64,000 bases of DNA from Alphaproteobacteria bacterium. GTDB lineage: Bacteria > Pseudomonadota > Alphaproteobacteria > SMXP01. Position numbers and translations under genes: made by a program. This document shows, one piece after another, positions 1 through 64,000 of this stretch (its first letter is position 1; each line of letters starts with the position of its first letter). The notes under the pieces were generated by a model, which was not told where the DNA came from, did not search any database, and saw only the letters and a program-made list of their open reading frames with translations. The stretch is taken from the NCBI GenBank assembly GCA_028285305.1, contig JANQPV010000004.1:41685-105684 (forward strand). The letters run 5' to 3'.

Positions 1-126
1 CGCCCCCGGACCACATGGATGCCATCGGGCATCGGTCTTGGCGAGGGCGAGCTTTTCGACGTCGAGGGCTTTATCGGACGTGTCACGATGTCCGTCGCAC
101 TTACCCCGTTTGAGCAGATCGGTTGA
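1..126 (+). CDS. 3' end of an upstream CDS (C-terminal 41 codons, function unknown)
   Basis: Open frame 1 runs from the window edge to a TGA at 124-126. GC-rich codon usage matches neighbouring genes. No recognisable domain. Confidence 0.25.
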   Translation, partial: RPRTTWMPSGIGLGEGELFDVEGFIGRVTMSVALTPFEQIG

Positions 127-132
127 GCTAAC

Positions 133-1032
133 ATGTTAAAAGGACTCGCTGCCCAACTCGACAAACGCAACTGGCGGGCTCGCATCTCAGACGCACGAAC
201 TGGATTTCCATCAACATCCTGCTCCCATATCGGGTTCTACGAAGACGATGATTGCTTGATCCGGTACCGAAAAGCGGGCCGCGGACCCGCAATGGTCTTT
301 CTCTGTGATGGACCCGCTACGCTTGAGCTTTACGACGCTCTCATTGAGCGATTAGCAAGCCGGTACACGGTCATCGCTTTTGAGACGCCCGGAAACGGTT
401 TCTCCGTCCCAAAACCCGCCTATAGCTTCTCTTTCCAAAGGACCAACAATACAGTTGCTCGTTTTCTAAAAACGATCGCTGGCGAGCGTTCCATTCTTGC
501 GTTTTCCTGCGGGGGCGCTTATTCGGCCATCGACATCGCCGTACGATTCCCGGAACTGTGCAGCCACCTAATCATCATCCAAGCACCGTCTTGGAGCGAA
601 GAGATGAGCTGGAAGAAGAGACGCGACCCCACGGGCGCGATTTCAACGCCGGTGATCGGCCAGATCCTGTTTCCCCGTATGATGAGAGCGCGAGCGCCTC
701 AATGGTACGAGCTCAGCATGGCGAAAACGTCACTGGTCAACCACTTTTGCTCGTGCACGGATATTGCCTTTTCAGAAGGTGCAACATTCGCCTTGCCCAC
801 CCTATTTCAGAACTATTTGGACGGCGCCGCCGCACCATTCGGTCTGGCGGAACAACCCGCCCTTGTCATTTGGGGCGAGCAAGACCGATCACACGAAGAA
901 ACGGACAAGGCATCCGCGAAAGAACTCGCAAAGAATGTGGACATGGTTTCGCTCTCACACGTCGGGCATTTCCCCGAATTGGAAGACCCCGAGAGTTTTG
1001 CAATTCTTGCAGCGGACTTTGCGGAACGTTAG
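133..1032 (+). CDS. alpha/beta-fold hydrolase
   Basis: 299-aa ORF. It has a nucleophile-elbow-like motif (AFSCGGAYSA) and a C-terminal HVGHFPELEDP typical of the alpha/beta hydrolase catalytic His region. High GC3. Confidence 0.65.
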   Translation: MLKGLAAQLDKRNWRARISDARTGFPSTSCSHIGFYEDDDCLIRYRKAGRGPAMVFLCDGPATLELYDALIERLASRYTVIAFETPGNGFSVPKPAYSFSFQRTNNTVARFLKTIAGERSILAFSCGGAYSAIDIAVRFPELCSHLIIIQAPSWSEEMSWKKRRDPTGAISTPVIGQILFPRMMRARAPQWYELSMAKTSLVNHFCSCTDIAFSEGATFALPTLFQNYLDGAAAPFGLAEQPALVIWGEQDRSHEETDKASAKELAKNVDMVSLSHVGHFPELEDPESFAILAADFAER

Positions 1033-1044
1033 CGGCGCGCACCC

Positions 1045-2400
1045 TCAAACCCTCAACAATCGCATCCAAACGCCCGCGATCACAAAGGTCGCTCCGTACA
1101 CAGTAAGAATAATGGGGATGCTGATGCTTGGCAAGACCGGCGCCATCACGAACAAGATGTGCAGGGTAATGACGAGGATGGCAATATTGAACACCGCCAG
1201 CTCGCGGGCTACGGGCGTTCGGAAATCGGGATCGAGCAAGCGCAGCAAAAGCAGTCCCGTGCCGGTCGAGCCGCAACAACACCCAAACGCGGCAATCGAG
1301 CGTTCCGGTCCGAAGTCGGCGGACACCCGGCTCATCCCGAAACAGAGCGCAGCTGTCACCACCGTCACCGCAACCGTCACCAGCAGAATCGGCAACCCAA
1401 TAGCGGCAAGGATGGCCACTTCAATGCTCATCACCGTACCAACCACCATGAAGTCGACGGACGCGCCGGTGATCATGCGCTGCGTGTCGTCATCCACAAA
1501 TCGGTCCCATTTCATCGCCTCGATCACCGAGCGGATCACCGCACACACCAACAGACCGTGCACAAAGAAAAGATTATAGGAAAAGAACACATTCATCGGG
1601 ATACCGAACAACGTGGCGTCCCCCACAAGGCCCCGCAAGAGCCCCAACCATTGATACGCGAGCATATAAGCAACCCCTAAAAGCCCGATGTGAAAAGCGA
1701 TGCTCTCCACGTTGCTGGCGTTCGTCACGTGGCGGCCGGTCTCGACCTTCGCATCCGCCGGGTAGAGCCCGCGCAGAAAATCAGGCGTGAGTTCGGCTGT
1801 CGTATTGGCATTGAGATTATGCCGCAACATCCACCGCGCGATTGGCACGCCGATCACAAACGACACCACAAAGCCGAGCGAGGCGTAGATGAGCCCAATC
1901 TTCGCCGCATCTTCGATGGAAAAATTCTCTTGCCAAATCGTGCCGAGCGCAAGCGCTTGACCTGGTCCTTGGGTAAAACCGTGGGCGACGATCATACCGA
2001 GATAGGCGCTGATGTCATCGCCAACAGCGGCATTGTAGGCGAGAATAACGCCGAGCCCCACTAGAGCCTGCATGACCAAGCTCATCGTCCACAGGAGAGC
2101 GAGCCACATCCCGCCTGAAAAATACCGATGCCCTTTGGCTTGTTCCTTTGGCCGGCCGGTCAGCACCAGCGACATAAAACTAAGTGTAAAGAAATGGAAC
2201 GTAAACGGAACAAAGTCGGAGGCGGTATACCCGAACCCAAACCCGGTATTGATCAAAATAAAGCCCAGCGTGCCGCCGATGATGGATGCCGGGATCAAGA
2301 ACGACTGCAACACCGGAACGGTCATCCGCAAGACCGAGCCCGCATAAAGCATGGCCGCCATAAAGGCGAACGCCATCACCCCCGGAAATGTCCCCTCCAT
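1045..2400 (-). CDS. gltS: sodium/glutamate symporter (GltS family) membrane transporter
   Basis: Polytopic membrane protein. Its C-terminal motif AAFGCCCGSTGTGLLLLRLLDPDFRTP aligns with the GltS AAGHCGFGLGATPTAIANM...ERFGPS re-entrant loop. I place the start at the ATG at 2400, which is preceded by AAGAGG; the longer 2562 ORF is probably N-extended. Confidence 0.55.
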   Translation of the reverse strand: MEGTFPGVMAFAFMAAMLYAGSVLRMTVPVLQSFLIPASIIGGTLGFILINTGFGFGYTASDFVPFTFHFFTLSFMSLVLTGRPKEQAKGHRYFSGGMWLALLWTMSLVMQALVGLGVILAYNAAVGDDISAYLGMIVAHGFTQGPGQALALGTIWQENFSIEDAAKIGLIYASLGFVVSFVIGVPIARWMLRHNLNANTTAELTPDFLRGLYPADAKVETGRHVTNASNVESIAFHIGLLGVAYMLAYQWLGLLRGLVGDATLFGIPMNVFFSYNLFFVHGLLVCAVIRSVIEAMKWDRFVDDDTQRMITGASVDFMVVGTVMSIEVAILAAIGLPILLVTVAVTVVTAALCFGMSRVSADFGPERSIAAFGCCCGSTGTGLLLLRLLDPDFRTPVARELAVFNIAILVITLHILFVMAPVLPSISIPIILTVYGATFVIAGVWMRLLRV

Positions 2401-2658
2401 GAACGTGCCTCTTTTCGTTTCGGCGCACGATATATGCCGGACAGCAGTCTGGCCATCGCTGAATTGAACGACCGACAGCGAATTTGGGATCTTAATCTTC
2501 CTCTTAGTTTCGTTTAGGCTGCAGACGACAGGAGAGACCGGGATACCTGCCGGCCGAAGCAAACAAGTTACCTAAGGCTGGCAAGAAGAAATCGCATCGG
2601 TCGCAGAGGGCAGGATTTGGTTTCAATACAAACAAAGAAAAAAGAGAGGAAAAGCAAA

Positions 2659-3501
2659 ATGGAAGAGTTTACAGGCAGGGTGGGTGTCGTCACAGGCGCC
2701 GCGAGCGGTATCGGTCGCGCGACAGCGGAGCGATTTGCAAGTGAAGGCATGAAGGTTGTTCTGGCAGATATCGAAGAGCCCGCACTCAACGGGGTCGTCA
2801 GCGAATTGAAGGACGCCGGCCATGATGTGATCAGTGTACCAACAGACGTCTCGGATTGGCAAGCCGTTCAGAACCTTGCGGACAAAACCATCAAGGCGTT
2901 TGGAGCGGTCCATGTCGTACACAACAATGCGGGTGTGGTTGTGTCCGGACCCATCGACGAACTCTCCATATCCGACTGGGACTGGGTTCTGGGCGTTGAC
3001 CTATGGAGCGTCATCTACGGCGTCAAAGCGTTTTTGCCGCTGATCAAACAAACGGGCGAGGGTCACATTATCAACACGGCCTCCACCGCGGGTCTTCAGT
3101 CCAACGCGGGGATCGGCCCTTACAACGTCGCCAAATTTGGCGTCGTTGCTCTAACGGAAACCCTCCGGCTTGAACTGGATGCCGCCAACTCTCCCGTCTC
3201 CGCCTCCGTGCTTTGTCCGGGCGCGATCAACACACAGATCGTCGCCAGCAAACGCAACCGCCCCACCGCTTCCGCCGCCGATCACAAACCGAGTGAGATC
3301 GAAAGCTCCTTCGAAAAGAATGCCGGCGCTCTTTTGCAGGAACAGGGCATGGCACCAGAGAAAGTGGCGGATATGATTGTGAACGCTGTCCGAACCAACG
3401 ACTTCTGGATCATCACCCACCCGGAATGGAAGAACGTGATGAAGGAGCGCGTGGCCGCAATGGGCAAAGACAATTCTCTACACAACGGCTTTGGCGGTTA
3501 G
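2659..3501 (+). CDS. short-chain dehydrogenase/reductase (SDR) family oxidoreductase
   Basis: TGAASGIGRA Rossmann motif and NNAG motif, with the YxxxK region implied. RBS GAGGAAAAG sits before the ATG at 2659. Confidence 0.8.
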   Translation: MEEFTGRVGVVTGAASGIGRATAERFASEGMKVVLADIEEPALNGVVSELKDAGHDVISVPTDVSDWQAVQNLADKTIKAFGAVHVVHNNAGVVVSGPIDELSISDWDWVLGVDLWSVIYGVKAFLPLIKQTGEGHIINTASTAGLQSNAGIGPYNVAKFGVVALTETLRLELDAANSPVSASVLCPGAINTQIVASKRNRPTASAADHKPSEIESSFEKNAGALLQEQGMAPEKVADMIVNAVRTNDFWIITHPEWKNVMKERVAAMGKDNSLHNGFGG

Positions 3502-3554
3502 ACAGCTGGCGAGGACGCCTGATTGCCCACCTGGTCGAGAGGTCGGAAAGCCGC

Positions 3555-4073
3555 TCAAATAGCGTGACCTGGAATAGGGCAGTCAGTGCACGTCCGGACG
3601 GAGCAGAGGCGGCAGATGCGGTGTTTTGCCATTTCGGTCTCCGGTAGATTCGTCAGCACCTTTGCAAGCAAATCCCCAAGGATCATCCGCTCGTCGGTCG
3701 AGAGCCCCATAAGGGCCGCTTCCAGGGTTTCGAGACGGCGGTCCATCAGCTTTTGACGCAGCTTGCTGCCCTTTCGAGTCAGATGCAGCGCAACGGCTCG
3801 GCCATCTTCAGCCCTGCGTCGTTCGACAATGCCGTCCTCTTCCAGGCGGTCGATCAAACGCACTGTGCCGGGATGCGAAAGATCGAGAACCTGGCGAAGA
3901 ATTTCAACCGACAGGCCGGGCGCATATCCAAGCACGATGATGGCCGCGGCCGTCTCGCCGGAGCGATCGAATGTCGTTTTCATGTCTGACTTAAGGCGGT
4001 CGGTCAGTCCGAGGGCGAGCGCCCCAAGCAAGTTCGTCGTGCGATCCATCTCGTCAATGTATGCATAACGCAT
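3555..4073 (-). CDS. MarR family transcriptional regulator
   Basis: Winged-HTH MarR-like sequence (LTRKGSKLRQKLMDRRLETLEAAL...). Start assigned to MRYAYIDEM at 4073. It is divergent from the VOC gene. Confidence 0.75.
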   Translation of the reverse strand: MRYAYIDEMDRTTNLLGALALGLTDRLKSDMKTTFDRSGETAAAIIVLGYAPGLSVEILRQVLDLSHPGTVRLIDRLEEDGIVERRRAEDGRAVALHLTRKGSKLRQKLMDRRLETLEAALMGLSTDERMILGDLLAKVLTNLPETEMAKHRICRLCSVRTCTDCPIPGHAI

Positions 4074-4191
4074 AGTTTTCGCAACTGTAGGATTGACATA
4101 TATATGCGTCATGCATATTACATGAGCGAACCGAGTTTTCAACGCGACCCATTTCCGCAAACCACCGCGGCGGATAAAAGGAGACGGTAGA

Positions 4192-4788
4192 ATGCATGAG
4201 CTGGCGAAGGACGCCTCCACCACATTAGCCAATGCCGACGAAGCTCAAGCGGAAGGGAACTATGAGGAACGCGTTTTCTGCGCCGCAGCCCAGCCGACGT
4301 TGCACCATGTCAGTCTGTTCGTCTCGGATCTGGAGGCGTCCATAGTGTTCTATACATCCGGGCTCGGATTGACCTTACGAGAAGAGTTCGACGACATCAT
4401 CGGGCTCCGGGCTTCCGGAGACTTTCCATTCCACGTCGCGAGCATCTTCTTGGAAGCAGGAGACGGGCGCTATGTCGAGCTGCACCCGGCCGGTGACGGT
4501 GCGATGTCGCCGCCTGGATTCCCCATGAATCATCTCGCCCTTGCTGTGGTCGATGTTGATGCCGCATACGATCGGGCGCTCACCGCCGGCGCCACGCCTT
4601 TCGGCTTTACATTGCACACGGAGCATTGGGATGGAGCACCACTTGACGTCATCATGTCCGGGGAGCGTCCCGAGCCCATGCGCATGGCCTTTCTTCAAGG
4701 TCCGAGCGGGGAACTGATCGAACTGTACCAGGCGTCCCCACGGGATTCCATGTCAAGTGAATACAAAAACCATCCGAGGCAAAAATGA
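4192..4788 (+). CDS. VOC (glyoxalase/bleomycin-resistance/dioxygenase) family protein
   Basis: HHVSLFVSDLEASIVFY and NHLALAVVDVDAAY are the paired beta-alpha-beta-beta-beta VOC modules. Start is uncertain. Confidence 0.6.
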   Translation: MHELAKDASTTLANADEAQAEGNYEERVFCAAAQPTLHHVSLFVSDLEASIVFYTSGLGLTLREEFDDIIGLRASGDFPFHVASIFLEAGDGRYVELHPAGDGAMSPPGFPMNHLALAVVDVDAAYDRALTAGATPFGFTLHTEHWDGAPLDVIMSGERPEPMRMAFLQGPSGELIELYQASPRDSMSSEYKNHPRQK

Positions 4789-5399
4789 CAGATAGAATTC
4801 GCAGACGCATGCTTATTGGCGCAGGGATTGTGGGAGCAGCCGCACTTGTTGGGCGCAGTAAGGCAAACGCAGCGGAGTTGGATGCCGACGGCTTGAAGCT
4901 CAGCCCCGAAGGCTGGGACGCGGACGCCCCGCCTGAGTTGGACTTCTTATTTGAGGCCCGCGTGAAACTGCATCTCCCCGCTTTGGAAACAGCGCCCATG
5001 TCCGACGGCAATCGCGTGATCTTTCTGGTGAAGGGCGGGACCTTCGAGGGGCCACACCTGCGCGGGCGCGTGGTGCCGGACGCGGGCGCCGACTGGATCC
5101 GCATCCGTCCGGACGGAACCGGCGTGCTGGACGTGCGCTTCTGCCTGGAAACCCATGACAACGCTTTAATCTACGCCCATTGGCAGGGACGCACGTGGTC
5201 AGCGCCTGAAGACGCTCAGTATGCGTTTGATGTGGAAAAGCCGGACGATCCGGCCGGCGCCTGGCGCTACTACTTTCGCTCGGCGCCTTTTTTTGAAACC
5301 GGCGACCCGCGGTATGCCTGGCTTAACAACATTGTTGCTGTGTCCAAGTCCAGAACGGGCGACGGCGGCCCGATCCACCGCGTCTTCGCGGTGAAGTGA
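4785..5399 (+). CDS. Tat-signal periplasmic protein of unknown function (DUF3237-like)
   Basis: Twin-arginine motif RRRMLIGAGIVGAAALVG. ATGA overlap with the upstream gene. No catalytic motif recognised. Confidence 0.45.
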   Translation: MTDRIRRRMLIGAGIVGAAALVGRSKANAAELDADGLKLSPEGWDADAPPELDFLFEARVKLHLPALETAPMSDGNRVIFLVKGGTFEGPHLRGRVVPDAGADWIRIRPDGTGVLDVRFCLETHDNALIYAHWQGRTWSAPEDAQYAFDVEKPDDPAGAWRYYFRSAPFFETGDPRYAWLNNIVAVSKSRTGDGGPIHRVFAVK

Positions 5400-5598
5400 A
5401 CAAAGCAGCAGTGCACTTGCCGACTGGAGAGTTTGAATGCGGACGTCTCGCCTCCAGACTTTCGCGATCATCATCCAAGTGAGATCGAATATCGGAACGA
5501 CCACCAGCAACACGCGCCAAGCCACATGGGCTAAACGCTATTCGCAATGGTGTTCACTCAATCCAATTTCTTAAGGGTGTTGTTGATATGAGTCTTCA

Positions 5599-5952
5599 AT
5601 GTCCTTGCTCTTCGCATATGTACTGGTCCCCTTCACCGTCGTTCCCTATTGGGTTCCATTCGTCGCACGAGGCTGGATATCAATTGGGCTTGTCGGACTC
5701 CTTGGAACCTTAGCTTTGGGAATCTCGTCTTATTTGTACACGGGATGTATCCTGACGATTGCTTGTACTCCTCGCGAAGACGCCGCATATTTTCTTCCAA
5801 TCACAGCCACCCTGATGTTTTATACAGGCCTCCTGGTGCGCTCGATCACCATCTTGGATCACGACAAAGCCCAGTACCCCAAAGGCTTGGCGTTCTACGT
5901 TTTTGGATTATTGCTGTTGCTGCTCGGTTTGTACGCTGCAATTCGCTTCTAG
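5599..5952 (+). CDS. small hydrophobic membrane protein (hypothetical)
   Basis: 117-aa ORF with 3-4 predicted TM helices. It lies at the edge of a lower-GC region. Confidence 0.3.
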   Translation: MSLLFAYVLVPFTVVPYWVPFVARGWISIGLVGLLGTLALGISSYLYTGCILTIACTPREDAAYFLPITATLMFYTGLLVRSITILDHDKAQYPKGLAFYVFGLLLLLLGLYAAIRF

Positions 5953-6082
5953 CGTAGGCGACCGCCACACTATTTCGATTAGTGTTAAGAGATTTGACTT
6001 CCTGTGCGTGCTAATTTTAGCGACGAAAGCAGACCTTTTGGCTCAACGATCGAACGTTCGAAATTAGCTGGCTGAGGGCAAA

Positions 6083-7138
6083 TTGACCCCGCGTTCTACA
6101 TCAAGATTGTCGCAAAACCGTGATTCCTCGATCATTCGATGGTCGGTTTCGCTCGCGGTCTTGCTCGGCTCTTTGTTTGGTTCCGAAGTCTCCGCGAACC
6201 CGAAATATCTTTACTTTGAACTTGCTGCGGAGTTTGAGGCGGAGGGAAAACACTGGCTTGAATCGAGAGTTTTGAGGTGCAAATTCCAAAAGGGAAGCGC
6301 GCTGTTCTTTTCGCATCCGACATATAACTCTGGATACAGAATAGACAGGCATCAAGTGTTAGCGGTAGCCCTGCCCTCAGGTGCAGGTGTAATTATTCGC
6401 CCCGTTTCTTTTGATCATCTGTGTGATCGAATTTGGCCTGTTTGGGAGCAGTCTGGAGAACACAAGCTGCCGGAGTCACATCATCAAACAATTGGAAAAT
6501 TCCCTTACATCTATTGGCTGGACGACGCGCATGAGCCTCGCGTGATTGAACAATACACTTCATCAGAACAAGGAGAGGAGTCAGCGGTCCGGGTTAGGTT
6601 CATTGGATTGAAGGCCCGAGCTTTGGCGCACGCCAAGTTATCTAAACCCGCAGATGAGGTGACATGGCTGAAGTCCTGGAAGAAGAAGCACTCGAATGTC
6701 AGCTTTGAGGCTAAATCAGTGCGTTGGATCCCCGAGTCTGTGTGGAGAAATCATCCAATCATTGCCGAACAACTTGCAAGGCAAATCAACTCCACTTCTT
6801 ACTCTATTGGCGAACTAAAGACAGACATCTCATTCAAACGCCTTCCCGCAATCTTACGAAATGCAACTTGGGACGGACAGACACTCAAAGTGGGGAGCGA
6901 TGGTATCGGAAATTGTGACGTTAGTTGCATAAGGTTTGTTGTTCAGCTCGAAACCCCAGATGTTTCCGATGCGAGGGTAAGCGGCAATCAGGGCTCCCAA
7001 AGCCTTTCCGTCGACGGAGAAGACATTGGTTTGACCACAAACGGTCCCATATGGACGCACCAGTTCTTTCAAAGCTCAACAAGAGCACTCATTGTTCCCG
7101 AAGAAAGAGACTTGCATTGGCCCAACCTCACAAGATGA
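6083..7138 (+). CDS. hypothetical secreted protein
   Basis: 351-aa ORF in a lower-GC segment with an N-terminal signal-like hydrophobic stretch (WSVSLAVLLGSLFGSEVSA). No recognisable domain. Confidence 0.4.
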   Translation: MTPRSTSRLSQNRDSSIIRWSVSLAVLLGSLFGSEVSANPKYLYFELAAEFEAEGKHWLESRVLRCKFQKGSALFFSHPTYNSGYRIDRHQVLAVALPSGAGVIIRPVSFDHLCDRIWPVWEQSGEHKLPESHHQTIGKFPYIYWLDDAHEPRVIEQYTSSEQGEESAVRVRFIGLKARALAHAKLSKPADEVTWLKSWKKKHSNVSFEAKSVRWIPESVWRNHPIIAEQLARQINSTSYSIGELKTDISFKRLPAILRNATWDGQTLKVGSDGIGNCDVSCIRFVVQLETPDVSDARVSGNQGSQSLSVDGEDIGLTTNGPIWTHQFFQSSTRALIVPEERDLHWPNLTR

Positions 7139-7230
7139 GGGAGTCAAAAAATAAGGCCAACTCACAACTCACGATTTTGGCTGATCAGCTTTAGCTAAAT
7201 GCTCCCCGCACGACACTACGTCATATGGTG

Positions 7231-7695
7231 TTAAATGATTTCAGACGTTTCAGGAGATTTGATGCAGTGGGTTGATTCTGAATGGTTGATCCGATCAAAC
7301 CCGCACCGCCCATAGAAGTTCGATGCGGACGACGTGTCGGAACGCAAGCGCACCTCATGAAATTCGCGTTGTGCAGTGATGAGAAGCTTCTGCACCAATG
7401 CCTCGCCAACGCCTCCCCTTCGATACATTTTCAGAACAAAGACATGTCGAATCCGACCTATCTTACAACTTTCAGCGTAAGGATCACGATTCAAGCCACC
7501 AATGCCAATCAATCGCTCGTCAATGAATGCTCCAAGGAGCACCTCACCAAGCCCGTCAAAACGATTGGAGCCATTAAACCATTCCCTCTCAAGCCTTGCT
7601 ATGAAACGAAAACCTTCATGATCTGCATTCGCAATCAATTCTGACATGGGAAGGTGATCGAGCGATATTTGATCAGTTTGAAAAGGAGCGCTCAT
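7231..7695 (-). CDS. GNAT family N-acetyltransferase
   Basis: Acetyl-CoA binding motif RRGGVGEALV (Q/RxxGxG/A). Confidence 0.6.
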   Translation of the reverse strand: MSAPFQTDQISLDHLPMSELIANADHEGFRFIARLEREWFNGSNRFDGLGEVLLGAFIDERLIGIGGLNRDPYAESCKIGRIRHVFVLKMYRRGGVGEALVQKLLITAQREFHEVRLRSDTSSASNFYGRCGFDRINHSESTHCIKSPETSEII

Positions 7696-8321
7696 AAGCT
7701 AAAGGATAACACAAACGCATCCTCTCAGGAGAGGTGAATGAGCAATCCAATCGCAGTCATTGGAACATCATGGCCCAATATTCGGGTGGCTCTTTATCGC
7801 CGCAATGACGGTTTCTATCAGTTCTTCGAAGAACATTGGCGCTGCGATGATAACTCAGACTATCACTGGGTAAGCCTCGGGAAGTCTGGAATCTACGACA
7901 ATTGCGAATTAGCTCGTTGCGACATGATACCCTTCGCGCAAAACATTGAAGAAACTTAGCTACACTTTCTTGCGCTAAGACAATGCTGCAAAAACTACGC
8001 CGAATAACACTATCCCTATAGTGTCAAACGTCGGCATTTGGGCACAAGCCAACATCGGCTCCTGCAGGTAAAGCGAAGCCACTGAGCTCGACAAATGTTC
8101 AAGACTATTCCCGAAGACTGTTAAACTTCGCGTTCAAGTTCGCCCGGGAAGCCGCAGACTTCCATCACACAAGAGCACCTGAAACAAGCGATCTTGCGCT
8201 CTTTCCGATGGGCGCATGTGCTACCCACTCCAACATACCGTGGAGGTAGATGCCTAACTAGCGAAGGCCAAAAAAACCAGCTGCCCAGACAATAAAGGGA
8301 TCAGACCCCTTATCACCACAC

Positions 8322-9257
8322 TTACACCATCCTGCGCGACGCCGCCTCGCTGTTCTCCCGCCCAGGCCATTCAGAGTAGCGCAGCGACATCTTAATGGGC
8401 TTGTCGTTCATATCCACCATGTCGATAGTCGTTGCGGGCACCCGGCGCATCTCGTCCTGACCGGCCATATGCACCACACTCACCGGTTCATATGGCGGTC
8501 CATAATCGACAAAGAGATTACGCTCTGTGTCATAGCGCCAGGGATCCGAGTGATAGTTGCACCATTCTGGCAAAGTCTCGTGCGGCAGGCCTTCGTGGTA
8601 ACAGACAATGCCCATAGCGAGCTGATCCGACGTGAACGGACGGCCGCGCTTCAAACACTCATCTTGCCAATATTGCATCCGCGCCCAATGAGGCGCATCC
8701 CGGTGGAGCGCATAGACCCCGGCATTCAGCGTTGCCCTGAGCGCCATGGAATCCACAATCGAACTGGGCAGGCGCGCTTTAATCGCATTTTTGAGAAGAA
8801 TGTTCCGTGGCTGGCCCACATGCTTTCGGAAGAGCCACCGCATCGAAATCGTCTGGGCCTCATAGCGGTTGGCCTGTGAAACAATCGCCAGCTTCTTTTT
8901 GTTGGAGGCCGACAGCAAAAGCGGGATCACATCCCATGTCTGCAGCCAGGCATCTCCGTCTATCCAGATGACAGTCTCATAATCAGGGAACAAACGATTA
9001 AGGTGGGGTTTCCACATATTGGAAAGGAGCCGCAGCTGACCCTCGCACTTTGCTTCGGAAAAGACTGTCGGCCATTTCGTCTCGGTCACTTGAACGCTGA
9101 GCTCAGCACACCGGTTTAGTTGCGCCTCGTCAAATCCCCCATTGATGAGAGCAAGGGGCGCCTCGGGGTCGAGGCGGCGCACTGACAGGCAGAGTTCCTC
9201 AAGCAGCGGGAAGTAGCCGTGATCCCCCCCCGAAACGATGACAAAGCCTTTGGTCAT
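8322..9257 (-). CDS. putative glycosyltransferase (GT8-like, nucleotide-diphospho-sugar transferase fold)
   Basis: N-terminal FVIVSGGDHGYFPLLEE, IWIDGDAW (DxD-like) and a distal His-containing region resemble the GT8 family layout. Confidence 0.4.
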   Translation of the reverse strand: MTKGFVIVSGGDHGYFPLLEELCLSVRRLDPEAPLALINGGFDEAQLNRCAELSVQVTETKWPTVFSEAKCEGQLRLLSNMWKPHLNRLFPDYETVIWIDGDAWLQTWDVIPLLLSASNKKKLAIVSQANRYEAQTISMRWLFRKHVGQPRNILLKNAIKARLPSSIVDSMALRATLNAGVYALHRDAPHWARMQYWQDECLKRGRPFTSDQLAMGIVCYHEGLPHETLPEWCNYHSDPWRYDTERNLFVDYGPPYEPVSVVHMAGQDEMRRVPATTIDMVDMNDKPIKMSLRYSEWPGRENSEAASRRMV

Positions 9258-9285
9258 GGCCCCACCCTAACCTCGCGGGGCTTTT

Positions 9286-10194
9286 CTAGCTTCCCGCGGA
9301 CAGCAACCTGCAGATTTCATCCAGCTGTTCAAGAGACTTGTAAGCAATCCGCACCGATCCGCCTTCAGAGCCCGGCTTGGAATCAATCAGCACCTTCAAG
9401 CCGATCGTGGTTGAAAGATTGTCCTCCAGGGCCAAGGTATCTGCATCCTTTTCAACCGGCACCGGCCTTGGCTTTTGGCTCTCGTCTTTGCCGCCCTTTT
9501 TGAGGTCCCGAACGAGCGCCTCGGTCTGGCGGACATTCAGACCCTCGTCCACCACCATCTTGGCAACCGCCTCCAAATTCTCCAGGCCAATGAGCGCGCG
9601 CGCATGCCCGGCCGACAACTGACCTTCAAAGAGCAGGCGCTGCAAATTTTCCGGCAGTCCCAGCAAACGCAAAAGATTGGCGATATGACTGCGGCTCTTC
9701 CCGACCACCTGCGCCAACTTTTCCTGGGTATGGTCAAACTCGTCAATCAAGGCTTGATAGGCCCGCGCCTCTTCTATCGGATTTAAATCCGACCGCTGAA
9801 CGTTTTCAATGAGAGACAGCTCAAACGTTTCTTGATCCGTCAGATTCTTGACCAAGACTGGAACCTTATGCAGGCCCGCCTTTTGCGAAGCGCGCCATCG
9901 CCGCTCGCCCGCAACGATCTGAAAGGAATCCGCCGCATCTGCCACCGGTCTTACGATGATAGGCTGCAAGACCCCCTTCTCCCGGATCGAAGACGTCAGC
10001 TCATTAATTTCCACATCGTCGAATTGACGGCGCGGCTGATAGGGATTGGGCTGCAGGAACTCAATCGGCAACTCCTGGGCGGAGCTGGGCATCTTCGGTT
10101 CTGGCGCGTCTTGGCTGTCCGGATCGAACTCCGTATCGCCGAGCAAGACGGCAAGCCCGCGCCCCAACCTTTTTTGTTTTGCTTGTTCTGCCAT
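9286..10194 (-). CDS. parB: chromosome partitioning protein ParB
   Basis: KRLGRGLAVLLG N-terminal motif, the IVAGERRWRA ParB box and an HTH region. Lies downstream of parA. Confidence 0.9.
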   Translation of the reverse strand: MAEQAKQKRLGRGLAVLLGDTEFDPDSQDAPEPKMPSSAQELPIEFLQPNPYQPRRQFDDVEINELTSSIREKGVLQPIIVRPVADAADSFQIVAGERRWRASQKAGLHKVPVLVKNLTDQETFELSLIENVQRSDLNPIEEARAYQALIDEFDHTQEKLAQVVGKSRSHIANLLRLLGLPENLQRLLFEGQLSAGHARALIGLENLEAVAKMVVDEGLNVRQTEALVRDLKKGGKDESQKPRPVPVEKDADTLALEDNLSTTIGLKVLIDSKPGSEGGSVRIAYKSLEQLDEICRLLSAGS

Positions 10195-10240
10195 TTAGTC
10201 CGTATGCCCTTCAGTTAAACGCAAGTTGGGAGCTGCTCCG

Positions 10241-11086
10241 TCACGCCGGCAGCCTCGTATCGTCCTTTTTGTGCTTCATCACTTCCGCCGCCAGTTTCAC
10301 ATAGGCCTTGCTGCCCGAACATTTATGGTCGTACAGCAACGCCGGAATACCATGAGAGGGCGCCTCGGAAATCCGGACATTTCGCGGAATGATGGTGGAA
10401 TAGACCTTGTCGCCCAGATGCTCACGCACATCGTCCGCCACTTGACTGGACAAATTGTTCCGCTTGTCGAACATGGTCAGAACGATGCCTTCAATCTCCA
10501 AATCCGGATTGAGCGTCGACTTGACCCGATTGATGGTCCGCAGAAGCTCGCTCAGCCCCTCCAAGGCAAAAAACTCGCACTGCAGCGGCACGACCACCCC
10601 ATCGGCCGCCGCCAAAGCATTCACCGTGAGCACATCAAGCGATGGTGGACAATCGATCAGCACATAATCGATGCCCCCACCCGGTTGCCCGGTTCTATTT
10701 TCTAGTGATTTAATCAGCCCACGGATTGTATCGCGAAGCCGGAAAGACCGCCGGTCCATACTGAGAAGTTCGGTGCTCGCACCGGCCAGGTCCCGAACCG
10801 CCGGAATCAAAAACACATTTGGAACTGACGTTTCTCGGATCGCCTCCTCAACCGGACAGTCGCCGATCAACACATCATAGATCGACGGATTGCGCTCCTC
10901 AGGCATCAGGCCAAGACCCGTACTCGCATTGCCTTGCGGGTCCATATCAATGAGCAGCACCTTTTTGCCGACGGCCCCCATGGCCGTCCCAATATTGACT
11001 GTTGTGGTGGTTTTGCCGACACCGCCTTTTTGATTCGCGACAGCAAAGACTCGAGGAGAGGACCCGTCCCCATGTGAGTTAATCAT
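10241..11086 (-). CDS. parA: chromosome partitioning ATPase ParA
   Basis: Deviant Walker A VANQKGGVGKTTT. 4-bp overlap with rsmG. Confidence 0.9.
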   Translation of the reverse strand: MINSHGDGSSPRVFAVANQKGGVGKTTTTVNIGTAMGAVGKKVLLIDMDPQGNASTGLGLMPEERNPSIYDVLIGDCPVEEAIRETSVPNVFLIPAVRDLAGASTELLSMDRRSFRLRDTIRGLIKSLENRTGQPGGGIDYVLIDCPPSLDVLTVNALAAADGVVVPLQCEFFALEGLSELLRTINRVKSTLNPDLEIEGIVLTMFDKRNNLSSQVADDVREHLGDKVYSTIIPRNVRISEAPSHGIPALLYDHKCSGSKAYVKLAAEVMKHKKDDTRLPA

Positions 11087-11724
11087 TTTACCGCATGTAC
11101 GCTGTTAAGAATCAGAATTCGACCAGTAGAATCGGTTAGGGAGTCTACCGAGTCGGCATCAAATGTCCAATCATTGCGCGCCGCATCGACCTCTTCCTTC
11201 CACCGTTTTCCTTTAAGGAAAAGAAAACGCGTTTCAGAATGGGACAATGGCGCAGCCAATCGCAGTAGATCGGGCAGGGGCGCCAGCGCCCGGGCGGTGA
11301 TGCAATCAAACGGACCAAACGTAGCCTCTTCTAGGCGGGCGTTTTCGACGGAGACGTCGAGTCCCATCTCCAGGGCCGCTGTTTTTAGGAACACACACTT
11401 TCGCTGATCCGCTTCGACCAGTGTCACCTGCAAGGGAGATGACCCTTCACTCCGCAAAAGAGCCAAAATGAGTCCAGGAAACCCTGCCCCGCTTCCCATA
11501 TCCAAAAGCGAACAAGCATTCGCGGGGATCAAGGGCAACAACTGAGCGCTGTCAATAAAGTGCCGCTGCCAGACATCATTGAGGGTTTTTAGCCCCACCA
11601 GATTGATGGTTGGCTGCCATTTCCACAAAAGAGTCTTGTATTTGGAGAGTTTGTTCACAGTTTCACGTGAAACAGGTGTGCCGGCAGCCTTCTCGAAGAG
11701 CTCCACATGGGACTGATCGCTCAT
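11083..11724 (-). CDS. rsmG: 16S rRNA (guanine527-N7)-methyltransferase RsmG (GidB)
   Basis: SAM-binding LLDMGSGAGFPGL. Position between mnmG and parA as in many alphaproteobacteria. Confidence 0.85.
   Translation of the reverse strand: MSDQSHVELFEKAAGTPVSRETVNKLSKYKTLLWKWQPTINLVGLKTLNDVWQRHFIDSAQLLPLIPANACSLLDMGSGAGFPGLILALLRSEGSSPLQVTLVEADQRKCVFLKTAALEMGLDVSVENARLEEATFGPFDCITARALAPLPDLLRLAAPLSHSETRFLFLKGKRWKEEVDAARNDWTFDADSVDSLTDSTGRILILNSVHAVK
11659..11674. promoter_or_regulatory. parS-like centromere site inside rsmG
   Basis: aGTTTCACGTGAAACA matches the tGTTTCACGTGAAACa parS consensus at 15 of 16 positions. Confidence 0.6.
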
Positions 11725-11742
11725 TCAGCTTAAGCCACAGTT

Positions 11743-13638
11743 TTACTGTCCGATCCCGGTACGTTGGAATCCCGCCCTCGCCCCCTTTTTGATGGCGACC
11801 AGAATCAGTGTGATCGCCGCAGGCGTCATCCCGTCGATGCGGCTGGCCTGACCAAGGGTTGCCGGCCGAATCGAATTGAGCTTTTCCGTCAACTCGTTTG
11901 AGAGACCGCTTATGGACGTGTACTCGAAATGGGCCGGGATTTTGATGGCTTCGTCCCGCTTGAACGCAACGACATCCGCTTCCTGGCGCTCCAGATAGGC
12001 CGCATATTGCGCTTCGATTTCCAATTGCTCGGCCACATTCGAACTAACGGCCTGCAGCTCCGGCCACACTTGCACAAGTCTGTCGAAATCGATTGAAGGA
12101 TACGACAAGAGTTCAAACGCGCTGCGGGTTTTTCCGTCCTGATTGACCGGCAGACCTGCCCTCTTGGCAGCCGCCGATGTCAGCGTTTTCGCCCGCAGTT
12201 CCGATCGCACTTGGGATAGCCCAGCAACCTTCGCCGAGAAGGCGTCTCCTCGTTCTGGACCCACAAGCCCAAAGTCCAGTCCCACAGGGGTGAGGCGCTG
12301 GTCGGCATTATCCGCTCTCAGGGACAACCGGTATTCGGCCCGTGACGTAAACATCCGGTAAGGCTCGCTGACCCCGCGTGTGGTCAAATCGTCGATCAGA
12401 ACTCCAATATAGGCTTCGTTTCGTCCAAGGGTGAAAGAACGGAAAGAGCCTTCGGCTCTCAGGGCACCATTGACGCCTGCCACCAAACCCTGAGCGGCCG
12501 CTTCCTCATATCCCGTCGTGCCATTGATTTGGCCCGCCAAGAAAAGTCCCGGCACCCGTTTGGTTTCCAGCGCGAGCATAAGCTCTCTCGGATCCACATA
12601 ATCGTACTCAATCGCATAGCCAAAGCGTTTGACCCGGACATCCGCCAAACCGGGAATGGTCCGCAAGAAAGCGTCTTGCACATCTTCGGGAAGGGAGGTC
12701 GAAATACCGTTTGGATAGACGGTATCGTCCTCCAATCCTTCCGGCTCCAAGAAGATTTGATGAGATCCTTTCTCTGCAAACCGAACCACTTTGTCTTCGA
12801 TCGAAGGGCAGTAGCGGGGACCCACGCCCTCAATCTGACCGGAGTAAACCGAAGACTTAGAGAGATTCTCGCGGATGATCTGGTGAGTTGCCTCAGTTGT
12901 GTTGGCAATAAAGCAAGAAATCTGGCGTTGGGGTGGGGACTCCGTCAAAAACGAAAAGGGGACGGGATCGGAATCTCCGGGCTGCTCCTCAAGCTGGGAC
13001 CAATCGATGCTCGTTCCATCAAGCCGGGCAGGGGTCCCGGTTTTCAATCGCCCCATTTGAAACTTTAATCCATAGAGGGTCTCGGCGAGTCCGATCGCCG
13101 GCCGGTCCCCAACGCGGCCCGCGGGGATCCGTTTTTCTCCAATATGAATTTCGCCCCGCAAAAACGTTCCCGTCGTCAAGACCACGGCACCGGCAGAATA
13201 AATGCGGCCCGAAGCCCCGACAGCTCCAGCAACGACTCCCTTCGAAATCACGAGATCCTCAACCGCCTCTGCGTGGATCGTCAAATTCGGAAGGCTTGCC
13301 AGCTCCCGCTGCATGCCCTCTTTGTAAAGCCGTCGATCCGATTGTGCCCTTGGGCCTTGCACGGCCGGCCCCTTGCGCCGGTTGAGCAATCTGAATTGGA
13401 TACCGGCGTAATCGGCAACCCGGCCCATCACGCCATCAAGCGCATCAATTTCTCGAACCAAATGGCCTTTTCCCAAACCCCCGATCGCCGGGTTACAGGA
13501 CATCTCGCCAATGGTTTCGATTTTATGGGTCAAGAGGAGGGTCGACGCACCCAGTCGCGCAGCCGCGGCCGCGGCCTCACAGCCCGCGTGTCCGCCGCCG
13601 ATGACAATAACGTCAAATGCCGTTTGGTGATCGCCCAT
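11743..13638 (-). CDS. mnmG: tRNA uridine-5-carboxymethylaminomethyl modification enzyme MnmG (GidA)
   Basis: FAD motif [14 protein letters not shown], 631 aa, strongly conserved throughout. Confidence 0.95.
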
Positions 13639-13666
13639 TCGCCGACCTCAGAAAATTCTGACCCAA

Positions 13667-13682
13667 TGATTCACGTGAAACA
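13667..13682. promoter_or_regulatory. parS-like site in the mnmE-mnmG intergenic region
   Basis: TGaTTCACGTGAAACA, 15/16 match to the parS consensus. Confidence 0.55.
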
Positions 13683-15026
13683 CTACTTACCGATGCAAAA
13701 CTCTTGAAAGACCAGATCGAGGACTTCTTCCACATTCACCTGACCGGTCACTTCGCCGAGAGTGCGCAAAGCCAGCCTGATATGCTCCGCAACGACCGCG
13801 ATATCAAGTGTTTCCAACTCGATCAGTTCACCAAGACGGCAGGCCACTTGAGCGAGCAAGTGCCGATGACGGGCACGGGTGAGGGCAGGGGTCGCGGAAA
13901 AAGCATAGGCCTCCTGAACGACATCACTCAAATGCGCCAACAGGGACTCCAAACCCAATCCCGAAGCTGCCGAAAGCTCGAATGCCGTCAAATTACCGGG
14001 AAGACTTCTGCTAGGGGGAGCTCCAATATCCATTTTGTTTACAACGAGCACATCGTGCGGACGGCGCGCCTCCTCAAAGAGCTCGACCAGTCCCGCATCC
14101 CAAGCGGTATCGCAAGACGTCAACCATATGCGGATCTCCGCCGCCTCCGCCGCCGCTTTGGCTCGCCGCACCCCTTCCCGCTCAATCGGCTCTGAACTCG
14201 TCCGGAGCCCAGCCGTATCTCGAAAAATCACCGGAACACCGTTCAAGTCCAAACGGCTTTCGACCACATCTCGGGTTGTCCCGGCTATGTCGGAAACGAT
14301 TGCGACGTCTTGGTGAGTCAGAGCGTTCAGCAAGCTCGACTTTCCGACATTGGGGGGTCCCAGCAAAACCACGTCCACCCCATCGCGCAGCACCTGCCCT
14401 CGCCGATTGTCCGCCAAATGGGACCGCACCTCGTCGCGCAAGCCCGCAACTTCCGGAAGATGCAAACGCCACTGCCCCTCAGGTACATCTTCGTCCGGAA
14501 AGTCGATTTCCGCCTCAACAGCCGCCAAAACGCGCACCAATCGATCCCGCCAACCGAAATAAATTTTGGAAAGCGCACCGTCCATCTGATGCAACGCCTG
14601 CTGTCGCTGAGCATCCGTCTCCGCGGACAAAAGATCGGAAAGCGCTTCCACCTGGAGGAGATCATATTTGCCGTTGGCAAAAGCCCGCCGCGTAAACTCG
14701 CCGGGCTCGGCGGGCCGGCATCCAAGATCGATAAGCAGCTGACCCAGTTTTACAACCACGGCTCGGCTGCCGTGAAAATGAAACTCGGCCACATCTTCGC
14801 CGGTAAAGGACTGGGGCCCTTTGAACCAGACGCACATCCCGCGATCGACAAGATCTCCGCTCTTAGGGTCAACGAACGCCGAATAGGTCAGCTCCCGCTC
14901 CCTGCCCTGTCCCCTTGAAGTCAGCCCATCAAGAACCTCTTGAGCTTGGCTGCCTGACACGCGAATCACGGCAACACCGGAAACACCTTTGGGCGTTGCG
15001 AGAGCGAAGATGGTCTCTTGGTTCAC
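13683..15026 (-). CDS. mnmE: tRNA modification GTPase MnmE (TrmE)
   Basis: G-domain GPPNVGKSSLLNAL and DTAGLR, plus the C-terminal CIGK tetrapeptide. Confidence 0.9.
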   Translation of the reverse strand: MNQETIFALATPKGVSGVAVIRVSGSQAQEVLDGLTSRGQGRERELTYSAFVDPKSGDLVDRGMCVWFKGPQSFTGEDVAEFHFHGSRAVVVKLGQLLIDLGCRPAEPGEFTRRAFANGKYDLLQVEALSDLLSAETDAQRQQALHQMDGALSKIYFGWRDRLVRVLAAVEAEIDFPDEDVPEGQWRLHLPEVAGLRDEVRSHLADNRRGQVLRDGVDVVLLGPPNVGKSSLLNALTHQDVAIVSDIAGTTRDVVESRLDLNGVPVIFRDTAGLRTSSEPIEREGVRRAKAAAEAAEIRIWLTSCDTAWDAGLVELFEEARRPHDVLVVNKMDIGAPPSRSLPGNLTAFELSAASGLGLESLLAHLSDVVQEAYAFSATPALTRARHRHLLAQVACRLGELIELETLDIAVVAEHIRLALRTLGEVTGQVNVEEVLDLVFQEFCIGK

Positions 15027-15057
15027 ATGGCTTATCCTGATTCACGCCATCTCTGAT

Positions 15058-15303
15058 TTACTTCTCGTCCGGCTCCGGCTCGTTACTTTTCGGGGTCATC
15101 GCGGCGCGCATCACCTTTTGGATTTCTTCGAGACCCTTACCCGCCACCGGAAACCAAAGTTTTGTTATCAACTCCGGATTCAAAAGACCGCCGGATTCCA
15201 CAAAACGCGCCATCAAGTCTTCGTTGAACTGAGAGACATCCGGCAATCCCAAAAAACGCCGCGCTTCCTCCGGAGAACAATCAACTTCGATTGTAACTTT
15301 CAT
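15058..15303 (-). CDS. small conserved hypothetical protein upstream of mnmE
   Basis: 81-aa ORF 31 bp upstream of mnmE on the same strand. Good coding GC3. Confidence 0.4.
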   Translation of the reverse strand: MKVTIEVDCSPEEARRFLGLPDVSQFNEDLMARFVESGGLLNPELITKLWFPVAGKGLEEIQKVMRAAMTPKSNEPEPDEK

Positions 15304-15430
15304 GACCCATCATCCTTTCCTACGATCCCACCTAGCACCCGGCATTCTTTTGCGGCAAAACTTTTGTTTGTGCTAACAAGCCGCATCCCTTCACCAAAAC
15401 CTTTTTACGTACCCAGAGGAGACATCGATC

Positions 15431-16126
15431 ATGGGACAAGACATCACTATTTCATCGCCGGATGGAAACTTTTCGGGCTACCTCGCTTTACCTTCAAGCG
15501 GCACGGGTCCCGGCATCGTCGTGATGCAAGAAATCTTCGGCGTGAACAAAGTTATGCGCGACATTTGCGATGACCTCGCAAGCGAAGGGTTCGTCGCATT
15601 ATGCCCGGATCTCTTCTGGCGGATCGAGCCTAACATTCAACTCACCGATCAGTCCCAAGCAGAGTGGGATAAAGCCTTTGAACTTTTTGGGAAGTTCGAT
15701 GCCGATTCCGGCGTAAAAGACATCCAATCCACAATCACCACACTTAGAAATCATGAAGCCTGCAGCGGCAAAGTCGGCACGGTTGGCTATTGTCTAGGTG
15801 GCTTTCTCGCCTACTTGTCTTCAACGCGCACGGACACCGACGGATCTGTGGGCTATTACGGCGTCAACATCCAAGAAAAACTTGATGAGGCCGCCAACAT
15901 CAAAAAACCGCTGATGCTTCACGTTGCGGCAAGAGACAGCTTTGTTCCGCCGGAAGCGCAAGAGGCGGTCGCGAATGGTCTCGGCGGCAATTCTCTGGTC
16001 ACAATCCATACTTATGCGGACCGCGAACATGCATTCGCACGTGTTGGAGGGGAGCATTACCACGAGGCAGATGCGACCTCAGCAAATGCGAGGACCCGTT
16101 CGTTCTTTAATGAGTGTTTGAGTTAA
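15431..16126 (+). CDS. dienelactone hydrolase family protein
   Basis: GPGIVVMQEIFGVN and GYCLGG nucleophile motif, with a terminal His region. Confidence 0.8.
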   Translation: MGQDITISSPDGNFSGYLALPSSGTGPGIVVMQEIFGVNKVMRDICDDLASEGFVALCPDLFWRIEPNIQLTDQSQAEWDKAFELFGKFDADSGVKDIQSTITTLRNHEACSGKVGTVGYCLGGFLAYLSSTRTDTDGSVGYYGVNIQEKLDEAANIKKPLMLHVAARDSFVPPEAQEAVANGLGGNSLVTIHTYADREHAFARVGGEHYHEADATSANARTRSFFNECLS

Positions 16127-16207
16127 AGATCAGTTTCACGCGAAACAGTATATGATTTCAAAGAACTGTTCGGCGACCTCGACAAGGGGAGTTCGAATTC
16201 AATGACC

Positions 16208-17482
16208 CTAAGTGTTCATTGAATCAAAGAACTCCTCATTCGCCTTCGTCTGACGAAGCTTATCGAGCAAGAACTCCATCGCATCTGTCGTTCCCATGGG
16301 ATTGAGGATCCGGCGAAGGACATACATCTTTTGAAGAATGTCCTTTTCGACAAGGAGTTCTTCTTTCCGTGTGCCCGACTTAACGACGTCAATCGCAGGA
16401 AAGACGCGTTTGTCGGCAAGCTTGCGATCGAGCACAATCTCTGAGTTGCCAGTTCCTTTGAACTCTTCGAAAATCACTTCGTCCATGCGGCTGCCCGTGT
16501 CGATAAGAGCCGTTGCAATGATCGTCAGCGAGCCACCTTCTTCAATGTTTCGAGCCGCCCCGAAGAAACGTTTCGGCCGCTGCAAAGCATTTGCATCGAC
16601 GCCGCCCGTCAAGACCTTTCCGGAAGACGGAACAACTGTGTTGTAGGCACGGCCTAAGCGCGTGATCGAATCGAGGAGAATGACGACGTCCCGGCCGTGT
16701 TCGACGAGACGCTTTGCCTTTTCAATAATCATCTCCGCAACTTGCACATGGCGGGTTGCCGGTTCGTCGAACGTTGAACTGACGACTTCACCCCTCACCG
16801 ACCTCTGCATATCGGTCACTTCTTCCGGCCGCTCGTCAATCAAAAGGACAATCAAATAGCACTCAGGCTGATTGGCCGTAATCGAATGGGCGATGTTCTG
16901 GAGAAGAACCGTCTTACCGGTCCGCGGGGGCGCAACAATAAGGGCCCTTTGACCCTTTCCGAGAGGAGCAACCAAATCGATAACCCGAGAGCTAAAATCT
17001 TTCGTCTCTGTGGGATCGGGCAACTCCATATGAAGCCGCTCATCCGGATAGAGCGGCGTAAGATTGTCAAAGTGAACTTTGTGACGCGCTTTTTCAGGGT
17101 CATCAAAGTTGATCGCCACAACCTTCAGGAGAGCGAAGTACCGTTCGCCATCTTTAGGGCTGCGGATCTGACCCTCGACGGTATCACCCGTCCGCAAGGA
17201 AAATCGCCGGATTTGGCTAGGGCTCACATAAATATCGTCAGGACCGGGTAAGTAGTTCGATTCGGGAGACCGAAGGAAACCAAATCCATCCTGCAAGACT
17301 TCAAGAACCCCACCCCCAGTAATCTCAACATCTTGCTCAGCAAGTTGCTTGAGTATTGCGAACATCATGTCTTGCTTTCTCATGGTGCTCGCGTTTTCGA
17401 CTTCGAGCTCCTCAGCAAACTCAAGGAGTTCGGTAGGAGACTTAGCCTTAAGCTCTTGCAACTTTAGTTCTTGAAAAGTCAT
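16208..17482 (-). CDS. rho: transcription termination factor Rho
   Basis: N-terminal domain, Walker A PPRTGKT and the Q/R loops. 424 aa. Confidence 0.95.
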
Positions 17483-18048
17483 GGCAGTTTCTTGTTTGGA
17501 AATAGGAGGTCGACGCTATCGAAGGGAGCAGTAAGCAGGCCAGCAGGCTGTACTCAACAGCTTTGGACGATCACTGAATAACAAAACTCCGGGAAAAGGA
17601 GCGTGTCGACTGTTTGAAGAATGTCTCTGATCAAAGGCTGATTATCACACCGGAAAAAAATAGCAAGAGAAACCTAAATAAGTCTTGTTCCCGAAAGATC
17701 ACCAAAATGCGAATTTCTACTTTTTCCTTTTCTAAGAAAGTATTTTTTATAGAAGAAGATTGTTGAGCCTGTGAGATACTGGGAACACGCCTTGTTAGCG
17801 CGAAAATGTGAACAGCCTTTCGGTGTTTTGTGCATCGAGAGCCTAAGGATTTCCGGGCGTCAGGGAAGGGTTTACACAAAGTTAAAGGAATTCACACACC
17901 AAGGAATTCACATGTGGTCTAAGAGGACTTCACGCTGAGTCCTTGGTGACAATTTTATAACAATTCTTACCGTGAGATTGGTCTGGCCGGATTCTGTCGA
18001 ATTTGAGTCACAATTCCTCCACAAATCGTTAACGGAAATGGAGCGCCG
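17483..18048 (-). promoter_or_regulatory. long AT-rich 5' leader / promoter region upstream of rho
   Basis: 566-bp non-coding, low-GC stretch immediately upstream of rho. Rho genes typically have long autoregulated leaders. Confidence 0.35.
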
Positions 18049-18927
18049 GTGGCGGAGAAACAGAGAAAGTTTTTCACATATTTTCATCTTCACTTGGTGT
18101 CTGATGCAACCGGAGAGACGCTGAACGCGATCTCTCGGGCGAGTTGCGGCCAGTTCGAAAGTGTGAAGCCGATTGAACACGTTTACGCCCTGGTTCGATC
18201 GGAGAGGCAACTCGATCGTGCTCTTAAGGCGATCGAAGAAGCTCCTGGAATTGTTCTTTATACGATCATGAACAACGCGCTTCGCCTAAAACTAGAAACC
18301 AGGTGTAAAGAATTGAAGGTTCCCAGCCTGTCGGTATTGGACCCTATTCTTTCAAAACTGGGGAGTTACCTTGGTCAAGAATTCTCTCACAAAATCGGGG
18401 CCCAGCATGAGTTGGATGCTGCCTATTTTGAACGGATTGAAGCGTTAAACTACACCATCACCCATGATGACGGGCAAAACACCCATGAACTCGAACACTC
18501 TCATGTGGTTTTGGTTGGTGTCAGTCGGACCTCAAAGACCCCGACATGTATGTACTTGGCGAACCGAGGCATCAAAGCAGCCAACGTGCCTGTCGTCCAA
18601 GAAGCGCCTTTGCCGCCGGAACTTGAAACTCTCAAGGCGCCGTTGGTCGTGGGCCTGATCGCATCCGCTGAACGGCTCATTCAGATTCGACGGAATCGCT
18701 TGCTCTCGCTGCAAGCAGATTTGGAAACCGATTACGTCGACCAGGAGGCTGTCCGTGGAGAGATCATTTATGCACGACGGTTGTTTGAACGTAACAAATG
18801 GCCGACCATCGATGTGACCCGCCGCTCAATTGAAGAAACGGCCGCCGCTATTCTCAGTTTACTGACGGAACAGCGTGGGTCGACCACGCTGCCTTTGGAA
18901 GGCTTTCTTCCCCAACAGGCGGTATAG
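18049..18927 (+). CDS. pyruvate,phosphate dikinase / PEP synthetase regulatory protein (bifunctional kinase-pyrophosphorylase, DUF299)
   Basis: FHLHLVSDATGET N-terminus and P-loop VGVSRTSKTP. Confidence 0.85.
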   Translation: MAEKQRKFFTYFHLHLVSDATGETLNAISRASCGQFESVKPIEHVYALVRSERQLDRALKAIEEAPGIVLYTIMNNALRLKLETRCKELKVPSLSVLDPILSKLGSYLGQEFSHKIGAQHELDAAYFERIEALNYTITHDDGQNTHELEHSHVVLVGVSRTSKTPTCMYLANRGIKAANVPVVQEAPLPPELETLKAPLVVGLIASAERLIQIRRNRLLSLQADLETDYVDQEAVRGEIIYARRLFERNKWPTIDVTRRSIEETAAAILSLLTEQRGSTTLPLEGFLPQQAV

Positions 18928-18944
18928 CCATACGAGAAAGAAAA

Positions 18945-19541
18945 ATGGCGCAATCCCTTGTTTTGGCGTCCGGAAGCAAAGTGAGAGCGAGACTGCTTCA
19001 AGACGCAGGACTCACATTTTCGATTGAACCTTCGGACGTGGATGAGGATGTCATCAAGCAGGCGCTTAAGTCCAAATCTGCATCACCCGAAGAAATTGCT
19101 GGAGCTTTGGCCGAAGCTAAATCCAAAGCAAGCACACAAAGTAAAGATCGTCTCGTGATCGGCGCGGATCAGATCCTTGTTCAAGGGAGCGAAATGTTTG
19201 ATAAGGCAAAGACCATCTCTGAGGCGCGGGAAAAATTGAAACATCTGCGTGGCAAAACCCACCATCTTGTCTCTGCGGCCTGCGTGACCAAAGATGGGCA
19301 GGTGATTTGGAGCACGACGAACTCGGTTTTCCTGACGATGCGTGCATTTAGCGATGAATACTTGGAGGCGTATCTGTCTCGAAATCAGGAAGCGGCTCTT
19401 ACGAGTGTGGGCGCCTACCAACTAGAGGGGGAGGGTGTGCAACTCTTCGATACCATTGAGGGGGACTATTTCACGATCTTGGGGCTGCCCCTCCTGGAAA
19501 TTCTGGAAGTCCTCAGAAAAAACGCTCTTATCTCCAACTAG
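18945..19541 (+). CDS. maf: Maf-like nucleoside triphosphate pyrophosphatase
   Basis: LVLASGSKVRARLL and GADQ motifs. Synteny maf-aroE-coaE-dnaQ. Confidence 0.85.
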   Translation: MAQSLVLASGSKVRARLLQDAGLTFSIEPSDVDEDVIKQALKSKSASPEEIAGALAEAKSKASTQSKDRLVIGADQILVQGSEMFDKAKTISEAREKLKHLRGKTHHLVSAACVTKDGQVIWSTTNSVFLTMRAFSDEYLEAYLSRNQEAALTSVGAYQLEGEGVQLFDTIEGDYFTILGLPLLEILEVLRKNALISN

Positions 19542-19552
19542 CTCGGATAGTC

Positions 19553-20419
19553 GTGACGATTTCAGGCAAAACGAAACTCGCAGCAGTGATTGGCTGGCCA
19601 ATTGAGCACTCGCTGTCGCCGGCGCTCCATGGATTTTGGTTTATGGAACATGGACTTGATGCCGCAGTCGTGCCGTTGCCTGTAAAGCCAGAGAATTTGC
19701 GAGAAGTCATTCGGTGCCTGCCCCTAATGGGGTTTCGCGGCGCTTGGGTAACCCTTCCGCACAAAGAACAAGCACTCTCACTTCTCGATGAAGTAGATGG
19801 CGCGGGAAAGGCCATTGGCGCCGTAAATACGCTGATCTTTGGACCGGACGCCAAAATCTCAGGTAAGAACACCGATGCATTTGGCTTTCTTGAAAATCTG
19901 AAGGCCCAGCAGCCTGGCGTCCAGCTGCGCGGGAAATCGGCTATGGTGCTGGGCGCCGGCGGAGCGGCGTCAGCCATCATCCAAAGCCTAATCACGGCAG
20001 GCTGCTCGAAAATCCTCGTCTCAAACAGAACAGAAAGCCGTGCCCATACCCTCGCCTCGCATTGGAAAGAGAAGGCTGGATATCCTGTGGATGCAGTGCC
20101 TTGGGAGGCCAAGGAGAATCACTTGACCAATGTGAGCTTGCTCGTAAACACCACGTCTCTGGGTATGGTTGGACAACCTGATCTAAAGATTGGGATTGGA
20201 GGACTACCGGACACGGCAATCGTAGCGGACATCATCTATCGCCCTCTAAAAACGTCTCTTTTGCAGAAAGCCGAAGCAGCTGGCCACCCCATATGCACTG
20301 GCCTGGGAATGTTGGTGCACCAAGGGAGACCTGGCTTTGAAAGCATGTTTGGCGTGGCACCAAGCAACATCAACGGAGCCGAACAAGCTCTGATCAAAAT
20401 GTTAGGATTGGATGCATGA
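19553..20419 (+). CDS. aroE: shikimate dehydrogenase
   Basis: [16 protein letters not shown] and [12 protein letters not shown] motif. GTG start. Confidence 0.85.
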
Positions 20420-21018
20420 TTAAAGTGGGTCTGACCGGTTCAATCGGCATGGGCAAGTCGACGACGGCCCAGATGTTCGCCGACGAAGGCATCCCCGTTT
20501 ACGACGCCGATCGTGAGGTGCACCTCATCTACGAAAAGGGCGGTGCGGCGGTCCCCATCGTGGCAAAACTGTTTCCCAGTGCCGTCGTAGACGGGAAAGT
20601 CGACCGCACCAAGCTTTCTAAGCTCGTCCTAAACGACAAAGAGGCTTTGAAAAAACTCGAGGCCGCTGTTCATCCGCTTGTAGGGAAGCGCCAGTTGGAG
20701 TTCCTGGAAAATAGCCGAAAACTGGGCGCGGATATGGTCGTCTTAGACATTCCGTTACTGTTTGAGACGAATGGAACCGAACGGGTGGATGTGGTGGTCG
20801 TTGTCAGCGCTCCGCGGCACGTTCAACGGACCAGAGTTCTCGAACGCGAGGGAATGTCGGAAGAAAAATTCGAATCTATCCTAGCCAAACAGACGCCTGA
20901 TGAACAAAAGCGCGCCGGAGCGGACTATATCGTGGACACCAGTCTTGGCCTCGAATCGGCGCACGAACAAGTCCGGAAGATTATTGCAAAGATTCGCCAT
21001 AACGCTTCAAATCGCTAA
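20416..21018 (+). CDS. coaE: dephospho-CoA kinase
   Basis: [13 protein letters not shown]-loop. ATGA overlap with aroE. Confidence 0.85.
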
Positions 21019-21062
21019 GATGACAAAATTCTAAAGCCAAGATCTAAGGGAGGGATTGGGTC

Positions 21063-21368
21063 ATGAAGAAGCTGGCAATCTGCTGTGTACCTTTCATTCT
21101 TATGGGCTGCACTCAAGCACTGGAACAATCACAGACGGACGCCGGGGGACAAGCCGACATGCCGGAGGGAACCCAATGTGTGGTGGTTTGGAATGGGGCG
21201 AACGAGGCAAGCTCAGAGAATTCTGAAAGTACGGGCGATCAATCTCAGTCTGACCAATCCGCCCTGCAAAAGATCGATCTCGATGAAGGATCCGTCGTCT
21301 TGTTCCTCAGCGATCCCTGTGAAGACCTCGATCTCGACCAGGTAACCCAATCTATGGCCAGCTCATAA
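21063..21368 (+). CDS. small acidic lipoprotein (hypothetical)
   Basis: Lipobox FILMGC. Acidic, Ser/Gln-rich. Confidence 0.4.
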   Translation: MKKLAICCVPFILMGCTQALEQSQTDAGGQADMPEGTQCVVVWNGANEASSENSESTGDQSQSDQSALQKIDLDEGSVVLFLSDPCEDLDLDQVTQSMASS

Positions 21369-21509
21369 TCGGTTCGCCCGAGAGAACATGACTCTCTAAC
21401 TTGTGCAAACCAGGCCGGTCGACGCCCGGATGAGATTCTAATGCTTCAGGCACTTCGTTAGAATACGAAGTGTGATTCTACCGTCCAACGACAAGACTGA
21501 AACAGCTAT

Positions 21510-22223
21510 ATGTCCGAACGCCAAATCGCGCTTGACACGGAAACGACCGGTTTCAAACCGGAAGAAGGCCACAGAATCGTGGAAATCGGATGCGTAGAAT
21601 TGGAGAATTTCATTCCCACCGGCGAAGTCTACCATGTCTACACAAACCCACAACGGGACATGCCGACTGAGGCGTTCAATGTTCACGGCCTTTCTACCGA
21701 GTTCCTCGCGTCAAAACCGCTCTTCAATGAAATCGCCGGAGATTTTCTCGAGTTCGTTGGTACATCACCACTCGTAATTCACAATGCGGCCTTCGACATG
21801 GCTTTCCTAAATGCGGAACTCCGCTGGGATAACCGCGAAGAACTACAGAACAAGACGATTGATACATTAAGCATCGCACGCAAGAAGTTCCCAAGCGGAT
21901 CAAATTCCTTGGACGCCCTATGCCGCCGCTTCAATATCGACGCGAGCAGCCGCCACAAACACGGTGCACTTATAGATGCAGAGCTTTTGGCCGAAGTCTA
22001 TTTGGAGCTGATCGGTGGACGCCAGCAAAGTCTGGGTCTATTGGACGAGAAAAAGCGCAGCGCAAAGAGGGCGGAGCAGGCTGTGAAGCAGCGCCGCGAA
22101 CGGCGCAATCTCACACTCATCACAGACGAAGAGCGCCGCGCGCATCTCGACTTCGTCGAAAAAAAGCTTGGGGACAACCCAATCTGGAAACAAATGGGCC
22201 GGGCTGAACTTGACCGGTCATAA
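21510..22223 (+). CDS. dnaQ: DNA polymerase III subunit epsilon (3'-5' exonuclease)
   Basis: Exo I DTETTG, Exo II and Exo III (HGALIDAELL). Confidence 0.9.
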   Translation: MSERQIALDTETTGFKPEEGHRIVEIGCVELENFIPTGEVYHVYTNPQRDMPTEAFNVHGLSTEFLASKPLFNEIAGDFLEFVGTSPLVIHNAAFDMAFLNAELRWDNREELQNKTIDTLSIARKKFPSGSNSLDALCRRFNIDASSRHKHGALIDAELLAEVYLELIGGRQQSLGLLDEKKRSAKRAEQAVKQRRERRNLTLITDEERRAHLDFVEKKLGDNPIWKQMGRAELDRS

Positions 22224-22307
22224 ACGGTAAAGCCGCCGAACACAAAAATGCCGCGTCGCCTGGTTCAGGTGACGCGGCTAATTTACTCAATTCAAAGTTG
22301 GAACCAA

Positions 22308-24521
22308 CTAAACGTCCCGCAAGTTTTGATCCTTAATCGGAAGATTTCTCACGCGCTTGCCAGTGGCGGCAAAGATCGCGTTCAAAACCGCCGGCGGTGC
22401 GACTGCGATCGTCGGTTCTCCAACCCCGCCCCAGAAGCCACCTGACGGCATCACGATCGTCTCGACAACGGGCATTTCGGAAATCCGCATCGAGTTGAAC
22501 GTGTCGAAGTTCTGCTCCACAGCTTCGCCGTTCTCAAAGCTGACTTCACCGTGAAGCATCGCCGACAGGCCATAAACGAATGAGCCTTCGACTTGTGCTT
22601 CCACCTGTTGCGGATTGACGACGATGCCCGGATCAGTCGCGGCAACGATCCGGTCGATCTTCAAACGGCCGTCTTCGTCCACCGTGACTTCGGCGCAGGC
22701 GGCCGTGTAGGCCGCAAACGAGTAAAATCCGGCAAGCCCTCGGGCCTTCCCGTCATTCGAACCCCACCCGGCCTTATCGGCAACGGCCTGAAGAACTGCG
22801 GCCATTTTCGGGCTGTCCTTTAGATGCGCCAATCGAAATTCAAGTGGGTCCCGACCCGCCGCATGGGCAAACTCGTCCATCGCACATTCCAAATAAATGG
22901 CGTTCTGGTTGGCATTCACTCCGCGCCAAAAACCAGGCCGCACGGGCGGATTGCGCATCGCATGGTCGAACAACATGTTGTCGAACGAATACTTCAGCGC
23001 GTGAATATCGAGCTGGGGACTGAGACCCGAGGCGACCGTGCCTTGGAACGTGGCTAGGTCTGCTCCGTTTTGCAAAAGATCAGGCAACAAAGCCGCCAAG
23101 ATCGATTGACCGGAGACGCGCAAATGAATGCCGGTCAAATTTCCCTCGGCATCGAGAGCTCCTCTCGCAAGGCCCTTCGTCGTGGGATGAAAGAACCCCT
23201 GCCGCATGTCCTCTTCGCGCGTCCACATCAACTTAATGGGTGTACCCGGCATCTGTTTGGCAAGACTGATTGCTTGCGCCACGTAGTCGCCGGCACCGCG
23301 TCGGCCAAAACCACCGCCCAGGTGCACCTTGTAGACTTCGCATTGTTCGATTGGCAGACCGGAGGCCTCTGCCGCCGCCGCGAGGGCGTTCTCACCGTTC
23401 TGCGTCGGACACCAAACCTCGCACTTGTCTTCCGTCCATAAGGCGGTCGCATTCATGGGTTCCATGCAGGCGTGGTTCTGGTGGGGCATACGGTAGGTGG
23501 CTTCAACAACTTGAGCTGCACTGGCAAAGGCTGCCTCAACGTCACCGGCCTGATTGCCCACATAGGCCTCTTTGGCGGTTAGCCCCTCTTCCAAATCAGC
23601 TTCAAAGGCGGCGCTTGAATAGTCGGCATTTCCACCTTCCCATTCGATCGGCAATGCTTCGAGGGCCGTATTGGCCTGCCACCATGTGTCCGCGATGACC
23701 GCAACGGCTGTATCGTCCACCTTGGCGACCATTCGGACACCTGGCATTGACTCCACGGCGGCGGCGTCAAAGCTCTTAAGCTTGCCGTTGCGAACCGGGC
23801 AAGCTTTCACCGACGCATTCAGCATACCATCCAATTGAATGTCCGAACCGAAAACCTGCTTACCGGTAATCTTGTCTGGGGTGTCCAGTCTCAAAACCGG
23901 CTGGCCGGCAACTTTCCAATCTTTTTCGTCTTTGAGTGTGACCTCAAAAGGCGGAGACAATTCCGCAGCGGCCGCTGCAACGGCGCCATAAGTCGTGGTT
24001 TTGCCGCTAGGACCGTGGCTGATGACACTCTTGGCGGCTGAACACTCCTCCACCGGAACACCCCATTCGGTGGCCGCCGCTTCAATCAGCATCATTCGGG
24101 CTGCCGCCCCGCCTTCACGGACATAGTCATGGCTCTCGCGAATACCGCGGCTGCCGCCAGTCGCGAAATCCTTCCACACGCGATCCCGCCTCAAATTCTC
24201 ACCGGGTGTCGGATATTCGGTCACCACCTTATCCCAATCGCACTCAAGTTCTTCTGCAACCAATTGGGCAAGGCCGGTCAGGGTGCCCTGTCCCATTTCC
24301 GAGCGTGCAATTCGGATGGTCACGACATCGTCGCTGGCGATATGCACCCAGGCATTAACTTCAGGAAAAGGTTCTGCATCAGGTGTGGGCCCTTGCTCAA
24401 TTACATCTGCAACAACGTCTTCGACTTGGTCACAGCCAGCTAAGAACGAGATGCTGAGACCCGTACCGGCCGCCCCAATAACAAATCCGCGCCGGGAAAG
24501 TTTAAATTGTTCCGTCATCAA
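22308..24521 (-). CDS. molybdopterin-binding subunit of an aldehyde/isoquinoline oxidoreductase (xanthine dehydrogenase family, IorB-like), Tat-exported
   Basis: Tat motif SRRGFVIGAAG. 737 aa with aldehyde oxidase/xanthine dehydrogenase MoCo-binding segments. Adjacent to the 2Fe-2S subunit. Confidence 0.85.
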   Translation of the reverse strand: MMTEQFKLSRRGFVIGAAGTGLSISFLAGCDQVEDVVADVIEQGPTPDAEPFPEVNAWVHIASDDVVTIRIARSEMGQGTLTGLAQLVAEELECDWDKVVTEYPTPGENLRRDRVWKDFATGGSRGIRESHDYVREGGAAARMMLIEAAATEWGVPVEECSAAKSVISHGPSGKTTTYGAVAAAAAELSPPFEVTLKDEKDWKVAGQPVLRLDTPDKITGKQVFGSDIQLDGMLNASVKACPVRNGKLKSFDAAAVESMPGVRMVAKVDDTAVAVIADTWWQANTALEALPIEWEGGNADYSSAAFEADLEEGLTAKEAYVGNQAGDVEAAFASAAQVVEATYRMPHQNHACMEPMNATALWTEDKCEVWCPTQNGENALAAAAEASGLPIEQCEVYKVHLGGGFGRRGAGDYVAQAISLAKQMPGTPIKLMWTREEDMRQGFFHPTTKGLARGALDAEGNLTGIHLRVSGQSILAALLPDLLQNGADLATFQGTVASGLSPQLDIHALKYSFDNMLFDHAMRNPPVRPGFWRGVNANQNAIYLECAMDEFAHAAGRDPLEFRLAHLKDSPKMAAVLQAVADKAGWGSNDGKARGLAGFYSFAAYTAACAEVTVDEDGRLKIDRIVAATDPGIVVNPQQVEAQVEGSFVYGLSAMLHGEVSFENGEAVEQNFDTFNSMRISEMPVVETIVMPSGGFWGGVGEPTIAVAPPAVLNAIFAATGKRVRNLPIKDQNLRDV

Positions 24522-24530
24522 TCCGTCTCC

Positions 24531-24980
24531 CTACGCTTTTGTCTTGGCCAAATGGATACCTTTGCGCACCCGCGCCAGAGTACCGCATCGGCAGATATTC
24601 GTGATTTCCGCATCAATATCTTCATCGGTGGGATTGGGATTGCTGTTAAGCATACCGGCAACCGCCATGATCATGCCGGGCTGACAAAAGCCGCACTGGG
24701 GCACATCGATCTCCTGCCAGGCCTGTTGCACGGGATGACTTCCATCGTCGGACAGACCCTCGATCGTGGTGATTTCTCCCATTTGAGACGCCGCGGAGAC
24801 AGGCACGACACACGACCGGACCGATTGACCGTTCACGTGGACAGTGCAGGCGCCGCATTGCGCAATCCCGCAGCCATATTTGGTTCCGGTCAGTCCGAGC
24901 TGTTCTCTCAGCACCCATAAAAGAGGTGTGTTCTCGTCGACCTCGACATCCACCTCATTGCCATTAACGGTAAGTTTCAC
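24531..24980 (-). CDS. (2Fe-2S)-binding small subunit of aldehyde oxidoreductase (IorA-like)
   Basis: [12 protein letters not shown] and CGFCQPG cysteine clusters. Confidence 0.85.
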
Positions 24981-25256
24981 GCTACCTCTCTCCTCTGCTG
25001 GTCATCTTCGGCCCTCGCAATCTCAGCCGTGTCCTTGGGCTGAATACGAAACTCAGCCGAACGGAGATCCTTAAAGGGGATCTATGACATGTTTTAGGGT
25101 GTTCTGATTGCGTAGCGCAAGTGACCGCCGTTCACTTTTGGAAATATCGTGGACGCGATCCACGGCGAGGCTGCTTGCTCGCCCATGCGGGCTGTGGTTC
25201 AACAAAAAAACCAATCGTCGAACCGCGAGTTTCTGATCAAAGCCCCGGGAGCCAAC

Positions 25257-26411
<1,155 letters not shown>

Positions 26412-26485
26412 GAGCCTTTGAGCACTGCTATCAATCCCATTGAGGTGACACACGAGCAGTGGTCTCGTTGAGAGGCACGATCCCA

Positions 26486-26637
26486 CCTCCCCCTTGAGGG
26501 GAGGTCGAAAACATGATCACATCATGTTTTCGGGTGGGGGCAACTGATAGCTCCCCCTCATCCTGGCCTTCTCCCCCAAGGGGAGAAGGGACGAAAATCG
26601 AGAGATGATGACGAGCCCTCTCCCCTCGGGGAGAGGG
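26486..26637. repeat. cluster of GC-rich REP-like palindromes (three related hairpins plus one AT-rich perfect palindrome)
   Basis: The three related hairpins are CCTCCCC-CTTGA-GGGGAGG (26486-26504), CTTCTCCCC-CAA-GGGGAGAAG (26568-26588) and CCCTCTCCCC-TC-GGGGAGAGGG (26616-26637). The fourth is GAAAACATGAT-CAC-ATCATGTTTTC (26507-26531). Confidence 0.55.
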
Positions 26638-27855
26638 TTGGGTGAGGGGGCTCCAAAACCAAAGCCAGCAAATGAGATCGAGCCAATCGCAGTGAAGACT
26701 TTGTCGCTTTTTGCCACGGCTATCGTGGTAGTTATCCTCGCCGCCGCCCTCTGGCTCCCCGGCTATCTGGAGCGCGGCCAAAACCAGCTCGCATCCGCAG
26801 GTCCGTTCTCCGTATCCAGCTCGGCGGAAGACTTCCACAACACCCTTTTCATCGCGGACCTCCATTCCGACACGCTGTTGTGGCACCGGGATCCTTTGAA
26901 ATTGGCAAATCGCGGCCACGTGGATGTGCCTCGCCTGAAAGAAGGCAACGTTGCGCTGCAAGTCTTCTCGGCAGTCACCAAGGCGCCCCAAGGCCAGAAC
27001 TACGTCCGCAATGATGCCGACAGCGACATGATCACCTATTTGGTTCTGACACAGCGCTGGCCCCGGCCCACTTGGACCAGCTTGACAGAGCGCGCCCTCT
27101 ACCAAGCCGAACGACTCCACAAGGCAGAGGCCGCCGCTCCGGACAAAATCAAAATCGTTCTGACCACGAAAGATCTGGACGAAGTGGTTGCCGCCCGAGA
27201 CCGGGGCGAGGATCTCTTAGGCGCCATGCTCGCAACCGAAGGCTCCCATGCTCTCGACGGAGAGCTGGCGAACATCGAGCGTCTCTATGATGCCGGCTAT
27301 CGCATCATGGGTCTCCATCATTTCTTTGACAACAAGCTGGGCGGGTCTCTCCACGGGATCAGCCAGGCGGGGCTCACCGACTTTGGACGCCAAGCCGTCG
27401 AGGAAATGCTCCGTCAAGGCATCATCCTCGATCTGGCGCACTCCTCCCAAACGGTGGCCCGCGAAGTTCTTGCCATGACCGACAAGCCGGTGATCGTCTC
27501 CCACACGGGCCTCAAAGGCGCCTGTGATACCCCGCGCAACTTCGAAGACGATCTCATGAAGGACATCGCCGCAGAAGGGGGCCTCGTCGGCATCGGCTAT
27601 TGGGAAGGCGCCATCTGCGATATCTCACCGAGGGGCGTAGCCAAGATGATCAAATATGGTGTTGATCTCGTCGGCGCCGATCACATTGCTCTGGGCTCGG
27701 ACTATGACGGCTCGACGACCGTCAGCTTCGACACCTCAGAGCTGAGCGTTCTCACCGAAGAATTGCTCAAAGCTGGTGTCTCTCAAGACGACATCGCCAA
27801 AATCATGGGCGGGAATATCTTGAAGTTCTTGAGAGAGAATCTACCTAATTCATAG
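26605..27855 (+). CDS. membrane dipeptidase (peptidase family M19, renal dipeptidase-like)
   Basis: IADLHSDTLLW and HxD/metal-binding motifs. N-terminal signal anchor. The first ~29 codons are translated repeat sequence, so the true start may be the in-frame GTG at 26692. Confidence 0.75.
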   Translation: MMTSPLPSGRGLGEGAPKPKPANEIEPIAVKTLSLFATAIVVVILAAALWLPGYLERGQNQLASAGPFSVSSSAEDFHNTLFIADLHSDTLLWHRDPLKLANRGHVDVPRLKEGNVALQVFSAVTKAPQGQNYVRNDADSDMITYLVLTQRWPRPTWTSLTERALYQAERLHKAEAAAPDKIKIVLTTKDLDEVVAARDRGEDLLGAMLATEGSHALDGELANIERLYDAGYRIMGLHHFFDNKLGGSLHGISQAGLTDFGRQAVEEMLRQGIILDLAHSSQTVAREVLAMTDKPVIVSHTGLKGACDTPRNFEDDLMKDIAAEGGLVGIGYWEGAICDISPRGVAKMIKYGVDLVGADHIALGSDYDGSTTVSFDTSELSVLTEELLKAGVSQDDIAKIMGGNILKFLRENLPNS

Positions 27856-27868
27856 AGCCGCAATCCAT

Positions 27869-28348
27869 ATGACCGACACCAAAGTCCGCCCTGCCATGGC
27901 GGCGGATCAACCCTCTCTCGAACATCTGGCAACCGCCACCGGACTTTTCCAACCCTCTGAAATGTCCGAATTCAGCGCCATGATGGACGCCTTCTTTGCA
28001 GGAGAGACCGAGGGCGACTTTTGGTTTGTGGGCGAACAAGAAGGTAGGATCGTAAGTGCCGGCTACTGCGGACCCGAAGCCTTTGCCGATCGCGTCTACA
28101 ATCTGTACTTCATTGCCGTTGAACCCTCGCTTCAAGGCGGCGGTCACGGTTCGGCTATTCTTCACGCCGTTGAGCAGAAGGTCCGGGCGGAGGACGGCCG
28201 CATCCTCATCATCGAAACGTCCGGACTGGGATCCTTTGAATTGACTCGCCGGTTCTACCGCAAACACAGCTACGATGAAGAAGCCCGCATCCGCGAGTAT
28301 TACGGCCCGGGCGACGACAAGGTGATGTTCTGGAAGAAACTCTCGTAG
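27869..28348 (+). CDS. GNAT family N-acetyltransferase
   Basis: QGGGHGSAIL acetyl-CoA motif. Confidence 0.7.
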   Translation: MTDTKVRPAMAADQPSLEHLATATGLFQPSEMSEFSAMMDAFFAGETEGDFWFVGEQEGRIVSAGYCGPEAFADRVYNLYFIAVEPSLQGGGHGSAILHAVEQKVRAEDGRILIIETSGLGSFELTRRFYRKHSYDEEARIREYYGPGDDKVMFWKKLS

Positions 28349-28389
28349 CGATCCTTATTAAAAGGGGTCAGAGCTCTTTAAACTGATAA

Positions 28390-29172
28390 TCAGCTTATGG
28401 TTTTCAAGTATCCAGACAAAATCTCATTGAACGTCTCGGGCTGTTCGAAATAGGGCGAGTGGCCGGAATTGGGCACGATCTCCATCCGTCCGTTGGCAAA
28501 GGCTGGAACCAATCCCTCCAATGACGCGGGGGGCCAGATGGCGTCATGGGCCCCCGCGATGAGTAAGAACGGACACGCCACCTCAGACAATCGCTCCATG
28601 GGCACCATCGTCTCGGGATCAAAGAGCGATTGCGCCGCAGACGGATCAAAACCCGTATTGAACGCATTCACCTGCTCATAGAGATAGGCTTTGGCTGGAT
28701 TTGTCCGCTCCAATTCGGCCCCAAGCGCGATGGAAGCGGGGCCGCGCTCATCCATTTTGGCAAAGCTGGCAAGGGCTGAATCGATCGCCGGTTGATGCGC
28801 GATTCCGCCCATGGTGCAGCTGAAGACCAGACCGTTCACGCGCTCCGGCGCATCAAGGGCAAGGCGGATGCCCGTCCACCCGCCAAGCGACTGGCAAACG
28901 ACGGTGGCGGTGGACAGACCCGCCGCGTCCATCACGGCTTGGGCGTCCCCCGACAAGGCGGAACTTTCGATGGCCCTATCGGGCGCTGTTGAACGTCCAA
29001 AGGCCCGGTGGTCATAAACGACCACTTTGTGCGTCTTGGCAAAGACCTCCACTTGCTGCCACCAGATGGCGGCGTTGCCGCCGGCCCCGTGAATGAACAG
29101 CAATCCCGGCCTGTCGCCGGCGGTGAACCAATGAACATCCGCGCCCGCGTGATGTGTGATGGGCATGTCCAT
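28390..29172 (-). CDS. alpha/beta hydrolase (3-oxoadipate enol-lactonase-like)
   Basis: LLFIHGAGGN, nucleophile elbow CQSLGGW and C-terminal His. Start set at the ATG at 29172; the longer ORF begins at TTG. Confidence 0.75.
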   Translation of the reverse strand: MDMPITHHAGADVHWFTAGDRPGLLFIHGAGGNAAIWWQQVEVFAKTHKVVVYDHRAFGRSTAPDRAIESSALSGDAQAVMDAAGLSTATVVCQSLGGWTGIRLALDAPERVNGLVFSCTMGGIAHQPAIDSALASFAKMDERGPASIALGAELERTNPAKAYLYEQVNAFNTGFDPSAAQSLFDPETMVPMERLSEVACPFLLIAGAHDAIWPPASLEGLVPAFANGRMEIVPNSGHSPYFEQPETFNEILSGYLKTIS

Positions 29173-29590
29173 ACTCTCCGTTCTTACGATCCGTCTAACG
29201 TTCAAGAGTTTTAGGAAACGTACGCCTCATCGGCAACTGAGCGTGCACGTGGATGGTTGTGATGGTGCGCAGATACTTGGTCGATCATGACCAATATCAG
29301 GTATCGCGCGAAATCGAAGTGGGTCTTTTGCGCGGGCCTGAGTTCGTCGGAAACGACGGGGATCAAGCTATCGTGAATGTGCGCAGAGTTTACTGGGCGA
29401 CGTTTATCGGAAGAAAATCGAAGAGCAATCGGACAGGCCTCAATTGCATATCATAACGTCCTTTATGATATACTATATTTAGCTCATACGGTGCCGCTAA
29501 TTGGATATTTTGCACGAATAACGGCGAGAACCTTGACACTACACGTATTAAGGTAAAGGCTCTCGTTTCCACTATTATGAGGAGAGATAG

Positions 29591-30001
29591 ATGTCTCAGG
29601 ATCTAAATAACTTAATAGCAGAACTCCAAGCTGACGATCAGAAATTTCAGGAATTCGTGAATCATCCTGGATTGTTCTTGCAAGGCAGGGGCATGAATGA
29701 AGAAGACGCATCTACAGCAGCAGCTTTGGCCACGAGAGCTAACAGACTTCTGACATTCACACCAACGACGTTGGCTGAGCTTTCCAATGAATTGGGAAGT
29801 GTGAATTTCGATAATCCAGGCGTCGTGTCGGCATTCACAGACAATTTTACCGATAACTATTCAGATAATGATCACTATACAGATAGTTACACGAATTCAA
29901 ATGGGCGAATGAGCGTTGATGCTTGGACGCGCCGGCTCGTCACCGATAGAGGTCTGGATATCTCAGGCATTCCTGGATCTGGATTCAGCGATCTACCATG
30001 A
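29591..30001 (+). CDS. candidate RiPP precursor peptide (leader plus Cys-free, aromatic/Asp/Asn-rich core)
   Basis: RBS GAGGAGAGATAG precedes the ATG. It is 49 bp upstream of and co-oriented with a radical-SAM/SPASM gene. The C-terminal half contains SAFTDNFTDNYSDNDHYTDSYTNSNG with repeated aromatic-X-(D/N) triplets. No Cys. Low-GC islet. Confidence 0.5.
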   Translation: MSQDLNNLIAELQADDQKFQEFVNHPGLFLQGRGMNEEDASTAAALATRANRLLTFTPTTLAELSNELGSVNFDNPGVVSAFTDNFTDNYSDNDHYTDSYTNSNGRMSVDAWTRRLVTDRGLDISGIPGSGFSDLP

Positions 30002-30049
30002 AGTCAAAGTCCTAAGCTACCTAGCCGTTCGTTCGCATCTGTTTGGAAA

Positions 30050-31474
30050 ATGCAACTAAATTTTTCATTTAGACAAATTGATAATGGTTATTTTTTAGCC
30101 AACACTATCGGTCAATGGCACTTCTTATCCAGAAAACAATTTGATGACCTAAATCGGCAGTCAGCGGGTCCGAGGCTGTTAGATGAGCTTGAGGAAAGAT
30201 ATCTCGTACTGACTGAGAAAAATAGGAAGGCTTACCTAAAAGAAAAAGCTTTGTGGGATAACAATCCGCACCAAGAACGACATCAAATCGTTATCGTCCA
30301 CCTTACACAGCGGTGCAATCTGACGTGCCAGTATTGCCATTCCGCGGCAATATCTCCCGATGCAAAAGGGAGAGACTTGAGTCCTGAGCTGGCGGAAAGA
30401 GTCTGCAATTTCGTTGCAACCATGCAGAAAGATCAAATCACAATAGCGTTCCAAGGTGGAGAGCCCGCTTTGCAGGTCGATGAAATAGAGCTCATTTGCA
30501 AGACCTTGCTGGAAGATAGGAGGAACAGGTCCAAAGAAATTCGGTTCGGTGTCACTACAAACGGCACGATCCATTCCACCCAGTTCTTACAACTAATTAG
30601 CCGATACCAAATAGCGACGACAGTATCTTTGGATGGTCCGCAGGACATACACGATTCACTCCGAAAAGATTATGATGGGGCGGGATCATTTCAAAGAGCT
30701 CTAAAATTTAAGGAATTGCTTCGCGAGCATGCTCCAGCCTGCGCAAGTGGATCTATAATGGTTCTGACTCGGGATGGAATCAGCAGGGTTCAAGAAATAA
30801 TTGATCAGTATATCGAGTTCGGTCAATCAGTACTGCGGCTGAAAGCAGTCACGAGGTTAGGAAAGGCCAAGTCTACCTGGGATCAAAGCAGCATTACATT
30901 TGAAGAATATTGGGATGCGTATAAAATCGCTCACCAATACATGATTGACCATTACGCAGAGCGAAGAAACATTACGGTAGAGCACAGTGTGCTAACTTTC
31001 TTGCGCAAACTGTTTGAAAAACGAAACGTTGGCGATGTAGATACAAAAAACCCCTGTGGTATTGTGAACGGTATCGTGAGCATTGACGTGGATGGCCGTA
31101 TATATGCCTGCCATGAAACGAAGCGCCAAAAAAAGTTCCTATTGGGAAGCGTGTCCCAAGATGCTGAATCTGTCTTAACCTCGGCGCGGGCTGTAGCAAT
31201 ACGAAGTATGACAGATCTATCAGGCGTCAGCGAGTGTAATCAATGTGCGTACTACTCTTATTGCACTCCGTGCCCTGCACATAACTTCCAAGCTACCGGG
31301 GACCCAACGATTCGTCCTTACGAAAGTTGGGAGTGCAAAAAAACGATCGCCCTCGGTGACTTGGTGCTGAGTAACTTCCAGCAGAATGCCAGCTACTACG
31401 TGGACAGCTGGAAGACGTGGAGAATGAGTCATGATTTTGCGAACCTTCTGTCGACCGACGCGACCAGAATTTAG
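30050..31474 (+). CDS. radical SAM / SPASM-domain peptide-modifying enzyme with N-terminal RRE-like extension
   Basis: CNLTCQYC (CX3CX2C) lies ~95 aa from the N-terminus, with a GGEP-like segment after it. The C-terminal SPASM cysteines are CGIVNG...YACHE and CNQCAYYSYCTPC. Confidence 0.85.
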   Translation: MQLNFSFRQIDNGYFLANTIGQWHFLSRKQFDDLNRQSAGPRLLDELEERYLVLTEKNRKAYLKEKALWDNNPHQERHQIVIVHLTQRCNLTCQYCHSAAISPDAKGRDLSPELAERVCNFVATMQKDQITIAFQGGEPALQVDEIELICKTLLEDRRNRSKEIRFGVTTNGTIHSTQFLQLISRYQIATTVSLDGPQDIHDSLRKDYDGAGSFQRALKFKELLREHAPACASGSIMVLTRDGISRVQEIIDQYIEFGQSVLRLKAVTRLGKAKSTWDQSSITFEEYWDAYKIAHQYMIDHYAERRNITVEHSVLTFLRKLFEKRNVGDVDTKNPCGIVNGIVSIDVDGRIYACHETKRQKKFLLGSVSQDAESVLTSARAVAIRSMTDLSGVSECNQCAYYSYCTPCPAHNFQATGDPTIRPYESWECKKTIALGDLVLSNFQQNASYYVDSWKTWRMSHDFANLLSTDATRI

Positions 31475-31700
31475 CTACGTTCTGGACGCGTAAATCTGGC
31501 AAAATTATTACAGCCAACAGAAGGAACTGAGATGGGGGGTTAAAGAAGCTATGGATGGGGCTTCTGCCTTTGTATCGGTCGTTGAGAAAGTTTTTGATCG
31601 CATAGTAAATGTCGGCGACAGAACTAAACGTCGTGAAGAAATTGCACGCTTGCATCAGCTGCTAAGTTAAGTCCGTATAGCGAGGACACTCAATGTCGGA

Positions 31701-32060
31701 TTGTTGGATTATGTGAAGAAAGTTTCTCTAGGAATCGAAAAATGGGCTCCCGAAAGCGAAGCAGAGATCACAGTCGAGCAGATCCAAAACTCACTTTTTG
31801 CTCTCGTCGAAATTGTTGATGAAATGGTCGATCAGGAAGATCGCGTCATCTTGTATCAAAATAATTCGTTTCAACATCTCTCGATTGTGGCTAAGGGGCG
31901 GCATGACCTTCTAAATGAACTCCGTAACGTGGCGGGACAAAACAGTGGTAGGGAATTGAAGATAGCCATAAAAAAATATGAGCAGCTTTCGCGAGAATTA
32001 GGGGAGCTAAGTTCAAAATTGGCAGAACACGGTCGGCAATTGTCGGAAAGTGTGACCTAA
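31701..32060 (+). CDS. hypothetical acidic coiled-coil protein (islet-associated)
   Basis: 119-aa ORF in the same low-GC islet. No recognisable domain. Confidence 0.35.
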   Translation: MLDYVKKVSLGIEKWAPESEAEITVEQIQNSLFALVEIVDEMVDQEDRVILYQNNSFQHLSIVAKGRHDLLNELRNVAGQNSGRELKIAIKKYEQLSRELGELSSKLAEHGRQLSESVT

Positions 32061-32213
32061 GTATACTTTATTACACTCTCCGACGAACGACAGAAAACTG
32101 CGTGTGACATAAGTCCCTTGGCATTAAGTCACACTTTGTGAAGCTAAGTCATAGACCTTTGTCACACCGTTCGCGCCGCGCGCGGACGTCAGCGAGCCTC
32201 AAATCGCACACCT

Positions 32214-33113
32214 TCACCCCTCAACCTCCTCCCATGCCCGTGCGACGAGCCCCCGCAGCCACACGTTGGCTTGGTCCTCTTCCACGCTGCGGTGCCAGTA
32301 GAGCCAGGTGCCCTCCATATCGATAACTAAGGGCAGGTCTTTGGCGGCGACGTCGAACTGGGCGGCAAGACTGCGCGGTGCGATCAGCGCGTAATCGCTC
32401 GACTCGACAATCCGAAGGGCGGGCAAGTAATACTGTGTACGGAGCGCCGGTTCCACGCGGCCGCCGATCCGTCCAACCGCAAGCTCCAATAAGCTGGAGC
32501 CCGCCCGACGGCTCGACACGGCAACAAAGTCCAACTCGAGAAATTTCTCCAGCGTCAACGCGCCTTTGGATTTCGGATGCCCCCGCCGCATGACACAGAC
32601 ATAATCGCCCGCCGTTAGGGGAGACCGGTTGAGCGAATGGGAGGACAGCCGGGGAATATCGACGGCGACATCAAGCTCACCCAGTGCCAGTTTCTCTTTG
32701 ATCTCCCGCCGGTCCGTCTGAAACGCGCGCAACTTAGCTTGGGGCGCTTCCTCGCCCATCAATATAACGAGAGGCGGCAGCAGCGCGGTGGCCGCGATCT
32801 CACCGATGCTCATGGTGAACGTGCGATCTGAACTTGCCGGATCGAACGCCATATTCCCGTCGAGAGTCGATTGCATTTGCCGCAGCGACTGGCGAACCGG
32901 GCCGATCATCCGCCGCGCAAGCGGGGTAGGGGCCACGCCCCGTCCGGACCGGATAAAGAGAGGATCGTCAAACGAGGCGCGCAATCGCGCCATAGCATTG
33001 GAAACCGTCGGCTGCGCTACGTTGAGCTGTTCCGCAGCCCTTGTGAGGTTTCCCTCCGCATAGACCGTTTCGAAGATAACCAGGAGATTCAAATCGAATT
33101 GAGTGAGGCGCAT
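32214..33113 (-). CDS. LysR family transcriptional regulator
   Basis: N-terminal HTH LNLLVIFETVYAEGNLTRAAEQLNVAQPTVSNAMARL and a substrate-binding domain. Divergent from the acyl-CoA dehydrogenase. Confidence 0.85.
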   Translation of the reverse strand: MRLTQFDLNLLVIFETVYAEGNLTRAAEQLNVAQPTVSNAMARLRASFDDPLFIRSGRGVAPTPLARRMIGPVRQSLRQMQSTLDGNMAFDPASSDRTFTMSIGEIAATALLPPLVILMGEEAPQAKLRAFQTDRREIKEKLALGELDVAVDIPRLSSHSLNRSPLTAGDYVCVMRRGHPKSKGALTLEKFLELDFVAVSSRRAGSSLLELAVGRIGGRVEPALRTQYYLPALRIVESSDYALIAPRSLAAQFDVAAKDLPLVIDMEGTWLYWHRSVEEDQANVWLRGLVARAWEEVEG

Positions 33114-33213
33114 CTAACTATGCTGATTGTGAATGATAGATCATTCTAACAATAAATTTTCTCTAGAAATAGAGATCTGTTAGATTGGTCCCGGAACACC
33201 AAAGGAGGAACCC

Positions 33214-34461
33214 ATGTCCATTGTTGAAGAAGATCTCTTTAATCTCGCCATGTCCGAAGAGGCCAAACCTCTCATGGACCGGGTTATCCGCCATCTGGAG
33301 GAAAACGTCGCCCCATGGCGGGAGGAGTTCGACGCGCTCAACGAAGAAAAAGAAGACCGTTGGTCCTGGCATCCGCGCCAGATCGAGCTGATGGAAGGCG
33401 CCAAAGCCAAAGCGAAAGAAGCGGGCTTGTGGAACTTCTTCCTGCCCGATTCCGAAACCGGTGAGGGTCTAAGTAATCTGGACTACGCCTATATCGCCGC
33501 CGAGCTGGGCAAGTATCCCTTTGGATCCGAAAGCATGAATTGCAGCGCGCCGGACACCGGCAACATGGAAGTGCTCGAGCGGGTAGGGACCCCGGAGCAA
33601 AAGGAGACTTGGCTCAAACCCTTGCTCAACGGGGAAATTCGCTCCGCCTACGTCATGACGGAGCCCGGCGTCGCCTCGTCCGACGCCCGCAACATCAGCA
33701 CGAGTGCGGTCCTGGACGGCGACGATTATGTGATCAACGGAGAGAAGTACTGGATCTCCGGCGTCGGCAATCCCAATTGCAAGCTCTTGCTGATGATGGT
33801 GAACACCAACCCGGATGCGGCCCCCCACCAACAGCATTCGCAGATCCTGGTGCCGAAAGAAACCGAGGGCGTTGAGATTGTCGGCCCGATGCATGTGATG
33901 GGCGCGGACCACGCGCCTTACGGCCACATGCATATGCGCTTCAAAGATGTCCGTGTGCCGAAGGAAAATATTCTGCTGGGCGAGGGCCGCGGCTTCGAGA
34001 TCTCTCAGGTACGCCTTGGCCCGGGCCGTATCCACCATTGTATGCGCTCCATCGGCAAGGCCGAAGTGGCGTTGGAATTGATGGTGAAGCGGGCAGGGAC
34101 ACGGGAAGCCTTCGGACAAAAAATCGCCAAGCTCGGAAAAAACCTGGAAGTTATTTCCCGGGCGCGGATCGAAATCAACGCCATGCGATTGGCGGTGCTC
34201 CAGGCGGCAAAAGCCATGGATGTGCTCGGCAACAAAGAGGCCCGTGTTTACGTCAGCGCCGTAAAAGCCATGGTGCCGGAAAAGGTTTGCACGATCATCG
34301 ACCAAGCTATGCAGATGCACGGCGCCGCCGGCATGTCCCAATGGTTCCCGCTTGCTGATATGTATGCGGACTTACGCCATCTGCGCTATGCGGATGGGCC
34401 CGACGAGGTGCATCACATGGTGGTCGGCCGCGCCGAAGTTCAAAAATACGGTTTGTGGTAG
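33214..34461 (+). CDS. acyl-CoA dehydrogenase (ACAD10/11-like FadE)
   Basis: RBS AAAGGAGGAA. ACAD domains with a C-terminal YADGPDEVH motif. Confidence 0.85.
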   Translation: MSIVEEDLFNLAMSEEAKPLMDRVIRHLEENVAPWREEFDALNEEKEDRWSWHPRQIELMEGAKAKAKEAGLWNFFLPDSETGEGLSNLDYAYIAAELGKYPFGSESMNCSAPDTGNMEVLERVGTPEQKETWLKPLLNGEIRSAYVMTEPGVASSDARNISTSAVLDGDDYVINGEKYWISGVGNPNCKLLLMMVNTNPDAAPHQQHSQILVPKETEGVEIVGPMHVMGADHAPYGHMHMRFKDVRVPKENILLGEGRGFEISQVRLGPGRIHHCMRSIGKAEVALELMVKRAGTREAFGQKIAKLGKNLEVISRARIEINAMRLAVLQAAKAMDVLGNKEARVYVSAVKAMVPEKVCTIIDQAMQMHGAAGMSQWFPLADMYADLRHLRYADGPDEVHHMVVGRAEVQKYGLW

Positions 34462-34506
34462 CGGACGACTCGGAGCGGGTTCTGGCATAGAAGTCGATCG
34501 TGGGGG

Positions 34507-35112
34507 TTAGCCCACCGCCCGCTCCACCAGGTCGCACCACAAGCTGAACATCCGGTCTAAGTGTTTGGAGTCATTGGCGATGCCCCGCTGCACAACCAAT
34601 CCCCGGACCAGATACAAGGTAAGTTCCATGAGGTCTTCCGCTTGATGTTCGCCCGGGATCTCCTCAATACGGGCTTCACTAGTGGACCTTAGCGTTTCGA
34701 TCCATTCTTCATCGATGGCGCGGATGTCATCCCGCAGGGTTTCGTCCGTACGCGCTGCAATGAGAGACTCCAACGTCGCATAGAAATAGGGCTCATCCTG
34801 CTTCGTCAGGTCCAACAGTTCAAGATGCTCTCGCAATGGCAGTTTCTCTTTGCCCTGTTTCTTCAACTGCGCTTCTGTCCGAGCTCTCAAAGCGTCTCTG
34901 TTGCGTTTGAGGGCAGCGACAAGGAGATCGTTCTTCTTGGGATAGTGGTGGGTCTGCGCCCCGTTCGACACGCCGGCTTCCTGGCAGACTTTGAGGGTGC
35001 TCGTCCCCGACCAGCCGTCCCGGAGGATAACGGACAAGGTGGCGGCAAGCAGCTTTTCCTTTGTTATTTCCGCACGGTCTTGCGCGGCCCGCTTTCGGGT
35101 CTGTGTGGTCAA
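34507..35112 (-). CDS. TetR/AcrR family transcriptional regulator
   Basis: N-terminal HTH GWSGTSTLKVCQEAGVSNGAQTHHY. Confidence 0.8.
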   Translation of the reverse strand: MTTQTRKRAAQDRAEITKEKLLAATLSVILRDGWSGTSTLKVCQEAGVSNGAQTHHYPKKNDLLVAALKRNRDALRARTEAQLKKQGKEKLPLREHLELLDLTKQDEPYFYATLESLIAARTDETLRDDIRAIDEEWIETLRSTSEARIEEIPGEHQAEDLMELTLYLVRGLVVQRGIANDSKHLDRMFSLWCDLVERAVG

Positions 35113-35136
35113 AACGTCATCCTTCCTTATGAGTTG

Positions 35137-35157
35137 ACTCTCTTAAACAAAGAGAGT
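35137..35157. promoter_or_regulatory. candidate TetR operator (ACTCTCTT-N5-AAGAGAGT)
   Basis: Perfect 8-bp inverted repeat in the TetR / HCCA-isomerase divergent intergenic region. Confidence 0.45.
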
Positions 35158-35242
35158 ACTCTGTTTTTATTAGGAGTTCAATAAGGTGCCCAGTGGAAAG
35201 AGTGATCTCTTGTGAGCGCCACAATCGGAGGAGAAAAAGCAA

Positions 35243-35884
35243 GTGACGGATGTGGATGTATTCTGGTCTTTTCGCAGTCCCTATTCCTATTTGGTGACGC
35301 CGGATTTGCTCCGTTTGCGGTCGGATTACGATGTGGATGTGCGATTTCGGCCTGTCTTGCCGATTGCGCTGCGCGCTAAAGCGGCCGTGTTTGATGCAAG
35401 CGACAAAAAGCGGCCCCACTACATCGGCATGGACTCTCATCGCCGTGCGGAGTTTCTCGGGCTGCCCATGGTCTGGCCCAATCCCGACCCCGTTGCACAG
35501 AATATGGAGACCTTTGAAGTCCTCGACGAACAGCCCCTCATCTGGCGCATGACCGGATTGGGGATCGAGGCGGAACGACGGGGCAAAGGCATCGACTTCG
35601 CCCATGCCGCTTCGGCGCTGATCTGGAGCGGAACCAAGGACTGGGACAAAGGCGACCATCTGGCGAAGGCCGCGTCACAAATCGGCCTCGATCTCGGCGA
35701 CATGGAAGCCGCACTGAAAGACCTCGATGTAAAAGCGGAAGTCGACAAAAACCACGCGGCGCTGGAAGAGGCCGGCCACTGGGGCGTACCGACCATGGTC
35801 GTCAATGGCGAACCCTTTTTCGGTCAAGACCGGATAGACACGCTGCGCTGGCGGTTGGACAAGCTCGGCCTGAAGAAGACCTAA
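35243..35884 (+). CDS. 2-hydroxychromene-2-carboxylate isomerase / DsbA-like thioredoxin-fold protein
   Basis: DVFWSFRSPYSY N-terminus and C-terminal GVPTMVVNGEPFFGQDRI, characteristic of the HCCA isomerase family. Confidence 0.75.
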   Translation: MTDVDVFWSFRSPYSYLVTPDLLRLRSDYDVDVRFRPVLPIALRAKAAVFDASDKKRPHYIGMDSHRRAEFLGLPMVWPNPDPVAQNMETFEVLDEQPLIWRMTGLGIEAERRGKGIDFAHAASALIWSGTKDWDKGDHLAKAASQIGLDLGDMEAALKDLDVKAEVDKNHAALEEAGHWGVPTMVVNGEPFFGQDRIDTLRWRLDKLGLKKT

Positions 35885-35945
35885 CTTACCTCATTACACA
35901 GAGAGAATACTCACCTAAAGACCCGGAAGGGAAAGGAGACGGAAC

Positions 35946-36740
35946 ATGGATCTCGAAATCAAAGGCAAGAAAGCCATTATGGCAGGCGGCAGCGCCGGCA
36001 TGGGCCGGGCAACGGCCGAACGGCTCGCGGAAGAGGGGGCGGACCTCTTCATCACCGCCCGCCGCGAGGAGCGTTTGGTCAAAGCGGCTCAGGAAATGTC
36101 CGAACAATACAACACCATCGTCACGCCGGTTGTTGCGGACTCCTCCACCGAAGAAGGCCGCCAGGCGCTGTTCGCCGCCTGTCCCGACCCGGACATTCTT
36201 TCCATCACCATAAAGCCGCCGGCACCCAATGGAGACTTTTTGAAAGTCACGCCCGACATGTGGCGCAATTCTATCGAGACCACCCTGATCGGCCCCATCG
36301 AGATTATGCGCCACTACATTCCGGGAATGAAGGAACGGGGATTTGGCCGCATCGTCAATATCGCCACGTTCTCGGCCAAGAACCCGATGATTTGGCGTCT
36401 GATGTCCGGTCCGGCCCGCTCGGCGCTGATCAACTACACCGCAAGCGTCTCGAGAGAAGTTGCTCAGTATGGGGTCGTTATCAACAATCTCTTGCCCGGC
36501 ATGTTCGCCACCGAAGGCGCCAGCGAATTGTTGGAGGATTATGCAAGCGCCTTTGGTCTTGAGCCCAAACAGGAGATCGTTGCCGAACATTTTATGGCGA
36601 ACAACAAGATCCCGGCCGGCTTCATGGCGGACGCTGGAGATCTCGCGCCGATGGCCGCTCTGTTGTGCAGCCCGCTCTCCCGGTTCATTGTTGGTCAGAA
36701 CATTGTCATCGACGGCGGGCAACATGCCTCGCTGTTTTAG
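35946..36740 (+). CDS. SDR family oxidoreductase
   Basis: AIMAGGSAGMGRA Rossmann motif. SDR-length, 264 aa. Confidence 0.8.
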   Translation: MDLEIKGKKAIMAGGSAGMGRATAERLAEEGADLFITARREERLVKAAQEMSEQYNTIVTPVVADSSTEEGRQALFAACPDPDILSITIKPPAPNGDFLKVTPDMWRNSIETTLIGPIEIMRHYIPGMKERGFGRIVNIATFSAKNPMIWRLMSGPARSALINYTASVSREVAQYGVVINNLLPGMFATEGASELLEDYASAFGLEPKQEIVAEHFMANNKIPAGFMADAGDLAPMAALLCSPLSRFIVGQNIVIDGGQHASLF

Positions 36741-36776
36741 GCAGGGGCTTCGATCGGGGCTTAGGCGATTAAGCCA

Positions 36777-38594
36777 TCACTCCCTTTCGAAAGCGCTGCA
36801 GACGGCGGTCATATAGCCGAGAACTTTTTCGCCGGACTGATCCTTTTGCTGAATGCAGGCGAGCGCTCGCCCGCAGAGCGTTTGGTCTGTATGACACGCC
36901 AGCCAGGAGACCGTGCCCGTTTGTTCGAAACTCAAATCGGCGCTGGCTTTGGGGGCGACGGTCTCGGCAAACTGCATGGCTTCATCGTCATAGCCCAGTT
37001 TGCGCGTGAAGTAGACGGAAACCGGAAAGTCACAAATATTGGTGAACTGTTCATCGTCGACCTCAATACAATCGTTTGAGTGGGCTCGGACATAGTCATA
37101 CTGTTTATGGCGATTGGGCGCTTCGGAAAGCATGAACTCTGCCTCCGGAGGTGTTCCCGCGCCGAGCCCATCGCCCACCGTAAAGGTCAAACGTCCCGCC
37201 AGACTATCGCTGCAATCGCAGTCTTCAAGCGCCAAGAAGACACGGACCTCGTAGGTTCCGGGCTCGCTGCGGCCATCAAAGGAGTAGATGCAATCGTTCG
37301 CGGGTTGAGTGTAGTTCTTTAGATAGTTCCAGTCTTTTTGAAATCGAACCGCCGCTCCTCGCTGGGGGTGAGCATGGAGCGGTTCCGAGATCTTCCGTAT
37401 GCCGATCCAAGGGTCTGAAGCCGGATACTCCTTCTTGTGGCATTGGACGGCCACATCGATCCCTTCGCCGACCGCATAGCTATCTTTGGCGAGCCAAATT
37501 TTGAAAGGCATCTGAATACCCGGTCCAGTCTCTGTGACCTGTTCAGGCTCTTGCACAACGCCGGTCGTTACGATTTCAAACGCCATTTGGGCAACCGGGG
37601 TGTAGTCGGTACCTTGAAACTGCCTTAGCTCATACGCGCCAACTTCCGTTCGCGGTGCAAATGTGAACGTGCATGCAGCGCCCGCCTTCGTTGCATCTTT
37701 GAAATAGAACCAATCTTCACCCTGAATGCCGTAGTTATAAGATGAGGCGCCAGCCTTGAAGAGGGCGATCCAGTTCGATCCAGCCTCGGCATCGGGTCCG
37801 CATGCGGCCGTCACGCGAATGGGTTCATTGGTGCTATAGGCGGCCTTACCTAAGGTATAGGGCTTGGCACCACCAGCTTCCGCCACGGAAAACGCGTGTC
37901 TTGCAGCGATGAAATCTCCCGAAGGCGGAATAATGCGCAACTCATAGTCGCCTGCGGTGGCGCGCCCGGCGAACTCAAAGATGCAGTCTTCCCTGTCGCG
38001 AAAATAGAGCCAATCCGCTTTATACGTTCCATAGTCGCGGGGGGCGTCGGACGGGCTAAAAACGCCGATCCAGCCATCTTCATCGTACTTCGAACAATCC
38101 GTTGTGACACGGATCTTTTCGCCGGTGACATATGTCTCTTTGTCGAAGGCAATGCCGCTTTCAGTCATAACGGAGGGCGCCGCTATGGACGTGTTTGCAT
38201 CCGAGCCGCTATCGGATGCGCTTGCGGAAACGGGCGCCGCGCTACTCGCCGTGCTGTCTCCAACGGCGAATGCCACCCTTATTTGATCATTGTATCCGGA
38301 GTCGGGAAAGTACCGCGCTTCGTATTGGCCCGGATCGTCCTGCCCATCAAAGACCAGCCGGCAGTTTTCTCCATCACTCACATACTGGTAAGTCTGATAA
38401 TTGCGCTCTCCCGCGCCTGATTTGAACAAACCGACCCAGGCACTAGAACTCTGAGGGGGACAGCTTGTCGTGACGACAATGTCCTCACCTGTCGCATAGG
38501 TTTGTTTTTCGACCGTCAGCGTCACGTCCGCCGCTGTTGCCCGCCCTGCGACCGCAAGCAGAAACAGAACTCCTGCAAGAATATGCTTTTTCAC
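36777..38594 (-). CDS. secreted protein with four ~105-aa Cys/Trp-containing tandem repeat domains and a Cys-rich C-terminal domain (function unknown)
   Basis: Signal peptide MKKHILAGVLFLLAVAGRATA. Repeats follow the pattern TY-TGE-I-VTT-C...W(I/V)G-F...Y-Y...DW-YF...C-F-F...G-YE-R. Confidence 0.6.
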   Translation of the reverse strand: MKKHILAGVLFLLAVAGRATAADVTLTVEKQTYATGEDIVVTTSCPPQSSSAWVGLFKSGAGERNYQTYQYVSDGENCRLVFDGQDDPGQYEARYFPDSGYNDQIRVAFAVGDSTASSAAPVSASASDSGSDANTSIAAPSVMTESGIAFDKETYVTGEKIRVTTDCSKYDEDGWIGVFSPSDAPRDYGTYKADWLYFRDREDCIFEFAGRATAGDYELRIIPPSGDFIAARHAFSVAEAGGAKPYTLGKAAYSTNEPIRVTAACGPDAEAGSNWIALFKAGASSYNYGIQGEDWFYFKDATKAGAACTFTFAPRTEVGAYELRQFQGTDYTPVAQMAFEIVTTGVVQEPEQVTETGPGIQMPFKIWLAKDSYAVGEGIDVAVQCHKKEYPASDPWIGIRKISEPLHAHPQRGAAVRFQKDWNYLKNYTQPANDCIYSFDGRSEPGTYEVRVFLALEDCDCSDSLAGRLTFTVGDGLGAGTPPEAEFMLSEAPNRHKQYDYVRAHSNDCIEVDDEQFTNICDFPVSVYFTRKLGYDDEAMQFAETVAPKASADLSFEQTGTVSWLACHTDQTLCGRALACIQQKDQSGEKVLGYMTAVCSAFERE

Positions 38595-38842
38595 GATTTC
38601 CCTCCCACCAAGACTTGGCGATGACCAGCATCGTACTCACCGCAGCTTTAGCGTCAAATCGCGCACTTCCGCGTCTCCAGCATCCTTAGGTATTCTAGCT
38701 AAGGTGAGCAGAACACGGGCCGTTTATCGTCCCAGGTGATCCACCGAAGCCCGGAGCCTCTAATGTCAGTTGTATTCACGCAGGACCGTGATCGGAACAA
38801 GGTGGGCTTGCTTGACATGGCGCCTGCGCCTGTTAGCTTTTT

Positions 38843-39940
38843 TTGCATCGTGAACAAAGAAACACCGACTTGAAAGCCTACGTAGTCGTCATCGCCCTGC
38901 TGCTTGTCATCTTCGGATCGATAAGCGCGTATCTCTATCAGCGGTTCAGCGCTTTCGCGAGCATGGATTTCACCCCTCCTCCCGTCACGATTGCAGCGTC
39001 AACAGCCGAACTTGAAACCTGGGATGAAACCTTGAATGCCGTTGGCACGATCAGAGCTGTCAGAGGGGTAGAGCTCACCTCGGAAACGAGCGGACAAATC
39101 ACCGAAATCCTGTTTGACTCCGGCGACCAAGTAACTGCGGATCAATTGCTCCTTGTATTGAATGATGATATCGAACGGGCCAGCCGCCAAAACCAGATTG
39201 CGGCCCTCGAGCTCGCAGAACTCCTGTTTGAGCGGAACAGCGAGCTGATCGAGAAAGGATCCATTCCCCAAACACAATACGATCGCTCGCGTGCTGATGT
39301 GGAGCGGACCCGCGCGCAGCTTGCCGAAACCGAGGCAAGGCTCGCCAATAAACGGATCGAGGCCCCGTTTGCCGGTACGATTGGTATACGAAATGTAGAC
39401 ATCGGTGACTATCTCTCGCCCGGCACAGCCATCGCAACGCTCCAGGATCATTCAGAGCTGGAGATCGATTTCACGGTTCCGGCCCGGTATGCACCCAACC
39501 TGAAGTCTGGACTGGGCGTGAAAGTACGAGTGGATGCGTTTCCCGGCCGCGCCTTTAATGCCACCGTTGCCGCGGTGAACGCGCGGGTGGATTCCGAAAC
39601 CCGCAACATCCAGCTTCGCGCCAAACTGGACGAAGCCGAAGGATTATTGCCGGGTATGTTTGCCGTCCTTGAGTTGGATCTCGGCATCCGGCAACAAGTC
39701 GTGACGATCCCGGAAACGGCGATGACCTATGCGCTTCAGGGCAACACGGTGTTCGTCATTGAGAAAACCGAAGGCGGCGATCTAACGGCCACCGCGAGAG
39801 TAGTTGAGGCTGGAAAAGTCCGGGAGGGAAGGATTGCGGTCTTAGACGGTCTGAAGGCGGGCGATCGGGTAGTCAGTGTCGGGCAAAACAAATTGTATCG
39901 GGGCGTGCGCGTCGTCGTGGATGAGGATGTAAATCTATAA
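38843..39940 (+). CDS. efflux RND transporter periplasmic adaptor subunit (membrane fusion protein)
   Basis: N-terminal TM, then coiled-coil, lipoyl and beta-barrel segments (RIEAPFAGTIGIRNVDIGDYLSPG). Confidence 0.8.
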   Translation: MHREQRNTDLKAYVVVIALLLVIFGSISAYLYQRFSAFASMDFTPPPVTIAASTAELETWDETLNAVGTIRAVRGVELTSETSGQITEILFDSGDQVTADQLLLVLNDDIERASRQNQIAALELAELLFERNSELIEKGSIPQTQYDRSRADVERTRAQLAETEARLANKRIEAPFAGTIGIRNVDIGDYLSPGTAIATLQDHSELEIDFTVPARYAPNLKSGLGVKVRVDAFPGRAFNATVAAVNARVDSETRNIQLRAKLDEAEGLLPGMFAVLELDLGIRQQVVTIPETAMTYALQGNTVFVIEKTEGGDLTATARVVEAGKVREGRIAVLDGLKAGDRVVSVGQNKLYRGVRVVVDEDVNL

Positions 39941-49350: not shown

Positions 49351-50451
49351 ATGAGTACAGGCTTCGTCTGGCACGAACGCACCATGTGGCACAATGTCGG
49401 CCCATCGACCGGCGCGTTGCCGAGCCGAGGCCTCTACCCGCCTGGTCAACATTACGAAAACGCGGACACCAAACGCAGGCTGAAGAACCTTCTGGATGGC
49501 TATGGCGTCACGGACCTACTTGAGGCGATCACCCCGACTCCGGCGACATTGGATCAAGTCAGATCGGTTCACGATACGGACTATATCGACCGCGTAAAGT
49601 CTCTGAGTGATGACATGGGCGGTGATGCGGGCGAATTTGCCTTGGTGGGCCCAGGCAGTTTCGAAATCGCTCTGATCACGGCAGGGGCCGCCATCGCCGG
49701 CGCAGAAGCCATCGCCGACGGCAAAGTGAAAAATGCCTATGTTCTCACGCGCCCGCCCGGCCATCACGCAGAACCGGACCGAGGCATGGGCTTCTGCATC
49801 TTTAACAATATCGGCATCGCCGTGCGCCACCTCCGCACCCAAGGAAAAGTGGGAAAGGTCGCGGTGGTCGATTGGGACGTCCATCATGGCAACGGTACGG
49901 AGACGGTCTTCTATGACGATCCGGAAACCCTGACCATTTCTCTCCATCAAGACGGTCTTTACCCCCATGACCGCGGTGGAATTGAAGACAAAGGGACGGG
50001 AAATGCGGTAGGCACTAACATCAATGTGCCCTTACCCCCTGGCTGCGGCGGCGGGGCCTACCTCCACGCAATTGATGAAGTTGTCCTGCCCGCCCTCAAT
50101 GCATTTGCCCCTGAGTTGGTCATCATCGCCTGCGGTTTCGATGCCAGTGTTGCAGATCCCATGTCGGCCATGATGCTCACCTCAACCCATTACCGGGCTA
50201 TGACCGGCAAGGTGAAAGGGTGGGTGGACGCTAATTCAGACGGAAAACTGCTTTGTGTCCACGAAGGCGGCTACTCCGCCGAGTACGTCCCATTCTGTGG
50301 TCTGGCGGTTATTGAACAGCTCAGCGGGATCGAAAGCGGATGCGTCGACGGCGCCGGGACCTATGCGGACTTGCAGACGGGCCAGGATCTCCAGCCCCAT
50401 CAAGCGGACGCCATTGCCGAGGCCAAGAAAGCTGCGCCGTTGTTGAACTGA
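49351..50451 (+). CDS. histone deacetylase-family amidohydrolase (acetylpolyamine amidohydrolase / AcuC-like)
   Basis: PPGHHAE and DWDVHHGNGTE zinc-site motifs. Confidence 0.85.
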   Translation: MSTGFVWHERTMWHNVGPSTGALPSRGLYPPGQHYENADTKRRLKNLLDGYGVTDLLEAITPTPATLDQVRSVHDTDYIDRVKSLSDDMGGDAGEFALVGPGSFEIALITAGAAIAGAEAIADGKVKNAYVLTRPPGHHAEPDRGMGFCIFNNIGIAVRHLRTQGKVGKVAVVDWDVHHGNGTETVFYDDPETLTISLHQDGLYPHDRGGIEDKGTGNAVGTNINVPLPPGCGGGAYLHAIDEVVLPALNAFAPELVIIACGFDASVADPMSAMMLTSTHYRAMTGKVKGWVDANSDGKLLCVHEGGYSAEYVPFCGLAVIEQLSGIESGCVDGAGTYADLQTGQDLQPHQADAIAEAKKAAPLLN

Positions 50452-50463
50452 CGGGGAGTGGGA

Positions 50464-51135
50464 TCAAAACCCTCCGGGCTCCCGAAAAATCATATCGATG
50501 ATCGCATCTGCATGGGCGTTCAGGGCCTGTTCCGACATGATATCGCCACCGGGAAATTTGTTCGTGAGCACCGGTAGTGCCATGGGAAACGACCCTCCGT
50601 GGGTGATCATGAAAAAGAGCGTTCGCGGCGAAACATCCGCAAGGGAACCTTCTCCTTTGGCCTCATTGATCAGCTCACTCATCACTGCGTAAAAGGGGGA
50701 GATCAGCTGGTCCGCGACATGTATCCCGCGGGAACCTTCGTTGTCGCCGTCGAAAACGATCATTCGGCTAAGCTGCGGCCATTGCGCGGAGATGCTGATG
50801 AACCAGCGGATGACAGATTTCAGCTGACGGGTCGCCGTCTCTTCTGGAGAAGCCAACACTTCCTGCATTTCAAGACCAAGCGTTTCCGCAAGATGATCAA
50901 TGCAGGCTCTCCAAAGGGCCTCTTTGGAGCCGAAATAGTAGCGCGTCAGGCCGATGTCGGCGCTCGCGCGTTCGGCAATTTGACTAAGGGAAACCCCGTC
51001 GAACCCTCGCGCGCCGAACGCATCAATCGCCGCGAGAAGGATATCCTTCTTTTTATCGGTTTCTGGGGCTAAGCGCGGCCGGCCTGGTCCACGCTTCTCT
51101 TGCGTCCCTCGAGTTTCAATCTTCTCTTTTTTCAT
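50464..51135 (-). CDS. TetR family transcriptional regulator
   Basis: HTH GFDGVSLSQIAERASADIGLTRYYFGSKEAL. Confidence 0.8.
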   Translation of the reverse strand: MKKEKIETRGTQEKRGPGRPRLAPETDKKKDILLAAIDAFGARGFDGVSLSQIAERASADIGLTRYYFGSKEALWRACIDHLAETLGLEMQEVLASPEETATRQLKSVIRWFISISAQWPQLSRMIVFDGDNEGSRGIHVADQLISPFYAVMSELINEAKGEGSLADVSPRTLFFMITHGGSFPMALPVLTNKFPGGDIMSEQALNAHADAIIDMIFREPGGF

Positions 51136-51169
51136 TCTTCAGGTACGAGCGCCGCCCTCCCTCAATTAA

Positions 51170-51217
51170 ATTCTACATCCATAGAATATATATTGACATA
51201 TTCTACAATCATAGAAT
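51170..51217. promoter_or_regulatory. two tandem ATTCTA-N6-TAGAAT palindromes (candidate TetR operators)
   Basis: ATTCTACATCCATAGAAT (51170-51187) and ATTCTACAATCATAGAAT (51200-51217), between the TetR gene and the divergent 51249 gene. Confidence 0.5.
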
Positions 51218-51248
51218 AAATCGATTAGAGATTGAAAGGGATCGCAAA

Positions 51249-51977
51249 GTGACGAGAGTTCTTACTGCGGCTGGTGCAGTGCTTCTTTTGGTTCTTCTAT
51301 TTGGATGGAATCCGTTTTCCGGCCACCGCGATACGACGGGTGTTCTCGCCGAGGGCTATACGGGTTTTGAAACCGGTGTAAAGCGCCAGCCAAACGGCGT
51401 CTACCGGGTCCGGGCTCTCACAAGAATGCCGGGCGTCAAGGCGGACATGGTCCGGTGGTGGTTTGCCGACTACATGCAAACAACGGCCCATTACAAGAGA
51501 TGGCACCCAACGGCCCACGTCTGGATGGATTGGGAAAACAAAGTCCCGGGCGAAATTGTCGGGGCAAGTCATTTGGTGCACGAATATATCGGCGAAGACT
51601 TTCAAAAACTGCGCATCCAGTTCGTTGAGCCGTCGGGACTGCTGGGGGACTTAGAAGATCGCCGCGACCGATTCGTGATCTGCGCAAAAGCCGGGTCTTT
51701 GGAAGAGCCCCTAAACCTCTCCACAATGTGCCATATCGTTCGGGACACCGAGTGGGGGGCGGAGATGCGATCGGTCTTTTGGTTGGGGCACGTATCGAAA
51801 CGCGAAGGAAACGAAAACGTGAGTTCGATCGAAGGTCTCTTAGGCAACACCTGGTTGGCCCGGCGTGTGTTGGTCGGCGAGAGTTTCGCCGTGGACCTGA
51901 TGACCCACGCCATCGAGGAGATGGGATATCTCGCCGACTTTCTACCAGATTTGTATACTGAGGAAAACCTATTCTAG
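51249..51977 (+). CDS. hypothetical protein (N-terminal signal anchor; possible hydrolase)
   Basis: 242-aa ORF with good coding statistics. GTG start after AAAGGGA. Divergent from a TetR gene whose tandem operators lie in the shared promoter. Confidence 0.45.
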   Translation: MTRVLTAAGAVLLLVLLFGWNPFSGHRDTTGVLAEGYTGFETGVKRQPNGVYRVRALTRMPGVKADMVRWWFADYMQTTAHYKRWHPTAHVWMDWENKVPGEIVGASHLVHEYIGEDFQKLRIQFVEPSGLLGDLEDRRDRFVICAKAGSLEEPLNLSTMCHIVRDTEWGAEMRSVFWLGHVSKREGNENVSSIEGLLGNTWLARRVLVGESFAVDLMTHAIEEMGYLADFLPDLYTEENLF

Positions 51978-52025
51978 AATCGCTCCGGAACAAGCTGACA
52001 GGATCTCAAGACAAGGAAAAAGAGT

Positions 52026-53777
52026 ATGAGAACAATTGGAATCACGCTTGGATTTTTCGCCATCCTCATTGCTTTGGGTCTTTACTATGTTCTCGGAACG
52101 GAACCGACTCTGCACGCGACGTCAGACCTGTCTGACCTGCTGGGCACGCCAGACAGTCCAATCATCGTCAAAGATATATCTGCGTTCGAGGATCAGGTCC
52201 TCATTGACAAAGATGTAGGCGTGATGACGCGCGACGGGATACGACTGTCGGCGAATGTCTTTCGTCCGAAGACCCCGGGGCAATACCCGGTGGTGATGAC
52301 CTTCACAGCCTATCACAAAGACGAAACACCCCGTCAGTACCCAGATTATTTGCGCAGACACGCTGGTCCGGACTACGATATGGGAGAGATTAAGGTTAGC
52401 CCATGGACACCATGGGAAGCGCCGGATCCAGCCTACTGGGTTGAGCAGGGGTATGTTGTCGTTATTCTCGACAGCCGCGGCTACGGCAAGTCCGAAGGTG
52501 TAGCCGGTGTGCTGAGTATTCAGGACCGGTACGACTTTCATGACGCCATCACCTGGGCCGGTACGCGGGAGTGGAGCAATGGAAATGTTGGGCTGACCGG
52601 GGTCTCTTACCTCGCCATCTCCCAATGGATCGCGGCGAGCAATGCGCCCGAACATCTCAAGGCCATCATGCCCTGGGAGGGCCAGAGCGACAATTTTCGT
52701 GAGGTGCTCTTTCATGGCGGTATTCCGGAGACCGCCTTCACCAACTTTTGGCTGACCCGCGTTCGCAGCAAAGCCAACGAGACGAGCCTGCCGCCCCACA
52801 GAATAATGCGCTTTGCCGGTGAGCGGCCGATGTTGATGAAGCGCCTGCAATCACGCATGGCCCCGTCCGGGATCGCGCTAGAAGAGATTTCAGTCCCCGC
52901 GTTGATCTGCGCGAGTTGGTCCGACCACGGCATGCACACACGCGGGTCCTTTGAAGGCTTCAAACGTATCTCGTCAAATCAGAAATGGCTGTACACCCAC
53001 GGTCAGCCCAAGTGGGACGTCTACTACAGTGACGAGGCGCTGGAGGTGCAAACCGCCTTCTTCGATCATTTTCTGAAGGGCGAAGACAATGGTTTTGAAA
53101 CGCGGCCCAGCGTCCGCCTTGAAGTACGTGATAACTTGAAGGACTATACCGTCCGCTATGAAGACACATGGCCGTTGCCTTCTACTGTCCCGGTGCCACT
53201 TTTTCTCAATGCTTCTGATGGTATGCTGAGCAATACCGCACTGGCAGAGTCGGCCAAGCAGAGTTACGACGCGCGGGAAGGAAGCGCCGCGTTTCGCAAG
53301 ATCTTTCAGGAAGAGACAGAGCTTTCCGGCAACATGAAGCTCAGACTTTGGGTCGAAGCTGAAGGCGCCCGGGATATGGACCTCTTTGTCGCGATCAAGA
53401 AATACGATGCAACCGGTAGGGAAGTAACATTTTACGGCAAAGCGGGGTACGCGAAAACGCCAGTTGCCCTGGGTTGGTTACGGGTCTCTCAACGCGAGTT
53501 GGATGCCGAGCAGTCGACCCCCTTACAACCTGTTTTGGCCCATGCTCGAAGTCTGCCTTTGGGGCGCGAAGAGATTGTCCCTGTAGAGATTGAAATCCTA
53601 CCCAGCAGCACCCGGTTTATGCCGGGCGAAGCGTTGGAAGTCGTTATCCAAGGCCGGGATCATTTCGATCATATGGCGCTCGCTCACACAAAGACCGTCA
53701 ACAAAGGGGCGCACGTCATCCATACTGGTGGCGCTTATGACTCGCATCTGCTCGTGCCGCTAATTCCGGCGGAGTGA
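52026..53777 (+). CDS. CocE/NonD family hydrolase (S15 X-Pro dipeptidyl-peptidase-like)
   Basis: MTRDGIRLSANVFRP...YPVVMTFTAY, ILDSRGYGKSEG nucleophile region and a C-terminal beta-sandwich domain. Confidence 0.8.
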   Translation: MRTIGITLGFFAILIALGLYYVLGTEPTLHATSDLSDLLGTPDSPIIVKDISAFEDQVLIDKDVGVMTRDGIRLSANVFRPKTPGQYPVVMTFTAYHKDETPRQYPDYLRRHAGPDYDMGEIKVSPWTPWEAPDPAYWVEQGYVVVILDSRGYGKSEGVAGVLSIQDRYDFHDAITWAGTREWSNGNVGLTGVSYLAISQWIAASNAPEHLKAIMPWEGQSDNFREVLFHGGIPETAFTNFWLTRVRSKANETSLPPHRIMRFAGERPMLMKRLQSRMAPSGIALEEISVPALICASWSDHGMHTRGSFEGFKRISSNQKWLYTHGQPKWDVYYSDEALEVQTAFFDHFLKGEDNGFETRPSVRLEVRDNLKDYTVRYEDTWPLPSTVPVPLFLNASDGMLSNTALAESAKQSYDAREGSAAFRKIFQEETELSGNMKLRLWVEAEGARDMDLFVAIKKYDATGREVTFYGKAGYAKTPVALGWLRVSQRELDAEQSTPLQPVLAHARSLPLGREEIVPVEIEILPSSTRFMPGEALEVVIQGRDHFDHMALAHTKTVNKGAHVIHTGGAYDSHLLVPLIPAE

Positions 53778-53954
53778 AGTGCTTCACGCCGCCAAAGTTG
53801 CACTGAGTTGGGAAAGGCGAAACAGACCTGCACGATTGTCTCTGGCACGAAATGGACACGCAATACCCGCTAAAAGACGTCCTCTTTGAAATCTAATCTG
53901 GACTTAGGCTCGTAGAGAGTTGGGACGGATCATATTTCATGATGTTCACGAGCG

Positions 53955-54983
53955 ATGGGCCAGATTTCTTCTGTCTTTGTTCATAAGGTGATTAACGCCG
54001 CGACGTCTCATGCACCGCGCGACGACGCCCGGCGACGGCATCTCTTTGCCTCAGCCGGGGTGGACCCAAGTGCGCCGATAGATGGCAAAATCATGGTCCC
54101 CGACATCGACTACTACAAACTGTGTGAGCGTGTTGCGCGCGAGGACGAACATGGTCGGTCTGTCTCTGTGCGTGTGGGAGCGTCGATGAAGTGTGATGAT
54201 TATGGCGCCTTCGGTCTTGCTTGGAAGTCGGCGGTGAATCTGCGCGGCTCCTACGGACGGGCAGAGCGATATGGCCGGGTGCTGACGAGCGTCTCGACCT
54301 ATGAGATCAAAAACGAGCGTGGAAAGTCGAATTTGGTGCTCCATCGTGAGGGAGATCAGCGGCTGGGCCTGCACATTTCCAACGAACAGACGATCGCGGC
54401 AATTACTCAAATAAGCCGGGAAGTATCTCAGAAGGACTTTAGCCCCGAGGCGGTCTACTTTAAGCACAAATCACCGGACGATATTTCACGGCACGAGGAC
54501 TATTTCAAATGTCCAGTGATCTTCGAGAGTGAGTACGACGCGCTGCAAGTCTCCGAAGAGATGCTGGCCATCCCTAATCGTCTTGGCGATGCAGGCCTCT
54601 CGAATTTTTTCGACACGCATCTGGAAAAAGAACTCTCCGAACTCGAAGACGATCTCGGACTGGACCAACAAGTCCGAATACAGATTTCTCAAGCGCTCAG
54701 CGAAGGAGTGCCGACGATTTCAGATGTGGCGCGCCGGTTGGGGTTGAGTGGGCGAACCTTACAGCGCCGACTGTCCGAGAGAGGCTATGCCTACCAAGAG
54801 CTTGTGGATAGTGCTCGCCAGCAGCTGGCCGAGAAATTGTTGCAGCAAACCGACTATCCCCTCGTCGATATCGCATTCCTCACCGGGTTTTCGGAACAAA
54901 GCGCCTTTACCCGCGCATTCAAGAGATGGCGCGGGCAAACACCGCGGTCGTACCGGCTGGACGCTGAGCCCGCCTCCGGATGA
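53955..54983 (+). CDS. AraC family transcriptional regulator
   Basis: C-terminal double HTH (ISDVARRLGLSGRTLQRRL...GFSEQSAFTRAFKRWRGQTP). Confidence 0.8.
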   Translation: MGQISSVFVHKVINAATSHAPRDDARRRHLFASAGVDPSAPIDGKIMVPDIDYYKLCERVAREDEHGRSVSVRVGASMKCDDYGAFGLAWKSAVNLRGSYGRAERYGRVLTSVSTYEIKNERGKSNLVLHREGDQRLGLHISNEQTIAAITQISREVSQKDFSPEAVYFKHKSPDDISRHEDYFKCPVIFESEYDALQVSEEMLAIPNRLGDAGLSNFFDTHLEKELSELEDDLGLDQQVRIQISQALSEGVPTISDVARRLGLSGRTLQRRLSERGYAYQELVDSARQQLAEKLLQQTDYPLVDIAFLTGFSEQSAFTRAFKRWRGQTPRSYRLDAEPASG

Positions 54984-55089
54984 CGTTGTTTGTCGTTGTC
55001 GGTCAAAACTACGGCGCCAACTGTCAATAATCCAAACCTGCAACGCCCTAGACCTTCTCCCGTCCAACCCTTGGAAAGGAGAAGTTGAG

Positions 55090-55944
55090 ATGTTCAAGTT
55101 TGGCAAAAAACAAGACACAGCTCGCCCGGTTCTCGTTCTGGGCAGCACCGGCAAGATCGGACGCCGTGTTGCGACGAAGTTAAGTGACCTCAACGTTCCG
55201 GTCAGACAGGGATCGCGCTCGGCAGTGCCATCCTTCGATTGGTCGAATGAGAAAGGATGGGATGCCTGTCTTGACGGCGTTGAGTCCGTCTACATCAGTT
55301 ATGCACCCGATCTGGCAGTACCTGGCGCAACCGACGCGATCAGGGCGCTGTGTCAACGTGCGAAAACAAAAGGCGTTGAGCGCCTTGTTCTTTTGTCCGG
55401 GAGGGGCGAAGCCGAGGCACAAGCCTGTGAAGCAATTGTTCAACAAAGCGGTCTAGATTGGACGATTGTCCGGGCAAGTTGGTTCCATCAGAATTTCTCT
55501 GAAGGCGCCTTTCTCGATATGGTCCGTACAGGGCAAATCACGCTTCCTGTGGGGGAGGTAGCCGAACCGTTTGTAGACGCCGATGACATAGCCGACGTCG
55601 CTGTCGCGGCACTCACCGAATCCAGGCATTCAGGTGAAGTCTACGAAGTGACGGGCCCGCGATTGATGACATTCGATGAAATCGCGGCCGAGCTTTCACA
55701 AGCCAGCGGACGCGACATTCAGTTCGTTCAAATCCCACATGACGCTTTCGTGGACGGTGTCAAAGCATCCGGCGCACCCCAGGAAGTGGTTTGGATGATG
55801 GATTACTTGTTTTCAACCGTTCTTGACGGCCGGAACGCCTATCTCACGGACGGTGTCCAGCGGGCTCTGGGGCGCGAACCAAAAGACTTCGCCGATTATG
55901 CCCGCGAAGTGGCGTCGTCCGGACTTTGGAGGGCTGTAGCATGA
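55090..55944 (+). CDS. NmrA-like / NAD(P)H-binding atypical SDR
   Basis: VLVLGSTGKIGRRV Rossmann motif. RBS GGAAAGGAGAAG. The longer 54748 ORF is a spurious N-extension across the intergenic region. Confidence 0.7.
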   Translation: MFKFGKKQDTARPVLVLGSTGKIGRRVATKLSDLNVPVRQGSRSAVPSFDWSNEKGWDACLDGVESVYISYAPDLAVPGATDAIRALCQRAKTKGVERLVLLSGRGEAEAQACEAIVQQSGLDWTIVRASWFHQNFSEGAFLDMVRTGQITLPVGEVAEPFVDADDIADVAVAALTESRHSGEVYEVTGPRLMTFDEIAAELSQASGRDIQFVQIPHDAFVDGVKASGAPQEVVWMMDYLFSTVLDGRNAYLTDGVQRALGREPKDFADYAREVASSGLWRAVA

Positions 55945-56366
55945 CCCGTATTCTGACACGCAGTGTACTTATCATTTCAGGTGTGTTGGGAATTATGATC
56001 GGAGGATCGCTGCTTTTTCAGCCGCACGCCTTTTTTCTAACCAACGGAGTAGATTTGGGAGGGGATCCCAATTTGCTTTCAGAGATAAGAGCTCCGGGCG
56101 GTCTGCTGGTCGCTGCGGGCGCGATGATGATAACCGGAGCCTTCAGAAGCAAATATATGCAACAAGCGCTCCAGGTTGCGCTGATCGTCTTCGGCACCTA
56201 CGGCCTGGCTCGAATGGTAAGTATTATGACCGATGGTATTCCATCGAATACTTTGCTCGCCGCGTTGGCCGTCGAATTGCTCGTCAGCGGCTATGCCGTT
56301 GCGGCATTACTTAAACGCAAATCGTTAAACACAGCTAAGGAGGACAAGATCGCTCATGCCTACTGA
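55941..56366 (+). CDS. small membrane protein (DUF4345-like)
   Basis: 4 predicted TM helices. Overlaps the neighbouring genes by a few bp, operon-like. Confidence 0.45.
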   Translation: MTRILTRSVLIISGVLGIMIGGSLLFQPHAFFLTNGVDLGGDPNLLSEIRAPGGLLVAAGAMMITGAFRSKYMQQALQVALIVFGTYGLARMVSIMTDGIPSNTLLAALAVELLVSGYAVAALLKRKSLNTAKEDKIAHAY

Positions 56367-56844
56367 TTGGATCATCTATGCGTGCCTGATACTCGGCCTA
56401 TCGAGCGCTCTCGTTGGCGGTGTCTTGAAGGGCTTCTCAGAGTTCATCATGAAAGGACTTCAACTGACGGACCCGTCCGGAGGCATCGAAGCGATGCAGC
56501 ACATCAATCGCACGGTGATGCGGACTGAGTTCATCTTCTCGTTCATGGCGCTGGCGCCGCTGACGATTGGGATGGCGGCGTACAGCTGGATCTCTCTGAG
56601 CGGGATTGAGCGCGGCCTAATAGTATCTGCGTGCCTTATTTACATCTCCACCGTCTTTCTCGTGACGATTCTCGGAAATGTGCCGATGAACAATCGATTG
56701 GCCAGATTGCCCTTTTCATCTGCTGAAGCGGAGGTTTATTGGAAAGAGTACGGACGGAAATGGACCCAGTTGAACCATGTCAGAACGGTTGGTTCGATCA
56801 TCACATCAGTGCTCTTTCTTTTGGCGATGGTCACCGTGGCCTAA
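56356..56844 (+). CDS. DUF1772 (anthrone-oxygenase-like) membrane protein
   Basis: GNVPMNN motif and 4-TM layout typical of DUF1772. Confidence 0.5.
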   Translation: MPTDWIIYACLILGLSSALVGGVLKGFSEFIMKGLQLTDPSGGIEAMQHINRTVMRTEFIFSFMALAPLTIGMAAYSWISLSGIERGLIVSACLIYISTVFLVTILGNVPMNNRLARLPFSSAEAEVYWKEYGRKWTQLNHVRTVGSIITSVLFLLAMVTVA

Positions 56845-56928
56845 CCAGATTGGGGCGCAATCAAACTCGCGGGCCGCTCAAGGGGCGTGCGGCCCGCTCT
56901 TTAGCATCGACAGAGAGTCCAAATGGGA

Positions 56929-57288
56929 CTAGCCTCCGTCTGGCTTTCTCGGATCCTGACTTTCAGAATAGAGCGTTTCACCCGGCGTGAAATAGAGAAA
57001 CTTTGCGCCGTCTGGGGCGCCCGGCTTGTGCCAGATACCCTGAGGAACAACAAACGATGTGCCTTCTGGCGCGGTATAGTGATTGGACCCATCCCGTTCT
57101 AAGAGCGTAATCTCAACGGTACCTTCGATAACGTAAAAGAACTCGTCTGTATCAGGATGCATTTCCCACCCAGGCGAAACGCCAGTAATCCTGCAGGCGC
57201 CGAAGGACTTCCCGTTGAAAGAGTTGAATTCCAGGAAGGAGCCTTCTGGGTTTTCACTCAAGAGATGCAACAAATCGGTCGTTTCCAA
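56929..57288 (-). CDS. cupin domain protein
   Basis: GxWHxxG-like motif GIWHKPGAP in a 119-aa beta-barrel-sized ORF. Confidence 0.6.
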   Translation of the reverse strand: METTDLLHLLSENPEGSFLEFNSFNGKSFGACRITGVSPGWEMHPDTDEFFYVIEGTVEITLLERDGSNHYTAPEGTSFVVPQGIWHKPGAPDGAKFLYFTPGETLYSESQDPRKPDGG

Positions 57289-57567
57289 TGGTCTCTCCTT
57301 TTTCTGGACGCCCTAAAAGCACGATGGCTTCACGCATCAAAATGATCCTTAAGGGGTACCTGCATTTTGGCGCGCATCTCGCGAGAGTCCTAGCATGCTC
57401 TGCGGTCCCATTCTCGAGCAAACGAAAAGACATCTCCGCCAACGCAAGTGTCGTGTCATTCATTGGAGCGCGGAGCCCATCCACCACACACGATCGCAAC
57501 CTCTTCACAAATTCCGCAGTCGTGGGCTAGACTAACAGTGGTTGCTAAGAAGGGGGGTCCGTTCAAT

Positions 57568-58518
57568 ATGTCTTTCAGGATGACAGGGGCGCTGATTGTG
57601 CTCGTAGTCGTTGGTGTCTTTGTTTTCTTTGCATTTCAGAACACCACTGTAAGAAACCTTCTGTATGCATTGAACTATGATCGGACCTTGGTTTCTTACT
57701 CTCAAGTCGACACCACTGTTTCGGATGTCACAAGCGATGTCGATCCAAAGGGGCGATCGGCCTCACTGATCTCAGCGTTTTTTGGCCTAGATGATGCGCT
57801 CCCCCCATTAGCCAATCTGATTGCGTGCGAAGGCGCGGCCGGAAACGATGGTATGCCGGTTATCTTTTCTCACGAGGTTGACTTGCAAACACTGGAGCCG
57901 GGAGATTTCAAAGTAACCACATCAAAAGGCACAGTCGGCGAGATAACGTGCCTCACGCTGGCGCCGGCGGACGGCCCTGGCGAGCTACGCACTGTATTGC
58001 TGATCGGTCAATATGGAAGCATTGATGATCAACCGGCTACCGTCGAGATTGTTGGCAATGTGATCTCTCTCGACAACTCAGTGAATTTCAAAGGGGCAAG
58101 CGTGGAGGTAACGCCTTTGGAGGATGGGCCGAGTCTCGTCTGGGCTGAACGTGTCCCGGAGGGGGAATGGGTGCTCGATGCGCAAGGAACCGGCATTCCC
58201 TTTGGGGGTGGGACCGGCTGTCCGGCCAACACCAAACAAATCATTCGCGCAACGTGGAACGGTGGGATTACAAAGCCGAACGGTCTGGATGCGGATGATC
58301 TGGAGCGTCAGCTATACAGCGTCACTGTTGAACGGCCAGATCAATCCCTAGATGACATGACACCATTTGCGCTCGGTGATTTGAACGACGGCGACAACAA
58401 TCACAAACTTTGTCTTGATACGACCGATCGCGTGAAATCGATATCTTTCCCCGCTGGCCACTTAACCGACCCGCGTGATGATTTGAACCCGTCAACATCA
58501 GTTTCTATTTTGAAATGA
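57568..58518 (+). CDS. hypothetical membrane-anchored extracytoplasmic protein
   Basis: RBS AAGAAGGGGGG before the ATG at 57568. N-terminal TM LIVLVVVGVFVFFAF. No recognisable domain. Confidence 0.45.
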   Translation: MSFRMTGALIVLVVVGVFVFFAFQNTTVRNLLYALNYDRTLVSYSQVDTTVSDVTSDVDPKGRSASLISAFFGLDDALPPLANLIACEGAAGNDGMPVIFSHEVDLQTLEPGDFKVTTSKGTVGEITCLTLAPADGPGELRTVLLIGQYGSIDDQPATVEIVGNVISLDNSVNFKGASVEVTPLEDGPSLVWAERVPEGEWVLDAQGTGIPFGGGTGCPANTKQIIRATWNGGITKPNGLDADDLERQLYSVTVERPDQSLDDMTPFALGDLNDGDNNHKLCLDTTDRVKSISFPAGHLTDPRDDLNPSTSVSILK

Positions 58519-58585
58519 GATCCGGCCGATTTGGGGGCCGCATGACCGCGCCCATTCGGGACGGCAATTGAGGAGAATTCCAGAA

Positions 58586-64000: not shown

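What the first reader, a model, noticed from the sequence alone, without database searches (positions are those of the whole stretch)
29591..31474. Putative RiPP locus: Cys-free aromatic/Asp/Asn-rich precursor plus radical-SAM/SPASM maturase with RRE-like N-terminus
A 136-codon ORF with a good RBS sits 49 bp upstream of a 474-aa radical-SAM enzyme. That enzyme has the CX3CX2C cluster (CNLTCQYC) and a full C-terminal SPASM cysteine set. It also has a ~95-aa N-terminal extension of the size expected for a RiPP recognition element. The putative core of the small ORF (SAFTDNFTDNYSDNDHYTDSYTNSNG...GSGFSDLP) has no cysteine, so thioether (sacti-/ranthipeptide) chemistry is excluded. Instead it repeats aromatic-X-(Asp/Asn) triplets (FTD, FTD, YSD, YTD, YTN, FSD). 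That is the substrate pattern of 3-residue cyclophane-forming (triceptide-type) radical SAM enzymes. No protease, transporter or immunity gene is adjacent, so this would be a minimal two-gene cassette. The product could be an uncharacterised class.
Basis: partly seen in the sequence, partly recalled or inferred. Interest (0 to 1): 0.85.

Follow-up and report, generated by a model that had tools for sequence, protein, structure and literature searches.

The report
Rare radical-SAM enzyme plus repeat-peptide cassette
A rare, horizontally acquired two-gene unit pairs a radical-SAM/SPASM enzyme (closest to the phage-defence maturase HxsB) with a cysteine-free small protein carrying aromatic-x-Asp/Asn repeats; it is very probably an uncharacterised peptide-crosslinking pair that could give a simple experimental handle on HxsB-type chemistry.

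Summary
A 136-aa Cys-free ORF (29591-30001) lies 48 nt upstream of a 474-aa radical-SAM/SPASM enzyme (30050-31474), inside a ~2.9 kb low-GC island.

The pairing is conserved. 13 of 14 distinct homologue loci carry a homologous 110-140 aa partner next to the enzyme, once downstream. Its core repeats [F/Y/W/H]-x-[D/N]-x two to six times.

The enzyme family is tiny: about 22 clusters among 5.8 billion. Its best match in every member is HxsB, full length but below cutoff, at about 25% identity. It is not an HXS system: there is no HxsC, HxsD or HxsA, and the enzyme keeps all seven SPASM cysteines whereas the two HxsB sequences compared lack three.

The most likely mechanism is inferred, not shown. 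The N-terminal β3α3 domain binds the helical leader, and the enzyme crosslinks aromatic rings to Asp/Asn Cβ, as in triceptides. Tyr-x-Asp (YxdB) and Trp/Phe-x-Asn/Asp (OscB, XncB) are precedents.

The enzyme reaches no curated cyclophane-synthase family cutoff. Comparison with YxdB was not possible. The biological role is unknown; an HXS-like effector role is not excluded.

Verdict: a real, uncharacterised new variant of a known kind, of moderate interest.

The parts
29200..32100 (.). Low-GC island (GC 0.43-0.48 against 0.55-0.63 in the flanks) that holds the cassette. It sits between an alpha/beta-hydrolase gene and a LysR gene.
   Evidence: Composition profile. Cassette GC is 0.457 against 0.571 and 0.574 in the flanks. 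No tRNA is present in the window and no convincing flanking direct repeats were found.
29580..29584 (+). Shine-Dalgarno-like AGGAG, 6 nt upstream of the small ORF's ATG.
   Evidence: Read directly from the sequence.
29591..29827 (+). Leader region of the small protein (aa 1-79). It is predicted helical and contains the conserved F-T-P-x-T-L-x-x-L motif (aa 56-64), which is the likely enzyme-recognition segment (inferred).
   Evidence: AF2 predicts helices at 3-14, 16-24, 26-30, 37-54 and 58-67, with pLDDT 75-80 up to about residue 55. F56, T57, P58, T60, L61 and L64 are invariant in the 5-sequence alignment.
29828..29905 (+). Core (aa 80-105): SAFTDNFTDNYSDNDHYTDSYTNSNG. It holds five aromatic-x-Asp/Asn motifs, mostly at 4-residue spacing, and is the predicted site of modification.
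   Evidence: The region is disordered or low-confidence in the AF2 model. The equivalent cores of 13 partner proteins hold 62 motifs: F 29, Y 26, H 4, W 3 at position 1 and D 50, N 12 at position 3; 31 of 49 spacings equal 4.
29906..30001 (+). C-terminal tail (aa 106-136, including the W-T-x-x-L segment and a sixth FSD motif) plus the stop codon. It is conserved only in the closest relatives and absent in others, so it is probably dispensable.
   Evidence: Alignments. The partners in L089 and L005 end directly after the core.
30050..30280 (+). N-terminal domain of the enzyme (aa 1-77) with beta-beta-beta-alpha-alpha-alpha order (RRE-like topology). It is homologous to the N-terminus of HxsB.
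   Evidence: AF2 model with pLDDT 90-96 over residues 1-70. The HxsB HMM aligns from residue 3 and the BLASTP alignment to Klebsiella HxsB also starts at residue 3. There is no Pfam or PDB sequence match.
30281..31054 (+). Radical-SAM core (aa 78-335), with the CxxxCxxC cluster motif CNLTCQYC at aa 89-96 (nt 30314-30337).
   Evidence: Pfam Radical_SAM, E = 3.9e-17. C89, C93 and C96 are invariant.
31055..31474 (+). SPASM domain and C-terminal helices. Seven invariant Cys are present (C336, C354, C396, C399, C405, C408, C429), enough for two auxiliary Fe-S clusters.
   Evidence: Pfam SPASM above cutoff. Invariant columns. Comparison with two HxsB sequences, which lack the equivalents of C336, C354 and C408.

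Best explanation
The locus is a self-contained, horizontally mobile two-gene peptide-maturation cassette.

The 136-aa product has three parts: a helical leader (about aa 1-79), a disordered core of five aromatic-x-Asp/Asn motifs, and an optional tail. It is the substrate of the adjacent radical-SAM/SPASM enzyme.

The proposed mechanism is as follows.
1. The enzyme's N-terminal beta3-alpha3 domain, shared with HxsB, docks the leader, probably at the conserved FTPxTLxxL segment.
2. The CxxxCxxC cluster cleaves SAM to give a 5'-deoxyadenosyl radical.
3. That radical abstracts a hydrogen from the Asp/Asn beta-carbon.
4. The carbon radical adds to the aromatic ring two residues upstream.
5. The two auxiliary SPASM clusters take up the electron.

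The result would be one three-residue cyclophane (-2 Da) per motif, so two to six rings per peptide across the family.

Shown here: both genes are real; the pairing and the repeat motif are conserved; the Fe-S ligand sets are intact; the enzyme is a sister family to HxsB; the cassette is compositionally foreign.

Inferred: that the small protein is the substrate; that the domain acts as an RRE; the specific C-C crosslink chemistry.

The biological role of the product is unknown.
For: Pairing:
- A homologous partner ORF lies directly beside the enzyme in 13 of 14 distinct loci. It is often overlapping or less than 100 nt away. In L007/L008 it is downstream. An HMM of the partners recovers all of them at E = 1e-28 to 1e-41.
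- The flanking genes differ in every locus, so the conserved unit is the pair.

Substrate-like features:
- The core motif is conserved while the rest drifts. There are 62 motifs, with D/N at position 3 and F/Y/W/H at position 1, a dominant spacing of 4, and copy number varying from 2 to 6.
- The core is disordered and the leader helical.
- No partner contains Cys.

Enzyme:
- Radical_SAM plus SPASM domains, with three plus seven invariant Cys.
- Confident model, pLDDT 88.
- The closest solved structures are peptide maturases: CteB, TigE and SuiB (which carry an N-terminal RRE domain, from my own knowledge of those published structures; they align over about 474 columns) and the triceptide synthase ChlB.

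Chemical precedent:
- YxdB links Tyr-C3 to Asp-Cbeta. OscB links Trp-C7 to Asn/Asp-Cbeta. OscB/XncB link Phe-C4 to Asn-Cbeta (PMC11002830). The omega1-X2-X3 definition is in PMC11499958.
- In L120 a family member sits in an operon with Fe/2OG-type oxygenases. In triceptide clusters YhhC hydroxylates Asp alongside YhhB (PMC12186529).
Against:
- The enzyme is below cutoff for every curated cyclophane-synthase family (71-98 bits against 310-445) and is much closer to HxsB (277 bits).
- HxsB's own reaction is undefined. The only modification mapped in HXS is +8 Da, not -2 Da (PMC13128918).
- The N-terminal domain has no sequence similarity to PqqD or other RRE proteins.
- With period-4 spacing, Asp is equally placed two residues before the next aromatic residue, so the crosslink direction is not determined.
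- No protease or exporter is adjacent, which is unusual for a secreted natural product.
- One family member (L120/L121) lacks a recognisable partner.
Confidence: 0.55

Rival explanations
1. HXS-like effector maturation. The 136-aa protein is not trimmed to a small natural product. It is matured by the HxsB-like enzyme into a protein-sized effector, possibly for anti-phage or other conflict functions. The chemistry may match whatever HxsB does in HXS, rather than simple cyclophane formation.
For: - HxsB is the best and only full-length family match for all 19 members.
- HXS is an experimentally shown defence system in which radical-SAM enzymes mature a repeat-bearing protein (PMC13128918).
- HXS variants also place a small repeat peptide directly upstream of hxsB (L117 and L118).
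- The cassette lies in a low-GC island here and is AT-richer than its flanks in most loci.
- One homologue abuts a phage portal-like gene. Another abuts resolvase, AlpA, ArdC and SLFN genes.
- No protease or exporter is encoded nearby.
- The partner is 110-140 aa with a structured N-terminal region.
Against: - HxsC, HxsD and HxsA are absent from the whole window.
- The partner has no signal peptide, no peptidoglycan-binding domain and no similarity to HxsA.
- It is acidic (pI 4.2, net charge -12), so the DNA-binding mechanism proposed for HxsA cannot apply.
- Neither the cassette nor its neighbours hit any PADLOC defence model, apart from a generic radical-SAM match.
- The motif scan found no hit in viral contigs.
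- Most flanks are housekeeping genes.
Confidence: 0.2
2. The substrate is the same but the radical chemistry differs. The enzyme might install aromatic-O-C ether links, make Asp/Asn-centred changes (epimerisation, dehydrogenation, aminomalonate-type oxidation), or form longer-range crosslinks instead of three-residue cyclophanes.
For: - SPASM enzymes of similar fold catalyse C-O, C-N and C-C links (PMC11499958).
- Radical-SAM cyclophane synthases can overoxidise side chains to aminomalonate as a shunt (PMC12186529).
- DynA (121 bits) and PapB (166 bits) score higher than any 3-CyFE model.
- The HXS modification is +8 Da, an unexplained non-cyclophane mass.
Against: - The strict i/i+2 relation between aromatic and Asp/Asn residues, kept in 62 motifs, is the signature of three-residue cyclophane substrates.
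- PapB-type thioether chemistry is impossible without Cys.
Confidence: 0.15
3. The small ORF is an accessory or chaperone partner (like HxsD for HxsC) rather than the substrate. The enzyme would then modify something encoded elsewhere.
For: - In HXS a ~90-aa protein, HxsD, binds a radical-SAM partner.
- The L120/L121 enzyme works without a recognisable partner homologue.
- The partner's N-terminal half is a folded helical unit.
Against: - The most conserved and most unusual feature of the partner is a disordered, copy-number-variable repeat array. That is typical of a core peptide, not of a chaperone.
- It has no similarity to HxsD.
- The enzyme already carries its own N-terminal recognition-type domain.
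Confidence: 0.05

Closest known systems
HxsB, the radical-SAM maturase of the His-Xaa-Ser (HXS) anti-phage system (TIGR03978; PMC13128918)
   Same: - Best full-length HMM match: 277 bits over residues 3-457, including the N-terminal domain. This holds for all 19 family members.
- It is encoded next to a protein with short aromatic-x-polar repeats (His-x-Ser).
- Some HXS variants place a small repeat peptide directly upstream of hxsB.
   Different: - Only about 25% identity and below the 370-bit cutoff.
- The window family keeps seven SPASM Cys, whereas the two HxsB sequences compared (Klebsiella and Methylobacter) lack the equivalents of C336, C354 and C408.
- No HxsC, HxsD or HxsA is present.
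- The partner is acidic, cytoplasmic-looking and Cys-free. Its repeats are F/Y-x-D/N at period 4, not secreted basic H-x-S repeats at period 3.
Triceptide synthases (3-CyFEs: YxdB, OscB/GrrM, XncB, YhhB, ChlB, HtkB) and their omega1-X2-X3 precursors
   Same: - The precursor carries repeated aromatic-X-(Asp/Asn) motifs. Tyr-x-Asp, Trp-x-Asn/Asp and Phe-x-Asn are demonstrated substrates.
- The enzyme is a SPASM radical-SAM protein.
- ChlB is among the closest solved structures (TM 0.78 normalised to the target).
- Fe/2OG oxygenases are associated in one locus, as with YhhB/YhhC.
   Different: - The enzyme is far below the cutoff of every curated 3-CyFE model: YhhB 97.6/445, AmcB 93.5/425, GrrM-OscB 79/310, FxsB 71/370.
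- The leader is long (about 80 aa) and helical, with no detectable homologues outside this family.
- The relationship to YxdB itself could not be tested.
CteB / SCIFF-type and PapB-type thioether maturases (RRE + radical SAM + SPASM)
   Same: - CteB is the best solved-structure match by sequence (E = 2e-36) and by fold, aligned over all 474 columns including the N-terminal domain.
- PapB is the second-best NCBIfam hit, at 166 bits.
   Different: - These enzymes make Cys thioethers, and no partner protein here contains Cys.
- Scores are far below their cutoffs of 340-425 bits.
Anaerobic sulfatase-maturating enzyme (anSME)
   Same: Same core and SPASM fold (TM 0.80-0.84 normalised to the target).
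   Different: - The TIGR03942 score is 100 against a cutoff of 349.
- anSME lacks the N-terminal domain; its alignments cover only about 390 columns.
- No sulfatase is adjacent, while a conserved peptide partner is present.

Membership tests
HXS anti-phage system (HxsA/B/C/D) | Enzyme reaches the HxsB equivalog cutoff (TIGR03978, 370 bits) | tested here: not met
   277.5 bits for the window enzyme. The best E-value of any of the 19 members is 2.2e-90, and the S. meliloti member is named only 'radical SAM/SPASM domain-containing protein' by NCBI. Identity to true HxsB proteins is about 25%.
HXS anti-phage system (HxsA/B/C/D) | Second radical-SAM enzyme HxsC and small protein HxsD encoded alongside (more than 99.8% of systems have all four genes) | tested here: not met
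   tblastn of Klebsiella HxsC and HxsD against the whole 64-kb window gave only chance hits (E >= 0.048). The gene-content rule is from PMC13128918.
HXS anti-phage system (HxsA/B/C/D) | Effector HxsA with signal peptide, His-x-Ser repeats and a peptidoglycan-binding domain | tested here: not met
   Profile comparison of the partner alignment with HxsA gave probability 0.1%. The partner has no hydrophobic N-terminus and no HxS run.
Radical-SAM/SPASM peptide maturase with co-encoded precursor (rSAM-RiPP type) | CxxxCxxC radical-SAM cluster motif | tested here: met
   C89, C93 and C96 are invariant in 19 sequences. Pfam Radical_SAM scores 63.4 bits against a cutoff of 29.5.
Radical-SAM/SPASM peptide maturase with co-encoded precursor (rSAM-RiPP type) | Seven-Cys SPASM motif for two auxiliary clusters | tested here: met
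   The pattern C336-x12-G-x4-C354 ... C396-x2-C399-x5-C405-x2-C408 ... C429 is invariant. Pfam SPASM scores 23.8 bits against a cutoff of 21.5.
Radical-SAM/SPASM peptide maturase with co-encoded precursor (rSAM-RiPP type) | Conserved adjacent small ORF with leader and core organisation | tested here: met
   13 of 14 loci have it. The AF2 model shows a helical leader and a disordered core.
Radical-SAM/SPASM peptide maturase with co-encoded precursor (rSAM-RiPP type) | RiPP recognition element (PqqD-like winged helix) that binds the leader | tested here: inconclusive
   The predicted beta3-alpha3 order is high-confidence. Full-length structural alignments are obtained to CteB, TigE and SuiB, which carry an N-terminal RRE domain (from my own knowledge of those published structures), whereas alignments to anSME cover only about 390 columns. 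There is no Pfam PqqD match and no PDB sequence match, even at E <= 10. Binding was not tested.
[quoted passage not shown] | Precursor with omega1-X2-X3 motifs (aromatic at position 1) | tested here: met
   Five to six motifs in the window protein and 62 in 13 cores. The X3 residue is Asp or Asn, as in YxdB and OscB substrates.
[quoted passage not shown] | Enzyme belongs to a characterised 3-CyFE sequence family | tested here: not met
   YhhB 97.6/445, AmcB 93.5/425, GrrM-OscB 79/310, FxsB 71/370 bits. ChlB (PDB 9gm3) scores only 90.7 bits, over the radical-SAM core alone.
[quoted passage not shown] | Similarity to YxdB (WP_226048651.1), the Tyr-x-Asp cyclophane synthase, and of the partner to YxdA | not tested
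The defining paper (JACS 2022, doi 10.1021/jacs.2c00521) is not held, and no supplement text is held for PMC11499958.
[quoted passage not shown] | Aromatic-C to Cbeta crosslink (-2 Da per motif, cyclophane NMR signature) | not testable with these tools
   This requires co-expression, HR-MS/MS and NMR.
Anaerobic sulfatase-maturating enzymes | Reaches the TIGR03942 cutoff and is associated with a sulfatase | tested here: not met
   100.1 bits against a cutoff of 349. No sulfatase is present in the flanks.
Peptide-derived cofactor maturases (PqqE, MftC, QhpD) | Reaches the family cutoff and is accompanied by the rest of the pathway genes | tested here: not met
   MftC scores 69.3/265 and QhpD 104.9/453. 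PqqE is a distant structural hit (E = 3e-8). No pathway genes are adjacent.

The most novel reading that the evidence does not exclude
The cassette is a minimal, single-enzyme relative of the HXS defence system. A horizontally mobile HxsB-like radical-SAM enzyme would mature an acidic, cytoplasmic aromatic-x-Asp repeat protein into an effector used in phage defence or another inter-genome conflict. The crosslink or modification type could be one not yet described for the HxsB clade. If so, the HXS principle of a radical-SAM-matured repeat effector would extend beyond basic, periplasmic HxS proteins.
Probability: 0.15. Interest if true: 0.8.

Novelty: new variant of a known kind. Interest (0 to 1): 0.55.

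Why it matters
- Neither the enzyme clade nor the partner family is covered by any curated model or by any paper I could find.
- The family is very rare: about 22 enzyme clusters in 5.8 billion, and 5 partner clusters in 1.84 billion representatives.
- It is the closest known relative of HxsB. The chemistry of HxsB is explicitly unresolved in the 2026 HXS study, because the four-component system could not be reconstituted.
- A single-enzyme system with a small Cys-free substrate that shows no signal peptide or hydrophobic segment could be a far simpler model for what the HxsB clade does. It could show whether HxS and aromatic-x-Asp repeats are cyclophane substrates.
- If the product carries up to five or six Phe/Tyr-Asp cyclophanes in a row, it would also be an unusually dense polycyclic peptide scaffold.

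Tried and rejected
- Joint structure model of partner plus enzyme. The in-frame DNA reference was rejected because of the stop codon. There is therefore no docking evidence.
- Sequence-level RRE test. The N-terminal domains of four members against Pfam at E <= 10, and a 15-sequence N-terminal profile against all PDB chains at E <= 10, both returned nothing.
- AlphaFold-database fold search. The library was unavailable.
- Scans for more members:
  - Metagenome scan with the back-translated HLTQRCNLxC motif: 25 hits, of which 3 are true members.
  - Viral contigs: 0 hits.
  - Plasmids (tblastn): only bona fide HxsB proteins at 24-27% identity.
- PADLOC and PHROGs scans of the cassette and variable neighbours. 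No defence model matched, and the only phage match was the portal/adaptor fragment in L002.
- Source record of the window enzyme and context of the S. meliloti homologue: not on record.
- Island boundaries. No tRNA is present and no convincing flanking direct repeats were found. The promoter and terminator scans were not above shuffle expectation.
- Considered and rejected:
  - Sactipeptide or ranthipeptide chemistry, because there is no Cys.
  - anSME, PqqE, MftC and QhpD membership, because scores are far below cutoff and pathway genes are absent.
  - A chance ORF, because the protein is conserved at protein level across loci.
Full report
**1. What is in the sequence**

The two ORFs exist as described.

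- Small ORF: 29591-30001 (+) encodes 136 aa. It is preceded by AGGAG, 6 nt upstream of the ATG.
- Enzyme: 48 nt downstream, and in the same reading frame, 30050-31474 (+) encodes a 474-aa protein. It scores above cutoff for Pfam Radical_SAM and SPASM.
- Composition: both genes lie in a ~2.9 kb stretch of 43-48% GC (about 29200-32100). The surrounding genes are 55-63% GC and encode ordinary metabolic proteins: acyl-CoA dehydrogenases, an M19 dipeptidase, a GNAT, an alpha/beta hydrolase, and LysR and TetR regulators.
- Integration signals: the window has no tRNA, and the island has no convincing flanking repeat.
- Small protein: it has no cysteine, pI 4.2 and net charge -12. Aromatic-x-Asp/Asn triplets sit at residues 82, 86, 90, 96, 100 and 132.
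- Chance: composition-preserving shuffles reach the observed motif count or period-4 chain in only 17-19 of 20,000 trials.

**2. The enzyme**

- Nearest family. Against NCBIfam the best hit is HxsB (TIGR03978): 277.5 bits over residues 3-457 of the protein and positions 2-465 of 466 in the model, below the 370-bit cutoff. The next hits are PapB (166 bits), DynA (121), anSME (100), and the cyclophane synthases YhhB (98), AmcB (94), GrrM/OscB (79) and FxsB (71). All are far below their cutoffs. The same ranking holds for all 19 family members.
- Family size. The first search found about 20 clusters at 37-52% identity, then a drop to 26%. A profile search found 22 clusters at E <= 1e-40 among 5.8 billion. 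The one named member, from Sinorhizobium meliloti, is annotated only as 'radical SAM/SPASM domain-containing protein'.
- Cysteines. C89, C93 and C96, and seven SPASM cysteines, are invariant.
- Relation to HxsB. True HxsB proteins from plasmids are 24-27% identical. The two HxsB sequences aligned, from Klebsiella and Methylobacter, lack the equivalents of C336, C354 and C408. This is therefore a sister family with a complete SPASM domain.
- Structure. An AlphaFold model built from the family alignment is confident (pLDDT 88, pTM 0.86). Residues 1-76 fold as three strands followed by three helices.
- Structural neighbours. Foldseek places CteB first, aligned over all 474 columns. anSME, the triceptide synthase ChlB, TigE and SuiB follow. 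CteB is also the best sequence-level PDB hit.
- RRE question. The N-terminal domain alone has no Pfam or PDB sequence match, even at E <= 10. 'RRE-like' therefore rests on topology, and on its homology to the HxsB N-terminus.

**3. The partner protein**

- Homologues. A word-seeded search found none. An exhaustive phmmer search of 1.84 billion representatives found five clusters.
- Genomic context is decisive. A homologous 110-140 aa ORF lies directly beside the enzyme gene in:
  - L001, L002/L003, L004, L005 (truncated by the contig end) and L006;
  - L009 (Yoonia), L089, L090, L091, L097 and L104;
  - L007/L008, where it lies downstream and overlaps the enzyme's end.
  
- HMM check. An HMM of the 12 full partners recovers each at E = 1e-28 to 1e-41, and the L005 fragment at 6e-4.
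- Flanks. The flanking genes differ in every locus: ribosomal protein S2 and EF-Ts, SusC/SusD and ECF sigma/FecR, an M24 peptidase, ALAD, and a phage portal fragment. The pair is therefore the conserved unit.
- Composition. The cassette is AT-richer than its flanks in most loci, by 25 points in L002.
- Core motif. In 13 cores there are 62 motifs. Position 1 is F 29, Y 26, H 4, W 3. Position 2 is mostly Thr or Ser. Position 3 is D 50, N 12. The spacing is 4 residues in 31 of 49 cases, and copy number runs from 2 to 6.
- Tail. The C-terminal tail is present only in some partners. Two proteins end right after the core.
- Structure. AlphaFold predicts a helical N-terminal region (helices to residue 67, pLDDT 75-80 up to about residue 55) and a low-confidence, unstructured core. 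F-T-P-x-T-L-x-x-L is invariant among the closest relatives.
- Exception. L120/L121 has no partner homologue within 8 kb. There the enzyme closes an operon of a solute symporter, two JmjC-type oxygenases, a 67-aa DUF397 protein and a PhyH dioxygenase. That operon sits next to resolvase, AlpA, ArdC and SLFN genes. The only motif hit in that locus is a 61-aa ORF overlapping the enzyme's stop codon (WHDSFADF). It may be a divergent partner, but I did not count it.

**4. How it most likely works**

The data fit an enzyme/substrate pair of the radical-SAM RiPP type.

- The enzyme has an appended recognition-type domain and two auxiliary clusters.
- The substrate has a leader, a disordered repeat core of variable copy number, and no cysteine.
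- The fixed i/i+2 relation between an aromatic residue and Asp/Asn is the defining substrate pattern of three-residue cyclophane-forming enzymes (PMC11499958).
- The specific combinations have precedent: Tyr-C3 to Asp-Cbeta (YxdB), Trp-C7 to Asn/Asp-Cbeta (OscB), and Phe-C4 to Asn-Cbeta (XncB/OscB) (PMC11002830).
- The Fe/2OG-type oxygenases in L120 echo YhhC, which hydroxylates Asp in a triceptide pathway (PMC12186529).

I therefore take serial aromatic-to-Cbeta crosslinking as the most likely reaction. This is inference; nothing here shows the chemistry. With period-4 spacing, the Asp is also two residues upstream of the next aromatic residue, so the direction of the link is open.

**5. Relation to HXS**

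The 2026 study shows that HxsB and HxsC, together with HxsD, mature the secreted, peptidoglycan-anchored HxS-repeat protein HxsA. That protein blocks phage DNA entry. A +8 Da change was mapped to an SHRSS motif. The chemistry, and the individual role of HxsB, remain unresolved.

- The window has no HxsC, HxsD or HxsA.
- The partner has no similarity to HxsA.
- The partner is acidic and has no signal peptide, so the electrostatic DNA-binding model cannot be transferred.
- The cassette is therefore not an HXS system.
- An HXS-like logic remains possible, meaning an enzyme-matured repeat protein acting as an effector. The evidence for it is weak: the foreign composition, the lack of a protease or exporter, and the mobile-element or phage neighbours in two loci.
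- No PADLOC model matches.
- The motif scan found no hit in viral contigs.

**6. Novelty and verdict**

I found no paper or curated model that covers this enzyme clade or its partner. The one check I could not make is a direct comparison with YxdB/YxdA.

The likely chemistry is known. The enzyme lineage, the leader family and the two-gene HxsB-like architecture are new. I therefore rate it a new variant of a known kind, with interest 0.55.

Its main value is as a simple, single-enzyme entry point to the unresolved chemistry of the HxsB clade, and as a possible source of densely polycyclic Phe/Tyr-Asp peptides.

Noticed in passing
window 31551-31670 and 31701-32060 (+): Two ORFs (39 aa and 119 aa) downstream of the enzyme lie in the same reading frame, separated by a single TAA, inside the same low-GC island. 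This may be a ~170-aa gene broken by a nonsense codon, or a third island gene. There are no Pfam, NCBIfam, PADLOC or PHROGs hits and no plasmid DNA match. Other loci have no equivalent.
   Followed up: partly
window 29443-29476: An AT-rich inverted repeat (14-nt arms, 6-nt spacer: ATTGCATATCATAA / TTATGATATACTAT) lies about 115-150 nt upstream of the small ORF. It is a possible operator or promoter element for the cassette.
   Followed up: no
L120 3479-9601 (also L121): A family member (P0038, 40% identical) has no recognisable partner. It ends an operon of an SSF symporter, two JmjC-type oxygenases, a 67-aa DUF397 protein and a PhyH dioxygenase, next to resolvase, AlpA, a RuvB-like AAA protein, ArdC and SLFN_AlbA_2 genes. 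A 61-aa ORF (9416-9601) overlapping the enzyme's stop codon contains WHDSFADF.
   Followed up: partly
L117 3298-7268 (Methylobacter plasmid) and L118 3289-6570 (Cupriavidus plasmid): These are non-canonical HXS loci. A 90-102 aa secreted peptide ending in HxS repeats (for example HYSHRSHSSHSSHSSHVSSRY) lies upstream of hxsB-hxsC. In L117 a secreted thermonuclease-family gene occupies the position where hxsA normally lies.
   Followed up: partly
L119 3492-4877 and L117 3902-5371 (HxsB): The two HxsB sequences compared have Ser/Ala at the positions of SPASM Cys C336 and C354 and lack the equivalent of C408. They keep only four of the seven C-terminal cysteines, so HxsB may bind a single auxiliary cluster.
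   Followed up: partly
L002 1-4073 (= L107; L003 similar): The closest homologue cassette (39% GC) lies convergent to 64%-GC genes that end in a phage portal/head-tail adaptor fragment (PF12236, phrog_332). The cassette is compositionally foreign even to that element.
   Followed up: partly
L009 7091-10756 (-), Yoonia sediminilitoris: A 1221-aa ORF convergent with the cassette has no Pfam, PADLOC or PHROGs match at all. Just upstream of the cassette is a 120-aa Ser/Thr-rich protein with a weak Ig-like (FixG_C) hit.
   Followed up: no
window 36777-38594 (-): A 605-aa protein with an N-terminal signal-like segment and several internally similar ~120-aa units (recurring '...Y..GE.I.V...C...' pattern). 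Its only Pfam hit is a weak SKICH-domain match. This is an uncharacterised secreted repeat protein.
   Followed up: no
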